Positions 1 to 64,000 of a DNA stretch of 64,000 bases are shown piece after piece (positions within the stretch are counted from its first letter, which is position 1; each line of letters opens with the position of its first letter). Source of the DNA: an uncultured delta proteobacterium (GTDB lineage Bacteria > Myxococcota_A > Polyangia > Polyangiales > Polyangiaceae); NCBI GenBank assembly GCA_963782055.1, contig CAWAIF010000003.1, positions 5,376,001 to 5,440,000 of the forward strand. The letters are read 5' to 3'. The notes beneath the pieces are model-generated. The model had not been told where the DNA came from, did no database searches, and saw only the letters and a program-made list of their open reading frames with translations. The position numbers and the translations under genes are program-made.

Positions 1-1
1 A

Positions 2-766
2 CGCTGGACTGCGCGCGCGCGGTGGGCGCGCACCTACGTGCACGACCTCGAGCTCGAGGCGCTCGGGAGCCCGGGCAGGAAGAAGCCGTTGGCCGCAGGC
101 GACCCCTGGTTGCCGTACTTGCCCCGCCTTGCACCGAGCGTCGCCGTGCTGGCCACCAACGGCTGCCTCGCCTTCGGTACAAGAACCGGGACGATGATGC
201 GGCTCGCCGAAGCCCTCGCCGAGATGGTCGAGCCAGCGACCGCTCGAGAACTACTCCGGTACTGGGTGGAAGAAAGAGAACACCGCTCGGAGGACATTCA
301 CGTCGCAAAGGAGGATGTATTGGCCTTCGCCGACCATCTCATCGATGAGTGCTTCGCCGGGCGCGGAATCCCGGTACGCACCTGGGCGCTCGCCGAAGCC
401 GCGGTGAAGAAGCTGTATATCGCCATCGGCGCCGGGCGGGCGGCGCCGATGGCCCTGACGGAGGAAGAATGCCGTCGCGCAGCCTTTCACGTCCTGCGCC
501 TCTTCTACGAGGCTCGCCACGGCTGCATCGTCATCACGGCCGAGCAATTCGGTCTGGCGCTCAAGCGCGACGACATCGGCGGGCTACCGGTACGCCGCCC
601 GAACCAGGCCCGTGTGGAGAGCGTTCGGAAGGCGATGAAGCGACTGCTTCTCACCCAGACCAGGGAGCCCAACTACACGAGCGGCAAGGCTGGCGAGTAC
701 GAGCTCGGCGCCCCCTATTGGCCCCCACCCCCAAACGGCGAGCCGCTCCTCTACCAGCCGACTTAG
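2..766 (+). CDS. 5'-truncated hypothetical protein, possibly C-terminal part of a Rep/primase (PriCT-like helical region plus wHTH-like end)
   Basis: Frame is open from base 2; segment GTRTGTMMRLAEAL...ARELLRYW..HRSED resembles primase C-terminal domains; followed by a large inverted repeat. Confidence 0.4.
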   Translation, partial: RWTARARWARTYVHDLELEALGSPGRKKPLAAGDPWLPYLPRLAPSVAVLATNGCLAFGTRTGTMMRLAEALAEMVEPATARELLRYWVEEREHRSEDIHVAKEDVLAFADHLIDECFAGRGIPVRTWALAEAAVKKLYIAIGAGRAAPMALTEEECRRAAFHVLRLFYEARHGCIVITAEQFGLALKRDDIGGLPVRRPNQARVESVRKAMKRLLLTQTREPNYTSGKAGEYELGAPYWPPPPNGEPLLYQPT

Positions 767-815
767 ACATTGGACCCCCTCTTTTCCCGAAGTATTTCGA
801 CGAGACCGCGTCGAA

Positions 816-1016
816 ACGACGCCAGTAAATAGAAAGGCCCGTGTGGTCCCGGTGGGGTGTCACCGGTGTCACCGACATCTGCCCCCCCCTCCTCTGCAGG
901 ATTGTAGTCCGCTACCGGAGAGTGTCCCTCCTGAGTTCGGGAGACCCAGGAGGGCTCACCGCCTTGGGGGATGACTAGGCGGGGCGCACCCACGCCTTTC
1001 TATTTACTGGCGTCGT
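816..1016. repeat. 23-bp perfect inverted repeat enclosing GGTGTCACC x2 and a hairpin; candidate origin
   Basis: ACGACGCCAGTAAATAGAAAGGC (816-838) vs GCCTTTCTATTTACTGGCGTCGT (994-1016); inner hairpin CCCTCCTG (926-933)/CAGGAGGG (947-954). Confidence 0.85.
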
Positions 1017-1257
1017 CTGTGGAGCAACCCGCGAGGAAACGCCGAGAAAACGAGGGGCCCAACTCCGAAGTCGATTCGTCAGGGGAGGTGGGCTTGGCAC
1101 CCTTGGTTCCTCAAGAGCCCCCCTTCACGTTCGCCGGCTTCACCGGCCGGAGCGGGAAGAACACCGACGACCGTGCCGTGGTTATCGGGCACGGCCACAT
1201 TCTTGTACTCGTCGTCGTCAACACGGGAGAACGCGCGGCCGGAGCTAAGGCCTGGCC

Positions 1258-1587
1258 GTGTTCGGAAAGAAACGCTCGTTCCTATTCGAGGCGAAGAACT
1301 GGAGCTACTACTCACCGACAGTAATCGGCAAGGCGCTGCAGCACGACGCCCAGAAGCTGCGTGAGCTGGACACACGGAGGTCTCGCACGGGCTTCGCATT
1401 CCTGAAGAAGCCCTCGAGGTACTTGCTGCTCTTCGGGTACGAGGGCCGCGACGGGACGCATGACGAGCAGCTTTGCTCTGCCGCCGACGTCGAACTCGTC
1501 GGAAGTGCGCGATTTCGTGCGGCTGCCGGTCCGAGCCGGGAGATGACCATTTCATCATCACCGTGTTCGGGGTCACGTAGTGGTCGC
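1258..1587 (+). pseudogene. Possible degenerate gene remnant next to the intron insertion site
   Basis: Protein-like stretch FLFEAKNWSYY...YLLLFGY with an E-x-K motif; in-frame stop just upstream and no clear start. Confidence 0.25.
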
Positions 1588-1627
1588 ATTGGTAGATCCT
1601 TACACCTTGGCCGCCCTACGGCGGCGG

Positions 1628-3143
1628 GTCTCTGCTTAGCGGCCGGAAGACGGCCCGCGGCCCGGGCGTGACGTCGACCGTCGGAGGACTCGCCGGCTAG
1701 TGGGCAAAGACAGACGGAGGCGGCTTGCCGTGGAGGTGACTTTCGTACAGCCCGATGACGAAGCCCCGAAGCGGGAGCCGGCACTTGCGCCGCGTCTGCG
1801 TGATGCTCATCCAGTGCGCCAGGGTGGCGCTGCCGGCGGCCGAGCGCGTGCCGCCGGTCATCGCGCGGTGCCGCCCGTGGGCGCGGATGTCGCGTTCGGT
1901 CGCGTTGTTCGTGGCCGGGACGTCGGGGCGGTCGATGAAGAGCGTCACCCCCACCTTGTGCTCGTCGAGGCGCTCCTGCAGCCGGACGATGTCCGGGAAC
2001 TCCACGAAGTTGGTGCTGCTGATGAGATGGCCGAGGCGGATGCGCGCGCCTCGGCGCTGCTCGGGATCGCCGCTCGCCGCGGCCTGCTTGCCCGCGACGT
2101 AGAAGCCGATGAGTCGGTCGCGGAACTCCTCGGTCGCGGCGCACGGGGTGAGCTCGGCGATCTTCTTGGCCTCGCGGATGGTGTGCGCACCGCAGTAGGC
2201 GTGGGTCCAACCGTCGTGACTCGTGTACACGCCGTAGAAGTCGGTGCACAGGACGCCTTTGAAGCCCGCGCCGAGCATCGACTCGGCGACCCACGCGCCG
2301 CGCGACAGCTCGGCGCGGAAGACCGAGACGCGGTCGGTGCGCATCAGCCACATCCAACCCGGCACGCCGTCCTGTCGATGGCCGCTCTCGTCGAGGCCCG
2401 CCACGGGCGATGCGCGCACCGCGTCGACCAGCTCGTCGTAGCTCGGCGCCGAGCGGCGTCGCAATCGGTCGAACATCTGCGCCAGGCCGCCCGTCGTGAT
2501 CGAGATGCCGAGCCACTGTCCGAGGAACGCACGGATCTTGCCCAGCGGCATGTCCCGCTCGAAGCGCAGGTCCAGCGCCATCGCCTGCACGTTGGGGCCG
2601 AACGACACCGCGGCGACGCTCTTGCCCGCCGCCGGCGCGCCCGGCAGCTTCGCGACCACGCGCTTGTGGCACACCTCGCAGCTGCCGACGTGCGCCACGT
2701 GATGCGTCTGCCGCGGCTGCACCACTGGGATGTCGGTGACGACTGTGCTGTCCGTCTCGCCCGTCGCCACGACTGCCCCGCCACAGCTGCACGTCGCCGG
2801 CATCTCGTGCACGACTTCGTCGTCGACGTGGGCCGGTGCGGCGGGCCGCGATCCGACATGCCCCGCCTTGCGGCCGCGTGGCTTGCCCGAGGCCGCCCGC
2901 CGACCCTCGGAACGCGACGTCCGCCGCTTCCCGCGCTCCCGGAACCCGCGCTTCCACTCCTCGATCTCCTTGCGCAGCTTCGCCAGCTCTTCGCGAAGCG
3001 CGGCGTTCTCCTGCTCCAGCTCCTGGATCCGCTGCTCGGGCGTCACGTGATCCGGGATGCTCCCGATCAGGTCCCATGGAAAGAACTTCTCGCATCAGGA
3101 ACGAAGAATGGACCCACAGTGTGCGACACCGCTAAGCAGACAC
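1628..3143 (-). mobile_element. IS66-family element (single-ORF, ISBst12-like), 1516 bp
   Basis: Terminal IRs GT(C/G)TCTGCTTAGCGG (1628-1642 / 3129-3143); 8-bp TSD GGCGGCGG at 1620-1627 and 3144-3151. Confidence 0.95.
1697..3046 (-). CDS. tnpC: IS66 family transposase
   Basis: N-terminal coiled coil, GRKAGHVG, Cys zinc finger, DESG, TDFYGVY, CGAHTIR, TNNATERDIR. Confidence 0.95.
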   Translation of the reverse strand: MTPEQRIQELEQENAALREELAKLRKEIEEWKRGFRERGKRRTSRSEGRRAASGKPRGRKAGHVGSRPAAPAHVDDEVVHEMPATCSCGGAVVATGETDSTVVTDIPVVQPRQTHHVAHVGSCEVCHKRVVAKLPGAPAAGKSVAAVSFGPNVQAMALDLRFERDMPLGKIRAFLGQWLGISITTGGLAQMFDRLRRRSAPSYDELVDAVRASPVAGLDESGHRQDGVPGWMWLMRTDRVSVFRAELSRGAWVAESMLGAGFKGVLCTDFYGVYTSHDGWTHAYCGAHTIREAKKIAELTPCAATEEFRDRLIGFYVAGKQAAASGDPEQRRGARIRLGHLISSTNFVEFPDIVRLQERLDEHKVGVTLFIDRPDVPATNNATERDIRAHGRHRAMTGGTRSAAGSATLAHWMSITQTRRKCRLPLRGFVIGLYESHLHGKPPPSVFAH

Positions 3144-3230
3144 GGCGGCGGTTGGAGTCAAGACCCCCTCTCAAACCGTGCGTGCGGATTTCCCGCACAC
3201 GGCTTACCGGTGGTCTCTCGTGACGCGGCA

Positions 3231-4580
3231 TTACGCGGCCTCCGGGTAGCGGATGGTCCCGCGCAGGCGGTGGAGCCCGAAGCCTTCGACGAAGTAGTCG
3301 CGGGTCCAGCGCTCGGCTTGTCCGGCCTTGAGCTTCGAGCCGGCCCGTTTCAGGCGCAGCGCTCGAAGCCGTTCGTACACGTACTCGTCGAGTCGGTTGA
3401 ACTTCACGTCGGCGTTCCCGGTGCGAAAGTACTCGCCCCAGCCACGCAGCACGGGGTTGAGCTGCGCGACGACGTCGCGCAGGTCCGCGTGGCAGCATGA
3501 TCGCGGGGTGAGGTCCCTCACGCGCTGCCGGATCCGCTTCATCGCGCGAGCCGATGGCCAGCGCTGGAGGAAGTACACGCGTTTGCGCGACCTCTCCCAG
3601 ATGGACCCGCTCAAGCGTTTCCGCAGGTGGCAGCCGAGGAAGTCGAACCCCTTCTTACCCCAGGAGAGGTCCAGCTTCCTCGTCTTGTCCGGGTGCAGCT
3701 CGAGCCCGAGTCGCGTCATCACGTGCTTCACGCGAAGCTCGGCCTCGTCGACGTCACGCTTCGTCCTGCACATCACGACGAAGTCGTCCGCATAACGAAC
3801 CAGCTCGCCAAGATGCGCGCACCGCTTCGTCCACACGTCGTCGAGCACGGCGAGGTAGATGTTCGAGAGCAGCGGCGAGATCACCCCGCCCTGCGGCGTG
3901 CCGCTGGAGGGGTTGGTCACCGTGCCTTCGTCCATCACCCCCGCCGTGAGCCACTGCCGCAGCAGCTTGAGCACCCTCCGGTCCGAGATGCGCCGCTCGA
4001 CGAGCTTCATCAGCTTGTCGTGATCGATGCTCCCGAAGTAGTCACGGATGTCGGCGTCGAGCACGTGGTTGTACCCCTTCGCGCCGAGCTTCCTCAGCGT
4101 CTCCAGGGCGTCCGTCGCGCTCCGCCCGATACGGAAGCCGTACGAGCACGAGCGAAAGCTCGCCTCGAAGATCGGCTCCAGCACGAGCTTCGTCGCCATC
4201 TGCACCACCCGGTCTCGGACCGTCGGGATCCCAAGCGGCCGCTTCTTCCCATCGGCCTTCGGGATGTACCGGCGCAGCACCGCTGCCGGCCGGTACCTGC
4301 CTGCACGGAGCACGTCATGGATCTCTCCGAGGAGTCGATCCACTCCGTACACCTCGAGCGCCGCGATCGTCTGGGCATCGACGCCCGCGGCTCCCTTGTT
4401 CCTCCTTACCCGCTTCCACGCTTCCGCGAGGACGTCACGCCTCGCGATGCGGTCATACAGCGCGTGGAATCGGCGCTCCGGATGCCGCTTGGCCGCGGCA
4501 CACAGCCGGCGTTGCAGTTGTCGCACTTTGTCCATGGGCTGTCGCCGATGGGGGTGGTTGGGACCGGTCTCGCCGGCCAT
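3231..4580 (-). CDS. ltrA: Group II intron reverse transcriptase/maturase
   Basis: NKGAAGVD, RPLGIPTVRDR, GTPQGGVISPLL, RYADD, FDFLG, LNPVLRGW; start may instead be 4535. Confidence 0.97.
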   Translation of the reverse strand: MAGETGPNHPHRRQPMDKVRQLQRRLCAAAKRHPERRFHALYDRIARRDVLAEAWKRVRRNKGAAGVDAQTIAALEVYGVDRLLGEIHDVLRAGRYRPAAVLRRYIPKADGKKRPLGIPTVRDRVVQMATKLVLEPIFEASFRSCSYGFRIGRSATDALETLRKLGAKGYNHVLDADIRDYFGSIDHDKLMKLVERRISDRRVLKLLRQWLTAGVMDEGTVTNPSSGTPQGGVISPLLSNIYLAVLDDVWTKRCAHLGELVRYADDFVVMCRTKRDVDEAELRVKHVMTRLGLELHPDKTRKLDLSWGKKGFDFLGCHLRKRLSGSIWERSRKRVYFLQRWPSARAMKRIRQRVRDLTPRSCCHADLRDVVAQLNPVLRGWGEYFRTGNADVKFNRLDEYVYERLRALRLKRAGSKLKAGQAERWTRDYFVEGFGLHRLRGTIRYPEAA

Positions 4581-5160
4581 GCCCTCGCGCTTACCTGCTC
4601 CGCCGACACGACCACTGCAGGGGTCTTTCCCTCCTGCCGCGTTGTTCTTCACGGCGTTCGTTCGCGAAGCTCGCGCCTCGCTCTTCGGTACAGTGACCCC
4701 CTCGGACTCCCGCTGCGCAGCGGCCGACTTCGCCTCTGGCTTATACGACGCGCCTTGCCCCGACGAGGGCGACGCAGACGGGCCTCCCGAGTTCCGCACT
4801 CCTCCTTGCACGCGTGCTGCGCTCCCTACCCCGCCGGGACCGACGGCGCGTTTCGGATCTGGCGCCGCCGATATTGCCTTCGCCGCGACATGATCGGCTC
4901 GGCTCCCGGTTTGTAGATCTGACGAGGCTGCAAGCTTCACTTCATGTTGCGGCCCGCGTGCTCGCTCGGTCCGTGGACCCTTTCGACGCCCCGCTCGGCC
5001 AACGGGATCTCTCCCGCTCGGCTGGGGCCTGCTACCCGGCGCTCCGACGCTTACCGGTGCGGGACTCTCACCCGCTGGAGAAGCGCAGCTTGAGGCAGGT
5101 CGTTCGTCGGGCATGCCCGACGGACGACCTGCTTCTTCACGGCGCACCATGCGCGCAGCC

Positions 5161-5625
5161 CTACTCCGTCGGCGTCGGCTTCGACCTGTCCCTCGGTGAG
5201 GCTGCGGGGTTGGTCGCTACGCCCTCCCCGCGGGGCGGCTCCACCGATGGGGCCGGCGCGCTGACCTCACGGTCCATCGCGGCCGGGTCGACCACAACAC
5301 CCGCGTTCTTGAGCTTGTTCATGGCGACGCGCGCGGCGTAGGCCAGCCGGCGAAGTTCCGCTTCAACTTCTACAACGTCTTCTACTTCCGCCCGGCAGCG
5401 TGTGCCGTTCGGCATCGCGAGCAGCTTCGAGGGCGGGCGCGCTTCATCGCCGCGGAACATCGTCGCGGTGAGCTCGGCCAGGTGCTCGTAGATCAACGCT
5501 CGGGTCTGAGAGCGAACGAGCGCGCGCAGGACGGCGCTCAGAGGCTGCGGTGCCGATGGCGCCGCGGCCGGCGAAGGCGCCGTGGGCTTGGGGCGTGGCT
5601 TCGCCTTCTTCTTCTTCTTCTTCAC
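5161..5625 (-). CDS. Hypothetical protein with Lys-rich N-terminus
   Basis: GTG start overlaps the upstream TGA (GTGA); helical C-terminal half. Confidence 0.55.
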   Translation of the reverse strand: MKKKKKKAKPRPKPTAPSPAAAPSAPQPLSAVLRALVRSQTRALIYEHLAELTATMFRGDEARPPSKLLAMPNGTRCRAEVEDVVEVEAELRRLAYAARVAMNKLKNAGVVVDPAAMDREVSAPAPSVEPPRGEGVATNPAASPRDRSKPTPTE

Positions 5626-6113
5626 CCGGTCACGGCGGCGGCCCGCAGCGCCTCCAGCTGCTCCCTCAGCAGGGCGACGCGCGCGCGGTCCATCTGCAGC
5701 AGCGTGCTCACCAGGCGGCGGGCTTGCCGTCGCCGGCTCTCTTGCCTCCGCGACGGAACCAGAAGAAGGCGGAGCACTTGGTCTTCCTCGAGGCCGCCTC
5801 TGCGCCGGAAGTCGGCGCGATGCCGCTCCGTCTGCCGGCGGGTCTTGTAGCGGTGACAATGTCGGCATTTCAGGTGGCCCTTCCGAGCGAGGAGTAGATG
5901 GCACGGCAGGCGGCACGCCGGACACAGGATGGCGCGGCGGTGCCCGTGGCCGGCTGCAACATCGACGAGCTCTAGCCGGGCAGTCACCGGGGCGCCCGCG
6001 TCCGCCACGACAACGACGTCGACGTACTCTAGGTGTCCAAGCCGCGCACCGTAGGCGGCGCGAAGGTCCCGTGACCGCACCTCGCCCTTGCGGGGGACGA
6101 CAGCCTCAACCAC
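5622..6113 (-). CDS. Zn-ribbon hypothetical protein
   Basis: CPAC...CRHC..Y pattern; start overlaps the end of the upstream gene. Confidence 0.6.
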   Translation of the reverse strand: MVEAVVPRKGEVRSRDLRAAYGARLGHLEYVDVVVVADAGAPVTARLELVDVAAGHGHRRAILCPACRLPCHLLLARKGHLKCRHCHRYKTRRQTERHRADFRRRGGLEEDQVLRLLLVPSRRQESRRRQARRLVSTLLQMDRARVALLREQLEALRAAAVTG

Positions 6114-6633
6114 GAAGCCCGCCACGCGGAGCCGCCAAGAGAACGCGCTGGGCGCGTAGCCCGGCGATGGCGGACAAGCTGTTCTCGGTCCTGCGGCGCA
6201 CCGCCGTCGACAGCCCGAACACTTCCCGGGCCACCTTGGCCACATGCATGGCGAGCGCAGGGTTGTCCATCGTGCGCGCCAGCAGCGCGGTTGCCATCCC
6301 CTCGAGATTTTGCAGCTCGTGGCCCAGACCGACCTCGCCGGCGACAAGGTCCTCGAGGATGCGCTCGGCGGGGTCGCCGTCCGATTGGGCTTCGAGCGTC
6401 TCGCGCGCCCGCCGGGCCAACGTCAGGCTCGCGTCCGAGATGGTGAGATGCGCGAGGCTCACGGCGCGGTTGGAGCTGGCCGCACGCCGCTGCCGCTCCA
6501 GCTCGTTCGCCTCCTCGTGGGTCATCAGCTCCTGCGCGACCTCCGGCTCCGACGCGGTGGCGTCCACCAGCGTCACCTCTTCGGTGGCTGATGAGTTCAC
6601 CACCCGGAGTCCGGCGGTCCGTCGGATGCTCAT
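6106..6633 (-). CDS. Hypothetical helical protein
   Basis: ATGA overlap with upstream gene; plausible protein composition. Confidence 0.6.
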   Translation of the reverse strand: MSIRRTAGLRVVNSSATEEVTLVDATASEPEVAQELMTHEEANELERQRRAASSNRAVSLAHLTISDASLTLARRARETLEAQSDGDPAERILEDLVAGEVGLGHELQNLEGMATALLARTMDNPALAMHVAKVAREVFGLSTAVRRRTENSLSAIAGLRAQRVLLAAPRGGLRG

Positions 6634-7136
6634 GGGCGCCCCGCCGGGGAGGGGACCATGGGCCCCTCGTCGAGGAGGGTGGAGTAGGTGGCGAACTCGC
6701 GCGCCGCAGCACGTTCGGCCCCCTCCGCGCGGGCCTCCGCATCGTCAAGCGAGCGCCCCATGCCGGCCTTGTCGTCGGCCCGGCCCAAGAGCACCGGACG
6801 GCGGCGCCTCAAGCTGGCGCGGACGTGAGCGTGGTGCTCCTGACTTTGAGCGGCCAGGTCGCGGAGCTCGAGGATGTCATCGTCGGTAACCACCACCACC
6901 TTCGGGGCGACGGAACGCGCGCCCCGGCGCCACGCCAATGCATCCTCCAGCGTCGCCCCCGCCGCAAGCGCGAGCAGTACTTGTTCCACGCGCGCAAGTG
7001 CGCGAGCGGCGGCTTGCGGGTCGCGGACGTCGGGGAGCCATTCGGGGCCATGTTCACGCAGCTGCGTGAGCAGCCAGTGATGGATTGCCTCATCCGGAGA
7101 GGCCTTGGCGGGTGTGACCGATGTAACGTTTGTCAT
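6630..7136 (-). CDS. Hypothetical protein
   Basis: GGGAG RBS upstream; first gene of a coupled four-gene run. Confidence 0.55.
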   Translation of the reverse strand: MTNVTSVTPAKASPDEAIHHWLLTQLREHGPEWLPDVRDPQAAARALARVEQVLLALAAGATLEDALAWRRGARSVAPKVVVVTDDDILELRDLAAQSQEHHAHVRASLRRRRPVLLGRADDKAGMGRSLDDAEARAEGAERAAAREFATYSTLLDEGPMVPSPAGRP

Positions 7137-7197
7137 GTGATTCTCCCGTGAGTGTATTGTCCGCCGTGCACCACCCCGAAGGGAAGACGTGCTCTCT

Positions 7198-8712
7198 TCA
7201 TCTGGAAAGTAGAGTCAACGCTTCATCAAGGTGGCGCACGGCGTCTGCCCATCGGGCGGGCGCGCCCGCGCGGACCGACGCGGGGGGGTGACGCTCGTTC
7301 TCCTCGGCGAGTCGCTGGATGTCCTCCCGTACTGAGCGCAGCCGAGACAGCACGCGCCGCGTCCGTGGCCCATCCGGTCCTGCAGCCACCCTCGTAGGCG
7401 TCGTCGCTGGCTGGGCCTTGCCTAGGAGCGTGAGCGCCCCGCGCGCCGTGGGACTCCTGCCCTGCGCTTTCGTCGTCCTGAGGTAGTCCTCGAAGATGCG
7501 GGCCGGCACGCTCGCGAGCTGCTCGAACCTCGAGCACTCTTGCTTGGAAATGCCGAGGTCCGATAGTGCCGTCGCCTTCGGCGTCGTGAAATGGGTCGCA
7601 ACGTGCGACCTATTCCCCTTGCGCCCCGCCGGAGCCTGCGGGAGCTCCCGCGTGAGCTCGCCCAGTCGACGGCGAGCGCGCAGGAAAATCTCGTCGGCCG
7701 CCACACGCGCGGCCTCGGCGGCGAGTGCGGAGCGTAGGTAGGCGCGCACCGCGGCTGCGCGGTCCACGAGGTCTTTCGCCTCGGCCACATGGTGGCAGCG
7801 GACCAGTACGTCACGCGCCTGCTCGACGTGGGCGGCCAGCTCCTCTGGGCCCATGAGCACGAGCGCCGTGCTGGGCTGAGGCTGCGTATCGGCTTGGGCG
7901 GGCGGTGGCGATGCCGGCGTAGCCTGCGGCTCGGGGGAGGCCGCGGCCTCCCTGGCCGTGACGCTGGCGTGGAGTCGGGCAATCGCATCGCTCAGGGCGG
8001 GGGTCAGCATGATCTCTCGCATGTGCTCCGGGGTGTCGAGTCGCCGCCGCACTCCCTCGAGTACGCTGGGGTAGAGGGCGAGCAGGAGTGCATCGAGCTC
8101 GGCGCGGCGAGCTTGGCCGCCGCCGCCGCCGCGCTCAAGACCAACCCGTTCGTGCGTCAAGCTAACGAACCGCGCCATGTCCGGCGTGCGCTCGGCCACC
8201 GGGACCGCCCACTGAGTCAGCGGCGCCAGCTGGATGCCTTCAAGTCCATCGCGGACCGCGGCAGGAAGCCGGGGAGCGGGAGTCACGGTCGTGATGCTCT
8301 TGCCGTTCACCGTCATGGTGAACGTCTGGCGCGCCCATTGCGACGGGGGCGGACGCTCTGGGCCAACCGGCATCAGCCCAAGTGGAGGGGCCGAGCGGCG
8401 GGCGGCGGATGCTCGCAGCAGTTCCACGAGCGCCCGACGGGCACCGGGGTACGCGTCGACCACCTGCAGCCCAAACAGGTTCGCTGCGGCTACGTTACCG
8501 GCGCGCGTGTACGTCTCGAAGCGCTTGAACAAAGCGGGCAGGCCCAGAGGATAGTCGCCCGTCAGGTCCGCGGAGTCTTGGACGCGCGCGCGAATGAGGC
8601 GGACGAGCGGCTCCGCCTCCGCGGCGGCCGCGATGGTCTCGGCGACGCCCGTCAGCGCCGCGTCGGAGTCGCCGAGCGCGCCCCCTGGCGATGGGATGTT
8701 GTCGCGCATCAT
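7198..8712 (-). CDS. Hypothetical protein with a phage-type helical domain like that found N-terminal to phage MT-A70 methylases
   Basis: EAKDLVDRAAAVRAY...EIFLRARRRLGEL...LSDLGISKQECSRFEQLASVP..FE; no methylase motif seen. Confidence 0.55.
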   Translation of the reverse strand: MMRDNIPSPGGALGDSDAALTGVAETIAAAAEAEPLVRLIRARVQDSADLTGDYPLGLPALFKRFETYTRAGNVAAANLFGLQVVDAYPGARRALVELLRASAARRSAPPLGLMPVGPERPPPSQWARQTFTMTVNGKSITTVTPAPRLPAAVRDGLEGIQLAPLTQWAVPVAERTPDMARFVSLTHERVGLERGGGGGQARRAELDALLLALYPSVLEGVRRRLDTPEHMREIMLTPALSDAIARLHASVTAREAAASPEPQATPASPPPAQADTQPQPSTALVLMGPEELAAHVEQARDVLVRCHHVAEAKDLVDRAAAVRAYLRSALAAEAARVAADEIFLRARRRLGELTRELPQAPAGRKGNRSHVATHFTTPKATALSDLGISKQECSRFEQLASVPARIFEDYLRTTKAQGRSPTARGALTLLGKAQPATTPTRVAAGPDGPRTRRVLSRLRSVREDIQRLAEENERHPPASVRAGAPARWADAVRHLDEALTLLSR

Positions 8713-8741
8713 TGGCTGGAGTATGTATCACAATCTCCAAC

Positions 8742-9368
8742 ATGAAGCCATACACGTTCACGGCCGGGCAGGTGGTCGACCTCACCGGGATGAGCAAGCC
8801 GGTGCTCTCGGACCTCATCCGGCGCGGCATTCTTGCCCCGACCAGACATCGCGGGGCGGGCACGGGCGACAACCACCTCTTCGACACGGCGGACCTCCTC
8901 GGCATCGCGAGCGTCCAACGTCTTCGTCCGAAGGGCGAGACCACGAGCCTACTCAGAACCCTCTTCGAGTTCTGGCATTCCGACGAGGGCCTGCGTTTGG
9001 TCGACGGCCCGCGTCCCATCGCCGGGGTGGTCGTCATCGACGGCAAGGGAGTCTCCTTCCTGGCGGAGACGGACGTTGTGAGGCTGAGCGCATTGGTGAA
9101 GTCGGCGGCCTTCTACGTCATCGAGCCAAACAGTTTGGCGGAGGACTTGTTTGGCGACGTCGCGCACTTCCGCATGACCCACGAGCACATGGAGCCCTTG
9201 CCATCCGGACGTGAGCCGCGCCTCCGGCCGGCGGCGACGAAGAAGCCCCGCAAGGGCGGCGACACCAAGCCCGGGAAGAACAAGAAAAAGCTGCCCGCGC
9301 TGCTGCGTGAGTCCCGCGCGAAGTTGGAGACGAAGAAGCCCGGGAAGAAGAACGGGGGGAACAATTGA
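8742..9368 (+). CDS. MerR-like HTH DNA-binding protein
   Basis: FTAGQVVDLTGMSKPVLSDLIRRGILAP...HLFDTADL. Confidence 0.7.
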   Translation: MKPYTFTAGQVVDLTGMSKPVLSDLIRRGILAPTRHRGAGTGDNHLFDTADLLGIASVQRLRPKGETTSLLRTLFEFWHSDEGLRLVDGPRPIAGVVVIDGKGVSFLAETDVVRLSALVKSAAFYVIEPNSLAEDLFGDVAHFRMTHEHMEPLPSGREPRLRPAATKKPRKGGDTKPGKNKKKLPALLRESRAKLETKKPGKKNGGNN

Positions 9369-9721
9369 GCCAACAGTACGACGACGACTTCCCGATGCCG
9401 CCCGACCTGGTCGCCGAGCACGAGTACATCCTCACGCACGGCGAGCCGTACAACCCCCGTCCCATCCGCCTCCGGTCGCGTGGAGCGCCGGCATCGACCC
9501 GGGAAGAAGTAGCGCGCTTCCAGCGGCGCTGTCGCATGCGTGCTCGCCGGGCGAGTGTGCGCGGCCGTACTCCTCCCACCCGCCGGGCTCCGCGGTCACG
9601 TGGCCCCCGCGCCCGCGTCGGCCACGTCCACACCACGGCGACACCGCCGGCGCCGAGCTCCGACCCACCACCACCGCCCAGGCCGCCACCGCCGCCCTCG
9701 TTGCCGGGAGCGGCGCGATGA
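9365..9721 (+). CDS. Hypothetical Arg/Pro-rich protein
   Basis: 4-bp overlaps with both neighbouring genes. Confidence 0.45.
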   Translation: MSQQYDDDFPMPPDLVAEHEYILTHGEPYNPRPIRLRSRGAPASTREEVARFQRRCRMRARRASVRGRTPPTRRAPRSRGPRARVGHVHTTATPPAPSSDPPPPPRPPPPPSLPGAAR

Positions 9722-10275
9722 CCCGCAGGTCCTTCCCGCCGTTCGTCACGACCACGGTCGCCGCGGCGTACTGCGGCTACAAGGACGCGAGCGCCATCCG
9801 CAAAGCGCATCGCGAGGGACGCCTGCGGCCGGTGGGTCGCCGCGGCGGGACCGGCCCGTGGATGTGGGCGCTCGACGAGCTCGACCGATACCTGCGGGGG
9901 GAGCCACCGGCTGATACAATCGCGTCGGACCGCCTGAGTGCGCCCTCCGACCCTGGAGAAGTGCATGAAGGACAAGAAGCAGTGGTTGTACCGATGGAAG
10001 AACTGGCTCAGGGCCAGCGCCGTTCCGGGCGTCTGGCAGAGAAAGGAGGGCGGCCACTTCGTGCGGGTCCGCGTGATGGACCCGACGTCGGGGCACATGA
10101 AGGAAATCAAGAGGTCGCTCCCGGAAGCGGACGAGGCCACGGCCTACAAGTGGCTGAGCGAGGAGAAGAAGCGCATCCGCGCCGGGCTCGCCTCGGCGCC
10201 GCCTCAGCAGACGCGCTTCGCCGACTTCGTGACGTCCTTGGTGGAGCAAAAGGTGGCGAACAGGGACATCAGTAG
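9718..10275 (+). CDS. Excisionase-like HTH protein (frame runs on into the integrase)
   Basis: VTTTVAAAYCGYKDASAIRKAHREGRL...WALDELDRYL; directly upstream of integrase. Confidence 0.6.
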   Translation: MTRRSFPPFVTTTVAAAYCGYKDASAIRKAHREGRLRPVGRRGGTGPWMWALDELDRYLRGEPPADTIASDRLSAPSDPGEVHEGQEAVVVPMEELAQGQRRSGRLAEKGGRPLRAGPRDGPDVGAHEGNQEVAPGSGRGHGLQVAERGEEAHPRRARLGAASADALRRLRDVLGGAKGGEQGHQ

Positions 10276-11296
10276 CGCCAAGGGTCGCGAGCGTTGGCGA
10301 CACACGCTGACGCATCTCATCGCGGGCACGAAGGGCGAGAAGTCCGGCACCTTCGTTCCGGGGTTCGGGGAGTACTACATCGACCGGTTGCACGTGACGC
10401 ACGTCGAAGCCTGGCGGACGGGAATCGCCACGCTCATCGTGGCGGGGGACTACTCCCCGAACACGTGCAACAGCTGGCTCGCGATTCTGCGGGTCATCAT
10501 GCGAGCCGCGAAGAAGACCTTCGGGCTCGCCCACCTGGCCACCGAGGACGTGAAGGACTTCGACACGTCGGAGTTCGACACGTACACGGAGGAGGAGCCC
10601 AACGCGCTGCTCCCCGAGGAGGTGGGCCTCTTCTTCGAGGCCATGCGCACGCGGTACCCACAGTACTATGCCATGGCCTACCTCGGCCTCGTCACGGGCC
10701 TGCGACCGTCGTCGCTTCGCCCGCTGCGCCGCCGAGGACCGGAGGCTGACTTGCTCTGGGAGGAGGGGCGACTGCGGGTGCGTCGCTCGCAGACGCTCGG
10801 CAACGAGGTGATGAACACCACCAAGCAGAAGCGCAAGTACACCATCGACCTTCCGGAGGAGGTGATGGGGGTGCTGCGCTGGCACGTCGAGACGCAGCTC
10901 TCGACGCCGGAGCAGAAGGCGTCCGAGCTGCTCTTCCCCTCGGTCAGCGGGGGCTTCCGTTCGCCTTCCGTCCTCAACAAGCCGTTCGCCGAGGTGGCGG
11001 AGGAAATCGGGCTGGGCAAGAAGTTCACCCAGCGCGGGCTCCGCCGCACGTTCAACGACCTCGCCCGCATCGCGCAGGTGAGCGACGTGGTGACCCGGAG
11101 CATCTCCGGTCACCTCACCCAGAAGATGCAGGACCACTACTCGACGCCGAGCGCGGACGAGAAGCGGCAGAGCATCGCGCGCGTCATCGAGCTGGCCAGC
11201 CGCCGGCCGGCTCCCGCCCCCTCCCCTCCGGGAGGTGGTGCTCCAGGTGGTGCTCCGAACGCCGGAGGTGGTGCTCCCAACGACAAAGCCGGCTGA
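9965..11296 (+). CDS. int: Tyrosine recombinase/integrase
   Basis: TGLRPS, TTK, RGLRRTF, ISGH, QDHY; GGAG RBS; points toward the tRNA 3' end. Confidence 0.93.
   Translation: MKDKKQWLYRWKNWLRASAVPGVWQRKEGGHFVRVRVMDPTSGHMKEIKRSLPEADEATAYKWLSEEKKRIRAGLASAPPQQTRFADFVTSLVEQKVANRDISSAKGRERWRHTLTHLIAGTKGEKSGTFVPGFGEYYIDRLHVTHVEAWRTGIATLIVAGDYSPNTCNSWLAILRVIMRAAKKTFGLAHLATEDVKDFDTSEFDTYTEEEPNALLPEEVGLFFEAMRTRYPQYYAMAYLGLVTGLRPSSLRPLRRRGPEADLLWEEGRLRVRRSQTLGNEVMNTTKQKRKYTIDLPEEVMGVLRWHVETQLSTPEQKASELLFPSVSGGFRSPSVLNKPFAEVAEEIGLGKKFTQRGLRRTFNDLARIAQVSDVVTRSISGHLTQKMQDHYSTPSADEKRQSIARVIELASRRPAPAPSPPGGGAPGGAPNAGGGAPNDKAG
11233..11277 (+). repeat. Three 12-bp direct repeats AGGTGGTGCTCC, candidate integrase arm-type sites
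   Basis: Identical copies at 11233, 11245 and 11266, ~60-100 bp from the tRNA end. Confidence 0.7.
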
Positions 11297-11314
11297 GGGA
11301 CACCCTCAACCGGC
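11288..11314. terminator. Hairpin between converging int and tRNA
   Basis: GCCGGCTGAGGG-ACA-CCCTCAACCGGC followed by T-rich sequence. Confidence 0.55.
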
Positions 11315-11335
11315 CAATTTTCAGCGCTTTTTTCG

Positions 11336-11407
11336 AGCGGGAGAAGGGATTCGAACCCTCGACGTCCACCTTGGCAAGGTGGCACTCTACCACTGAGTTA
11401 CTCCCGC
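11336..11407 (-). tRNA. tRNA-Gly (GCC), CCA not encoded
   Basis: Acceptor stem GCGGGAG/CTCCCGC, anticodon arm CCACC-TTGCCAA-GGTGG, GGTTCGAATCC T-loop. Confidence 0.98.
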
Positions 11408-11420
11408 AGTGGGGACGCGG

Positions 11421-11448
11421 TTTCTACCACGCCGGGTGCCCGTGTCAA
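11421..11448 (-). promoter_or_regulatory. sigma70-type promoter of tRNA-Gly
   Basis: TTGACA-N16-TAGAAA with TG extension, 14 bp upstream of the tRNA. Confidence 0.7.
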
Positions 11449-11515
11449 CGGCGATACCGACGGCACCCTCCGGCAATTCTGACGGAAAAACGCGGCCGTG
11501 CGATAACGGCACCGG

Positions 11516-12268
11516 ATGATCGACCGGGCGACCTACGTCACCCTCGCCGTGGCGATGCTCGGCCTCGCCGTGGTGACCTTCCTCGCCCTGCGCTTCGTGG
11601 TCGCACCCTACGGGCGCCACGCGCGGCCCGGGTGGGGTCCCACCCTCCCCGAGCGGCTGGGGTGGATGGTGATGGAGAGCCCCTCCCTCGTGCTCTTCGC
11701 CGCGATCTTCGCCGTCGGAGCGCATCGCGCCCAGGCCGCGCCCATCGCCCTCGCCGCGATGTGGCTCACGCACTACGGGCACCGCACCCTGGTCTATCCC
11801 TTCCGCCTGCGCGGTCACAAGCACATGCCCGCGATGGTGGTCGTGCTCGGCTTCGGCTTCAACCTCCTCAACGCCACCATCAACGCCAGCTGGATCTCCG
11901 GGCTGGGCACCTACCCGGCCGGGTGGATCACCGGCGGGCGCTTCCTCGCGGGCGCCGCCCTCTTCGTCGCGGGCATGGCCGTCAACCTGGACGCCGACCG
12001 GCGCCTCTTCGCGCTGCGCCGCGAGGCGCAGGGCTACGCCATCCCGCGCGGCGGCCTGTACACCTGGGTCAGCTGCCCCAACTACCTCGGCGAGATCGTG
12101 GAGTGGTCCGGGTGGGCGCTGGCGAGCTGGTCGCTCGGCGGCGCGGCCTTCGCCGTCTACACGATCGCCAACCTGGCGCCACGCGCGGCGTCACACCACG
12201 CGTGGTACCTGCAGCGGTTTTCGGAGTACCCGCGCGAGCGCCGGGCGCTCGTGCCGTTCGTCTGGTGA
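11516..12268 (+). CDS. 3-oxo-5-alpha-steroid 4-dehydrogenase (steroid 5-alpha-reductase) family membrane protein
   Basis: APYGRH, WMVMESP, HYGHR, YAIPRGGLY.WVSCPNYLGEIVEW, NLAPRA..HH.WY. Confidence 0.92.
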   Translation: MIDRATYVTLAVAMLGLAVVTFLALRFVVAPYGRHARPGWGPTLPERLGWMVMESPSLVLFAAIFAVGAHRAQAAPIALAAMWLTHYGHRTLVYPFRLRGHKHMPAMVVVLGFGFNLLNATINASWISGLGTYPAGWITGGRFLAGAALFVAGMAVNLDADRRLFALRREAQGYAIPRGGLYTWVSCPNYLGEIVEWSGWALASWSLGGAAFAVYTIANLAPRAASHHAWYLQRFSEYPRERRALVPFVW

Positions 12269-12844
12269 TCAGCCGGGACCGGCGTCCTTCGGCGGGGGGA
12301 AGCCGCCGTCGAACGAGGGCGCGCAGACCATCAGCCCGCCGAAGGCCGGCCGGCAGGTGTCCGGCGGCGTGCACTCGGAGGAGTCCTCGCAGAGCTGCGG
12401 GTTCTGGTAGCCACCCTTGCACGCCTGCTGGCAGGTGGCGGTGATCTTCTGGTTCTGGAAGGCGCCGCAGCACACCTCCCCGTTGGGGCAGCTCTTGGCG
12501 CTGGAGCAGTCGAGCTGGGCGCCCTGACACTGGCCGCCCTTGGCGACGCACGTCGTGCCCTGCTGGGTCGCGCAGCAGAACTCGGTGTCGGCGTTGCACG
12601 TGGCCTTGCCGCAGGTGATGGTGCCGCCTGTCGTCGTGCCGGAGTCGGTGCCGATGACCCCACCATCGACGCCCGTGGAGCCGTCGGGGTTGGTGGTGCC
12701 GGTGTCGGTACCGGTGCTCGCGTCGTTGCCTGTCGAGGCGTCTCCCTGTCCATCGTCCACCGTGCTGCCGCCGCACGCGCCGGCGACGACGGCGAGGATG
12801 GCGAGAGAGGTCACGGCAACGAACCCACGTCGGAAAGTAAGCAT
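12269..12844 (-). CDS. Cys-rich secreted lipoprotein
   Basis: Lipobox-like AGAC, D/G/T linker, Cys-rich C-terminus. Confidence 0.7.
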   Translation of the reverse strand: MLTFRRGFVAVTSLAILAVVAGACGGSTVDDGQGDASTGNDASTGTDTGTTNPDGSTGVDGGVIGTDSGTTTGGTITCGKATCNADTEFCCATQQGTTCVAKGGQCQGAQLDCSSAKSCPNGEVCCGAFQNQKITATCQQACKGGYQNPQLCEDSSECTPPDTCRPAFGGLMVCAPSFDGGFPPPKDAGPG

Positions 12845-12989
12845 GCGTCTTCTCCTCGGGCGTGCAGTGTAAAGCAACCTGCAGCGCCGCACACGGGTGC
12901 AGTGTGCCGCGCGGCGGTGTCGAAAAATTCCAGCGGTGCGGGCGCTCGGTCCACGCCCTGCGGGTCGTCGGCCGGCGCTCGGCCAGACC

Positions 12990-14219
12990 TCACTCGAAGC
13001 GCAGGGCGTCGATGGGCTCGAGCTGCGACGCCTTGTGCGCCGGGTAGAGGCCGAACACCACGCCGACGAATGCGCTGAAGCCGAAGGAGACGGCGATGAC
13101 CTGCGGCTGCACCAGCATCGGCCAGCGGAAGCGGGCGGCGAGCAGGATGGCGGTCCCCAGACCCAGCGTGACGCCGATGAGGCCGCCGGCCATGGAGAGG
13201 ACGAGCGCCTCGATGAGGAACTGCGCGCGGATCTGGCCGGGCTTGGCGCCGATGGCCATGCGAATGCCGATCTCGCGGGTGCGCTCGGTCACGCTCACCA
13301 GCATGATGTTCATGATGCCGATGCCGCCCACGAGCAGCGACACGGCGGCGACGCTGGCGAGCAGGGTGGTCATGGTCTCGGTGCCCTGCGCGCGGGCGCC
13401 GGCGATCTCGCTCAGGTTGCGGATGGAGAAGTCGTCGTCCTGGCCGGACAGAATGTGGTGCCTGTCGCGGAGCAGCTCGCTGATGCCCTTCTCCGCGCGC
13501 GCCGTCGACTCCGAGTCGACGGCCTCCACCATGATGGCGCCCTGCACGTACTTGGAGAGCCCGCCCTGGACCTTCTGCGCGAAGGTCGTGTAGGGGATGA
13601 ACGCCGCGTCGTCGTAGTCCTGACCGTTGGCCGACTGCCCCTTCGCCGCCGCGACGCCGACGACCTGGAACGGGGTCGTGCCGATGCGCACCGTCTGACC
13701 CACCGGGTTGGCGTTGGCGCCGAAGAGCTTGTCGGAGACCGTCTTGCCCAGCACCACCACCTTGGTGCCGCCCTCGACGTCGATGCTGGTGAAGCTCGCG
13801 CCGAGCGCGATGGGCCAGTTGCGGATCTGGAAGTACTCCGGGCTGGTGCCGGTGATGCTCGTCGTCCAGTTCTGGTCCTCGCTCACCACCGGGAGGTTGG
13901 CGCGCATCGAAGGGGCGACCGCCTTGACGCTCGGCACCTCCGTCCCCATGGCCCGCACGTCGTCCCACGTGAGCGTCGGCATGGTGCCGAAGCCGCCGTG
14001 GACGCCGCCGGCGGTGGTGGACCCCGGCAGCACGATGAGCATGTTGGTGCCCATGGAGGCGAAGGCCTGCTCGACCTGCGCCTTGGCGCCCGCGCCGATG
14101 GCCATCATGGCGATGACCGCGCCGACGCCGATGATGATGCCCAGCGTCGTGAGGAACGCGCGCATCTTGTTGCGGAGGATGGCGCGGAGGGCGACGCGCA
14201 GCGTCTGGAAGGCGTTCAT
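12990..14219 (-). CDS. MacB-type ABC transporter permease
   Basis: LGIIIGV, GGIGIMNIMLVSVTERTREIGIR, PIDALRFE. Confidence 0.95.
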   Translation of the reverse strand: MNAFQTLRVALRAILRNKMRAFLTTLGIIIGVGAVIAMMAIGAGAKAQVEQAFASMGTNMLIVLPGSTTAGGVHGGFGTMPTLTWDDVRAMGTEVPSVKAVAPSMRANLPVVSEDQNWTTSITGTSPEYFQIRNWPIALGASFTSIDVEGGTKVVVLGKTVSDKLFGANANPVGQTVRIGTTPFQVVGVAAAKGQSANGQDYDDAAFIPYTTFAQKVQGGLSKYVQGAIMVEAVDSESTARAEKGISELLRDRHHILSGQDDDFSIRNLSEIAGARAQGTETMTTLLASVAAVSLLVGGIGIMNIMLVSVTERTREIGIRMAIGAKPGQIRAQFLIEALVLSMAGGLIGVTLGLGTAILLAARFRWPMLVQPQVIAVSFGFSAFVGVVFGLYPAHKASQLEPIDALRFE

Positions 14220-14283
14220 GCCTTCCCTCCCTGCGGGCGGTCGGCATGGTCATGCCGCTCGCCCTGCGGGCTCGCTTGCATGG

Positions 14284-15018
<735 letters not shown>

Positions 15019-15025
15019 CGCGCGC

Positions 15026-16402
15026 TCAGAGCCTGAAGTGCATGCCGCCGCCGCCGGAGGGAGGAGGCGCCGACGAAGACGAGGTCGCGTCGGTGACGAC
15101 CTTCTCCCCCGCCTTCAGATCGCCGCTGGTGATCTCGGTGTAGGTGCCGTCGGTGAGGCCGGTCTTCACCGAGACCTGCGCGGGCGCGCCGCCACGCATG
15201 ACCCATAGGGGGCGCTCGGTGGAGGCGGCGGCGCCCGCGTTGCCATGGCCCCCGTGAGCCGCCGACCCCTCGGGCGAGGCGCTGCCCGCCGCACGACCGC
15301 CGCCGGCGCGCGCGCTGCCGGCCGGCCTCGCGCCGCCCGCCCCCTTCGTGCGAGCGGTGCTCGCCGCGCCCGGCATGCGGAAGCGCAGGGCGGCGTTGGG
15401 AACCGCGAGCGCGTTGTCGCGCTGGTCGTAGATGATGGTGACGTTCGCCGTCATGCCGGGGCGCAGCTTGAGGTCTGTGTTGTCCACCGCGATGACGGCG
15501 TCATAGGTGACCACGTTCTGCAGCGTCTGCGCGGCGTTGCGGATCTGCGCGATGGTGCCGCGGAAGGTGCGGCCGGGGAAGGCGTCGACCGTGAAGCGCG
15601 CCTGCTGGCCCGCCTCCAGGCGCCCCACGTCGCCCTCCGAGACGTTGGTGTCGACCTGCATCTTGCTCAGGTCGCCGGCGATGGTGAAGAGCACCGGCGC
15701 CTGCAGCGAGGCGGCGACGGTCTGGCCGACGTCCACGTTGCGCGAGATCACCGTGCCGTCGATCGGCGAGAAGATGCTGGTGTACGAGAGGTTGACCTGC
15801 GTCTGGTTGAGCGAGGCCCGCGCCTGCTGGAGCGAGGCGTTGGCGACGTCGATGCCCGCCTTGGCGAGGGTCAGGTTGGTCTCGGCCGTATCCACGTCTT
15901 GCTGGGCCGCCAGGCCCTGCGCGTGAAGCGCGCTGGTGCGATCGAAGACGCGCTTGGCGTCGGTGAGGCGCGCCTTCGCCTGCGTGAGGCTCGCCTGCGC
16001 CGAGAGGAAGTTCGCGCGCGACTGCGCGACGGCCGCCTCGATCAGCTGCGGGTCGATCTTCGCGATGAGCTCCCCCTTCTTCACGGGCGAGTTGAAATCG
16101 ACGTAGAGCTTCTGCACGCGGCCGGAGACCTGGCTGCCCACCTGCACGGTCGTGACGGCCTGCAGCGTGCCCGACGCCGTGACCTTGCCGACGATGCGAC
16201 GCATCTCCGCCGGGGCGGTCTTGTACTCCACCGCCGGGGCCGCGTGGGTCGTGCGGTAGTGCCAGTAGTAGAGCCCGCCCGCGATCCCGCACGCCAGCAC
16301 CAGGAGCCAGACCAGGTTCTTGCGCCAGCGCGAGAACCACGCCGCGACCGGGCTGGCGGTCGTCTGGTGCTGCTCGCTGACGGAGGAGGTCTGCATGGTC
16401 AC
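15026..16402 (-). CDS. MacA-like periplasmic adaptor subunit
   Basis: TM anchor, VGSQVSG, coiled-coil hairpin, IFSPIDG, LRPGMTA. Confidence 0.93.
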   Translation of the reverse strand: MTMQTSSVSEQHQTTASPVAAWFSRWRKNLVWLLVLACGIAGGLYYWHYRTTHAAPAVEYKTAPAEMRRIVGKVTASGTLQAVTTVQVGSQVSGRVQKLYVDFNSPVKKGELIAKIDPQLIEAAVAQSRANFLSAQASLTQAKARLTDAKRVFDRTSALHAQGLAAQQDVDTAETNLTLAKAGIDVANASLQQARASLNQTQVNLSYTSIFSPIDGTVISRNVDVGQTVAASLQAPVLFTIAGDLSKMQVDTNVSEGDVGRLEAGQQARFTVDAFPGRTFRGTIAQIRNAAQTLQNVVTYDAVIAVDNTDLKLRPGMTANVTIIYDQRDNALAVPNAALRFRMPGAASTARTKGAGGARPAGSARAGGGRAAGSASPEGSAAHGGHGNAGAAASTERPLWVMRGGAPAQVSVKTGLTDGTYTEITSGDLKAGEKVVTDATSSSSAPPPSGGGGMHFRL

Positions 16403-16489
16403 GGCACTGGATTGGACGACCGCGCTGGGGCGCGGCGCACGGGCCTTTGCAAAGCTTTACCCTTGCAGAACCCGGACCACCACTCTTGC

Positions 16490-17416
16490 TCAACCGGCAA
16501 GGGACGCCCACGCCGCGGCGAGCCGCTTGTCGCGCGCCGACTGCGCGACGGCCAGCAGACCGCGGTCGCGCTGCCATCGCTCCTGCACCTCCGCCGGCGC
16601 TTCCTTCCAGTGGGGGTCGGCCGCCTGGAGGAAGCGATGCACCGCGCGCAGCGCGCCGCCGAGCACCACCTGCACCGCGCGCGACGACGGGTCTTCCGCG
16701 GCGAGCGCGCGCAGCAAGGCCACCGCGGCGGCGCCGTCCTCCACGAGCTCGCGCGGCCACCCGAACGCGCGCGCCGCGCCGATCAGATGGGCGACGAGCG
16801 CGCCCATCACGTGCACGTCCTCCACGGTGCGAAAGGGCTTCACGTAGCGCTCCCAGCCGTCACCCTCGAGCACGTCCTCGTCGCGCACGCGCACCCCCTC
16901 CAGCCGCAGCTCCGCGTGAGGGATCTCCGGGGCGAAGGGCGTGGGCGGCATGGCGGTGAGCCGCACGCCCGGGTCGCCGGAGGCGACCTCCACGAGCGCC
17001 AGGCGCCTGCGCCCGTCGGCCTCGACGCCGCGCATGGCGAGGACGAGCAGCACGTCCGCCGAGGCGCCGAGCGTGACCCACCTCTTCGCGCCGTCCAGCA
17101 CCAGGCCCCCCTCGGGCGAGGGTGCGAGGCGCGTGGCGATGGCGCGAGGATGGGCGCCGCCTTCCTCCGTCGCGCAGAGCGCGAGGCGCCGGGGCGCGCC
17201 GGGAGCGGCGAGCTCCGGGATCAACGCCTCCAGCGCTCCCTGGTAGCCCGCCGCGAAGGCGAGCCCCACCCGGTCGGCCTCGCAGCCCAGCCTCACGGCG
17301 CGGTCGAACGCCGAGCCTGGCGTGTTGGCCAGCTCCGCGCGGCGCGCGTCGAGCCGCTCGAGCGAGTCGATCGACCACGGGTGGCCACCCGCGAGGAGGA
17401 GACCGAGGAGGTGCAC
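16490..17416 (-). CDS. Acyl-CoA dehydrogenase-like protein
   Basis: ALCATEEGG, LDGAKRWVT, YVKPFRTVED. Confidence 0.8.
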   Translation of the reverse strand: MHLLGLLLAGGHPWSIDSLERLDARRAELANTPGSAFDRAVRLGCEADRVGLAFAAGYQGALEALIPELAAPGAPRRLALCATEEGGAHPRAIATRLAPSPEGGLVLDGAKRWVTLGASADVLLVLAMRGVEADGRRRLALVEVASGDPGVRLTAMPPTPFAPEIPHAELRLEGVRVRDEDVLEGDGWERYVKPFRTVEDVHVMGALVAHLIGAARAFGWPRELVEDGAAAVALLRALAAEDPSSRAVQVVLGGALRAVHRFLQAADPHWKEAPAEVQERWQRDRGLLAVAQSARDKRLAAAWASLAG

Positions 17417-17435
17417 GGCTCGAGTCTACGCCCGC

Positions 17436-17885
17436 TCACGAGGGCTTGGTGATGGCGCGCACGGTCAGCACCGGGATGGGCGAGAGGCGCACCACCTTCT
17501 CCGCCACGCTGCCGAGCAGCAGGTGCCCCATGCCGCTGCGGCCGTGGGTGCCCATGACGATCAGGTCGGCGCCGGCGTCCTCCGCCGCGCTCAGGATCTC
17601 CTGCCACGCCACGCCGGTGCGCACGATGGCCTCGGCGGGCGCGTAGAGCTTGCGCACCTCGGGCAGCTTGATGCTCATCTGCTCCTCGGCGGCGTCCTCG
17701 ATGGGCGTCAGCAGGTCGACCGGAGCCTCGGCCATGCCGGAGTAGGCGTACGCCGGGATCTCGCAGACGTGCAGGAGGGTGAGGCGGGCCTCGAAGCGGC
17801 GAGCGAGCTCGACGGCCGTGGAGAGCGCGCGCTCGGAGGACTCTCCGAAGTCCACGGGCACCAGGATGTGACGGAAGAGCGCCAT
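17436..17885 (-). CDS. Universal stress protein
   Basis: ILVPVDF, DLIVMGTHGR, LLGSVAEKVVR. Confidence 0.95.
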   Translation of the reverse strand: MALFRHILVPVDFGESSERALSTAVELARRFEARLTLLHVCEIPAYAYSGMAEAPVDLLTPIEDAAEEQMSIKLPEVRKLYAPAEAIVRTGVAWQEILSAAEDAGADLIVMGTHGRSGMGHLLLGSVAEKVVRLSPIPVLTVRAITKPS

Positions 17886-17897
17886 GCGTGAAGTCCT

Positions 17898-17913
17898 TGC
17901 ACCGCGCGTGCCT
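17898..17913 (-). promoter_or_regulatory. Possible sigma54 promoter upstream of USP gene
   Basis: AGGCACGCGCGGTGCA, GG-N10-GC spacing. Confidence 0.4.
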
Positions 17914-18000
17914 TTCCGGGAGGGCGAGAAGTCTGGTCGCCACCGCGCGAGAGCACGCAATCTGCGCAGCGACGCGCAATGGGTGCGGGCACGGCGCCAG

Positions 18001-19221
18001 CTACAGCGCCGGCTGCTCGAACCCGGGCGTTGGGCGAGCGAAGACGTACCCCTGGCCGAAGTCGCACCCGAGGCGGCGGATCATCGCCAGCTCCTCCGGC
18101 GTCTCGATGCCCTCGGCGACGATGCGCATGCTCAGGCTTCGGCAGAGGCCCACGATGGACTCGATGAGCCGCTGCTTCACCGGCTGCGTGTGCACGTCAC
18201 GCACGAGCGACATGTCCAGCTTCACCACCTCCGGCTCGAGCACCGCGAAGCTCGTCAGGCCCGCGTAGCCGGCGCCGAGGTCGTCCACGGCGAGCTGGAA
18301 GCCGAGGCGGCGCAGGTCGTTGATGCGCACCCGCACGTCGGTGACCTTCTCCAGCGTCGTCCGCTCGGTGATCTCCAGCACCACGCGCTCGGCGCGCGCG
18401 GAGAGCGGCGCGCGCTCTGCGAAGAGCATGGGGTCGACCAGATCGTCCACGTGCAGGTTGACGAACATGAGCTGGTCGGGGGCGGGCATGTGCGGCATCG
18501 CCTCGGCCACCATCGCGCGCACCCGGCGGCCGAGGTCGCGTGTGCGCCCTAGCTGCTCGGCGGCGGCGAGCACCTCCGGCGGCGTGGCGAGGGTGGCGTC
18601 GGAGGAGCGGAGCAGGGCCTCGTAGCCCATGACGCGCTTGCGCCGCAGCTCGATGATCGGCTGAAAGGCCATGTACATCCCGGAGAGCGCGCTCTCGAAG
18701 GCGAGGCCGAGGTCCACGTCGCCGGCGAGGTGCACGCCGCTGGTGTGCTTCTCCAGGCCGAGCGCCTCCTTCTTCGCCCGACCGAGCTGCCGCAGGTTCC
18801 AGGCGCGGTCGACGCTGCGGAGCAGCGTGTCGCGGCTGACCGGCTTCTGCAGGTACTGAACCGCCCCCAGGTCCACCGCGTCGATCGCCGTCTCCAGGCT
18901 GGGCTGGCCGGTCACCAGCACGACGGGGACCTCGGGGTCGTAGGTCCGGATCGTGCGCATGAGGTCGGTGCCGAGGCCGTCGGGCAGGCTGATGTCGCTG
19001 ACGATGACGGCGAAGTGCGTCTGCATCGCCATCTGCGCGGCGTCCGCCGCCGTGGCCGCCGCGGTCACCTTCCACCCTGCCGCCTCCAGCACGCGCTGCT
19101 CGGCCTTGGCGACGAGCAGGTCGTCCTCGACCAGCAGCAGGCGCCGCGGGTCGGCGGAGTCGGGCTCGGGGCCGGGCACCCTGGTGATTCGCGAATCCCT
19201 CATGCCTGTCCATACGGACAC
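18001..19221 (-). CDS. Response regulator with EAL phosphodiesterase domain
   Basis: REC (VEDD, VSD, KP) plus EALLR, LEITE, DDLGAGY, EGIE. Confidence 0.93.
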
Positions 19222-19279
19222 TGTCGCCGCCTGCTTGAGTGCGCGGAGGTGAGCCGAGGTGGGCGGGAGCGCCGCGACT

Positions 19280-20239
19280 TCACGCCTCCCGGGGGACGAC
19301 GGCGAGCTGCTTGCGCGACGCGCCGCGCACCACCTCCACGTCCAGCCTCTCCGTCGGCGGCCACTGCGCGAGGAGGCGGAGCAGCGCCTCGATGCCGGGC
19401 ACGCGCTTGCCCCCGGCGACGATGACGACGTCCCCCGCCTGCAGGCCGGCGCGCGCCGCGGGGCTGCCCTCCTCCACGCTCACCACCTCCACCCCCGACG
19501 CACCCTCCACGCCGAGAGCCCGCACCACCCGCGTCTCCAGCGGACGGCTCTGCCCCTGCACGCCGAGGTACGCGCGCCGCACGCGGCCGTCGGCCAGGAG
19601 CTTGGGGACGACCCAGTTCACCGTGTCGGCCGGGACGGCGAAGCTCATGCCCTGGGCGTACGGGATGATGGCGGTGTTGATGCCGACGAGGCGGCCGCGG
19701 AAGTCGACGAGCGGACCGCCGGAGTTGCCAGGGTTGAGCGGCGCGGTGTGCTGCAGCAGGTTGTCCACCGGCCGCCCGCGCGCGCCGCGCAGGGAGCGGC
19801 CCGTCGCGCTGACGACGCCCGTCGATACAGTGGACTGGAAGCCGAGCGGGTTGCCGATGGCGACGACGAGCTGACCGGGCCGCAGGGCGCGTGGCTCTCC
19901 GACGCGCACGTGCGGGAGGGCGGACGCCGTCACGCGAACGACGGCGAGGTCCGTCGGTGCGTCGGCGCCGACGACGCGTGCATCATGCACACGTCCGTCC
20001 ACCAGCACGACCTGGATGCGCGACGCGCCGTCTACGACGTGCGCGTTGGTGAGCACGTAGCCATCCGGCGCGATGACGACGCCGGAGCCGGCGCCCTCCC
20101 CGTACCGCCGCCGGCCGACCGCGAGGCTGACGACGGAGGGGCCGACTGCATCCACTGCGTCGACGACCGCGCGGGAGTAGGCGTCCAGCGCCTCGCGCTC
20201 GATGTCGGTGGAAGAGCCCGAGGCCGACGCGTCACCCAT
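19280..20239 (-). CDS. HtrA/DegS-like serine protease with PDZ domain
   Basis: [20 protein letters not shown]-terminal PDZ; no signal peptide. Confidence 0.93.
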
Positions 20240-20314
20240 GGTCGCACGGTAAGTCGGCGATCGGCCGCGGTCACCCTAGCCGAAGGGACGAGCGACTCCC
20301 CACCCTTCCGGCCC

Positions 20315-21106
20315 TCACCGGAACTGGATGCGCCCGAACCGGCTGGCCTTGTGGAAGTTGCCCTGGTGCCGGATGGGGGACCACGCGAGCGCCTGCCGCT
20401 GCCCGTCGCGGAAGCTGTAGAGGTTGACGCGCCAGACGTCGCCCGCCTTCGGCGGGATGGGCGTGCGCCCCGGGACCAGCGCCGACCACGGGATGGCGAT
20501 CTCCACGCCGTAGAAGCCCGCGGGCGAGACCCACGCGCCGCGCTCCGCGTGACTCGACCACTCCATGTGACCGAAGCGCTTCGACTCCCCGCTGCCGGTG
20601 ATGGGCACGTTGTAGTCGTCCCAGTGGGTGTCGAAGACCGCGCCGTGCACGCCCACCTGGATCTCGTAGTAGTCGCGGTTGTCGCCGTGATCGCCGGGCT
20701 GGAGCATGATCTCCACCGCCGAGGCCTTCTCCCAGAGGTGCGGGTCGTCCTGGTCGCGGGTGAAGGGCGAGGCGGCGCTGGCGTCGCGCACCACCACCGC
20801 GACGTAGAGCTTGCTCTGGTCCCAGCCCATCTTGGCGTAGGCCGGCACCAGGCTCCGACCCGCCGGACCACCCTCGCCGGGATCGACGAAGGGGCCCAGC
20901 ACCGCCGCCGACCTCCACGCGGGATCGTCCAGCTTGCCGTCCAGCACCGGCGGCGTGGCAAAGGACCCCACCGTCGCGGGCGCGCCGCTCACCGTCGAGT
21001 CGCCGGAGGTGCCCGACGCCGGGAGCTTCGCCCAGTCCGGCTCGTCGCGGTGAGCGCAGGAGGCCGCGACGAGCAGGGCGAGCAGGGCGAGGACGGGAGC
21101 GCGCAT
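20315..21106 (-). CDS. CBM9-like (DOMON-type) lipoprotein
   Basis: Lipobox AASC; PVLDGKLDDPAW; VEIAIPW; WRVNLY. Confidence 0.75.
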   Translation of the reverse strand: MRAPVLALLALLVAASCAHRDEPDWAKLPASGTSGDSTVSGAPATVGSFATPPVLDGKLDDPAWRSAAVLGPFVDPGEGGPAGRSLVPAYAKMGWDQSKLYVAVVVRDASAASPFTRDQDDPHLWEKASAVEIMLQPGDHGDNRDYYEIQVGVHGAVFDTHWDDYNVPITGSGESKRFGHMEWSSHAERGAWVSPAGFYGVEIAIPWSALVPGRTPIPPKAGDVWRVNLYSFRDGQRQALAWSPIRHQGNFHKASRFGRIQFR

Positions 21107-21202
21107 CGCGTGGGAGCCTAGCGCCGACGCGCCGTCGCGAGAAGGGAACGCCTCCGGCCGGACCTCTTGACGCACCCCCCGAACGCCGGAATGGTGCGCG
21201 CC

Positions 21203-22228
21203 ATGGAGCTCCGGTCTCTGGGCACTTCGGGGTTGAAGGTCAGCGCGCTCTCCCTCGGGGCGATGACCTTCGGCGAGTCGGCGACGTTCATGAAGGGCGT
21301 CACCTCCACCGACGCCGAGGCGCGCCGCGTCTTCGACCGCGCCGTGGAGCGCGGCGTCAACCTGGTGGACACCGCCAACGTCTACGGTGAGGGCCGCAGC
21401 GAGGAGCTCACCGGTCAGTGGATCAAGGGCAAGCGCGACCGCGTGCTGCTCGCGACCAAGTGCCGCTTCCCCATCGGCTTCGGCGTCACTCACACGCCCG
21501 GCCCGCACGACGCGGGGCTCTCGCGCCAGCACATCCTCGCCGCGTGCGAGGCCTCCCTGCGCCGGCTCGACACCGACGTCATCGACCTCTACCAGGTGCA
21601 CATGCAGGACACCTCGGTGCGCGTGGACGAGACGCTGCGCGCGCTGGACGACCTCGTCACGCAGGGCAAGGTCCGCTACGTCGGCTGCTCCAACTACACC
21701 GGCTACCGCCTCGTCGAGTCGCTGTGGAGCGCGGAGAAGAACCGCACGCACCGCTACGAGAGCGCGCAGCTCCAGTGGAACCTGCTGGAGCGCGGCGCCG
21801 AGCGCGAGGTGATCCCCGCGTGCCGCGCCCACGGGGTGGGCGTGCTCGTGTGGTCGCCGCTCGCGAGCGGCTTCCTCAGCGGCAAGTACCGACGCGGCAA
21901 GCCCGCGCCGGAAGGCGCGCGCCTCGCCGAGTGGAAGGACACCATGGCGCGTGTGGGGGTGGACCGCGCCTACGACCTCATCGAGATCATGGACGACGTC
22001 GCGAAGCGCCACGAGACGAGCCACGCGGCGATCGCGCTGGCGTGGCTGCTCGCGCGCAAGGAGACGTCCAGCGTGATCGTCGGGGCGCGCACCGTCGCCC
22101 AGCTCGACGACAACCTGCGCGCGCTGGAGGTGAAGCTGGCGCCGGAGGACGTGGCGAAGCTGGACCTCGCCTCCGCGCCCGACTGGGCGTACCCGTACTC
22201 CTTCATCGGTCGCTCGCAGCCCTGGTGA
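21203..22228 (+). CDS. Aldo/keto reductase
   Basis: LGAMTFG, DTANVYG, ATK, IDLYQVH, WSPLASG. Confidence 0.95.
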   Translation: MELRSLGTSGLKVSALSLGAMTFGESATFMKGVTSTDAEARRVFDRAVERGVNLVDTANVYGEGRSEELTGQWIKGKRDRVLLATKCRFPIGFGVTHTPGPHDAGLSRQHILAACEASLRRLDTDVIDLYQVHMQDTSVRVDETLRALDDLVTQGKVRYVGCSNYTGYRLVESLWSAEKNRTHRYESAQLQWNLLERGAEREVIPACRAHGVGVLVWSPLASGFLSGKYRRGKPAPEGARLAEWKDTMARVGVDRAYDLIEIMDDVAKRHETSHAAIALAWLLARKETSSVIVGARTVAQLDDNLRALEVKLAPEDVAKLDLASAPDWAYPYSFIGRSQPW

Positions 22229-22247
22229 CGGGGGAGACCGGGCCCGC

Positions 22248-23507
22248 GTGAAGGCCGTGACCTTCGACATCCGCGTGGTGCGGCTCGCGCTCGCCAAGGT
22301 GCTCGGCGCCATCTCGCCGCGCGCGTACGTCTCGGGCCTCGGCCCGGTGCGCTGCGAGCGCGTGCCCGATCCGCAGCCGCACGGCGAGGACTGGGTGCTC
22401 GTGGAGCCCCGGCTCGCGGGCATCTGCGGCAGCGACGTCATGCAGGTGTTCCTGAAGGCGGCCGCGGACAACCCGCTCTCGGCGGTGGTCTCCGCGCCGC
22501 ACGTGATGGGACACGAGGTGGTGGGCACCGTCCTGGAGTCGGGCAGGCGGGTGACGCGCTTCGCGAAGGGAGACCGCGTGGCGGTGTCGCCCTGGCTCCC
22601 GTGCGCGCCGCGCGGCCTCGCCCCCTGCGACGCCTGCGAGCGCGGTGACTACCCGCTGTGCGAGCACTTCTTCGACGGCAAGATCGCCCGCGGCATGCAC
22701 CTCGGCAACTGCCGCGACGTGGGGGGCGGCTTCGCCGAGGCGATGTCGCTCCACGAGTCGATGCTCTTCCCCATCCCGGAGGGCGTCGCGTGGGACGCCG
22801 CGGTGCTCGCCGATCCCTTCGCCGTCGCGCTCCACGCGGTGCTGCGCGCGCCGCCGGAGGAGGGACAGACCGTCCTCGTCTTCGGGTGCGGCTCGCTCGG
22901 GCTGATGACCATCCACCTGCTGTCGGTGCTCTACCCCGACGTGACCGTCCTGGCGGTGGACCACAAGCCGCGGATGGCGCCGGTGGTCGAGCGGCTGGGC
23001 GGGCACGCCCTCTTCACCTCGCGCGGCGCCGCGCTCGTCGCCGAGCTGGGGGAGCGGACGAAGTCGCCGCTGCGCAAGCCCTTCTTCGGCCTGCCCTGGC
23101 TGCAGACCGGCGTCGACCGGATCTACGACACGGTGGGCGCGCCCGGCACGCTGGAGGTGGGCGTGCGCGTCGCCCGCCCGCGCGCGGCGATCGTGATGGT
23201 GGGCGTCGCCCAGCCGCGACGCTTCGAGTGGACGCCCCTCTACTTCAAGGAGATCGCCCTGTACGGCTCCAACGCCTACGGCGTGGAGACGCTGGAGGGC
23301 CGGCGCGATCACGCCATCGCCCTCTACCTCCATCTGCTCGCCGAGGAGCGGCTGCACCTCGACGGCCTGATCACCCACCGCTACCCGCTGGAGCGCTACG
23401 GCGACGCGTTCATGGCCATCCACGACAAGCGGCGCTCCGGCGCGGTGAAGGTGCTCTTCGACCCGAAGCTGAGCGCGCCCCAGGTGGAGAAGGGAGCGGG
23501 CGCGTGA
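22248..23507 (+). CDS. Zn-dependent alcohol dehydrogenase (MDR family)
   Basis: GICGSD, GHE, Cys cluster, GCGSLG. Confidence 0.9.
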   Translation: MKAVTFDIRVVRLALAKVLGAISPRAYVSGLGPVRCERVPDPQPHGEDWVLVEPRLAGICGSDVMQVFLKAAADNPLSAVVSAPHVMGHEVVGTVLESGRRVTRFAKGDRVAVSPWLPCAPRGLAPCDACERGDYPLCEHFFDGKIARGMHLGNCRDVGGGFAEAMSLHESMLFPIPEGVAWDAAVLADPFAVALHAVLRAPPEEGQTVLVFGCGSLGLMTIHLLSVLYPDVTVLAVDHKPRMAPVVERLGGHALFTSRGAALVAELGERTKSPLRKPFFGLPWLQTGVDRIYDTVGAPGTLEVGVRVARPRAAIVMVGVAQPRRFEWTPLYFKEIALYGSNAYGVETLEGRRDHAIALYLHLLAEERLHLDGLITHRYPLERYGDAFMAIHDKRRSGAVKVLFDPKLSAPQVEKGAGA

Positions 23508-24739
23508 AGGCGGTCTGCTTCGAGATGTCCTTCCCGCGGCTCGCCGCCGCCCGCGTGGCAGGCTTCTTCCACACCCGCGGCTTCGTCGCGCCCTTCGGCC
23601 CGGTGCGCCTGCGGGAGCTGCCCGACCCGCGCCCGCTCGGCGACGACTGGGTGGTGGTGCGGCCGCGCGTGACCGGCGTGTGCGGCAGCGACATCAAGGA
23701 GATCTTCCTGGACGCCGACATGGACAACCCGCTGCGCGCCCTCATCTCCTTCCCGCACGTGCTCGGGCACGAGGTGGCGGCGGAGGTGCTGGAGGTGGGG
23801 CCGGCGGTCGGCCGCGTGAAGGCCGGCGACCGCGTCGCCGTCTCGCCGTGGCTGCCGTGCGAGGTGCGCGGGCTGGCCGCGTGCGACTACTGCAAGTCGG
23901 GTGACATCTCCCTCTGCGACAACTTCACCGCCGGGGAGATCGCGCCGGGGATCCACGCGGGCAACTGCGCCGACGTGCCCGGGGGCTACGCCGAGCGGAT
24001 GATCGCCCACGAGTCCATGTGCTTCCCCGTCCCGGAAGAGGTGACCGACGAGCAGGCCGCGCTCTCCGATCCCTTCGCGGTCGCGCTGCACGCCATCCGC
24101 AAGGCGCCGCCGCGGCCGGGGGAGACGGCCCTCGTCTACGGCTGCGGCCCGCTGGGGCTGCTCACCATCCACGCCCTCTCGCGCCTCTACCCCGAGACGC
24201 GCATCCTCGCCGTCGATCTGCACGAGTACCTGCGGCCCTTCGCGGAGCAGATGGGCGCGCACGACTTCTTCGCCGCGCAGGGCGCAGAGCTCATCGAGCG
24301 CGTGGCGGAGGCGACCTCGTCGAGGGTGCGCAAGGTGCGGATGGCCCTGCCCTGGGTGTTCGGCGGCGTCGACCGCGTCTACGACACCGTGGGCGTCGCG
24401 CGGACGCTGGAGACCGCGGTGCGCCTGATCAAGCCGCTCGGCACGGTGCTGCTGGTCGGCGTGGGCACCCCGCGCCGCTACGAGTGGACGCCCATCTTCT
24501 TCCGCGAGGTGACGGTCATCGGCTCCAACGCCTACGGCATCGAGACCTTCGACGGCGAGCGCCGCCACGGCTTCGAGCACTACCTGGGCCTCTGCGCCGC
24601 CGGCCAGGTGGACCCGACGCCCATGATCACCCACCGCTTCCCGCTTGCGCGCTACCGGGACGCCTTCGTGGCGGCGCGCGCGAAGCGGTCGCAGGAGGCA
24701 GTGAAGGTGGTGTTCGACCAGCGCGACGGGCCGGCGTGA
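23504..24739 (+). CDS. Zn-dependent alcohol dehydrogenase, tandem paralog
   Basis: GVCGSD, GHE, GCGPLG; GTGA overlap with the upstream paralog. Confidence 0.9.
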   Translation: MKAVCFEMSFPRLAAARVAGFFHTRGFVAPFGPVRLRELPDPRPLGDDWVVVRPRVTGVCGSDIKEIFLDADMDNPLRALISFPHVLGHEVAAEVLEVGPAVGRVKAGDRVAVSPWLPCEVRGLAACDYCKSGDISLCDNFTAGEIAPGIHAGNCADVPGGYAERMIAHESMCFPVPEEVTDEQAALSDPFAVALHAIRKAPPRPGETALVYGCGPLGLLTIHALSRLYPETRILAVDLHEYLRPFAEQMGAHDFFAAQGAELIERVAEATSSRVRKVRMALPWVFGGVDRVYDTVGVARTLETAVRLIKPLGTVLLVGVGTPRRYEWTPIFFREVTVIGSNAYGIETFDGERRHGFEHYLGLCAAGQVDPTPMITHRFPLARYRDAFVAARAKRSQEAVKVVFDQRDGPA

Positions 24740-25107
24740 CCAGCGCTACTTTTGCTACCTTCTGCACGAGTAGAAGTACACTGGGACTTCGTATTCAGAA
24801 GTAGCATCCGGGGACTCCAGGAGGATTACCGACCTCACGCACCGGACTCCATAGTCGCTTCGTCGCATCAATCTGTACTGTCTCTGTGCGACCGTACGAC
24901 TTGGCCAGCGCAACACTGCCTTGCATATTGTGGTCTTGCACGCGACAGATTCGACATGGAACATCGCCGACTTCGCGACATCCGCCAAGCCCCGGCTAAT
25001 CCCCTCGGCAGCACCCGAAGCCCAAGACGGGTCCATGGCCTCCGCCTGAAACTGCTGCTCCAGACGCCTGGTTGATTGCTCGTAGCCGGACACGATCTGC
25101 GATTTTG

Positions 25108-26665
25108 GGCTCTTCGGCCGAATCGGGGCCGCACGGCGAGGCGACGCGTGCATAATGCAACAAACGGCTCACGCGGCCTCCTGCCCAGGCGCAGGCAGCC
25201 CGAGCGCGAGGAAGCGCAGGACGCCTTGTCGATTGCGGACGGGGTTGGCGGTGAGGAATCGCAGTTTGCGTAGAAGGTAATCATGGTTTCGATAGCCTCT
25301 GCCGCGACGGACGAGCGTCTCCCAGTTGCCGTTGAGCGCTTCGATGCGACCCGTCGGGGGGTGATGTTCGCCGAGAGCGACGATGGAGTCGTAGTGCCTG
25401 CGGAGCGAGTCGTGGAGCTTGCGCATGGGGACATTCGTTCGCTTTTCGGTGCGGTAGAGCACGTGCTGGAGCCCGGTCTCCATGGCGTCCTTGTCGGGCG
25501 CTTTGAGCACTTCGCGCAGCTCCTCGACCACCTGATAGGCGCGCGCGAGCTTGCCGTTGAACGAGAAGAGCCGACGAAGGCGAAGCTTGTCCGCCGCGCT
25601 CGTGCGATCCCAGGCGCGCAGCACGAGCCAGCGCGTACCGCGTCCGACCTCGCGCAGCTCGAGGCTCGCGCGGAAGAAGATGCTGCGACGCAGCTCGGTG
25701 ATCGCCTCGCCAGCGCGCTTCGTGACGTGAAACGGATCGTGGACGACGGGCGCGTGCGCGAGCGACGGGTCGGCGCGGATCGCGGCGGCGAACGGCGCGT
25801 GCATGTCGGTCGCGAAGAGACGGAGCGCCGCCTTTTGTTCGGGCGAAAGCGACGCAATCCACTGCGCGAGCGTGGCCTCGCCGCGCCCGTAGCCGATCCA
25901 GACGGGCTCGCCGCTCTCGAGGTCGCTGACGATGGTGACGAACTTGTCGGCGCGCTTGTGGCGACGACCAAGCCACTTCTCGTCGACGCCGACCTGAACC
26001 AGCGGCTTCGACGGCCGCGAACCCTCCCAGCGCGCGAGCGCGTCGGCCTCGGCGCGCCGCACCGTGCGCCAGCTCAGCGCGTACTTCGTCGCGACGTGCG
26101 AGAGCGGCATCGAGTAGGCGTCGAGCGCGAGGTGATGTTGAAGCCGCCTGGTCTGACGCTGCTTCGGCTCCGCCCACGGGACCTTCTCGGTCGCGTGCGC
26201 CCCGCACCGCGGACACTTCACGCGAACGGGCGTGTACTCGAGGCGCACGCGATGCCCAGCCCACGGCAGATCTTCCCACCGCCGCGTCTTGCGATGCTCG
26301 TGGGTGCGGCCCGAAACGATCGTCAAGCACTGCCCGCACCGCGGCCGCCATCGGCGCACGAGCACGAGCACGAGCACGGCGCCGGCGGGCACGTCGAAGC
26401 CCACGATCGGCTCGATGCGCTCGCCCTGCCGTGTCTCCCACCTCGTGTCCTGCACGTTGAACCCTCGAAACCCGACAATCTGTGTGAGAATCTGTCCTCG
26501 CTGACCCATCGCGGCGTCCTCCCGGTTGTTTTCACCTCCAAGAGATCGCCACGGCAATTCGGCCGCGTCGATGGGTCAGCTCTCTTTCCTACGCGAGGCC
26601 TGAAATGCCGCCCCTTTCACGCCGCCGCTTCGCCGGCACGCCAGCCCCCATTTGGCCGAAGAGCC
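25108..26665 (-). mobile_element. ISL3-family insertion sequence, 1558 bp
   Basis: IRs GGCTCTTCGGCC(G/A)AAT; 8-bp TSD CGATTTTG at 25100-25107 and 26666-26673. Confidence 0.95.
25169..26509 (-). CDS. ISL3 family transposase
   Basis: Zinc finger, GVDE, ATDM, DPFHV, EALNG, RGRGYRN. Confidence 0.95.
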   Translation of the reverse strand: MGQRGQILTQIVGFRGFNVQDTRWETRQGERIEPIVGFDVPAGAVLVLVLVRRWRPRCGQCLTIVSGRTHEHRKTRRWEDLPWAGHRVRLEYTPVRVKCPRCGAHATEKVPWAEPKQRQTRRLQHHLALDAYSMPLSHVATKYALSWRTVRRAEADALARWEGSRPSKPLVQVGVDEKWLGRRHKRADKFVTIVSDLESGEPVWIGYGRGEATLAQWIASLSPEQKAALRLFATDMHAPFAAAIRADPSLAHAPVVHDPFHVTKRAGEAITELRRSIFFRASLELREVGRGTRWLVLRAWDRTSAADKLRLRRLFSFNGKLARAYQVVEELREVLKAPDKDAMETGLQHVLYRTEKRTNVPMRKLHDSLRRHYDSIVALGEHHPPTGRIEALNGNWETLVRRGRGYRNHDYLLRKLRFLTANPVRNRQGVLRFLALGLPAPGQEAA

Positions 26666-26838
26666 CGATTTTGAAGGCGCGTCCAGCCGACGCATTGCAT
26701 CGTGAGTTGTACCGCTGTCTTGGATCGACGCAGATCCATCCGCGCGTGTGCGCTCGTGCCTTGGCACAACCTCGCCCAAGAGAAAGCCTGCGCCAAGTGC
26801 CACCGCGATGGCAATGATCAGTTGGTGGTGCCGGCGTC

Positions 26839-27417
26839 TCACTGCAGATACGATACGAATATGCCGACAACCTCCGAGGGCGTAGGAGACGTGTATACCG
26901 GCAGATACACAGCGGCAAACGGGTAGTCGTATGGATAGTTGGCGAGAAAGTTCAAGTACCCACCGGTATGTGTTAGGCCAATCTCGCCCCAGCCAAATCC
27001 AGAAGATGTCGGTTGTGTAACGCCGTAATCGTCTTCGCAATCCTCGCCGTAGCCCTGGTAGTGCTCCGCGCATATCTGCATAAAAACATGATTTCCGCCC
27101 GTCCCCTCAATTATGTCGGCATGAATCGAGTCGAGGTTGTTGATCCATGATGTCCCGTTCCAGCGAACTACTTGGAACGAACTATTGTATGGAATTGGAC
27201 AGTCCACAAAACCCCCCGAACCGTAGTTCCGCCACGCAGCGTCTTCGCCGTCATAGCCGAGGCCGTTGTTTGGGTTGTTGAGTGTGTCAGCCTGACACTC
27301 GGCCGCCGACACTCGCGACCAAGGCGCGGCACTGGCATCCTCCTCCAAGAATCCCAAAGCTCCAACGAGCGCAAGGGCGATCATGCCAGACTTCATCGCG
27401 CACCTCTTCATCTTCAT
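26839..27417 (-). CDS. Secreted hypothetical protein (AT-richer)
   Basis: Signal peptide ending ASA; four Cys; purine-rich RBS. Confidence 0.65.
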   Translation of the reverse strand: MKMKRCAMKSGMIALALVGALGFLEEDASAAPWSRVSAAECQADTLNNPNNGLGYDGEDAAWRNYGSGGFVDCPIPYNSSFQVVRWNGTSWINNLDSIHADIIEGTGGNHVFMQICAEHYQGYGEDCEDDYGVTQPTSSGFGWGEIGLTHTGGYLNFLANYPYDYPFAAVYLPVYTSPTPSEVVGIFVSYLQ

Positions 27418-27911
27418 CTCGTTCCCCTTCTTTTGTAGTCTCGCTACCGTACTCAGTTTTGTCGTACTCGTATCTGTATCGGTGTCAACTGGGGGTTGAT
27501 TCGTGTTCCCGCGACACGTACGCCGCAACTGCTCGCGCTACCACGTGCCCAGGGCATATCGCCCCAGCGCCGCCGACGCGCGACGCGCGCTGAGCACCAC
27601 AGGTCCGCCGGAAGGAGGATCTGGCCCCGCATCGCGGCTGTGCGGCGATCGCCGCCTACGCCGCCTGTAAGCTCGGCAATCCACGTCATCGTGGGATCTC
27701 AGGGTGGTCGGGCGCCGCCAGGCTTGAATGTGCGGCACACACGCGCGCAGCCTTCCGCGAGGGGGATGTTCTCGGTTCCGCGCACGCTCGAAGTGATGGT
27801 GCGCCGCAAAAAGATGGGTTTGGGTCGCCAAGATCTCGGCGTGAAAGGGCCACGCGCACCGTGCGCTCGAGCGTGACACACGCCCCGGCAGCGGGTATCC
27901 CCTGCCCCGGG

Positions 27912-29174
27912 ATGAAGGCGAGCGAGATCGCGAGGACGCGGTGGTTCGGCACTGTCGCGCTTGGCACGGCGTGCGTCGCCTGGGTCGCGGCGCTGATCGC
28001 GCCGCAGCACGACTCGCCTGGCTACGATCTGTCCGCGCTGGTGGTCGGCGCCAAGCTCGTCGCCGACGGCGACAAGGCCCAGCTCTACGCGCACCACGCG
28101 ATCTTCTACAACCTCGCCGACTCGCCGGCCTTCCTCGACGCCGCGCGCGCCCTGGGCTTCACCGGCACGGTGCCGACGGCCTTCGTTCAGGCGCCGCTCG
28201 TGGCCTTCGTCGCGCAACCTCTCACCCACGTCTCCTTCCCGGTGCTGCTGCAGGCGTGGAACGTCTTCTCCGCCGCTGCGCTCGCGTGGGGGCTTTGGCT
28301 GGCGCTCGAGGCTTATGCACCGCGGTTGCGCACGCACCCCGTGATGGCGCTCCTCATGCTCGCCATGCTCCCCTTCGAGCCGGTCCGCTACATGTTCTGG
28401 CTCGGCCAGACGACACCGATGATCTTCGCCGCAGTGCTGGGAGCGATCGTCCTGCTGCGACGCGGCCGGCCGCTCTCGGCGGGCCTGCTCATGGCGCTGC
28501 CCGCGTTCGTCAAGCTCACGCCGCTCGTCTTCGGCCTGGTGTGGCTGTGGCAGAAACGCTGGCGTGCGCTCGCCGGGCTCTCCGGAGGCGTGGCGACCCT
28601 CGCGACCGCCAGCATCGCGACGATGGGCTGGGCGTGCAACGTGACCTACGTGCACCGCGTCCGCGAGATCGGCCGCATCGTGCTGGTGGCCTACAACAAC
28701 CACTCCATCGGCGCGCTGCTCACGCGGCCGTTCGTCTCCCACGACGAACTGGACAAGTTCACCATGTTCACGCCGACGCCGGCCGTCCGCGCGGCCGTGG
28801 TCCTCTGCGCGCTGGCGCTCGTGGCGACGCCGGCCTGGCTGCTGCGCGCGCGGCGGCGCGACCCCCTCGCCGAGGCGTTCGCTCTCCTGCTCACGCTGCT
28901 GGTGCCGAGCATCTCGTGGACGCACTACTTCGTGCTCCTGGTTCCGCTCGCGCTGCTCGCCGTCCACCGCGCCACGGACCTCGCGCCACGCGCGCGCACC
29001 GCCGTGCTCGCGCTCACCGGCGCGGCCATGCTCGTGTGCATGCGGCCCTTCGCCCCGGACGAGTCCGCCTTCGCCTCCGCTCACGGGCTCCTCATCGTGG
29101 GCCCGACCCTCGCCGGGATCGTCGTGGCCGGCGTGCTAACCTTTCTCGCGGTCCGGACCCGAACCGCTTCATGA
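27912..29174 (+). CDS. GT87/DUF2029-like membrane glycosyltransferase
   Basis: Polytopic; early DL motif, LGQ, FVKLTP, NHSI, ISWTHY. Confidence 0.8.
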   Translation: MKASEIARTRWFGTVALGTACVAWVAALIAPQHDSPGYDLSALVVGAKLVADGDKAQLYAHHAIFYNLADSPAFLDAARALGFTGTVPTAFVQAPLVAFVAQPLTHVSFPVLLQAWNVFSAAALAWGLWLALEAYAPRLRTHPVMALLMLAMLPFEPVRYMFWLGQTTPMIFAAVLGAIVLLRRGRPLSAGLLMALPAFVKLTPLVFGLVWLWQKRWRALAGLSGGVATLATASIATMGWACNVTYVHRVREIGRIVLVAYNNHSIGALLTRPFVSHDELDKFTMFTPTPAVRAAVVLCALALVATPAWLLRARRRDPLAEAFALLLTLLVPSISWTHYFVLLVPLALLAVHRATDLAPRARTAVLALTGAAMLVCMRPFAPDESAFASAHGLLIVGPTLAGIVVAGVLTFLAVRTRTAS

Positions 29175-30970
29175 CCGAGCCTTCCCTCGCGACCGCGGAC
29201 GAGCCGCGCGCCAAGGGCGACCGCCTCCGGAGGGCGCTGCGCCTCGCGCCGGTGGTCGTCCCGCTGCTACTGGTGGTGCCTGCGCTCTGGCCGGAGCTGC
29301 GCATCGCGTGGCTCGCCGTGCACGAACCGTTCGGCCGCGACCAGGGCATCTTTCAGTACATCTCCTTCGCCTTGACGAAGGGGCAGCGCGACTACGCCGA
29401 CTTCCACGAGATCAACGGCCCGCTCGTTCACCTGCTGCAGCTCGTCCTGTACTGGATCGGCGGGGAGAACGAGCTGGTGATCCGCGCCGTCGACTTCGCG
29501 GCCACTGCCGTCGTCTTCTTCGGCGCGGGCGCCGTCATTCCGGGCATCGGCTGGGCCAAGGGCGACGCGCCGAACCGCCCACCCTTCTCCTCGCGCATCC
29601 TGTGGGGCCTCGCCGGCTCGGTGGCGCTGTGGGGCAATCTCCTCCGGTACAACTGGTGGGACCACACCCAGCGGGAGAGCTTCTACGACCTCTTCATCGT
29701 GGCGGCGCTCGCCATCCAGCTCTACGCGCACATCCCCTCGCGCCTGTCCGACCGACGGCGCCTCCTGCTCTTCGGCGTGGCCGGCGCGCTCTCCCTCTTG
29801 CCGAGCTTCGGCAAGCCGACGTGTGGACTCTACTTCCTCGGGCAGATCGCCGGCCTGTGGCTGGACGGGGAGGCTCCGCTCGATCGACGACGCCGGCTGC
29901 GTGCGTTCCTCCTCGGCGCGGCGGCGGGCTGCATCCCTGTGGCGATCTTCGTGGCGATCTACGCCGACCCGGCCGCCATGGTGCGCGACGTGCTGCTCGA
30001 CGGCCCGCGCATCTACCGCCACATCTGGCACAAGTCCTTCGCCGAGGGCTACTTCGCGTGGGGGAACGCACCCCGCCTCAACTACGGCGTCTTCACCGCC
30101 CTCGCGTTGGTGCCGCTCGCCTGGGTGGGCCTGCTTCCACGCCGGGTGTGGCCCGCGGCGTTCTTCCTCGTGGGCGGCATCATCAACTTCTTCCTGCAGG
30201 GGAAAATGTTCCCTTACCACCTGCACCCGATCACTTGCGGCGCCTTCCTCATCTGGGTCTGGACACTCGGCGTGCTCGTCGAGCGCGCGCCGCTCGGGCG
30301 GGTGCGCCGGACGCCGCCGGCGGTGGGGCTCGGGCTCGCCGCGTTCGTGGCGGCGTTCCTCTCCTGGCAGTGCATCGAGGAGGCCACGCTGTCGCAGACC
30401 GCGCGGGAGATGACGCCCGATCGTATGGCGGTCACGCACACCCTGTACGACCGCGAGCACAAGCTGCCCAAGTTCTACAACGGTGGCGACTACTACCCCT
30501 GGGACCTGCGGCGCGCGGGGTGGTTCATCCGTGACGTGACGGCCCCCTCGGAGCGCGTGCAGGTGTGGGGGATGGATCCCTACGTGCTGTTCTTCGCGCA
30601 GCGCCTCAGCGCCACCCCTTTCCTCTACAGCTTCGAGATCAACGTCGACGCGGCGATCGCCGGCGGGAGCGGCGGCAAGCCGAGCCCGAGCCAGGCCGCG
30701 TGGATCCGCGCCAAGGGCGCCGCCAACGCGAAGGAGCTCGATGAGGCGGTGCGCGCGCACCCGCCGGCCGCCTTCGTGATGATCGACAACCAGCCGTTCA
30801 GCTACCCGCAGGACGCCGACGAGGACTTCCACACGCACTGCCCCGCAACTTGGAGCTTCCTCGTCGATCGCTACACCCGGGTGCGGCGCTTCGGGCACGT
30901 GCGCGTGTGGCTCCGCAAAGATCTGGCGTCGAAGGTGGCACCACCGGCGGACCCGGCCGACGCGGGCTGA
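29171..30970 (+). CDS. Polytopic membrane protein, GT-C (ArnT/PMT-like)
   Basis: GRDQGIFQY, Y.DFHEINGP, QRE, GKP, FPYH. Confidence 0.65.
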   Translation: MTEPSLATADEPRAKGDRLRRALRLAPVVVPLLLVVPALWPELRIAWLAVHEPFGRDQGIFQYISFALTKGQRDYADFHEINGPLVHLLQLVLYWIGGENELVIRAVDFAATAVVFFGAGAVIPGIGWAKGDAPNRPPFSSRILWGLAGSVALWGNLLRYNWWDHTQRESFYDLFIVAALAIQLYAHIPSRLSDRRRLLLFGVAGALSLLPSFGKPTCGLYFLGQIAGLWLDGEAPLDRRRRLRAFLLGAAAGCIPVAIFVAIYADPAAMVRDVLLDGPRIYRHIWHKSFAEGYFAWGNAPRLNYGVFTALALVPLAWVGLLPRRVWPAAFFLVGGIINFFLQGKMFPYHLHPITCGAFLIWVWTLGVLVERAPLGRVRRTPPAVGLGLAAFVAAFLSWQCIEEATLSQTAREMTPDRMAVTHTLYDREHKLPKFYNGGDYYPWDLRRAGWFIRDVTAPSERVQVWGMDPYVLFFAQRLSATPFLYSFEINVDAAIAGGSGGKPSPSQAAWIRAKGAANAKELDEAVRAHPPAAFVMIDNQPFSYPQDADEDFHTHCPATWSFLVDRYTRVRRFGHVRVWLRKDLASKVAPPADPADAG

Positions 30971-31018
30971 CACCATTGCGACTGAGGAGCCCCTCGAGGG
31001 CGCCATTGTGACGCTTCC

Positions 31019-32650
31019 TCAGTTGATGCGCTCGTAGAGGAGGATGAAGTTGCCGCGGTGGTCGGAGTAGTCCCACCGCCAGTACCTGGGCACCGCGCGG
31101 TAGTGCGCGGTGAACTCCGGGGCGTGCACCAGTGCCGTCTCGCCCTCCCAGTAGCCCTCGTGGTACCAGACGCCGTCCAACCCGGGCTGCACGCGAGAGT
31201 TGAGGACGATCCAGTGCGGGCGACGTCGCAGGACGTACGTCGGGTCGTACTTCTCGTGGAGCCCACCGACGACGCGCGCGATGTGGCGATCGGCAAGGCC
31301 CGTCATGTCGACGGTGGGAAGCCTCGTGTAGAAGGGAACGGCGCCGGCATGGTTCACCGCAATGAGCGTGTCGGGCGTGGAGTGAGCCACGATCCACGCG
31401 GCGACGTCGCGCGACGCCTCGGTCATGGTTCCCTCAACGCGATCGGTAGGTGCCATTCGCCGGCCGGCGAGCGCGTCGGCGATCGTCCCGAGCGGGCGCA
31501 CGAACCGGTAGGACAGCGCCTTGCCAGGGTCGGCCAGGATCTGCTTGCGCGCCTTCAGCCCGAACCAGCTCGCCTCCTCCAGCCGGTCGTGCCAAGGCAG
31601 ATCGTCGTTGATCATGACGAACATGGTGACGGCGAGCAGCGAGGCACGGCGCCTCTGGCCGCCGGCCCTCCCGGTGAATGTCGCGGCGAGCAGCGCGAAC
31701 AGCGGCGGAAAGATGGGGAGCGAGAGGCGATGACCCCACATCCAATCGCCACCGCCACCCACGACGACGAACGCCAGCGCGCCGAGCAAGAGGAGGATGG
31801 CCGTGCGCACGCGCAACGCGAGCGATGGGGGGCAGCGCGCGCGCCACGCCACCCAGAGCCCTCGACCAACGACGGCGCATGCCACGGCGAGGCCGACGAG
31901 CATCCAGCAGCCGTACTCCAGCCCGAGGCCCAGCCGGTCGGCGAGCGGTCCCGTCGCCTTGGCGTAGTACGTGTTCGGAAAGATGGGCCCGTAGTACGCG
32001 AGCCGGAAGATCTCGTAACCGACGGCCGGCCCGAACGCGGCGGCGACTGGCCAGGGCCCTAGCGACCGGCGGCCGTGCGCGACCACCATCGCCACTGCCG
32101 AGGCGATCACCATGGCCGGCCCCTCCGGCCGCAGGACGCCGAGCAGCGCCGTAGCCGCCGCCCACCACGCCACATTTCCGCGGGCGATCGCGAGCAGCAG
32201 GACTCCCATGGTGAGGACGCAGAGCGGCGTCTCCAGCCCGCTCGGTGCCCAGTAGTGGAGTGAACCAGTCAGCGCGCAGGCGAGCACGACCATCGCCTGC
32301 CCCATCCGGGTGGCGCCGAGCTCGCGCGCCAGCCGCGCACCCACCGCCACGCCCGCAGCGACGAGCAGGATGCCGGCGAAGCGCGAGAACACGATGTAGC
32401 CCACACCCAGCCCTCGCGCGGCGACGAGGACGGCGAGCCAGGCGGGCGAGCTCATGCACTCCACATGGTCACCCGCGTTAAACACCGGGCCATGTCCGGC
32501 GAGCACGTTGTCGGCGACGCGGTCGTAGATGAAGGAGTCGTCCCCGCGCTGGTCGGCGAAGAAGTGCGCCAGCGCGACGTAGACCACGCAGCCCACGGCG
32601 AGCACACCCCACGCTGCCGCGTTCCTCCGGAGGCTCGCGCGGTCGATCAT
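31019..32650 (-). CDS. GT-C membrane protein, AftB-like
   Basis: DDSFI...GHGPVFN.G..VE..SSP.W, SGLET, RPEG, PNTYYAK, GGDWM, AGAVPF..DMTGL. Confidence 0.75.
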   Translation of the reverse strand: MIDRASLRRNAAAWGVLAVGCVVYVALAHFFADQRGDDSFIYDRVADNVLAGHGPVFNAGDHVECMSSPAWLAVLVAARGLGVGYIVFSRFAGILLVAAGVAVGARLARELGATRMGQAMVVLACALTGSLHYWAPSGLETPLCVLTMGVLLLAIARGNVAWWAAATALLGVLRPEGPAMVIASAVAMVVAHGRRSLGPWPVAAAFGPAVGYEIFRLAYYGPIFPNTYYAKATGPLADRLGLGLEYGCWMLVGLAVACAVVGRGLWVAWRARCPPSLALRVRTAILLLLGALAFVVVGGGGDWMWGHRLSLPIFPPLFALLAATFTGRAGGQRRRASLLAVTMFVMINDDLPWHDRLEEASWFGLKARKQILADPGKALSYRFVRPLGTIADALAGRRMAPTDRVEGTMTEASRDVAAWIVAHSTPDTLIAVNHAGAVPFYTRLPTVDMTGLADRHIARVVGGLHEKYDPTYVLRRRPHWIVLNSRVQPGLDGVWYHEGYWEGETALVHAPEFTAHYRAVPRYWRWDYSDHRGNFILLYERIN

Positions 32651-33864
32651 CGTTCCCTGCCCGGCGCACGGGCGAGAACCTGCTCGGCCTTCTCGAGCAC
32701 CGCCCTCGCGCTCATCGCGCCCTTGTAGACGTAGAGCGCGGCGTCGTCCACGTCGCCGAGCACGTCCTCACTCACGCGCAGGCGCGAGCTCACGGCGAAG
32801 AGGATGGGCTCGGGCAGCCCCGCGCGGGCGAGCTCCACGCGACGCCACACCGCGTCGCGGCTCCAGTAGCCCAGCACCTCGAGGAACACCCGCCGCCCGT
32901 CCTTCTCCAGCGCCAGGTCGGGCGCACACAGGCCGACGCCGGGCAGGTGCAAGAGCTCGCTCGCCGGGCGGGCGGTCCAGCCGCCCTTCGCCTTCTTCAC
33001 GGCGCTCGCCAGCGCCTCCACCTCGTCCGGCAGGCGGGCGGGCGCGCCACCGCCGCCCGAGCCGCCCTCCAGCCGGAAGACCAGGGCCTCGCGGTCCTTG
33101 CCCCAGCGCACGTCCGCCTCCAGCGCGAAGCGCTCGCACGCCTCCAGCGCGGGCAGCGCGAGCGCGAGCTGCAGGCCGTACTTGGTGCTCGCGTCGAAGA
33201 GGCTCATCGGGCCGTCGATGACCAGCCGGTACGCCCCGCGCTGCTCCGCGTCCGGCTCCACCGTGAAGAGCAGGCGCAGGAACTTGAGCTTGTGAAAGAG
33301 CGCGCGCGCCGCCCCGGGCGCGCCGCACGTCACCCGTACCCGCAAGCGCACCGCGCGCAGCAGCACCGCCTGGTCCATCGCGCGCTCGTACGCGTCGACC
33401 AGACCGATGGGGTCGGCGCGATCGAAGCGCACCAGCGGGTGCGCGGCGCGCAGGTCGGCGTACAGGCCCCGCTCCACGTCCTCGGCGGTCACGCCGTGCT
33501 CCGCCGCCGCGGCGTTCACCAGCGCCGCGCGATCGATGCGCCCGTGCTCACGCCGCGCCGCGGACGCGGCCCCGAAGAGCGCGCCACGCAGCGCCTCCGG
33601 GTCCACCGGCGGCGCCGCCTGGAACTCGCACCGGTCGAGCACCAGCTTGAGCAGCCCGGCGTGGACGCGCGTGTCGCGCGGCTCGTGCGCGACCCCCGAC
33701 AGCGCCTGCTCCACCTCCCCCCGCGCCGCCCCCAGGTACGACGACGCCGTCGCCGTGAGCTCGCGCGCGATGCCGACGGCGCGAACGCGGGCCTTCGCAT
33801 CCAGCCGCGACACGAGGAGCTGCCCGTCCTTGCGGCGGGCGCGCACGTGTTCGGTGAGCAGCAC
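32647..33864 (-). CDS. DUF790 family (Bax1-like) endonuclease
   Basis: LYADL, IDGPMSLF..STKYG, PDL...LEVLGYW. Confidence 0.85.
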   Translation of the reverse strand: MLLTEHVRARRKDGQLLVSRLDAKARVRAVGIARELTATASSYLGAARGEVEQALSGVAHEPRDTRVHAGLLKLVLDRCEFQAAPPVDPEALRGALFGAASAARREHGRIDRAALVNAAAAEHGVTAEDVERGLYADLRAAHPLVRFDRADPIGLVDAYERAMDQAVLLRAVRLRVRVTCGAPGAARALFHKLKFLRLLFTVEPDAEQRGAYRLVIDGPMSLFDASTKYGLQLALALPALEACERFALEADVRWGKDREALVFRLEGGSGGGGAPARLPDEVEALASAVKKAKGGWTARPASELLHLPGVGLCAPDLALEKDGRRVFLEVLGYWSRDAVWRRVELARAGLPEPILFAVSSRLRVSEDVLGDVDDAALYVYKGAMSARAVLEKAEQVLARAPGRER

Positions 33865-33913
33865 GCCCGAAACCTAGCAGTTTGACGGAGCCGCGGGGCG
33901 CACGTTATCCGGT

Positions 33914-34672
33914 ATGGAGGTGGCGCTCATCCGTATCCTCGCGGCGGCCGCGGCCCTCGGCGCGACCCTCCACGCGACTCCCGCCGCGGCGCAGGGCTGC
34001 CCGGTTCCCGGCGGCGCGAGGCCCCGACTGGCGGCCGCGGACGCGAGCGCGCGGCTCTCCTTCGTGCGCGGCGAGCTCGACGCGCAGGCCGCCTTCGCAC
34101 ACGAGTGGACCACCGCGTGGCTCTCCATCAACACAGTCGTGACCGCGGGCGCGTTCGGCCTCGCCGCCATCGCCTCCGACGAGACGGATCGCGACGACAA
34201 CCTCATCGCCGGCGGGTTCGCCACCGCCAATGCCTTCGCGGGCCTGCTCTTCCGCCTTCGCGTGGAGTCGGATGCCCCGCGCCTCGACGCGCTCGCGCGG
34301 ACGCTGGGCGACGGCGCCGCGATGCGCTGCCTGCTGCTCGCGCGGGGCGAGCAGCTCTTCGCGCGCGACGCCGCCGATCAGCGCGCGAGCGCCGGCTGGT
34401 TCGCGCACGCGCTCGCGGTGGTCGGCAACGGCGCGCTCTTCGTCATCCTGGGTCCGGTCCTCGGCCACTGGGCGGACGCGGTGCTCGACACCGTCGGCGG
34501 CCTCCTCCTCAACGAAGCGCAGATCTTCACGCAGCCCACCGGCCTGGTCTCCGCGTGGCAGCGCTACCGGCGCGGCGATCTCTCGCGACCCGGCGCCACG
34601 CGGAGCTCCCTCCGCCTGGGACCGGCCCCGGCGCGTGGCGCGCTCGGCCTCGGCCTCTACGCCTCCTTCTGA
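33914..34672 (+). CDS. Hypothetical exported/membrane protein
   Basis: Signal peptide, hydrophobic helices, C-terminal GLGLYASF. Confidence 0.6.
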   Translation: MEVALIRILAAAAALGATLHATPAAAQGCPVPGGARPRLAAADASARLSFVRGELDAQAAFAHEWTTAWLSINTVVTAGAFGLAAIASDETDRDDNLIAGGFATANAFAGLLFRLRVESDAPRLDALARTLGDGAAMRCLLLARGEQLFARDAADQRASAGWFAHALAVVGNGALFVILGPVLGHWADAVLDTVGGLLLNEAQIFTQPTGLVSAWQRYRRGDLSRPGATRSSLRLGPAPARGALGLGLYASF

Positions 34673-35534
34673 TCACTCCTTCACGCGCAGCGGGACCACC
34701 AGGTAGCGAGAGCCGTTGGCGTGCGGAGGCGGCAGGCGGCCGGCATCCACGTTCACCTGCACGCTCGGCCAGAGTAGCCGCGGGGCGGAGAGCGTCTTGT
34801 CGCGCGACTCGCGCTCGCGCACGAAGTCCTCCTCGCGAGTCGAAGCGCGCAGCCGCACGTTGCGCTCCTTCTCGCTCCCGATGGTGGTCTCCCACATCAC
34901 GTCGCGGCCGCCCGGCTGGTAGTCGTGGCCGACGAACACGCGCGTGGCGTCGGGCAGGGCGTAGAGCTTGCCGTGGACGGAGGCGTACAGCGCCGCGGCG
35001 CTCCCGCGCGGGAAGTCGCAGCGGCCCGTGCCGTAGTCGTCCATGAAGAGCGCATCCCCGGTGAAGACCGCGTCGCCGACGAGGTAGCTCACGCACGCGG
35101 GCGTGTGCCCGGGCGTCGACAGCACGCGCACGTCCAGCGAGCCCGCGTGGACCACCTCACCATCGCCGAGCAGCGCGTTCGAACTGGCTGCCGTCGGCGC
35201 GGAACGTCGGGCCCAGGTCGAGCATGTCCTTGAAGGTCTCCTGCACCTCGGTGATGCGCTTCCCGATGGCGATCTTCGCGCCGTAGCGCGACTTGAGCCA
35301 CTGCGCGCCGCTCAGGTGGTCGGCGTGGGCGTGCGTCTCCAGCACGTAGCGCAGCTCGAGCTGGTGGGCCTCGATCACGTCCGCCACGCGCTGCAGGGAC
35401 CGCGTCTCGACGGTGCCGCCGGCGGGGTCGTAGTCGAGCACCGGATCGATCACCACGGCGTCCCGCGTGGCGGCGTCGAAGACGACGTAGGTCAGCGTGG
35501 ACGTGGCGGGATCGTAGAGCGGACGGATTTCCAT
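34673..35534 (-). pseudogene. MBL-fold persulfide dioxygenase (ETHE1/Blh-like), frameshifted near 35178
   Basis: [10 protein letters not shown] in one frame; TPGHT, GDALF, GRCDF, GHDY in another; removing one A restores DGSQFDALLGDGE. Confidence 0.85.
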
Positions 35535-35585
35535 GACGGTAGGAGGCAGCGGCGGGCCCAAAGGAGTCGCCAGAGCCACCCGACC

Positions 35586-36944
<1,359 letters not shown>

Positions 36945-37116
36945 CTGGCAACCCAATCCGGGCAGCCGCCCGAACGCCCGATCGTTAGCACGCACACGCT
37001 CCGCTCACCGGGGGGATGCGGCGCGACGGCCGAGGCATGACGCGCCGCGACAAGCGGATGCAACGAATTACAAGTCGATGACAATCGTAAGTCCATGGAA
37101 TGCTTAGCTGCCGCGC

Positions 37117-38673
37117 ATGCACGTCGCCCTTTGCACGGCCTATTTCGCGGTGCTCCTCCTGCTGGCCAGCTACGGCCTCCACCGGTCCCACCTCGTCTTC
37201 ACGTGCCTGCGCCTCCGCAAGAAGCTGGCGGCCCTCCGCAACGTCCCGCCGGCGGACGCCAGCGAGGACGCCCTGCCACACGTGACCATCCAGCTCCCCC
37301 TCTTCAACGAGGCCACGGTCGCGGTGCGGCTGCTCGAGCACGTCGCCCGCCTGGACTACCCGCGCGACCGCCTGGAAATCCAGGTGCTGGACGACTCGAC
37401 CGACGAGACCGAGGCCCTCGTCAGGGCGGCCATCCGCCGCTTCGCCGACGACCCCACCACCTCTGACCTGGACATCGTCTACATCCACCGCACCGACCGC
37501 ACCGGTTACAAGGCCGGCGCCCTCGACAACGGCCTGAAGAGCTGCAAGGGCGAGCTTGTCGCCATCTTCGACGCGGACTTCCTGCCGCAGCCGAGCTTCG
37601 TCCGCTCCCTGGTCCCCCACTTCTCCGACGCCAAGGTGGGGATGGTGCAGGCCCGCTGGGGCCACCTCAACCGCGCCCACTCCCTGCTGACCCGCGTGCA
37701 GGCGCTGATGCTCGACGGCCACCACCTGGTGGAGAACCGCGCCCGCACCGCCGCCGGCTGGCTCTTCAACTTCTCCGGCACCGGCGGCATGTGGCGCAAG
37801 GAAGCCATCTTCACCAGCGGCGGCTGGCAGCACGACACCCTGACCGAGGACCTGGACCTCAGCTACCGCGCGCAGATGGCGGGCTGGAAGTTCGTCTACC
37901 GCGAGGACGTGGTCACCCCGGCCGAGCTGCCGGAGGACGTGAGCGCCTTCCGCGCGCAGCAGTTCCGCTGGGCCAAGGGTACCGTGCAGACCGCGCGCAA
38001 GCTGATGAAGCGCGTGTCCACCTCCAACCTCACCCTGGGCCAGCGCGTCGAGGCCTTCTTCCACCTGACGCCCCACTTCGCCTACCCGCTGATGGTGGTG
38101 CTGAGCGTGCTGCTGCTCCCCGCCCTCATCCTCATGCCCGCGACCAACCCCCGGACGATGCTCCTCATCGACCTCCCGCTCTGCATCGGGACGACTGGCT
38201 CCCTCGCCGCGTTCTACGCCATGGCGGAGGCGGCCCAGGGTCGCGGCCGCATCGAGGCCTTCAAGCAGCTCCCTGCGCTCCTCGCCCTGGGCGCGGGCCT
38301 GGCGCCCCACCTCAGCAAGGCCGTCTACGAGGGCCTTCACACCATGGCCGGCGAGTTCGTGCGTACGCCCAAGAAGGGCGTCGGCGCCAAGGGCGGGCAG
38401 CGCTACCGCGCGGCGGCGGACCTCCCCCTCGTCGAGATCGCCCTCTGCCTGGTCTCGCTGGGCAGCAGCTTGGCCTCGCTGGAGACTGGCCACTGGTTCG
38501 CCACGCCCTTCGCGCTCATCTTCACCTTCGGCTACGGCTACGTCGCCACCCTGGTGGTGGCGGAGCAGCTCGCGCGCCGCCGCTCCGCCGAGGACGTGCT
38601 CCTCGCGCCCGATGGCGCCGACAGCGTGCCCCCCGCCGAGCGGGTGGGCTCGGTCGGCGATCTGGCGGCCTGA
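37117..38673 (+). CDS. Processive GT2 glycosyltransferase (cellulose-synthase-like)
   Basis: DDSTD, KAGAL, DAD, TED, QQFRW, C-terminal TMs. Confidence 0.92.
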   Translation: MHVALCTAYFAVLLLLASYGLHRSHLVFTCLRLRKKLAALRNVPPADASEDALPHVTIQLPLFNEATVAVRLLEHVARLDYPRDRLEIQVLDDSTDETEALVRAAIRRFADDPTTSDLDIVYIHRTDRTGYKAGALDNGLKSCKGELVAIFDADFLPQPSFVRSLVPHFSDAKVGMVQARWGHLNRAHSLLTRVQALMLDGHHLVENRARTAAGWLFNFSGTGGMWRKEAIFTSGGWQHDTLTEDLDLSYRAQMAGWKFVYREDVVTPAELPEDVSAFRAQQFRWAKGTVQTARKLMKRVSTSNLTLGQRVEAFFHLTPHFAYPLMVVLSVLLLPALILMPATNPRTMLLIDLPLCIGTTGSLAAFYAMAEAAQGRGRIEAFKQLPALLALGAGLAPHLSKAVYEGLHTMAGEFVRTPKKGVGAKGGQRYRAAADLPLVEIALCLVSLGSSLASLETGHWFATPFALIFTFGYGYVATLVVAEQLARRRSAEDVLLAPDGADSVPPAERVGSVGDLAA

Positions 38674-38702
38674 GCCTCACCTCGCCTCTCCGCCTCACCC
38701 CG

Positions 38703-38742
38703 CCTCACCCCCCGACCCCCTCTCCCTACGAGGGAGAGGGGG
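38703..38742. repeat. REP-like palindrome
   Basis: CCTCACCCC leader then CCCCCTCTCCCT-ACG-AGGGAGAGGGGG (12-bp perfect stem). Confidence 0.7.
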
Positions 38743-38851
38743 AGAAGAGAGGGGAAGAGGCGAGGCGAAGGGGGGGTGTGTTTTGGCGTGGCGCGCGAGC
38801 TGTAAAAACGCTTACCATCCAGGCACCTAGCCAACGGGGGCCCGCGCCGCA

Positions 38852-39187
38852 ATGACCAAGGCAGAGATCGTCCAGGCCATCTACAGCCGCGTCGGCGGCT
38901 TCTCCAAGAAGGAGTCGGCCGACATCGTCGACCTCGTCTTCGAGATGATGAAGGAGACGCTGGGCCGCGGCGAGAAGATCAAGGTGAGCGGCTTCGGCAA
39001 CTTCGTCCTGCGCGACAAGCGCCAGCGACCCGGCCGCAACCCCCAGACGGGCGACCCCATCAAGATCAGCGAGCGGCGCGTCCTCACCTTCAAGGCGAGC
39101 CAGATCCTCAAGCACGCGCTCAACCCGCGCGACGACGGCAACGGCGGTCCCGACACGAACGGTGGCGGCGGAAGCTCCGACGAGTGA
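38852..39187 (+). CDS. ihfA: Integration host factor alpha
   Basis: MTKAEI, KVSGFGNF, RPGRNPQTG, TFKAS; followed by merR-like gene. Confidence 0.9.
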   Translation: MTKAEIVQAIYSRVGGFSKKESADIVDLVFEMMKETLGRGEKIKVSGFGNFVLRDKRQRPGRNPQTGDPIKISERRVLTFKASQILKHALNPRDDGNGGPDTNGGGGSSDE

Positions 39188-39201
39188 GCTCGGCACGCCC
39201 G

Positions 39202-39612
39202 ATGAACGAACGCCGCCTCCCGGACAAGCTCTACTTCCGCATCGGGGAGGTGGCCGACCTGGTCGGGGTGGAGCGGCACGTTCTGCGCTACTGGGAGCGC
39301 GAGTTCCGCACCAGCGTCCGCCCGACCAAGAGCGCCAAGGGCCACCGCATCTACTCCCGCCGCGACGTGGAGAACCTGCTGCGGGTCCGCGACCTGCTCT
39401 ACACCCACGGATTCACCATCGCCGGCGCGCGCAAGCGCATGCAGCGCCCCGGCGCGGCGAAGGTCGAGGAGCAGCAGGCGTCGGCCGATGCGGCGGGGGA
39501 CGGGGCGCCGACGCCCGCGTCGACCGCTCGCGAGGGACACACCCGCGAGACGCTCCTCGCCGTCCGCTCGGAGATCGAGGCCTTCCTCGATGAGCTCGGC
39601 TCCGGCGGGTAG
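39202..39612 (+). CDS. MerR family regulator (ihfA-associated)
   Basis: DKLYFRIGEVA, VLRYWE.EF, GFTIAGAR. Confidence 0.92.
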   Translation: MNERRLPDKLYFRIGEVADLVGVERHVLRYWEREFRTSVRPTKSAKGHRIYSRRDVENLLRVRDLLYTHGFTIAGARKRMQRPGAAKVEEQQASADAAGDGAPTPASTAREGHTRETLLAVRSEIEAFLDELGSGG

Positions 39613-40225
39613 CCTCGTCGTCGAGGTGCCGGCCGGGTGGGTGAACGACGCCTCCGTCGCGGCGCCGGACCTGTCGCAGGCGCCTCGGCTCACGCTGGAG
39701 GGCTGGTACGGCGCGCGCTCGCCGGACGGACACGCCCGCCTGGTGTGGGGAGCCTTCCGCGCTGACGCCGCCGGCTGGGCGCCGGAGGCGAACGAGCTCG
39801 CGCTCCACAAACTCCTCGGGACCGCGTCGTCCACGGCCGCGCGCGCGCGCGGCGAGGGCACGATGCACGTCGTCGCCAGCGGCCCCGCCGGACGCTTGAC
39901 GCGTCAAACATGGGCGGGCGACGGCCTCGAGGGCGCCGGCCTCCTCGGCTTCACCGGCGATCAGGTCCACGCCGCCTTCGCCGTCTGCGTCGCCGACCGC
40001 GGCGCGACGCCCCCCGCGGACTGCGCCCGCGCCGCGCGCTCCGCCACGCTCCGCGGCCCGCTCGACGCCCCGCCACCTCCCACCCTCGCCATGCGCGCCG
40101 GGCTCGCCCTGGTGCACCATCCGCGCGCCGCGCAGCTCTCCCTGCTGGGCGCCCTCGTCGTTCTGGGGTGTCTGGCGATCGTCACCCGCCGCAGACCCGG
40201 GCGTAAATCACCATCGCGCGCGTGA
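39590..40225 (+). CDS. Hypothetical protein with C-terminal TM anchor
   Basis: Overlaps merR end; ends in a TM segment plus basic tail. Confidence 0.5.
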   Translation: MSSAPAGSLVVEVPAGWVNDASVAAPDLSQAPRLTLEGWYGARSPDGHARLVWGAFRADAAGWAPEANELALHKLLGTASSTAARARGEGTMHVVASGPAGRLTRQTWAGDGLEGAGLLGFTGDQVHAAFAVCVADRGATPPADCARAARSATLRGPLDAPPPPTLAMRAGLALVHHPRAAQLSLLGALVVLGCLAIVTRRRPGRKSPSRA

Positions 40226-40253
40226 GAATACCCGTGTTACAAGCCCGAACACG

Positions 40254-42383
40254 ATGACGCTCACGTCGGCGGGCAAGGCCCCCTCCCCTCCGCTTGGCAG
40301 GTCGCGCTCAGGGCGCTTCGGGTCGCTCTTCATCGTGACGGCGATCGTCGCGTCGCTCGGTGCGGCCCGCGTCGCGCGCGCGCAGGGAGCGCCGCCGCCC
40401 GCCGGTTCCGCTGCTGCCGCGTCCGCCGCGCCCTCGTCGAGCGCCGCCGCCGCCCCGCCCGCCGCGAGCAGCGCGCGCGCGCCGCTGGTCCCGCCCGCCG
40501 CGGCCGCCGGCACCGGCGCCGCGACGCCTCCGCCCGTCACCACCGCCGCGCCCGCCACGCCGCCCCCCGCCGCCCCCAACCCCGACGTCGGCTTCGACAA
40601 GGGCGAGCTCGCGCGCCAGGGCTACGAGCGCCCCTCCACCGACGGCAGCATCGCCGCCCGGCCGAACGAGGTGTTCAGCGAGGACTGGTGGGGCCGCACC
40701 CGCCCCATCCTGGAGCTGCACGGCTACTTCCGCACCCGCGCCGAGCTGTTCCACAACTTCGCCCTCGGCCGCCACGACGACCCCAGCGGCTCCGGGCAGA
40801 ACCTCTGGCCCCAGCCGCTCGACAACAGCTACACCAACTCCGCGGGCGACGCGCGCACCCTCGCCCTCTGCGGCGACGACGGCAAGCAGGCCTGCAAGGA
40901 CCAGACGGAAGCCGGCGCCAACATGCGCTTCCGCATCAACCCCGAGCTGCACATCTCGGACAACCTCTCCATCAAGGCGCAGATCGACGCCTTCGACAAC
41001 CTGGTGCTCGGCTCCACGCCGGACGCCTACGCGATCCAGCCCGGCGTCAACGGCGGCTACGCCCCCACCGGCAACGGCTACAACGGCTACGCCCCCCTCG
41101 GCGGCTTCTCCACCACGCAGGGCCCGCCCACCGCCGGCATCAACAGCTTCGAGAACTCGGTCGCCTTCAAGCGCGCCTGGGCGGAGTACCTGACGCCCGT
41201 CGGCCAGCTGCGCTTCGGCCGCATGCCCAACCAGTGGGGCCTCGGCATGCTCGCCAACAGCGGCGACGACATCGACAGCGACTACCAGTCGACGAGCGAC
41301 CGCATCATGTTCGTCACCGGCATCAAGTCGCTCGACCTGTACTTCGCCGGCATGTGGGACTTCGTCAGCAGCGGCCCCACCAACGCCTCCGCCTATGATC
41401 TCTACGGCGGCCAGCCCACCAACACGTGCAACCTCTGCAACGTGAACCAGTGGGGCGCGGTCATCGTGCACAAGACCAACCCCGAGACGCAGAAGCTCAC
41501 CCTCGCGCGCGGCGGCCTCGTCCTCAACGGCGGCGTCTTCACCATCCTGCGCAGCCAGTACCTGGACGTATCGGACGGCCAGACCCCCATCACCGCCGAC
41601 ACCAACCCCGCCTCCGGCAGCGGCATCAGCGGCCTGGAGCGCCGGGACGCGTGGGCGCTCATCCCCGACCTCTGGTTCCAGGCGCTCTACCGCAAGTTCC
41701 GCTTCGAGGCGGAGGGCGCGGCCATCATCGGGCAGCTCGGCGCGCTCCCCGGCGGCACCTTCAACGGCAGCCAGCGCACCGACATCCGCCAGTGGGGCCT
41801 CACGACGCAGACGGAGTACACCGCGGTGGAGGACAAGCTCCACCTGAACTTCGGCTTCGGCTACGCCAGCGGCGACCCGTGGGTGGAGGGCCTCAACCCC
41901 GGCTCGAGCGGCCTGCAACCCGAGCTCAACGGCAAGGGTCCCATCTCCACCTTCCACTTCCACCCGGACTACCGGGTCGACCTCATCTTCTTCCGCCACA
42001 TCCTCTCGCGCGTCGAGGGCGCCTACTACTTCCGCCCCAGCGTGAACTACGACTTCTTGCGCAACGCCAATGGCCAGAAGTTCGGCGGCGGCGCGGCCTT
42101 CATCTGGAGCCGCGCGAGCGAGTTCATCCAGACGCCGGGCAACAAGCCCGACCTGGGGGTCGAGCTCGATCTGCAGCTGTACTACCAGGCCAAGGACGGC
42201 TCGCTGAACAACAACCCCTCCAAGGTCGGCGGCTTCTACACGATGCTCCAGTACGGCGTCTTCTTCCCCCTCGGCGGCCTGGGCTACCTCCCCAAGGAGC
42301 AGGCGGCCGTGCCGGGCATCGCCGACGGCTGGGACCTCTCCAGCGCGCAGACAGTCCGCTGGTACCTCGGCGTCGTATATTGA
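40254..42383 (+). CDS. Myxobacterial outer-membrane beta-barrel protein (TIGR04551-like)
   Basis: Signal peptide, Pro/Ala linker, LHGYFRTRAELFHNF, FHPDYRVDLI, terminal aromatic residue. Confidence 0.7.
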   Translation: MTLTSAGKAPSPPLGRSRSGRFGSLFIVTAIVASLGAARVARAQGAPPPAGSAAAASAAPSSSAAAAPPAASSARAPLVPPAAAAGTGAATPPPVTTAAPATPPPAAPNPDVGFDKGELARQGYERPSTDGSIAARPNEVFSEDWWGRTRPILELHGYFRTRAELFHNFALGRHDDPSGSGQNLWPQPLDNSYTNSAGDARTLALCGDDGKQACKDQTEAGANMRFRINPELHISDNLSIKAQIDAFDNLVLGSTPDAYAIQPGVNGGYAPTGNGYNGYAPLGGFSTTQGPPTAGINSFENSVAFKRAWAEYLTPVGQLRFGRMPNQWGLGMLANSGDDIDSDYQSTSDRIMFVTGIKSLDLYFAGMWDFVSSGPTNASAYDLYGGQPTNTCNLCNVNQWGAVIVHKTNPETQKLTLARGGLVLNGGVFTILRSQYLDVSDGQTPITADTNPASGSGISGLERRDAWALIPDLWFQALYRKFRFEAEGAAIIGQLGALPGGTFNGSQRTDIRQWGLTTQTEYTAVEDKLHLNFGFGYASGDPWVEGLNPGSSGLQPELNGKGPISTFHFHPDYRVDLIFFRHILSRVEGAYYFRPSVNYDFLRNANGQKFGGGAAFIWSRASEFIQTPGNKPDLGVELDLQLYYQAKDGSLNNNPSKVGGFYTMLQYGVFFPLGGLGYLPKEQAAVPGIADGWDLSSAQTVRWYLGVVY

Positions 42384-42418
42384 CCGCCGCGAAATTGGGC
42401 GGACACTAGGCGGCGCGT

Positions 42419-43774
<1,356 letters not shown>

Positions 43775-43895
43775 GGATCGCCGCGGTCGGGGCATTCCAC
43801 CCCGCATTGCAGAACGCGCGAGACGACCTTCACATCTGCAACGAAGTGGCAGGCTCGAGCGGGGCTATCTTCCCGTTTTCTGGCGCCCCGAGGCA

Positions 43896-43910
43896 TGGCA
43901 CCACACTTGC
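43896..43910 (+). promoter_or_regulatory. sigma54 promoter
   Basis: TGGCAC-CACAC-TTGC consensus match, 32 bp upstream of ATG 43943. Confidence 0.75.
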
Positions 43911-43942
43911 GTAGGACCACTGCGGAAGGGAGTCCCGGGGTC

Positions 43943-44338
43943 ATGGCGCGCGTGCTCGTTGTCGACGACGATCGGTCTCACGCCAAGCAGCTGGCCATCG
44001 CGCTCCAGCTGGAGGGTATCGACGCGACGACAGCCGCGAGCGCCGCGGAGGCGGTGGAGGCCCTCTCCGCCGACCCGACCGATCTCGTCCTGCTCGAGCT
44101 CATGCTGCCCGGCACCAACGGCCTGGAGCTCGCCCGCTCCCTGCACACGCAGTTCCCGGACGTGCGCATCGTGCTGACCGGCGCGTACCACCTCTCCGAG
44201 CGGCAACTCGTGCGCTCCAACTGCGGCGCCCTCGGCTTCGTCCCCAAGCCCTGCAAGCCGGCGACCGTCGCCGAGTTCGTGCGGGGCAAGGTGCCGGCTT
44301 CCCCGCCCTCCAGCGCCCGCATCCCCTTCCCCCGGTAA
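43943..44338 (+). CDS. Single-domain receiver with Asp->Glu at the phosphoacceptor
   Basis: VVDDD, DLVLLELMLPG, LTG, KP. Confidence 0.85.
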   Translation: MARVLVVDDDRSHAKQLAIALQLEGIDATTAASAAEAVEALSADPTDLVLLELMLPGTNGLELARSLHTQFPDVRIVLTGAYHLSERQLVRSNCGALGFVPKPCKPATVAEFVRGKVPASPPSSARIPFPR

Positions 44339-44395
44339 AACGCGCGCATCGGCCCTCGACACGGCCGCCGCGGCGAGAAAAGATGGCGGTGCGCG

Positions 44396-46764
<2,369 letters not shown>

Positions 46765-46781
46765 TACCCTGCAGCTTCGCG

Positions 46782-48278
46782 ATGACGGAGCCGAAGAAGG
46801 GCCAGATGCTCGGCCGCATTCTCCTGCAGAGGAAGCTCATCTCGCAGGCCGAGCTGGACGACGCGCTCGTCGGCGCCAAGCGCGCGGGCAAGCCGCTCGC
46901 CTCGCAGCTCATCGACGAAGGGAAGCTCAAGGAGGTCGACGCCGTGCGCGCCCTCTCCGAGCAGCACGGCGTGCCGGGCATCGACCTCTCGCAGGTGGCC
47001 ATCCTCCTCGAGCACCTGGTGGTCCCGCGCGAGGTCGCGGAGGTGCACAAGATCCTGCCCGTGCTGGTGAAGGGCGACCGCCTCTTCCTCGCGATGGCCA
47101 ACCCCTCCGACAAGAAGGTCATCGACGAGCTGGAGTTCGTCACCGGCAAGAAGGTCTACGCCTACGTGGCCCTGAACACCGCCATCGCCCGGCGCATCGC
47201 CGGGGCGTACGACGCGCAGAGCCAGGGGGAGACCTATTACCTCGGCGAGAACGTCCCGCGCGAGACGCTCCAGCGGCTCGGCCTCACCAGCGACGCGGGC
47301 GCGACGAACGAGCGCCTCAGCATGCCGCCGGAGCCCCCCGCCCCCGTGGTCGACGAGGACACCCGCCGCTCGGCCGAGGACGTGGAGGTCACCACCGCGG
47401 ACTTCGGGCAGGTCGGCGCCGACCTCTCCGCCGTCGCGCAGCTCCCGCCCGAGCTTCAGGCCCAGCTCTCCGCCGCCCGCGAGAAGGCCACCGGCGCCCA
47501 GGGCAAGCTGGTCCTCGTCGTCGACGACGAGCAGGAGATCCGCCGCCTCCTCGCGCGCCTGCTCACCGAGAAGGGCTACCGCGTCGTCGAGGCCGACCGC
47601 GGCCTGCTCGCCCTGCGGATGGTGAAGGAGCACACCCCCAATCTCATCATCCTGGACGCCATGCTCCCCGAGCTGCACGGCTTCGACATCGCCCGCCGCA
47701 TCAAGGGCAGCGAGAAGTACGGCAACATCCCCATCATCATGATCAGCGCGGTCTACCGCGGCTGGCGCATCGCCGAGGACCTCAAGACCAGCTACGGCAT
47801 CGAGGCCTACCTGGAGAAGCCCTTCCGGCTCGCGGACGTGCTCGCCGCGGTGGCGCGCGCGCTCTCGGAGAGCGAGGAGCGACGCGGCGGCGCCCCGGAG
47901 CCCAACCGCGACGCCATGAGCGCCGCGGCGGAGCGGGCGCTGGCGGCGGGCGTGACGGCCTACAAGGCCGGCGACATCGACGCCGCCCTCGAGCACCTGA
48001 AGCGCGGCGTGACCATCGACCCTCTCGCCTACCGGCTGCGCTTTCACCTCGGGCTGCTCTACGGCAAGAAGGGCATGATGTACGAGGGCATCCAGGAGCT
48101 GGAGAAGGCGGTGGAGCTCAACCCCAAGGCCTTCCCCTCGCTCAAGAACCTGGCCGTCCTCTACGAGAAGGCCGGCTTCCGCCACCGCGCGGTGGAGGTG
48201 TGGGAGCGCTGCGTTTCCTGCGCCCCCGACGACACCACCCGCGAGCAGATCAAGCAGCACCTGATGGGGCTGTTGTAG
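46782..48278 (+). CDS. Multidomain regulator: MshEN/GSPII_N-like, receiver and TPR domains
   Basis: MLGRILLQRKLISQAELDDAL, AMANP; REC with DAMLP; C-terminal TPRs. Confidence 0.8.
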   Translation: MTEPKKGQMLGRILLQRKLISQAELDDALVGAKRAGKPLASQLIDEGKLKEVDAVRALSEQHGVPGIDLSQVAILLEHLVVPREVAEVHKILPVLVKGDRLFLAMANPSDKKVIDELEFVTGKKVYAYVALNTAIARRIAGAYDAQSQGETYYLGENVPRETLQRLGLTSDAGATNERLSMPPEPPAPVVDEDTRRSAEDVEVTTADFGQVGADLSAVAQLPPELQAQLSAAREKATGAQGKLVLVVDDEQEIRRLLARLLTEKGYRVVEADRGLLALRMVKEHTPNLIILDAMLPELHGFDIARRIKGSEKYGNIPIIMISAVYRGWRIAEDLKTSYGIEAYLEKPFRLADVLAAVARALSESEERRGGAPEPNRDAMSAAAERALAAGVTAYKAGDIDAALEHLKRGVTIDPLAYRLRFHLGLLYGKKGMMYEGIQELEKAVELNPKAFPSLKNLAVLYEKAGFRHRAVEVWERCVSCAPDDTTREQIKQHLMGLL

Positions 48279-48382
48279 GTGCAGAGGGAAAAAGAACCTT
48301 TGGGCTGCCCAAGCCGTCGGATTGTCCGTATGGTTGAAAGCCACGGCCTCGCCAGGGGCTCAGCCGCGCTCAGGACCGCCTC

Positions 48383-49987
48383 GTGAAATTCCTCTGCGAG
48401 CAGTGCAAGGCGAAGTATCAGATCGCCGACGAGAAGGTTGCGGGCAAGACCGTTCGCATGAAGTGCCGCAAGTGCGGCCACATGATCGAGGTCAAGGCCG
48501 AGGTCACCGAGACGAGCGTCAACAGCGCCCTTCCGCGCGGCGAGGACGACGACAAGACGAAGGTCGGCGTCGACGTCGCCTCCCTCCTCGGGACGATGGC
48601 CGCCCCGCGTCCCTCGCCCCCCGGCAAGCCCTCCACCTTGCCGGGCAGGCAGGCGCCGCGCCCGGGAGGCCTCGCCACCAGCCTCGCCGCCGCCAAGCCG
48701 CCGCCCCGCGCCGAGCGCAACGAGAGCGCCCTCGCCGGCGCCTTCCAGCGCAGCGTGCAGCGTCACGAGGAGCTCGCCCCGCTGGAGACGTCCAACGAGT
48801 GGTACGTCGCCATCAACGGCGTGCCCGTCGGGCCTGTCCGCCTGGGCGAGCTCCGGCGCAAGGCGGCCGCCGCCGCCGTGACCGAGGAGTCCCTCGTCTG
48901 GCAAGAGGGCATGGAGGAGTGGCGGCCCCTCAAGACCGTCCCCGATCTGCTCACCCTCGTGCGCGAGGCCGCCGCCTCGGAGCGTCCCTCGCTCGTCACC
49001 TCGCAGCCTCCCGGCGCCTACGGGCCGCGGCCGTCGCAGCCCTCCCGTCCGGCGATGTCCACTCGCCCCGACGCCCTGCGCTCCTCGCCCGCGCCGGCGG
49101 CCGTCGCGGCGGCGCGCAGCAACGTCGTCTCCATCGCCTCCCGCCTCGCCACGGCGGAGAAGCTGGAGCCAGAGCCCGCGCCCTCCATCGCGCCGGACCC
49201 CTTCGCCACCCCGCCGCCGCCGGATGCACCGCCGGCCGCCTCGCCGTTCGCCCCCGCTGCAGCTGCAGCGGGTGTCAGCTCCCCACTCGCCTCCCCGTTC
49301 CCCTCGTCGCCCCCGGTCCTGGAGGCCGCGGCGACGAAGAAGGGCCCGAACTGGATGGCCGTGGCGATGGTGGTGCTCGCCGCCGCCTTCGGCGTCACCG
49401 CGGCCATCGCCATCTTCGTCAAGCCCAGCGCACCGGCGGCGCCCGCGACGGTGGTGGTCACGCAGACCGTCCCCGCCGGCCAGACCGCGCCGCCCACGGC
49501 GACGGAGGCGCCCACCGCCACCGACGACACCGCCACCGCGCCGGAGCCGACGACCACCGGGAAGGTGGCCACCGGCGGCGGGACCCACACCCACACCACC
49601 GGGCCCGCGACGACGGCGAGCAGCAAGGTGGACCCGTCCATCGCCGCGCTGCTGGGCGGCCCCGGCACCGGCCCGTCCGTCGGCCCGTCGCACACCGGAT
49701 CGAGCAACCTCTCCGCCCTCAGCTCGGAGGCCATCTCCAACGTCGTCCGACAGCGCACCCCCGGCGTGAAGCGCACCTGCTGGGAGCGCGGCGGCGGCAC
49801 CGAGTCCAACGTCAACGTCCGCGTTCACCTGGTGATCGCCTCGACCGGCGGCGTCCGCAGCTCCTCGGCCGAGGGCAACGATCCCATCGTCACCCACTGC
49901 ATCGAGAACCAGACGCGCAGCTGGACCTTCCCGCCCTCCAGCGGGACCACCAACGTGGACATCCCCTTCCACTTCCTGCGCCAGTGA
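48383..49987 (+). CDS. GltJ/AgmX-like protein (Zn-ribbon, GYF_2, TM, TonB-C-like)
   Basis: MKFLCEQCKAKY...CRKCG; WYVAING...GP...VWQEGMEEW; TM; CWE...WTFP. Confidence 0.75.
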   Translation: MKFLCEQCKAKYQIADEKVAGKTVRMKCRKCGHMIEVKAEVTETSVNSALPRGEDDDKTKVGVDVASLLGTMAAPRPSPPGKPSTLPGRQAPRPGGLATSLAAAKPPPRAERNESALAGAFQRSVQRHEELAPLETSNEWYVAINGVPVGPVRLGELRRKAAAAAVTEESLVWQEGMEEWRPLKTVPDLLTLVREAAASERPSLVTSQPPGAYGPRPSQPSRPAMSTRPDALRSSPAPAAVAAARSNVVSIASRLATAEKLEPEPAPSIAPDPFATPPPPDAPPAASPFAPAAAAAGVSSPLASPFPSSPPVLEAAATKKGPNWMAVAMVVLAAAFGVTAAIAIFVKPSAPAAPATVVVTQTVPAGQTAPPTATEAPTATDDTATAPEPTTTGKVATGGGTHTHTTGPATTASSKVDPSIAALLGGPGTGPSVGPSHTGSSNLSALSSEAISNVVRQRTPGVKRTCWERGGGTESNVNVRVHLVIASTGGVRSSSAEGNDPIVTHCIENQTRSWTFPPSSGTTNVDIPFHFLRQ

Positions 49988-50118
49988 ACAGGCGGGCGGC
50001 GATGGCCGTCCCACCCTCGAGCGACCTGTAAGCTCCAGCCACGCTGGGCGTTTTGTCAACGTGCTTCCCAACGGGAGGCATCTCGGTACATTGCTGCCAT
50101 CACCGTCCCGGAGACCCG

Positions 50119-50853
50119 ATGACCATGCGCAAGACTCCGCTCCTCGCCCTCGCCGCCGCCGCCATCGTCCCGGTCTTCGCCTGCGGCGGCGGGGACAAGC
50201 CCGCCGACTCCCCGCAGCCGACCTACAGCGCGAGCGGGGCGTACAACCAGCCTCCCCCCGGCGGCTACCCGCCCGGAACCTACCCCCCGCCGAACAACGG
50301 CTACCCTCCCCAGAACGGCTACCCGCCGGCGGGCGGCACCGCGCCTCCTCAGGGCAGCGCGGCCCCCGCGGCGAGCGGCGGCCTGGCCGGCGTCCCGATC
50401 GATCCCAACCTGCTCCAGCAGATCACCGCGGCCGGCGCCGCGATGATGGGCCAGGGCGGCGTCGCCGTCGGCGACCCGACCGATGTCGGCCTCAAGGCGG
50501 CGGCGACGCGCTTCGCCATCGGCATGCAGCCGGAGGGTCAGGTCTACAAGGACAGCCTCCCCGCCGACGGCCACAAGGGCATCGTCGTCACGCTGCAGGG
50601 CGGCAAGTGCTACACGATCATCGCCTACTCACCCCCCGGCCAGGTCACCAACGTCGATCTCGTCCTGCTGGTGCCGCCCCTGTACACGATGGCCGCCGGC
50701 CAGGACGACACCGCCGACAACACCGCGGTCATCGGCAAGGGCCGCAAGCCGCTCTGTCCCTTCGCGCCCTTCCCCATCCAGTACAAGCTGGACGTCCACG
50801 CGAAGACCGGGCAGGGCGCCATCGCCGTGCAGGTCTACAGCAAGACGAAGTAG
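50119..50853 (+). CDS. Pro/Gly/Tyr-rich lipoprotein
   Basis: Lipobox VFAC, GYPP repeats, beta-rich C-terminal domain. Confidence 0.7.
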   Translation: MTMRKTPLLALAAAAIVPVFACGGGDKPADSPQPTYSASGAYNQPPPGGYPPGTYPPPNNGYPPQNGYPPAGGTAPPQGSAAPAASGGLAGVPIDPNLLQQITAAGAAMMGQGGVAVGDPTDVGLKAAATRFAIGMQPEGQVYKDSLPADGHKGIVVTLQGGKCYTIIAYSPPGQVTNVDLVLLVPPLYTMAAGQDDTADNTAVIGKGRKPLCPFAPFPIQYKLDVHAKTGQGAIAVQVYSKTK

Positions 50854-50899
50854 CGCCCGCCGCGCAGAACCGCCCCGCGCGTGGGACCGATGGGGCCCC

Positions 50900-51763
50900 A
50901 TGCGCGAGCTCCTCCCTCTCCACCCCGAATTTCCCAGAGAGCTCGGCGAGCTCAAGGGCCGCTACCGTTCCCTGTGGCTGGACGGCCACCTCGACCTCGA
51001 ACGCGAGCGCGTCGGCATCGTCGGCGCGCGCGCGGCCGGCCCGGAGGTGATCGCCTTCGTCGAGGAGATCGCCGAGAAGCTCGCCAGGGCGGGCCGCATC
51101 GTCGTGTCCGGCGGCGCGCTGGGGGTGGACTCCGCCGCCCACCGCGGCGCGATGCGGGCCGGGCCCGGCTCCACCTGGGTCGTCGCGCCCAGCGGCCGCG
51201 AGCACCCCTTCCCGCCCACCAACGCAGACTTCTTCAAGGAGCTCGTCGCCAGCGGCAACACCATCCTCTCGCAGTACCCGCCGGACACGCCCCCGATGCC
51301 GGCGCGCTTTCTGGCGCGCAACCGGGTGCTGGTGACCCTCTGCAAGACCCTCATCGTGGCGCAGGCCGGGCCGCGCTCCGGCGCGCTCAACGCCGCCACC
51401 TGGGCGCGGAGGCTGCAGAAGGACCTCTGGATCGTGCCCGGTCCGCCCTGGCTGGAGGGCTTCGAGGGCTCCTACGCGATGCTCGATCGGGGCCTGGGCA
51501 GGGTCCTGCGGCGCAAGGCCGACCTCTACCGCAGCCTGGGCGTGGCCCATGAGCCCGCCCCCGCCCTGCCCGATGTGGACCTCACCCCGGAGCAGGCAGC
51601 GGTGCTGAAAGCCCTCGATTTCGGCCCCCGCCACCTCGACGAGATCATCGCCTCCACCGGCCTCGGTGCCCCAGCCGTATCGACGGCGCTCTTGACGCTC
51701 GCCTTGGAGAACGTAGTAGTAGAGGACCCTCCGTCGGCCACCTACCGTCGGAGGAGCATCTAA
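50900..51763 (+). CDS. dprA: DNA-processing protein DprA
   Basis: IVGAR, VSGGALGVDSAAH, FLARNR, SGAL, C-terminal wHTH; upstream of topA. Confidence 0.92.
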   Translation: MRELLPLHPEFPRELGELKGRYRSLWLDGHLDLERERVGIVGARAAGPEVIAFVEEIAEKLARAGRIVVSGGALGVDSAAHRGAMRAGPGSTWVVAPSGREHPFPPTNADFFKELVASGNTILSQYPPDTPPMPARFLARNRVLVTLCKTLIVAQAGPRSGALNAATWARRLQKDLWIVPGPPWLEGFEGSYAMLDRGLGRVLRRKADLYRSLGVAHEPAPALPDVDLTPEQAAVLKALDFGPRHLDEIIASTGLGAPAVSTALLTLALENVVVEDPPSATYRRRSI

Positions 51764-51846
51764 GTACCTGATTTTACGTACGCTTTGACCTTCGGACACG
51801 TCGTCCGGCCCCTGGCGTGGTGGGGCGCCACTGGAAACCGACGAGA

Positions 51847-54228
51847 ATGGGCAAGACACTCGTAGTCGTGGAATCGCCTGCCAAGGCGAAGACCATCAAG
51901 AAGTACCTCGGCGCGGGGTACGAGGTGATGGCGTCCAAGGGACACATCAAAGATCTGCCCAAGAAGATGGGCGTCGACTTCGAGCACGGATTCCAGGAAA
52001 CGTACGAGATCATTCAAGGAAAAGAGAAGGTCCTGCAGGAGCTGAAGGGCGCCGCCCGCAGCGCCGACGAGGTCCTGCTCGCCACCGACCCCGACCGTGA
52101 GGGGGAGGCCATCGCCTGGCACCTCTCGGAGGAGCTGGGGAAGAAGGCGGCCAAGCGGGTCGAGTTCCACGAGATCACCAAGGCGGGGGTGGAGCGTGGG
52201 GTGGCCCATCCGCGCGCCCTCAACAAGCAGCTCTATGACGCCCAGCGCGCCCGCCGCGTGCTGGACCGCATCGTCGGCTACGACGTCTCCGCGCTGGTGT
52301 GGTCCAAGCTGGCCTTCGGCCTGTCCGCGGGGCGCGTGCAGAGCGTCGCGCTGCGCCTCATCGTCGACCGCGAGCGGGAGATCGAGGCGTTCAAGCCGGA
52401 GGAGTACTGGAACGTCGGCGCCTGGCTGCGCGAGACGGACGGCAAGCACCCCTTCTACGGGCGCCTCTCCCAGCGCGACGGCAAGAAGCTCGAGGTCAAG
52501 GACGGTCAGACGGCCGCGGAGGTGCGCGCCGACCTGGAGGCCGCCACCTTCGTCGTCTCCAAGATCACCAAGACCGAGCGCAAGCGAAAGGCGCTCGCCC
52601 CCTACACGACCAGCAAGCTCCAGCAGGACGCGGTCAACCGCCTGGGCTTCGGCGCCAAGCGCACCATGCAGATCGCGCAGGGCCTCTACGAGGGCGTCGA
52701 CCTCGGCAAGGACGGCGGCCCTGTCGGCCTCATCACGTACATGCGCACCGACTCCACGCGCCTCTCGCCCGACGCGGTCAACGCCGCGCGCGAGTATGTC
52801 GCCAAGAAGTACGGCAAGGAGTACGTCCCCGCGCAGCCGAACGTCTTCAAGTCGAAGAAGGGCGCGCAGGACGCGCACGAGGCCATCCGCCCGACGTCGG
52901 TGGACCTGCCGCCGGAGTCGGTGCGCAAGCACCTCAAGGACGACCAGTTCAAGCTGTACAAGCTCATCTGGGACCGCTTCCTCGCGAGCCAGATGAGCGA
53001 GGCGATCTACGACCAGACCGGCGTGGACATCGAGGCGAAGAACGCAGCGGCCCCCACGCCCCGCGTCTACGCGCTGCGCGCCGGCGGCCGGGTGCTCAAG
53101 TTCCCCGGGTGGCTGGCCGCCTACGGCGCCGCCGAGACGCGGCAGAACTCGATGGCCGGCGAGGAGGCCGACGAGAAGACAGAGGCGCAGGCCCCGGCCG
53201 AGAGCGACGAGGCCACGCTGCCCGAGCTGAAGGAGGGCGAGGCCCTCGCGCTCAGCGCGCCGCCTGGCGTCGTCACCGACCAGAAGTTCACCCAGCCGCC
53301 ACCCCGCTACAACGAGGGCTCGCTGGTGCGGGAGCTGGAGGAGCGCGGCATCGGCAGGCCCAGCACGTACGCCGACATCATCAGCAAGGTGCAGGCGCGC
53401 GACTACGTCGAGAAGATGGACGCCCGCTTCAAGCCGACGACGCTCGGCATGTTCGTGGTGGACGGCCTGGTGCAGAGCAAGCTGGACTTCATCGACCCGG
53501 CGTTCACCTCCCACATGGAAGAGGAGCTGGACGAGGTGGAGGCCGGCAAGGAGGAGCGCACCGTGCTGCTCGGTCGCTTCTACAAGCGCTTCCGCGCGCA
53601 GCTCGACGCCAGCAAGAAGGGCAAGCGCTGGAACCCCGAGCCCGTGCCCACCGGCGAGAAGTGCGACGTCTGCGGCACCGGGGAGATGATGAAGCGCTGG
53701 TCGAAGAACGGCTGGTTCCTCGGCTGCACCAACTACCCCAAGTGCAAGAACACGCGCGACCTCGGCCCGGACGGCACCGGCACCACGCAGGTCATCACCG
53801 ACGTCGTCTGCGACAAGTGCGGCAAGCCTATGTCCATCCGCAGCGGGCGCTACGGCGAATTTCTGTCCTGCACCGGCTACCCCACCTGCAAAAACACCAA
53901 GCCGGTCCCGCTCGGAGTGGCCTGCCCCAAGTGCGGCGGCGACATCATCGAGATCCGGCCGAAGAAGAAGGGCGGTCGCACCTTCTACGGTTGCTCCAAC
54001 TGGAACAACGAGACCATCAAGTGCGACTTCAAGCTCTGGCAGAAGCCCATCAAGGAGGAGTGCCCGGTCTGCGGCGCCAAGTTCCTGGTGCGCGGCGGGA
54101 GCAAGCTGAAGCCGATGGTCATGTGCGCCAACAAGGAGTGCGGCTACAAGCGCTCGGCCGACCAGCCCGCGGAGACGCCCGCCGCCGCGCCGCCGCCCGC
54201 CGACGGCGCCGCCCACCCGACGCCCTGA
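51847..54228 (+). CDS. topA: DNA topoisomerase I
   Basis: VESPAKA, DPDREGE, SAGRVQS, ITYMRTDS, GIGRPSTY, C-terminal Zn ribbons. Confidence 0.99.
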   Translation: MGKTLVVVESPAKAKTIKKYLGAGYEVMASKGHIKDLPKKMGVDFEHGFQETYEIIQGKEKVLQELKGAARSADEVLLATDPDREGEAIAWHLSEELGKKAAKRVEFHEITKAGVERGVAHPRALNKQLYDAQRARRVLDRIVGYDVSALVWSKLAFGLSAGRVQSVALRLIVDREREIEAFKPEEYWNVGAWLRETDGKHPFYGRLSQRDGKKLEVKDGQTAAEVRADLEAATFVVSKITKTERKRKALAPYTTSKLQQDAVNRLGFGAKRTMQIAQGLYEGVDLGKDGGPVGLITYMRTDSTRLSPDAVNAAREYVAKKYGKEYVPAQPNVFKSKKGAQDAHEAIRPTSVDLPPESVRKHLKDDQFKLYKLIWDRFLASQMSEAIYDQTGVDIEAKNAAAPTPRVYALRAGGRVLKFPGWLAAYGAAETRQNSMAGEEADEKTEAQAPAESDEATLPELKEGEALALSAPPGVVTDQKFTQPPPRYNEGSLVRELEERGIGRPSTYADIISKVQARDYVEKMDARFKPTTLGMFVVDGLVQSKLDFIDPAFTSHMEEELDEVEAGKEERTVLLGRFYKRFRAQLDASKKGKRWNPEPVPTGEKCDVCGTGEMMKRWSKNGWFLGCTNYPKCKNTRDLGPDGTGTTQVITDVVCDKCGKPMSIRSGRYGEFLSCTGYPTCKNTKPVPLGVACPKCGGDIIEIRPKKKGGRTFYGCSNWNNETIKCDFKLWQKPIKEECPVCGAKFLVRGGSKLKPMVMCANKECGYKRSADQPAETPAAAPPPADGAAHPTP

Positions 54229-54259
54229 CCTCACCCCGAGCTCTCCACCGCGTGGAGAG
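54229..54259. repeat. REP-like hairpin between converging genes
   Basis: CCTCACCCC then CTCTCCAC-CGC-GTGGAGAG; resembles the 38703 element. Confidence 0.55.
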
Positions 54260-54271
54260 GAGGCGAGGCGC

Positions 54272-54928
54272 TCAGCCGACTCTTGCGGCGTAGGCGACGC
54301 CGTCGCCGAGAGGCAGGACGACGGCGCGCAGCGAGGGGTGGCCAACCATCGCCGCGTTGAAGGCGCGGATGGCCTCGGTGCGCTCGCGCTCGGCGTCGGG
54401 GAGCGCGCTCTGCGCGACGAGCCCCTTCCACAGCACGTTGTCGGCGACGATGACGCCGCGCTCGGCGAGCTTGGGGATCAGCTTCTCCAGGTACGCCGGG
54501 TACTCCTCCTTCACGCAGTCGATGTAGGCGAGGTCGATCGGCCGGTCGATCTTCTCCAGCTCGGCGAGGGCAGAGCCCTGGCGGATCTCCACCCTGTCGG
54601 TGAGCCCGGCCTCCTGGACGTACTCCCGCGCGATGCGACAGAGCTCGCTGGAGAGCTCCACGGTGATCACGCGGCAGTACGGCCCGCCGGCGCGCGCCAT
54701 GACGATGGTGCCGTAGCCGATGTTGGTGCCCAGCTCCACGATGCGACGCGCGCCCGTCGCGCGCACCGTGACGGCGAGGAAGGAGGCGACCTCGGGGTCG
54801 CTGATGGGATGCCGCCGCTCGGCGGCGAAGGCCTCCATGCGGGCCAGGAGGCCATCGCGGGGGGGCTCCAGGGCCTCCAGGTAGGCGGCCTGCTCGGGCT
54901 TGAGGATGGCGTCTGCGGCGTCTTTCAA
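54272..54928 (-). CDS. Class I O-methyltransferase (caffeoyl-CoA OMT-like)
   Basis: VELGTNIGY, YIDCVK..Y, ADNVLW.G, GDG. Confidence 0.9.
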   Translation of the reverse strand: MKDAADAILKPEQAAYLEALEPPRDGLLARMEAFAAERRHPISDPEVASFLAVTVRATGARRIVELGTNIGYGTIVMARAGGPYCRVITVELSSELCRIAREYVQEAGLTDRVEIRQGSALAELEKIDRPIDLAYIDCVKEEYPAYLEKLIPKLAERGVIVADNVLWKGLVAQSALPDAERERTEAIRAFNAAMVGHPSLRAVVLPLGDGVAYAARVG

Positions 54929-55034
54929 GGGGGAACCTCGCTGGTCGGGGGCCTGGTGAGGGTAGCGGGGGAATGGTGTTGGCAAAAGACGTAGTTAAAT
55001 GGTGAACTTAACGTGAGCGTCGGAGTCCCCATAC

Positions 55035-57188
55035 GTGGAATCTTGCAACCTGACGGTCGCCGATCGTGTCGTAGTCCGTGCGGACGTGGGGCCGCTGGAC
55101 GCCGAATACGCCTTGGTCGGCCCACAATGCATCGAGCTTCGCACGACCGCGCCGGGCGCCGTGCGAGAGGCGGGGTACCGCACCACGGTCGCCGAGGCAC
55201 GCGAACGACTTGCGCGCCTGGGCTTCACCCACGAGGCGGCGGAGGCGGCGGCGGCGGCGGTCCGTCCGGCGGCCGCCGCGTACGCCCGCGGTCCGGTGGT
55301 GCGCCGGGCAGCGGCGGAGCTGGGCGCCGCGGAGCTCTTCGACGGCAAGGTGCTGCTCGCCGCGGCGCACACCTACGAGGGCGCGTGGCTGGACCTCGCG
55401 GCGCTCACCTTCGACCTGGGTGATCCCGGCACCGGCGCTGCGCTGCAGGCGTTCCACCTGGCCGCGCTGCTCGGCGAGATGCCCGACGACGCGGAGGTCA
55501 ACCTGGTGACGCTGCCCTTCACGCGGCACCAGAAGGTGGGCGTGCGGACGTTCAAGCGCGTCGCCCTGGGCGATCCCCTGGCGTGGATCGCGGCGCTGCA
55601 GCGCTTCGGCGAGCGGCCGCCCGCCTCGGTGAAGGCCGGCGTGCGCGAGGCCGGGCCGACACGGGTGGAGGTGCTGGACCTCCTGCGGCGGCGGTCGGTC
55701 AGCGCCGGTGACTCCACGCTCGATCGCTTCTCGCGTGTGGAGCGGGCCATGTCGGCGGTCTCCCGGCCGCCGCCGGAGCGCGGGCCACTCTCGGATCCGG
55801 CGGCGTGGTCGGTCGAGGCCCTGCTCGACGCGGGCGACGCGACGGGCGCCCTCGCGCAGCTCTCCGAGATGGAGCGCGAGAGCGGGCCGATCGCGTCGGT
55901 CGTGTACCTGAAGTCGCGCGCCGCGCTGATGCTCAAGAAGGAGGACCCGAAGGTCATCGCCGAGCGCGTCTCCATGCTCGCGGCGAAGGCGTCCTTCCAC
56001 GAGCTGGAGCTGCTCGCGGCCGAGGCGTGGGCCGCGGCGGGCAACATGGGCCGCGCGCTGCCCTACGCGCGGGTGCTGGCGCAGGATCCCCAGGCGCACC
56101 AGGAGCTGCGTGGCCGGGCGCTCGCGGTGGTCGAGGCCGCGCGGCGCGTCTCGGCGCCCCCGACCCCGCGCCCGCCCGCGCCGGAGAACGCCCCACGCCA
56201 GCAGGGGCCGGCGCGCACCGACGTGGGGACGAGCGGCGTGAAGATGCGCGTGCCGGAGACGTCCTCGCACCCGCCGTCCACGCAGCGCAGCGACGCGCCG
56301 CGGTCGCCGCGCGCCGCCGCGGACGATCGCCGCGACACGCCCACGCCGATGCCGATGGTGCTGCAGCCCTCGCGCATGTCGTCCGGGCCCCCCGCCGCGT
56401 CGGGGAGAATCGGCGACGCCTCGTCGGTGGTCCTGGAGGAGCTGGAGGTGGACCTGCCGCCGGCCATCGCCACACCGCGCGTCGCGTCGCGGGCGCCCGC
56501 GCCCTTCTCCAGCCGGCCGACGCCCGCCGAGCGGCCGCGCCCCGGGGCGCTGCCCGCGGAGGCGATCGGGGTCGACCAGCGCAAGGTGCCGACGCTCGCG
56601 CCGCCGCCGTCGCCCAGCCCCCCCACGCCGCCCGACGCGTGGGGGCGCTCGCTCGCCCGCGGCGCGTCGCAGCCCGCGTTCTGCTCGGTGTCGACCAACT
56701 CGACGCCGCCGCGCCTCGCGCTCGGCAAGGTGCAGTACGCCGAGAACCTGGCGGACCCGCCGCCGCCGGCGGTGAGCGACGAGCGCATGCGCGAGGCGTA
56801 CGAGGCCCGCGTGCGCTGCACCGAGCTGTCGCGCGAGCTCGGGCGGCTCTACCGGCTGCAGTGCGGCGTGGAGCTGCGCACCGACGTGGCCAGCATCGAG
56901 GCGATGCAGGCCCAGCTCATCGAGCGCTACCACGCCGGCGGGGTGCGCACCTCCGCCGCGGCCGAAGACGTGCGCCGCCACGGCGCCTTCCTCAGCGAGA
57001 TCCTCGCGCGGACCTTGCGCGCCACCTGGACCGACGTGCGCCCGAGCGAGCTCGGCCACTGGGCGATGTTCGTGCCACCCGACACGCGCGTCTGGCCCTT
57101 CGCACGGGTGCTCCGGCTGATTACGATGGGGTTCAAGGAGCGCGATCTGGTCAGCTACTACCTGGAGCTGCACGCACGTTCGTACTGA
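55035..57188 (+). CDS. Hypothetical protein with TPR-like and Pro-rich regions
   Basis: 717-aa ORF with globular ends and a Pro-rich linker. Confidence 0.7.
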   Translation: MESCNLTVADRVVVRADVGPLDAEYALVGPQCIELRTTAPGAVREAGYRTTVAEARERLARLGFTHEAAEAAAAAVRPAAAAYARGPVVRRAAAELGAAELFDGKVLLAAAHTYEGAWLDLAALTFDLGDPGTGAALQAFHLAALLGEMPDDAEVNLVTLPFTRHQKVGVRTFKRVALGDPLAWIAALQRFGERPPASVKAGVREAGPTRVEVLDLLRRRSVSAGDSTLDRFSRVERAMSAVSRPPPERGPLSDPAAWSVEALLDAGDATGALAQLSEMERESGPIASVVYLKSRAALMLKKEDPKVIAERVSMLAAKASFHELELLAAEAWAAAGNMGRALPYARVLAQDPQAHQELRGRALAVVEAARRVSAPPTPRPPAPENAPRQQGPARTDVGTSGVKMRVPETSSHPPSTQRSDAPRSPRAAADDRRDTPTPMPMVLQPSRMSSGPPAASGRIGDASSVVLEELEVDLPPAIATPRVASRAPAPFSSRPTPAERPRPGALPAEAIGVDQRKVPTLAPPPSPSPPTPPDAWGRSLARGASQPAFCSVSTNSTPPRLALGKVQYAENLADPPPPAVSDERMREAYEARVRCTELSRELGRLYRLQCGVELRTDVASIEAMQAQLIERYHAGGVRTSAAAEDVRRHGAFLSEILARTLRATWTDVRPSELGHWAMFVPPDTRVWPFARVLRLITMGFKERDLVSYYLELHARSY

Positions 57189-57241
57189 GCTCCGGCCCGA
57201 AGGCCCGGCCGACAGCCCGAAGGGCGCGTAGACTGACTGCC

Positions 57242-57607
57242 ATGCCCTCGTCCCTGGACCCGAACCATCCCGAAGCGGCGGATGTCGAGCGCGACATCGC
57301 CGAGGAGGACACCGGGGCGTTCGACCGGATGGAGTTCACCATGCGCGCCCTGCAGATGCTGTGCGCGCCGAGCACGCGCGTCGTCCTGTGCGAGGGCCAC
57401 GCGCGGGTGCACGTGCAGCACGGCCGGGCGTGGGGGCCGTCGCGCTGCCGGCGGTGGGCCATCGTCAGCGTGCCGCCGCGCGCGTCGCGGCGCGCCATCG
57501 CCCTCGCGGTCGCCGAGCTCGCGGACGGCCGCGCCGCCCCCTACGCCCTGGACGTCCTCCTCGGCGAGGAAGACGGCGATCCCTATCGCGATCGCACGCA
57601 CCCATGA
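57242..57607 (+). CDS. Hypothetical protein
   Basis: ATGA overlap with greB. Confidence 0.55.
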   Translation: MPSSLDPNHPEAADVERDIAEEDTGAFDRMEFTMRALQMLCAPSTRVVLCEGHARVHVQHGRAWGPSRCRRWAIVSVPPRASRRAIALAVAELADGRAAPYALDVLLGEEDGDPYRDRTHP

Positions 57608-58092
57608 GCGAGAAGACGCCGAACTACATCACGCCGGCTGGCGCCAAGCGTCTTCAGGAGGAGCTCGCGCGGCTGCGCTCGCAGGAGCGGCCCAGGGTGG
57701 TGGAGGACGTCGCCGCCGCCGCGGCGCAGGGCGATCGCAGCGAGAACGCGGAGTACATCTACGGCAAGAAGAAGCTGCGCGAGATCGACCGGCGCATGCG
57801 GTTCTTGACCAAGCGGCTGGAGGGCGCGCACGTCGTGCCCCCACGGACCGACGGGGCGTCGCGCGTGTTCTTCGGGGCGACGGTGGAGCTGGAGGACGAC
57901 GACGGCCGCCGCGCCACCTACCGCATCGTCGGCGAGGACGAGATCGACCTGGGCCGCGGCGACATCAGCTGGCGCTCGCCGGTCGGCCGGGCGCTCCTCA
58001 AGAAGGAGGCGGGTGACACCGTGTCGGTGCGGCGCCCCGGCGGCGAGGTCGAGCTGACGATCGTGCGCGTCACCTACGCACCCCCTTCATAG
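57604..58092 (+). CDS. greB: Transcription elongation factor GreB
   Basis: NYITPAG, GDRSENAEYIYGKKKLREIDRR, ISWRSP. Confidence 0.96.
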   Translation: MSEKTPNYITPAGAKRLQEELARLRSQERPRVVEDVAAAAAQGDRSENAEYIYGKKKLREIDRRMRFLTKRLEGAHVVPPRTDGASRVFFGATVELEDDDGRRATYRIVGEDEIDLGRGDISWRSPVGRALLKKEAGDTVSVRRPGGEVELTIVRVTYAPPS

Positions 58093-58111
58093 GGGGCACG
58101 CGCCACCCCGG

Positions 58112-58945
58112 TCACTGCACCTTGATCTGTCCCTCGGTCAGGTCGCCCTGATCGTGGAGGTAGAAGGTGTAGGAGCCCTTGGTGTTGATGTTGTGCGCCT
58201 GCGAATCGAACTCGCCCTGCTGCATGGGCGCGGCGCACTGCCCGTTGACCTCCGGGTCGTGCGGGAAGCCCTGGTTGGCGTTGGAGGCGTGGATGCAGTG
58301 CGGGGTCGCGTCGGCGTTGTAGAACTTGATGACGGCGGGCGTCTTGGTCAGGTCCGGCGCCGCCGTGACGACGATGGGGTAGTCGCCGTAGGCGTCGTGG
58401 CTGGGGTTGCCCTGCGTGCCCTGGACGGCGCTGAGGTTCGCCGGGATGGTGACGGTCAGGATGGACTGAACGTTGAGAGCGAGCGCCGCGTTCGCCATGT
58501 CGCTGCCGGAGGTGCCGGTGACCTTCAGGTTCTCCACGCCCGGGGCGACGTCCGACTTGGTGGTCAGCGTGAGCACGGAGGTGGCGCCCGTCGTACCGCT
58601 CACGTCCACCGTCGGCGGCGCAAAGGCGGCGGTGACCCCCGCGGCGAGGCCTGTCGCGCCGAGGGTGACGGTGCCGGTGAAGCCCGCCGGGGTGACCGTG
58701 ACCTGCACGGTGACCTGGTTGCGGAGCTCGACGTCGACGGAGCCCTTGTCGGTCGCCACGGCGAAGTTGGTCGTGGTGGTGCCGGCGTCGGGGATGGTCG
58801 AGCCGCTGTCGTCGGAGGACGAGGACGGGCCGTCGGTCGAGGCGTCACCTTTGCCGCCGACACCGGTGAAGTGACCGGAGGTGTTGTTGCTCGCGTCACC
58901 GCAGGCGAGGAGCGCGGCTGCGGCGAGCGTGGCGAGAGAGAACAT
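58112..58945 (-). CDS. Lipoprotein with Ig-like and cupredoxin-like domains
   Basis: Lipobox LLAC; N.D..PH...GSYTFYLH..G.IKV (canonical Cu-ligand Cys absent). Confidence 0.6.
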   Translation of the reverse strand: MFSLATLAAAALLACGDASNNTSGHFTGVGGKGDASTDGPSSSSDDSGSTIPDAGTTTTNFAVATDKGSVDVELRNQVTVQVTVTPAGFTGTVTLGATGLAAGVTAAFAPPTVDVSGTTGATSVLTLTTKSDVAPGVENLKVTGTSGSDMANAALALNVQSILTVTIPANLSAVQGTQGNPSHDAYGDYPIVVTAAPDLTKTPAVIKFYNADATPHCIHASNANQGFPHDPEVNGQCAAPMQQGEFDSQAHNINTKGSYTFYLHDQGDLTEGQIKVQ

Positions 58946-58978
58946 CAACGGGCGGTGGTGGACCATGGCACGCCGTCT

Positions 58979-58994
58979 TGCAAGCCTGGCGCCA
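58979..58994 (-). promoter_or_regulatory. sigma54 promoter
   Basis: TGGCGC-CAGGC-TTGCA, with an AT-rich tract just upstream. Confidence 0.6.
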
Positions 58995-59174
58995 GCGGCC
59001 GCCCCCATTCAAGCACAATAATTCCAATAATTTACGTACGTGGCGAGGTGAACGGGGAGACGCGGTGGGGCGGAGCCATGGACGGGCCGCGATCCATCCG
59101 ACGGCGCGGCGGGGCACTATGCGCCAACGTCTGGCCAACGGGCCGGGAGGCTGCGAGAGTACCCGGGACGATTC

Positions 59175-60800
59175 ATGGCGAGCGAACGCGCGAGCAGGAG
59201 GAAGCGCGGGGGGACGGAGGGAGCGCGGCAGCCGCCGGCCTATCGGGTGGAGGTCGAGCGGCTCCCCATCGCCACGATGGTGACGCGCGGCGACGCCGTG
59301 CTCGCCGTCAACACCGCGTTCGAGCGGCTCACAGGCTGGAGGGCGGCGGACCTGACGGCACGCTCGGTGGGGGAGCTGATCGCCAGCCTCGTCGACCCGC
59401 GCGACCGCGCGGTGCTGGAGCAGCTCTCCGGCAACCGCGACCAGCCGGCGCCACGCGAGCACGGCTCGCTCTGGTGCCGCATCGTCGGCCTGGACGGCAA
59501 GGAGCGGCCGCTGCGCGTGGAGTGGCAGCTCGCCGCCGGGGTGACGCTGGTCTTCTTGCTCGACGCGCACCCGGAGGCTTTCGGCCAGGAGGTGACCGAG
59601 GCGCTCGCCCGCATCGCCGGCACGCTCTCGCGCTGCGCGACCGAGGCGGACGTGCTGGACCGCGCGGTGAAGGCGCTCGCCGACCACGGCTTCATCGCCA
59701 CGGTGCTGCTCTGGGACGACCACGACCCGCTCCTGCGCTTCGGTCCGAGCGCGTCCCCCCACGGGCCCAGCAGCGGCGCCTTCGAGGCGGCGCGGCCGCG
59801 ACGCGACATCCTGCTGCAGCTCAACCCGCGCTTCATGGAGCGCCGGATCGCCTTCTTCCAGGACGGCGTGCGCCTGATCCGCGAGGCCTACCCCGAGCCG
59901 CTGGTGGAGAAGCTCCTGTCGCTGCTGCCCGCGCAGCGCATGGTCCAGGCGCCGCTCTTCGTGGGTGACCAGCCGTACGGCGCGCTCGTCGTCACGAGCG
60001 ACGCGCTGAGCCCGCTGGTCGCCACCGCGCTGGAGCTCTTCGCCGAGCTCATCGGCAAGGCGCTGGAGACCATCCGCGTGCGCGGGGAGGGTGTGGAGCG
60101 CGAGCGCCTCGCCGCCCTGGGGGAGGCGGCGGGCGTGATGGCGCACGAGGTTCGCAACCCGGTGGGGTCCATCATGAACGCGCTGGCGCTGCTGGAGCGT
60201 GAGGACCACACCGGCGAGGCGGGCCGCGCGTTGCTGGGGATCATCGCCGAGGAGACGGCGCGGCTGGAGCGGCTGGTCTCGCAGCTCCTCGAGCTGGGGC
60301 GCCCGCTGCTGCCACGCCCGCGGGCGTTCTGCATCGAGGAGCTCACGCGCAGGGCGGTGCAGCTGCTCGAGACGCGCGGCGAGCTCTCGGACCGGAAGGT
60401 GGAGATGCCCCCCGCGCGCGATACCATCGCGTGGATCGACCCGGACCTGGTGGAGCTCGCGCTGGTGAACGTGCTGCGCAACGCCGTGCAGTCGACCCGC
60501 AAGGACGCGCGCTTGCGTCTGCGCGTGGAGAGCGGCGGCGGCCGGGTTCGCTGGACACTGGAGGACGACGGTCCGGGGATCCCGGAGGAGATCGTGCGCC
60601 GGCTGGGGCAGCCCTTCGTCACCACGCGCGCCACGGGCACCGGCATGGGGCTGGCGGTGGTGCGCCGGATCGTGGAGGCGAGCGGCGGGCGGCTGTCGGT
60701 CGCGCGCGCGGAGCTCGGCGGCGCGCAGGTGACGCTGGAGCTCCCGCTGGCGGAGGGCGACGCGCCGCTGCAGCCGGGCGCGCCCTCGCCCGCCGGCTGA
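59175..60800 (+). CDS. PAS/GAF sensor histidine kinase
   Basis: VNTAFERLTG, AHEVRNP, NVLRNA, DDGPG, GTGMGL. Confidence 0.93.
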   Translation: MASERASRRKRGGTEGARQPPAYRVEVERLPIATMVTRGDAVLAVNTAFERLTGWRAADLTARSVGELIASLVDPRDRAVLEQLSGNRDQPAPREHGSLWCRIVGLDGKERPLRVEWQLAAGVTLVFLLDAHPEAFGQEVTEALARIAGTLSRCATEADVLDRAVKALADHGFIATVLLWDDHDPLLRFGPSASPHGPSSGAFEAARPRRDILLQLNPRFMERRIAFFQDGVRLIREAYPEPLVEKLLSLLPAQRMVQAPLFVGDQPYGALVVTSDALSPLVATALELFAELIGKALETIRVRGEGVERERLAALGEAAGVMAHEVRNPVGSIMNALALLEREDHTGEAGRALLGIIAEETARLERLVSQLLELGRPLLPRPRAFCIEELTRRAVQLLETRGELSDRKVEMPPARDTIAWIDPDLVELALVNVLRNAVQSTRKDARLRLRVESGGGRVRWTLEDDGPGIPEEIVRRLGQPFVTTRATGTGMGLAVVRRIVEASGGRLSVARAELGGAQVTLELPLAEGDAPLQPGAPSPAG

Positions 60801-60803
60801 CGC

Positions 60804-61379
60804 TCAGCTGCCCCACTTCGCCACGAGCGCGCGCGCGCGCTCGGCGAAGGCGGCGAGGTGGCGACGCTCGAACTCGGCCCAGGTGGCGAGGGTGCGCGTG
60901 TCGTGTACGCGATCGACGAAGAGCTTGCCGTCCAGGTGATCCAGCTCGTGCTGGAAGGTTCCGGCGGTGAGCCCCTTGACCTCGAAGTCCAGGGGCTTGC
61001 CCGCGCGGTCCACCGCGCGCACGCGCACCTGGACGAAGCGGCGCACCTCCCCGCGCAGGTTGGGGACCGAGAGGCAGCCCTCGTAGTTGAGGAAGGTCTC
61101 GTCGGTGAGCGGGGTGACCTCCGGGTTCACCAGCACGGTGAGGGGGTAGTTGGGCTTGTAGGGGTAGCGCGGATTGTCCTTCACGCAGATGACCGCGACC
61201 CGTACCGGCCGGTACACCTGGTTGGCGGCGATGCCCGCGCCGCTGGCGTCGGACATGGTCTCGATCATGTCGTCGATGAAGCGCTGCATGTCCGCCGTCG
61301 AGAGCTCCTCCGGCGTGACCGGCCGCGCGACCTCCCGCAGCACGGGGTGACCGAGCGTGGCGACCTTCAGGATGGACAC
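60804..61379 (-). CDS. def: Peptide deformylase
   Basis: GAGIAANQ, EGCLS, QHELDH. Confidence 0.97.
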   Translation of the reverse strand: MSILKVATLGHPVLREVARPVTPEELSTADMQRFIDDMIETMSDASGAGIAANQVYRPVRVAVICVKDNPRYPYKPNYPLTVLVNPEVTPLTDETFLNYEGCLSVPNLRGEVRRFVQVRVRAVDRAGKPLDFEVKGLTAGTFQHELDHLDGKLFVDRVHDTRTLATWAEFERRHLAAFAERARALVAKWGS

Positions 61380-61383
61380 GGCG

Positions 61384-63531
61384 TCACTTCTTCTCGGCGA
61401 GGATGATGGTCCGCGGCGAGTCGGCGCCGAAGAAGACGCCCGGCGTCGCCGTGCGGCCGCTCACCTCGCACACGCGGTAGCCGTGCTTGTGCAGCATCTT
61501 GCCGAGCTCGTGCAGGGAGTAGATGCGCATGGAGTACTCGATCTCCTTGGAGCGGCCGTCGTCGAGCATCATGGTGCGCTTGATGCGCATGCGGCTGGTG
61601 ATCCAGTCGACGGTCATCTCGTCCATGCAGATGCAGCCGTCGCCCTCGAACCAGGCGAGCGACGGCGCCTGCCGGGCGATGAAGTCGCGGTTCACGACGT
61701 CGAGCAGGAACTGGCCGCCCTTGCGCAGCGCCTTGTGCACGCGCGCGACGACCTGCGCGTTCTTCTCTTCCTCGAAGTAGCCGAAGCTGGTGTTCCAGCA
61801 GTAGATGCCGTCGAAGGTGTCCTCGAAGGTCATCTCGCGCATGTCGCCCTGCACGAAGTTGATCTTCTGGTCGCGCTCCTGGGCCTCGTCCGCGGCCCGC
61901 GCGAGCATGGCGAGGCTGAGGTCGAAGCCGACGACGTTGTAGCCGCGCCGGCTCAGCTCGATGGCGTGCAGTCCGTCGCCGCAGGCGAGGTCCAGGACGC
62001 TGCCGCCCTTGGCGACGCCCAGGCTGTCCTCGATGAAATCCGACTCCGCCGCGATCTGCGCGTCGGTGAGCTTGGGCGTGGCGCGGATGAAGTCGTCGTT
62101 GAAGAGCTCCTCCCACCAGGGACGCGCGCGGCGCCGCGGGTGGGCGCCCTCGGCGAGGGGCGGCGGCGCCAGCGGGCTCAGCGTGCCCGGCTTGGGAGTC
62201 GGCAGGGGCGACCGCATCGCCCCGGCCACGGGGGTGCCCGCGGGCGGCGTGGCGAGGGCGCCGGCGGGCTTGGGCGGCGGCGGGTGCGACGAGACCTTCG
62301 GCGCGAGGGGCGGCGGCGCGCGCAGCGACTCGACGGCGAGCACGTCCTCGGCCGCGAGTTCCGCCTCGGGGTCGGAGGGCGGCGCGCTCATGCGCTCCGG
62401 TTCGATCTCCTCGAGCGACGCGGCCTCGTCGGCGTCGACGATGGCCGTCTGCACCGAGCGCGGGCTGGACGACATCGCGTCGACGGGGATGGGCGGCCCG
62501 ACCGGGATGGCCGGCACCACGGCGGGCGGCGGGGCGACGACGGCCGGGGGCGGCGTGCTCCTGCGCGGCGGGGGGCGTGACGAGAGCAGCGCCTCCGCCT
62601 CCACCTCGTCGATCTCCAGCGGCTCGGTGGGCGGCGGCGGGGGCACCGCGGCGGCAGGCGGCGGCACCGAGCGCGGCCGCGGCGCCGGCGGCGCGGACGA
62701 CGTGGGCGGCACCGAGCGGGCGGGCGGCGGGGCGCTGAGCACCGAGCGGGCGGGCGGCGGCGGCGGCGCGCTGATCGCCGGCACGGCGGGCGGCGGCGGC
62801 GCGCTCGTCGCGACGGGCGCGCCGTCCGACGGCGGCGGCGGCGGTGGGGCGCTGGGCATCGTGATCTGCCGCGGCCGCACCGCCGGCATCTCTTCTTCGT
62901 CCTCGTCGGTGTGGATGGGGACCTCCACGTCCTCGTCCACCGGCACGTCCACCGAGTCCGGAGGTTCCTCGTCGTGGAGCTCCCGCGAGTCCACCACGGT
63001 GGGCATCATGGGCGTGGGCGCGTCGTCCACCCCGCGCGCCCTGGCGGCCTCCACCGGCGGGGGCGGATCGCTGTTCACCATTTCCATGCGCGCCTCGGTG
63101 GGCGCGTCGTCCACCTTGGCCGTGGGCGGGGCCGAGGGCACCAGCCCCTTCGCCGCCGCCCGCGTGGCTTCCTCCGAGGGGGGCGGCCCGACCGAGATGA
63201 TGCGGGAGGCCACGATCGGCCCCGCGTCCGCCGCGGCGGGCAGCTCGGTGGTCTTCTCCGGATCGACCGCCGGGGCCTCCGTCGTCCTTTCCAGCGTCGC
63301 CGTCTCGCCGGAGTCGGCCTTGTCGTGCTCGGCGCTGTCGTCCGGGTCCTGCGCCTTGGGGCGCGCCACCTCGTCGTCCGGGATGCGCAGGGTCATGCGC
63401 GCGCGCTTGCGCGATCGCGTCCGCGCCTTCTCGACGGGCTGCTCCTCTTCCTCGATGACGACGTCGGTCTCCTCGGGCGCCTCGTCGTCGCCCGTCTTCT
63501 CCAGACCCTCCGCGCGCCCCTGGTCGTTCAT
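61384..63531 (-). CDS. SAM-dependent methyltransferase with long acidic/Pro-rich N-terminal extension
   Basis: VLDLACGDG, GDMR, TSFGYF, GGQFLLD in the last ~240 aa. Confidence 0.85.
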   Translation of the reverse strand: MNDQGRAEGLEKTGDDEAPEETDVVIEEEEQPVEKARTRSRKRARMTLRIPDDEVARPKAQDPDDSAEHDKADSGETATLERTTEAPAVDPEKTTELPAAADAGPIVASRIISVGPPPSEEATRAAAKGLVPSAPPTAKVDDAPTEARMEMVNSDPPPPVEAARARGVDDAPTPMMPTVVDSRELHDEEPPDSVDVPVDEDVEVPIHTDEDEEEMPAVRPRQITMPSAPPPPPPSDGAPVATSAPPPPAVPAISAPPPPPARSVLSAPPPARSVPPTSSAPPAPRPRSVPPPAAAVPPPPPTEPLEIDEVEAEALLSSRPPPRRSTPPPAVVAPPPAVVPAIPVGPPIPVDAMSSSPRSVQTAIVDADEAASLEEIEPERMSAPPSDPEAELAAEDVLAVESLRAPPPLAPKVSSHPPPPKPAGALATPPAGTPVAGAMRSPLPTPKPGTLSPLAPPPLAEGAHPRRRARPWWEELFNDDFIRATPKLTDAQIAAESDFIEDSLGVAKGGSVLDLACGDGLHAIELSRRGYNVVGFDLSLAMLARAADEAQERDQKINFVQGDMREMTFEDTFDGIYCWNTSFGYFEEEKNAQVVARVHKALRKGGQFLLDVVNRDFIARQAPSLAWFEGDGCICMDEMTVDWITSRMRIKRTMMLDDGRSKEIEYSMRIYSLHELGKMLHKHGYRVCEVSGRTATPGVFFGADSPRTIILAEKK

Positions 63532-64000
63532 CGCCGCTCCTCGCGCGCGGGGGGCCGCGCGTGGCTCACCGAGGCGATGCGCTCGCCGTAGCGGATGGGG
63601 CCGCTCGTCACCGTCCAGCGCGCCGCGGCGCGGGGCTCGAGCAGCAGCACGGCGGTCGAGCCGAGGTGGAAGATGCCAATCTCGTCGCCGCGGTCCACCG
63701 CGCAGGGCGGGGTGAGGCGGTGCAGGCCGTAGGGCACGTCGGGGGCGTCCACGCCCGTGGCGGTGACGCGGCCCACCACGATCGCCGCCACCATCACCAC
63801 CGTGACGCGGCCGAGCCCCACGTCCTCCGGCGTGTCGATGGCGATGGCCACGCGGCGGTTGATGGCGAAGAGATTCTCGACGTGGCGGATGCCGATGGAG
63901 TTCACGGGGAAGTAATCCCCGCGCATCGATCGGACCTGGGTGATGGCGCCGCGCACCGGCGAGTGCACGCGGTGGTAGTCGCGCGGGGAGAGGTACACCA
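63528..64000 (-). CDS. psd: Phosphatidylserine decarboxylase (3' part)
   Basis: YLSPRDYHRVHSP, FHLGST cleavage motif. Confidence 0.93.
   Translation of the reverse strand, partial: VYLSPRDYHRVHSPVRGAITQVRSMRGDYFPVNSIGIRHVENLFAINRRVAIAIDTPEDVGLGRVTVVMVAAIVVGRVTATGVDAPDVPYGLHRLTPPCAVDRGDEIGIFHLGSTAVLLLEPRAAARWTVTSGPIRYGERIASVSHARPPAREERR

Follow-up and report, generated by a model that had tools for sequence, protein, structure and literature searches.

An IS66-family element inside domain VI of a group II intron that lies behind a start codon

How did a complete IS66-family element come to lie inside domain VI (DVI) of a group II intron, and do the two elements now behave as one? The window analysed here, which is the whole 64,000-nt stretch of DNA, was initially annotated as holding a candidate intron-IS chimera that may still splice and carry the insertion sequence (IS), with a one-off inactivating insertion as the fallback. 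Our preferred reading, with a probability of about 0.8, is that the intron and the IS are selfish elements independent of each other, that their overlap is accidental and that the IS is a one-off insertion. The features on which the argument draws are listed in Table 1.

Table 1. Positions of the intron, the IS and their surroundings in the window
Feature	Position	Strand	Remarks
Group II intron	1587..5147	-	2037 nt after subtraction of IS and one duplicate; begins with GTGCG, ends with ACCAATG
5' exon end CATG (IBS1)	5148..5151	-	ATG 5150-5148 in frame with RT ORF
Imperfect -10-like hexamer TAGGGC	5158..5163	-	7 nt before start codon; consensus TAnnnT, last T missing
22-bp hairpin near intron 5' end	5092..5135	-	
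EBS1 CAUG	4889..4892	-	loop of GAGCCG...GAAGGC
RT/maturase ORF	3231..5150	-	639 aa from exon ATG, or 434 aa from ATG 4535
Domain V, AGC triad	3172..3206	-	
Domain VI 5' basal strand	3157..3168	-	
Domain VI 3' strand	1587..1603	-	branch A 1593, AGGA 1600-1597, terminal ATG 1589-1587
Downstream duplicate and regenerated distal hairpin	1610..1627	-	GUAG loop
Decoy strand (IS right end and duplicate bases)	1626..1632	-	can pair with 3160-3166; helix without branch A
IS66-family element, single-ORF (ISBst12-type)	1628..3143	-	1516 bp; left IR 3129-3143, right IR 1628-1642
8-bp target duplication GGCGGCGG	3144-3151 (upstream copy) and 1620-1627	-	
IS66 transposase, intact	1697..3046	-	449 aa; same strand as intron
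Protein-like reading frame	1249..1586	+	opposite strand to intron; nuclease-like leads, scores <0.9
Tyrosine integrase	9938-11296	+	closes ~58-kb island with tRNA
tRNA	11336-11407	-	island end

The host element has several features of a mobile group II intron, namely a GUGYG 5' end, domain V (DV), a DVI with a bulged A, an RT/maturase ORF and recent copies, and Rfam models match it at 3145-3207 (Intron_gpII) and at 4942-5077 (D1D4-4). The best PDB match of its RT is the GsI-IIC RT (197.6 bits), and an endonuclease domain was not found in the RT/maturase ORF. Class G[g1] is a candidate class for this RT; in the passage of PMC8919778 that concerns this class, its 5' ends are undefined. If GUGCG is taken as its 5' end, the inserted intron DNA ends in AUG and lacks an AY 3' end. 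The same DNA can alternatively be read as GGUGCG...AAU; we favour the GUGCG...AUG reading because the EBS1 pairing extends through the G of the ATG. The EBS1 motif lies at an intron position between 225 and 264 in the focal copy and its relatives (256 in the focal copy), and it varies together with the target among relatives. An IS4-type element that is host to another intron copy helped to place the 3' end: all ten of its printed empty copies show one G fewer than a boundary at 1588 implies, and we therefore put the intron end at 1587. The IS-free length of about 2036 nt given in the initial annotation was thus nearly right, its 3' end at 1588 was not, and the expected spliced junction moves from 5148/1587 to 5148/1586.

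The nested IS is complete, as had been claimed, with 14 of the 15 positions matching between its terminal inverted repeats (IRs) and an exact target duplication, and it has the single ORF, short terminal IRs and 8-bp duplication of the ISBst12 group. The transposase ORF, which takes up 1350 of the 1516 bp, matches Pfam PF03050 (E 1.5e-34) and NCBIfam NF033517 (221.7 bits; cut-off 180). Transposition into DVI is shown by the presence of the 8-bp duplication, and we infer from the nesting of the IS in the intron that the intron came first. Fourteen full copies of the IS are found in the genome; perfect 8-bp duplications flank ten of these and repeated DNA lies on both sides of six, and the duplications share no common consensus. 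The focal IS has no difference from the copy at C3:5357081, 20 kb away, compared with 10-30 differences from the remaining ten copies of 1516 nt; the two full copies that differ in length do not enter these counts. Both identical copies and the focal intron reside in the same ~58-kb tRNA island, and the focal IS has most likely been exchanged with its identical neighbour. Distant relatives of the transposase (28-37% identity) were present in 9 of 300 genomes of the order in a stricter first look.

The placement of the IS between DV and the intron 3' end, with an intact transposase in the intron sense, agrees with the initial annotation. The IS sits between intact basal strands and every conserved DVI base is kept. 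The IS-free DVI that had been reconstructed there is carried exactly by seven intact IS-free intron copies, and A1593 is bulged when it is folded; the downstream duplicate does re-form the distal hairpin (GCCGCC-GUAG-GGCGGC, P 0.55-0.96 across folding runs). Among the matches listed, the basal stem contains a compensatory pair (C-G in 143, U-A in 11 and a mismatch in 1 of 155 distinct DVI sequences) and the DVI middle is freely variable in the lineage, at 12-45 nt. A role of the GUAG loop as an obligatory tetraloop contact was considered and rejected, given that just 25 of 157 loops among the matches listed are GNRA loops.

The proposed pairing of the IRs, which would loop out 1.5 kb, is feasible but disfavoured. 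With the IS interior forced unpaired, the IRs paired with P 0.99 (duplex energy -24.3 kcal/mol) and the native stem reached P 0.64; otherwise, IR pairing fell to P 0.01-0.23, and a decoy helix of -10.5 kcal/mol competed with the native basal duplex of -7.6 kcal/mol. The IS lowered native DVI pairing from 0.95 to 0.53 when no exon was included; once 10 nt of exon were added, the drop was from 0.91 to 0.03 and the decoy replaced the native stem. Folds of 1.6 kb are unreliable; the effects of the exon ranged from 0.01 to 0.95 even in IS-free controls, and folds with 20 nt of exon were discarded as evidence because the IS-free control collapsed too (0.02). Folding permits both the loop-out and a decoy helix that lacks the branch A, so that the IS-bearing copy may still splice, although poor splicing or none is probable.

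Within the genome, the two elements are joined in one of nine intron copies and one of 14 full IS copies. The eight other intron copies all lack IS66, an absence that the initial annotation had itself named as counting against a chimera and that bears out its fallback of a one-off insertion; another intron copy is disrupted by a different IS. Full intron copies differ at 3 positions overall. Both changes that are private to one of the eight full copies, including R347C of the RT (434-aa numbering, base 3497), lie in the focal copy, and they may reflect the donor strain of the island rather than decay. At least 236 loci of the intron family were recovered, of which 230 have an intact DVI of 35-68 nt, 4 were too short to judge and 2 were cut off. 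Among the matches listed, IS66 was absent from the introns at all 232 assessable loci, tblastn placed an IS66 transposase at none of the 236, and a real DV adjoins none of the 11 loci at which distant relatives of the transposase occur. The single DV motif match beside such a relative, at L270, was spurious. The intron family motif had no match in viral contigs; among cultured bacteria it occurs in Sorangium sp. So ce176 and Nannocystis punicea FL3. Because the best outside matches in 41 related genomes searched with the intron were just 77-78% identical, there is no orthologous copy for comparison, and the empty site of the focal locus was not recovered because the island flank (700-1587), searched in 300 family genomes, gave nothing beyond short matches at chance level.

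Contigs from four sequencing runs, X1 and X3 (apparently DNA) and X2 and X4 (RNA), covered the intron and the IS, with zero depth on the island flanks. All four runs show the other allele at both private positions of the focal intron. A contig in the two DNA runs skips the IS (joint 1617-3142), and the contigs listed at the IS ends have unaligned letters where the intron would be. The two elements are thus seen apart in these public runs. Neither a splice-junction joint nor an IS-intron junction was seen among the listed contigs, which is no evidence of absence, and runs that lack the island flanks cannot show the focal locus itself; contigs of the RNA runs cover the intron, which is no proof of transcription. 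In this genome and the samples searched, the focal copy has not spread together with the IS.

One alternative to accidental overlap is an incipient chimera, in which the paired IS ends loop out 1.5 kb and the intron splices and retrohomes with the IS as cargo, making it a group II analogue of the IStron. The retention of the basal strands, branch A and distal hairpin would suit such a chimera, as would the strong IR duplex, the native stem recovered upon masking, the two intact enzymes in sense and the variable DVI middle. A kilobase DVI loop also has a precedent in the chloroplast psaC intron of Floydiella terrestris (1,501 nt, in the passage of PMC2997540 that describes it). We nevertheless regard the chimera as quite improbable. 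A further copy of the chimera was found neither in the genome nor in the 232 assessable relatives (among the matches listed) nor in the listed contigs of the four runs; unmasked IRs seldom pair and face the decoy; and DVI has to toggle between the two splicing steps, as stated in the relevant passage of PMC9294222. Furthermore, the IS moves by itself, being present at 13 or more other sites, and because it retains both ends and its own duplication, the transposase would move the IS alone, unlike in IStrons. That the focal copy retains some splicing but does not spread is more likely than that intron and IS spread together, although we consider it unlikely as well.

Another explanation is that the IS targets DVI hairpins of group II introns, given that a hit in DVI had a low prior chance (0.001 expected under uniform insertion, calculated post hoc). 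This is largely refuted, and we find it scarcely credible, since 13 of the 14 IS copies lie elsewhere despite eight free DVI targets, the duplications show no consensus and the distant relatives listed do not adjoin DV. An assembly artefact joining two multi-copy repeats could be suspected because both elements are repeats and none of the four runs spans the junction. The exact 8-bp duplication at both junctions, the unique flanks on both sides, the 7-Mb contig without N and the private alleles in both elements make this very improbable. According to the reading that we prefer, accidental overlap, an endonuclease-less intron copy would first have retrohomed into a tRNA-integrated island, landing behind an ATG, and an ordinary IS66 element of low specificity would later have transposed into the variable middle of DVI.

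The initial annotation was silent on start-codon targeting by the host intron. ATG or GTG stands immediately upstream of all nine intron copies of the genome and, among the matches listed, at 45 of the 47 loci whose 5' end could be recognised; a -10-like TAnnnT box lies 5-8 nt upstream of the preceding ATG/GTG in 41 of 44 relatives (background 0.6%), and the RT frame is continuous with the host start codon in 23 of 33. L088 was excluded from these 5'-exon counts as a false 5'-end match. At the other end, 224 of 228 relatives among the matches listed end in ATG/GTG; we chose this count because another ATG count is partly inherent in its search motif. The lineage inserts behind start codons of promoter-adjacent genes, and the intron itself ends in a spare start codon. 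The focal site is a poor one, with an imperfect box and no convincing gene behind: the 93-aa frame that follows the terminal ATG of the intron does not look like a protein, and Atlas matches of both flanking frames score <0.9.

We consider it rather probable that an undescribed group II lineage homes into leaderless gene starts, splices with a 5' exon barely longer than AUG, has its RT made from the host start codon and uses DVI both as the branch helix and as a spare SD/AUG. Through EBS1 the lineage base-pairs with CATG only, and the sites it chooses, 5-8 nt downstream of a -10 box, would be leaderless start codons. The intron would be transcribed from the host promoter with the RT read from the host AUG; its last three bases would give the gene that follows a start codon again, and splicing would involve a 5' exon of 3-4 nt. 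Reverse splicing into DNA opened at the promoter is probably the homing route. With the spare start, translation of the downstream gene would not depend on splicing, and for this reason insertions into DVI, the IS among them, could be tolerated. A tolerated insertion could begin a group II intron-IS hybrid, a step to which we give slim odds for the focal copy. In the literature searched, mostly at the listing level, neither the promoter/start-codon homing habit nor an IS66-in-DVI chimera was found; Michel et al. 2007 and Simon et al. 2008 may bear on novelty.

The insertion of the IS is ordinary decay, one mobile element being damaged by another, and the focal copy is a natural test of whether a bacterial DVI tolerates 1.5 kb, no more. 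According to the relevant passage of PMC4424553, bacterial group II introns have three kinds of target, namely homing sites, terminators and attC sites. If true, the promoter and start-codon specificity of this lineage, together with its 3-4-nt 5' exon, its 3' end in AUG and an RT frame that spans the entire ribozyme, would add a fourth. The lineage would also raise testable questions about RNA polymerase open complexes as intron targets, and gene starts adjoining such introns are easily misannotated.

Several known systems resemble parts of this locus, as far as the passages cited describe them. The ISBst12 group of IS66 (e.g. ISDge4; PMC12898284) shares with the focal IS a single ORF, a 449-aa transposase, imperfect terminal IRs starting with GT, an 8-bp repeat and many unrelated targets, with no substantive difference. 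The IStrons CdISt1 and BcISt1 (PMC4227781) likewise have a transposase gene in sense within the 3' part of a self-splicing intron. They combine a group I intron with IS200/IS605 or IS607, whereas the focal case combines group II with IS66; in addition, their transposon ends are the intron ends and the whole intron transposes, often giving several copies, whereas the focal IS has its own ends and duplication and is joined to the intron in a single copy. Movement of intron and IS as a unit, as in an IStron, was not observed here (joined in 1/9 intron copies, 1/14 IS copies and 0/232 relatives among the matches listed). In Methanosarcina mazei S-6, an IS is likewise nested in a group II intron, CL1A, described as 'divided by a transposase' (PMC8919778); the focal IS lies in DVI and leaves the basal stem whole, and the passage gives no position within CL1A. 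The Floydiella psaC intron (PMC2997540) shares a kilobase expansion inside DVI, but is organellar, trans-spliced and in an essential gene; its expansion is not a transposon, and its structure is a model, not a splicing test.

With regard to target choice, the specialised IIB1 clade (Avi.groEL, EcKTE56.groEL; PMC12584367) is found at initiation and termination codons, and thus host translation signals are targeted there as here. Members of that clade have a 300-700-nt 5'-subterminal DI insert, for which an EBS1 at position 256 leaves no room in the focal intron, and those studied lie inside stop codons. In contrast, the focal intron follows a whole start codon, with a -10-like box upstream and its own terminal ATG. 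The class C (IIC) introns (PMC4424553, PMC12584367) share with it a short EBS1-IBS1 pairing, an endonuclease-less RT and a transcription signal as target. They go behind terminators or attC sites, whereas the focal lineage, whose copies are flanked by a -10-like box and a start codon, goes behind promoters and start codons.

An IS66-family element with 15-nt inverted repeats and a target duplication had been reported within a group II intron by the initial annotation, and our analysis confirmed it: the element is 1516 bp long, its inverted repeats match at 14 positions, and the same duplication flanks it on both sides. Its sole ORF, of 449 aa, was identified as an IS66 transposase by profile search. 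This layout agrees with the ISBst12 group of the family, described in an excerpt of PMC12898284 as single-ORF elements, and the IS is typical of its family. The genome (7.58 Mb) holds 14 full copies, whose target duplications have no consensus in common; six are flanked on both sides by repeated DNA, and the element thus habitually nests in other mobile DNA. The focal copy is identical to one 20 kb upstream and differs from the other ten of equal length by 10 to 30 bases. The identical pair are in opposite orientation, 19 kb apart, and since both retain their own duplications, no inversion between them has taken place; the pair could work as a composite transposon carrying the intron 3' end.

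Features of the focal locus and related loci (W, window position; C3, position in the same contig of the whole genome)
Feature	Coordinates	Strand
Group II intron	W 1587-5147	minus
RT/maturase ORF	W 3231-5150	minus
Rfam group II intron matches	W 3145-3207; 4942-5077	minus
IS66-family element	W 1628-3143	
Target duplication GGCGGCGG	W 1620-1627; 3144-3151	
Identical IS copy	C3 5357081-5358596	
Island, about 58 kb	C3 5328937-5387335	
Island right end	W 1-11335	
Partial tRNA repeats	C3 5306005; 5328747	
35-nt inverted repeat pair	W 816-850; 982-1016	
Segment skipped in RNA contig	W 3216-4551	
Intron copy in IS4-type element (L282)	C3 4454166-4457643	
Broken intron copy (L281)	C3 2503251-2520738	

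Both identical IS copies lie in an island that has a tRNA at one boundary and a 44-bp repeat of the tRNA at the other. The island is lower in GC, its tRNA is Gly-GCC as judged by eye, and its genes include an integrase, a MerR-type HTH protein, a PD-(D/E)XK nuclease, a DNA polymerase A-like ORF and a Mu-type transposase. Stacked islands are suggested by partial tRNA repeats. Downstream of a 242-aa island ORF, two inverted repeat arms, separated by 131 nt and 86% complementary, may mark an origin or att-like site.

The intron RT/maturase scores over the TIGR04416 cut-off, and the domain VI (DVI) that had been reconstructed by removing the IS is present in the IS-free intron copies of the genome. 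One intron copy interrupts, at its end, a multi-copy IS4-type element (DDE_Tnp_1, CATG ends, 10-bp duplication on insertion). In all ten empty copies listed the sequence is CATG-CCCGATC, against CATG-(intron...ACCAATG)-CCCGATC in the occupied one, from which it follows that the inserted intron DNA is 2037 nt, with its 3' end at 1587; the annotated anatomy thus held, but its 3' boundary was one base off. The branch A is the seventh base from that end. The target at L282 comprises the IS4-type element end and a host TAACGT hexamer, the intron having entered afterwards, and is an intron target site made by another IS.

The nested pair had been put forward as a candidate intron-IS chimera, with a one-off insertion as the fallback. 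Among eight full and one broken intron copies and 14 full IS copies, the focal locus is the sole union, the remaining introns being without this IS. The broken copy is interrupted in its RT gene by a different 2.4-kb IS with an rve-type transposase, presumably IS21-like from its TG...CA ends; it has also lost internal sequence and undergone inversion between two IS copies. A family search, using a motif over domain V (DV) and the DVI 5' strand that also matches the focal locus, returned at least 116 genome and at least 120 metagenome loci; among the 236 listed, DVI was intact (35-68 nt) in 230, ended too early in four and was cut off in two, and none carried an IS66 transposase. Four public runs contain the intron and the IS, without the island, and an IS-skipping contig is present in each of the two DNA runs. 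Neither the genome copies, the 236 listed loci nor the four runs gave evidence of co-mobility. The focal locus is most probably a one-off IS66 insertion and a chimera is not supported; we judge spread of the two as one unit to be highly improbable. At another family locus, L142, the DVI 3' strand is severed just ahead of the branch point by an insertion whose long ORF matched nothing in Pfam, and no intron end was found within 2.6 kb.

A one-off insertion might still leave some splicing. When the fold was constrained to keep DV and contained no exon, the mean probability of the eight DVI basal pairs was 0.95 without the IS and 0.53 with it, the remaining pairing going to a decoy helix between the IS right end and the DVI 5' basal strand, which has no bulged A. 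With 10 nt of focal exon the values were 0.91 and 0.03. The proposed looping-out of the IS by its inverted repeats does form when the IS interior is forced unpaired (repeats 0.99, native stem 0.64), but unforced the repeats pair at only 0.01-0.23. Folds of this length are approximate throughout, and adding exon had erratic effects even in IS-free controls. Tolerance of the insertion is favored by the free variation of the DVI middle across the lineage (12-45 nt) and by a chloroplast intron with a 1,501-nt DVI loop (excerpt of PMC2997540), whereas the toggling of DVI between the two splicing steps (excerpt of PMC9294222) counts against it. Both private substitutions among the eight full copies are in the focal copy (5001; 3497, R347C), and all four runs carry the common allele. 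The -10-like box upstream of the focal intron is imperfect, and past the intron 3' end it is the opposite strand that looks protein-like, not the frame into which the intron leads; selection for splicing at this site would therefore be slight. By our estimate, residual splicing of the IS-bearing copy is rather unlikely.

The 5' exon ends in ATG or GTG at 45 of 47 listed family loci with a recognisable 5' end. At 41 of the 44 distinct outside sites, and at 7 of this genome's own 9, a TAnnnT hexamer begins 14-17 nt ahead of the splice site; its frequency is 0.6% in 14,974 control RTG sites and 1.2% in 5,000 random CATG sites. This spacing is the usual distance from a -10 box to the transcript start, and by it the host genes look leaderless; SD-like motifs are rare (6/44). 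EBS1, the loop pairing with the 5' exon end, is CAUG, with CAUC at GATG targets (five rows, one genome) and CACG at one CGTG target. Read from the exon ATG, all eight full own copies stay open across DI-DIV and on into the RT; of 33 distinct relatives, 23 stay open in this frame for 625 codons or more, and no other frame passes 75. Sites from related loci are not independent observations, but by record titles the loci span Myxococcota, Acidobacteriota, Planctomycetota and others. One RNA contig of run X2 (depth 4) skips 1334 nt, the RT ORF, and is an ORF-less derivative of the focal intron or a close relative; ten of the listed family loci that have a 5' end are likewise short, reaching DVI after 253-1097 nt (L088 excluded).

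The intron also ends in a start codon. At 224 of 228 listed loci the six-base tail that follows the branch A closes with ATG or GTG, the other four being mis-picked matches, and the base after this tail is variable across the loci listed. Read from the terminal codon, 95 of 125 sites stay open for 100 aa or more (other frames, 23 and 64), and by eye six of this genome's eight full copies have what could be the start of a protein in the frame of the terminal ATG. AGGA, which doubles as part of the basal stem, lies 7 nt ahead of this codon in 126 of 158 distinct DVIs. At locus L160, GTGCGCCGTG, the start of another intron, directly follows the intron end: two introns in tandem, the second inserted after the terminal ATG of the first.

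A group II intron split by a transposase is already on record (excerpt of PMC8919778), and the focal pair is no IStron as that class is described in an excerpt of PMC4227781: its parts are a group II intron and an IS66 element, and joint movement was not found among the copies and loci covered. We found no account of leaderless targeting by group II introns in the literature searched, the coverage of which did not extend to Michel et al. 2007. The start-codon targeting of the host intron, well supported by sequence, would represent a variant not described in that literature. Among described groups the IIB1 clade comes closest; it sits at start or stop codons and, in the excerpt of PMC12584367, is defined by a large 5' insert, a feature absent from the focal lineage.
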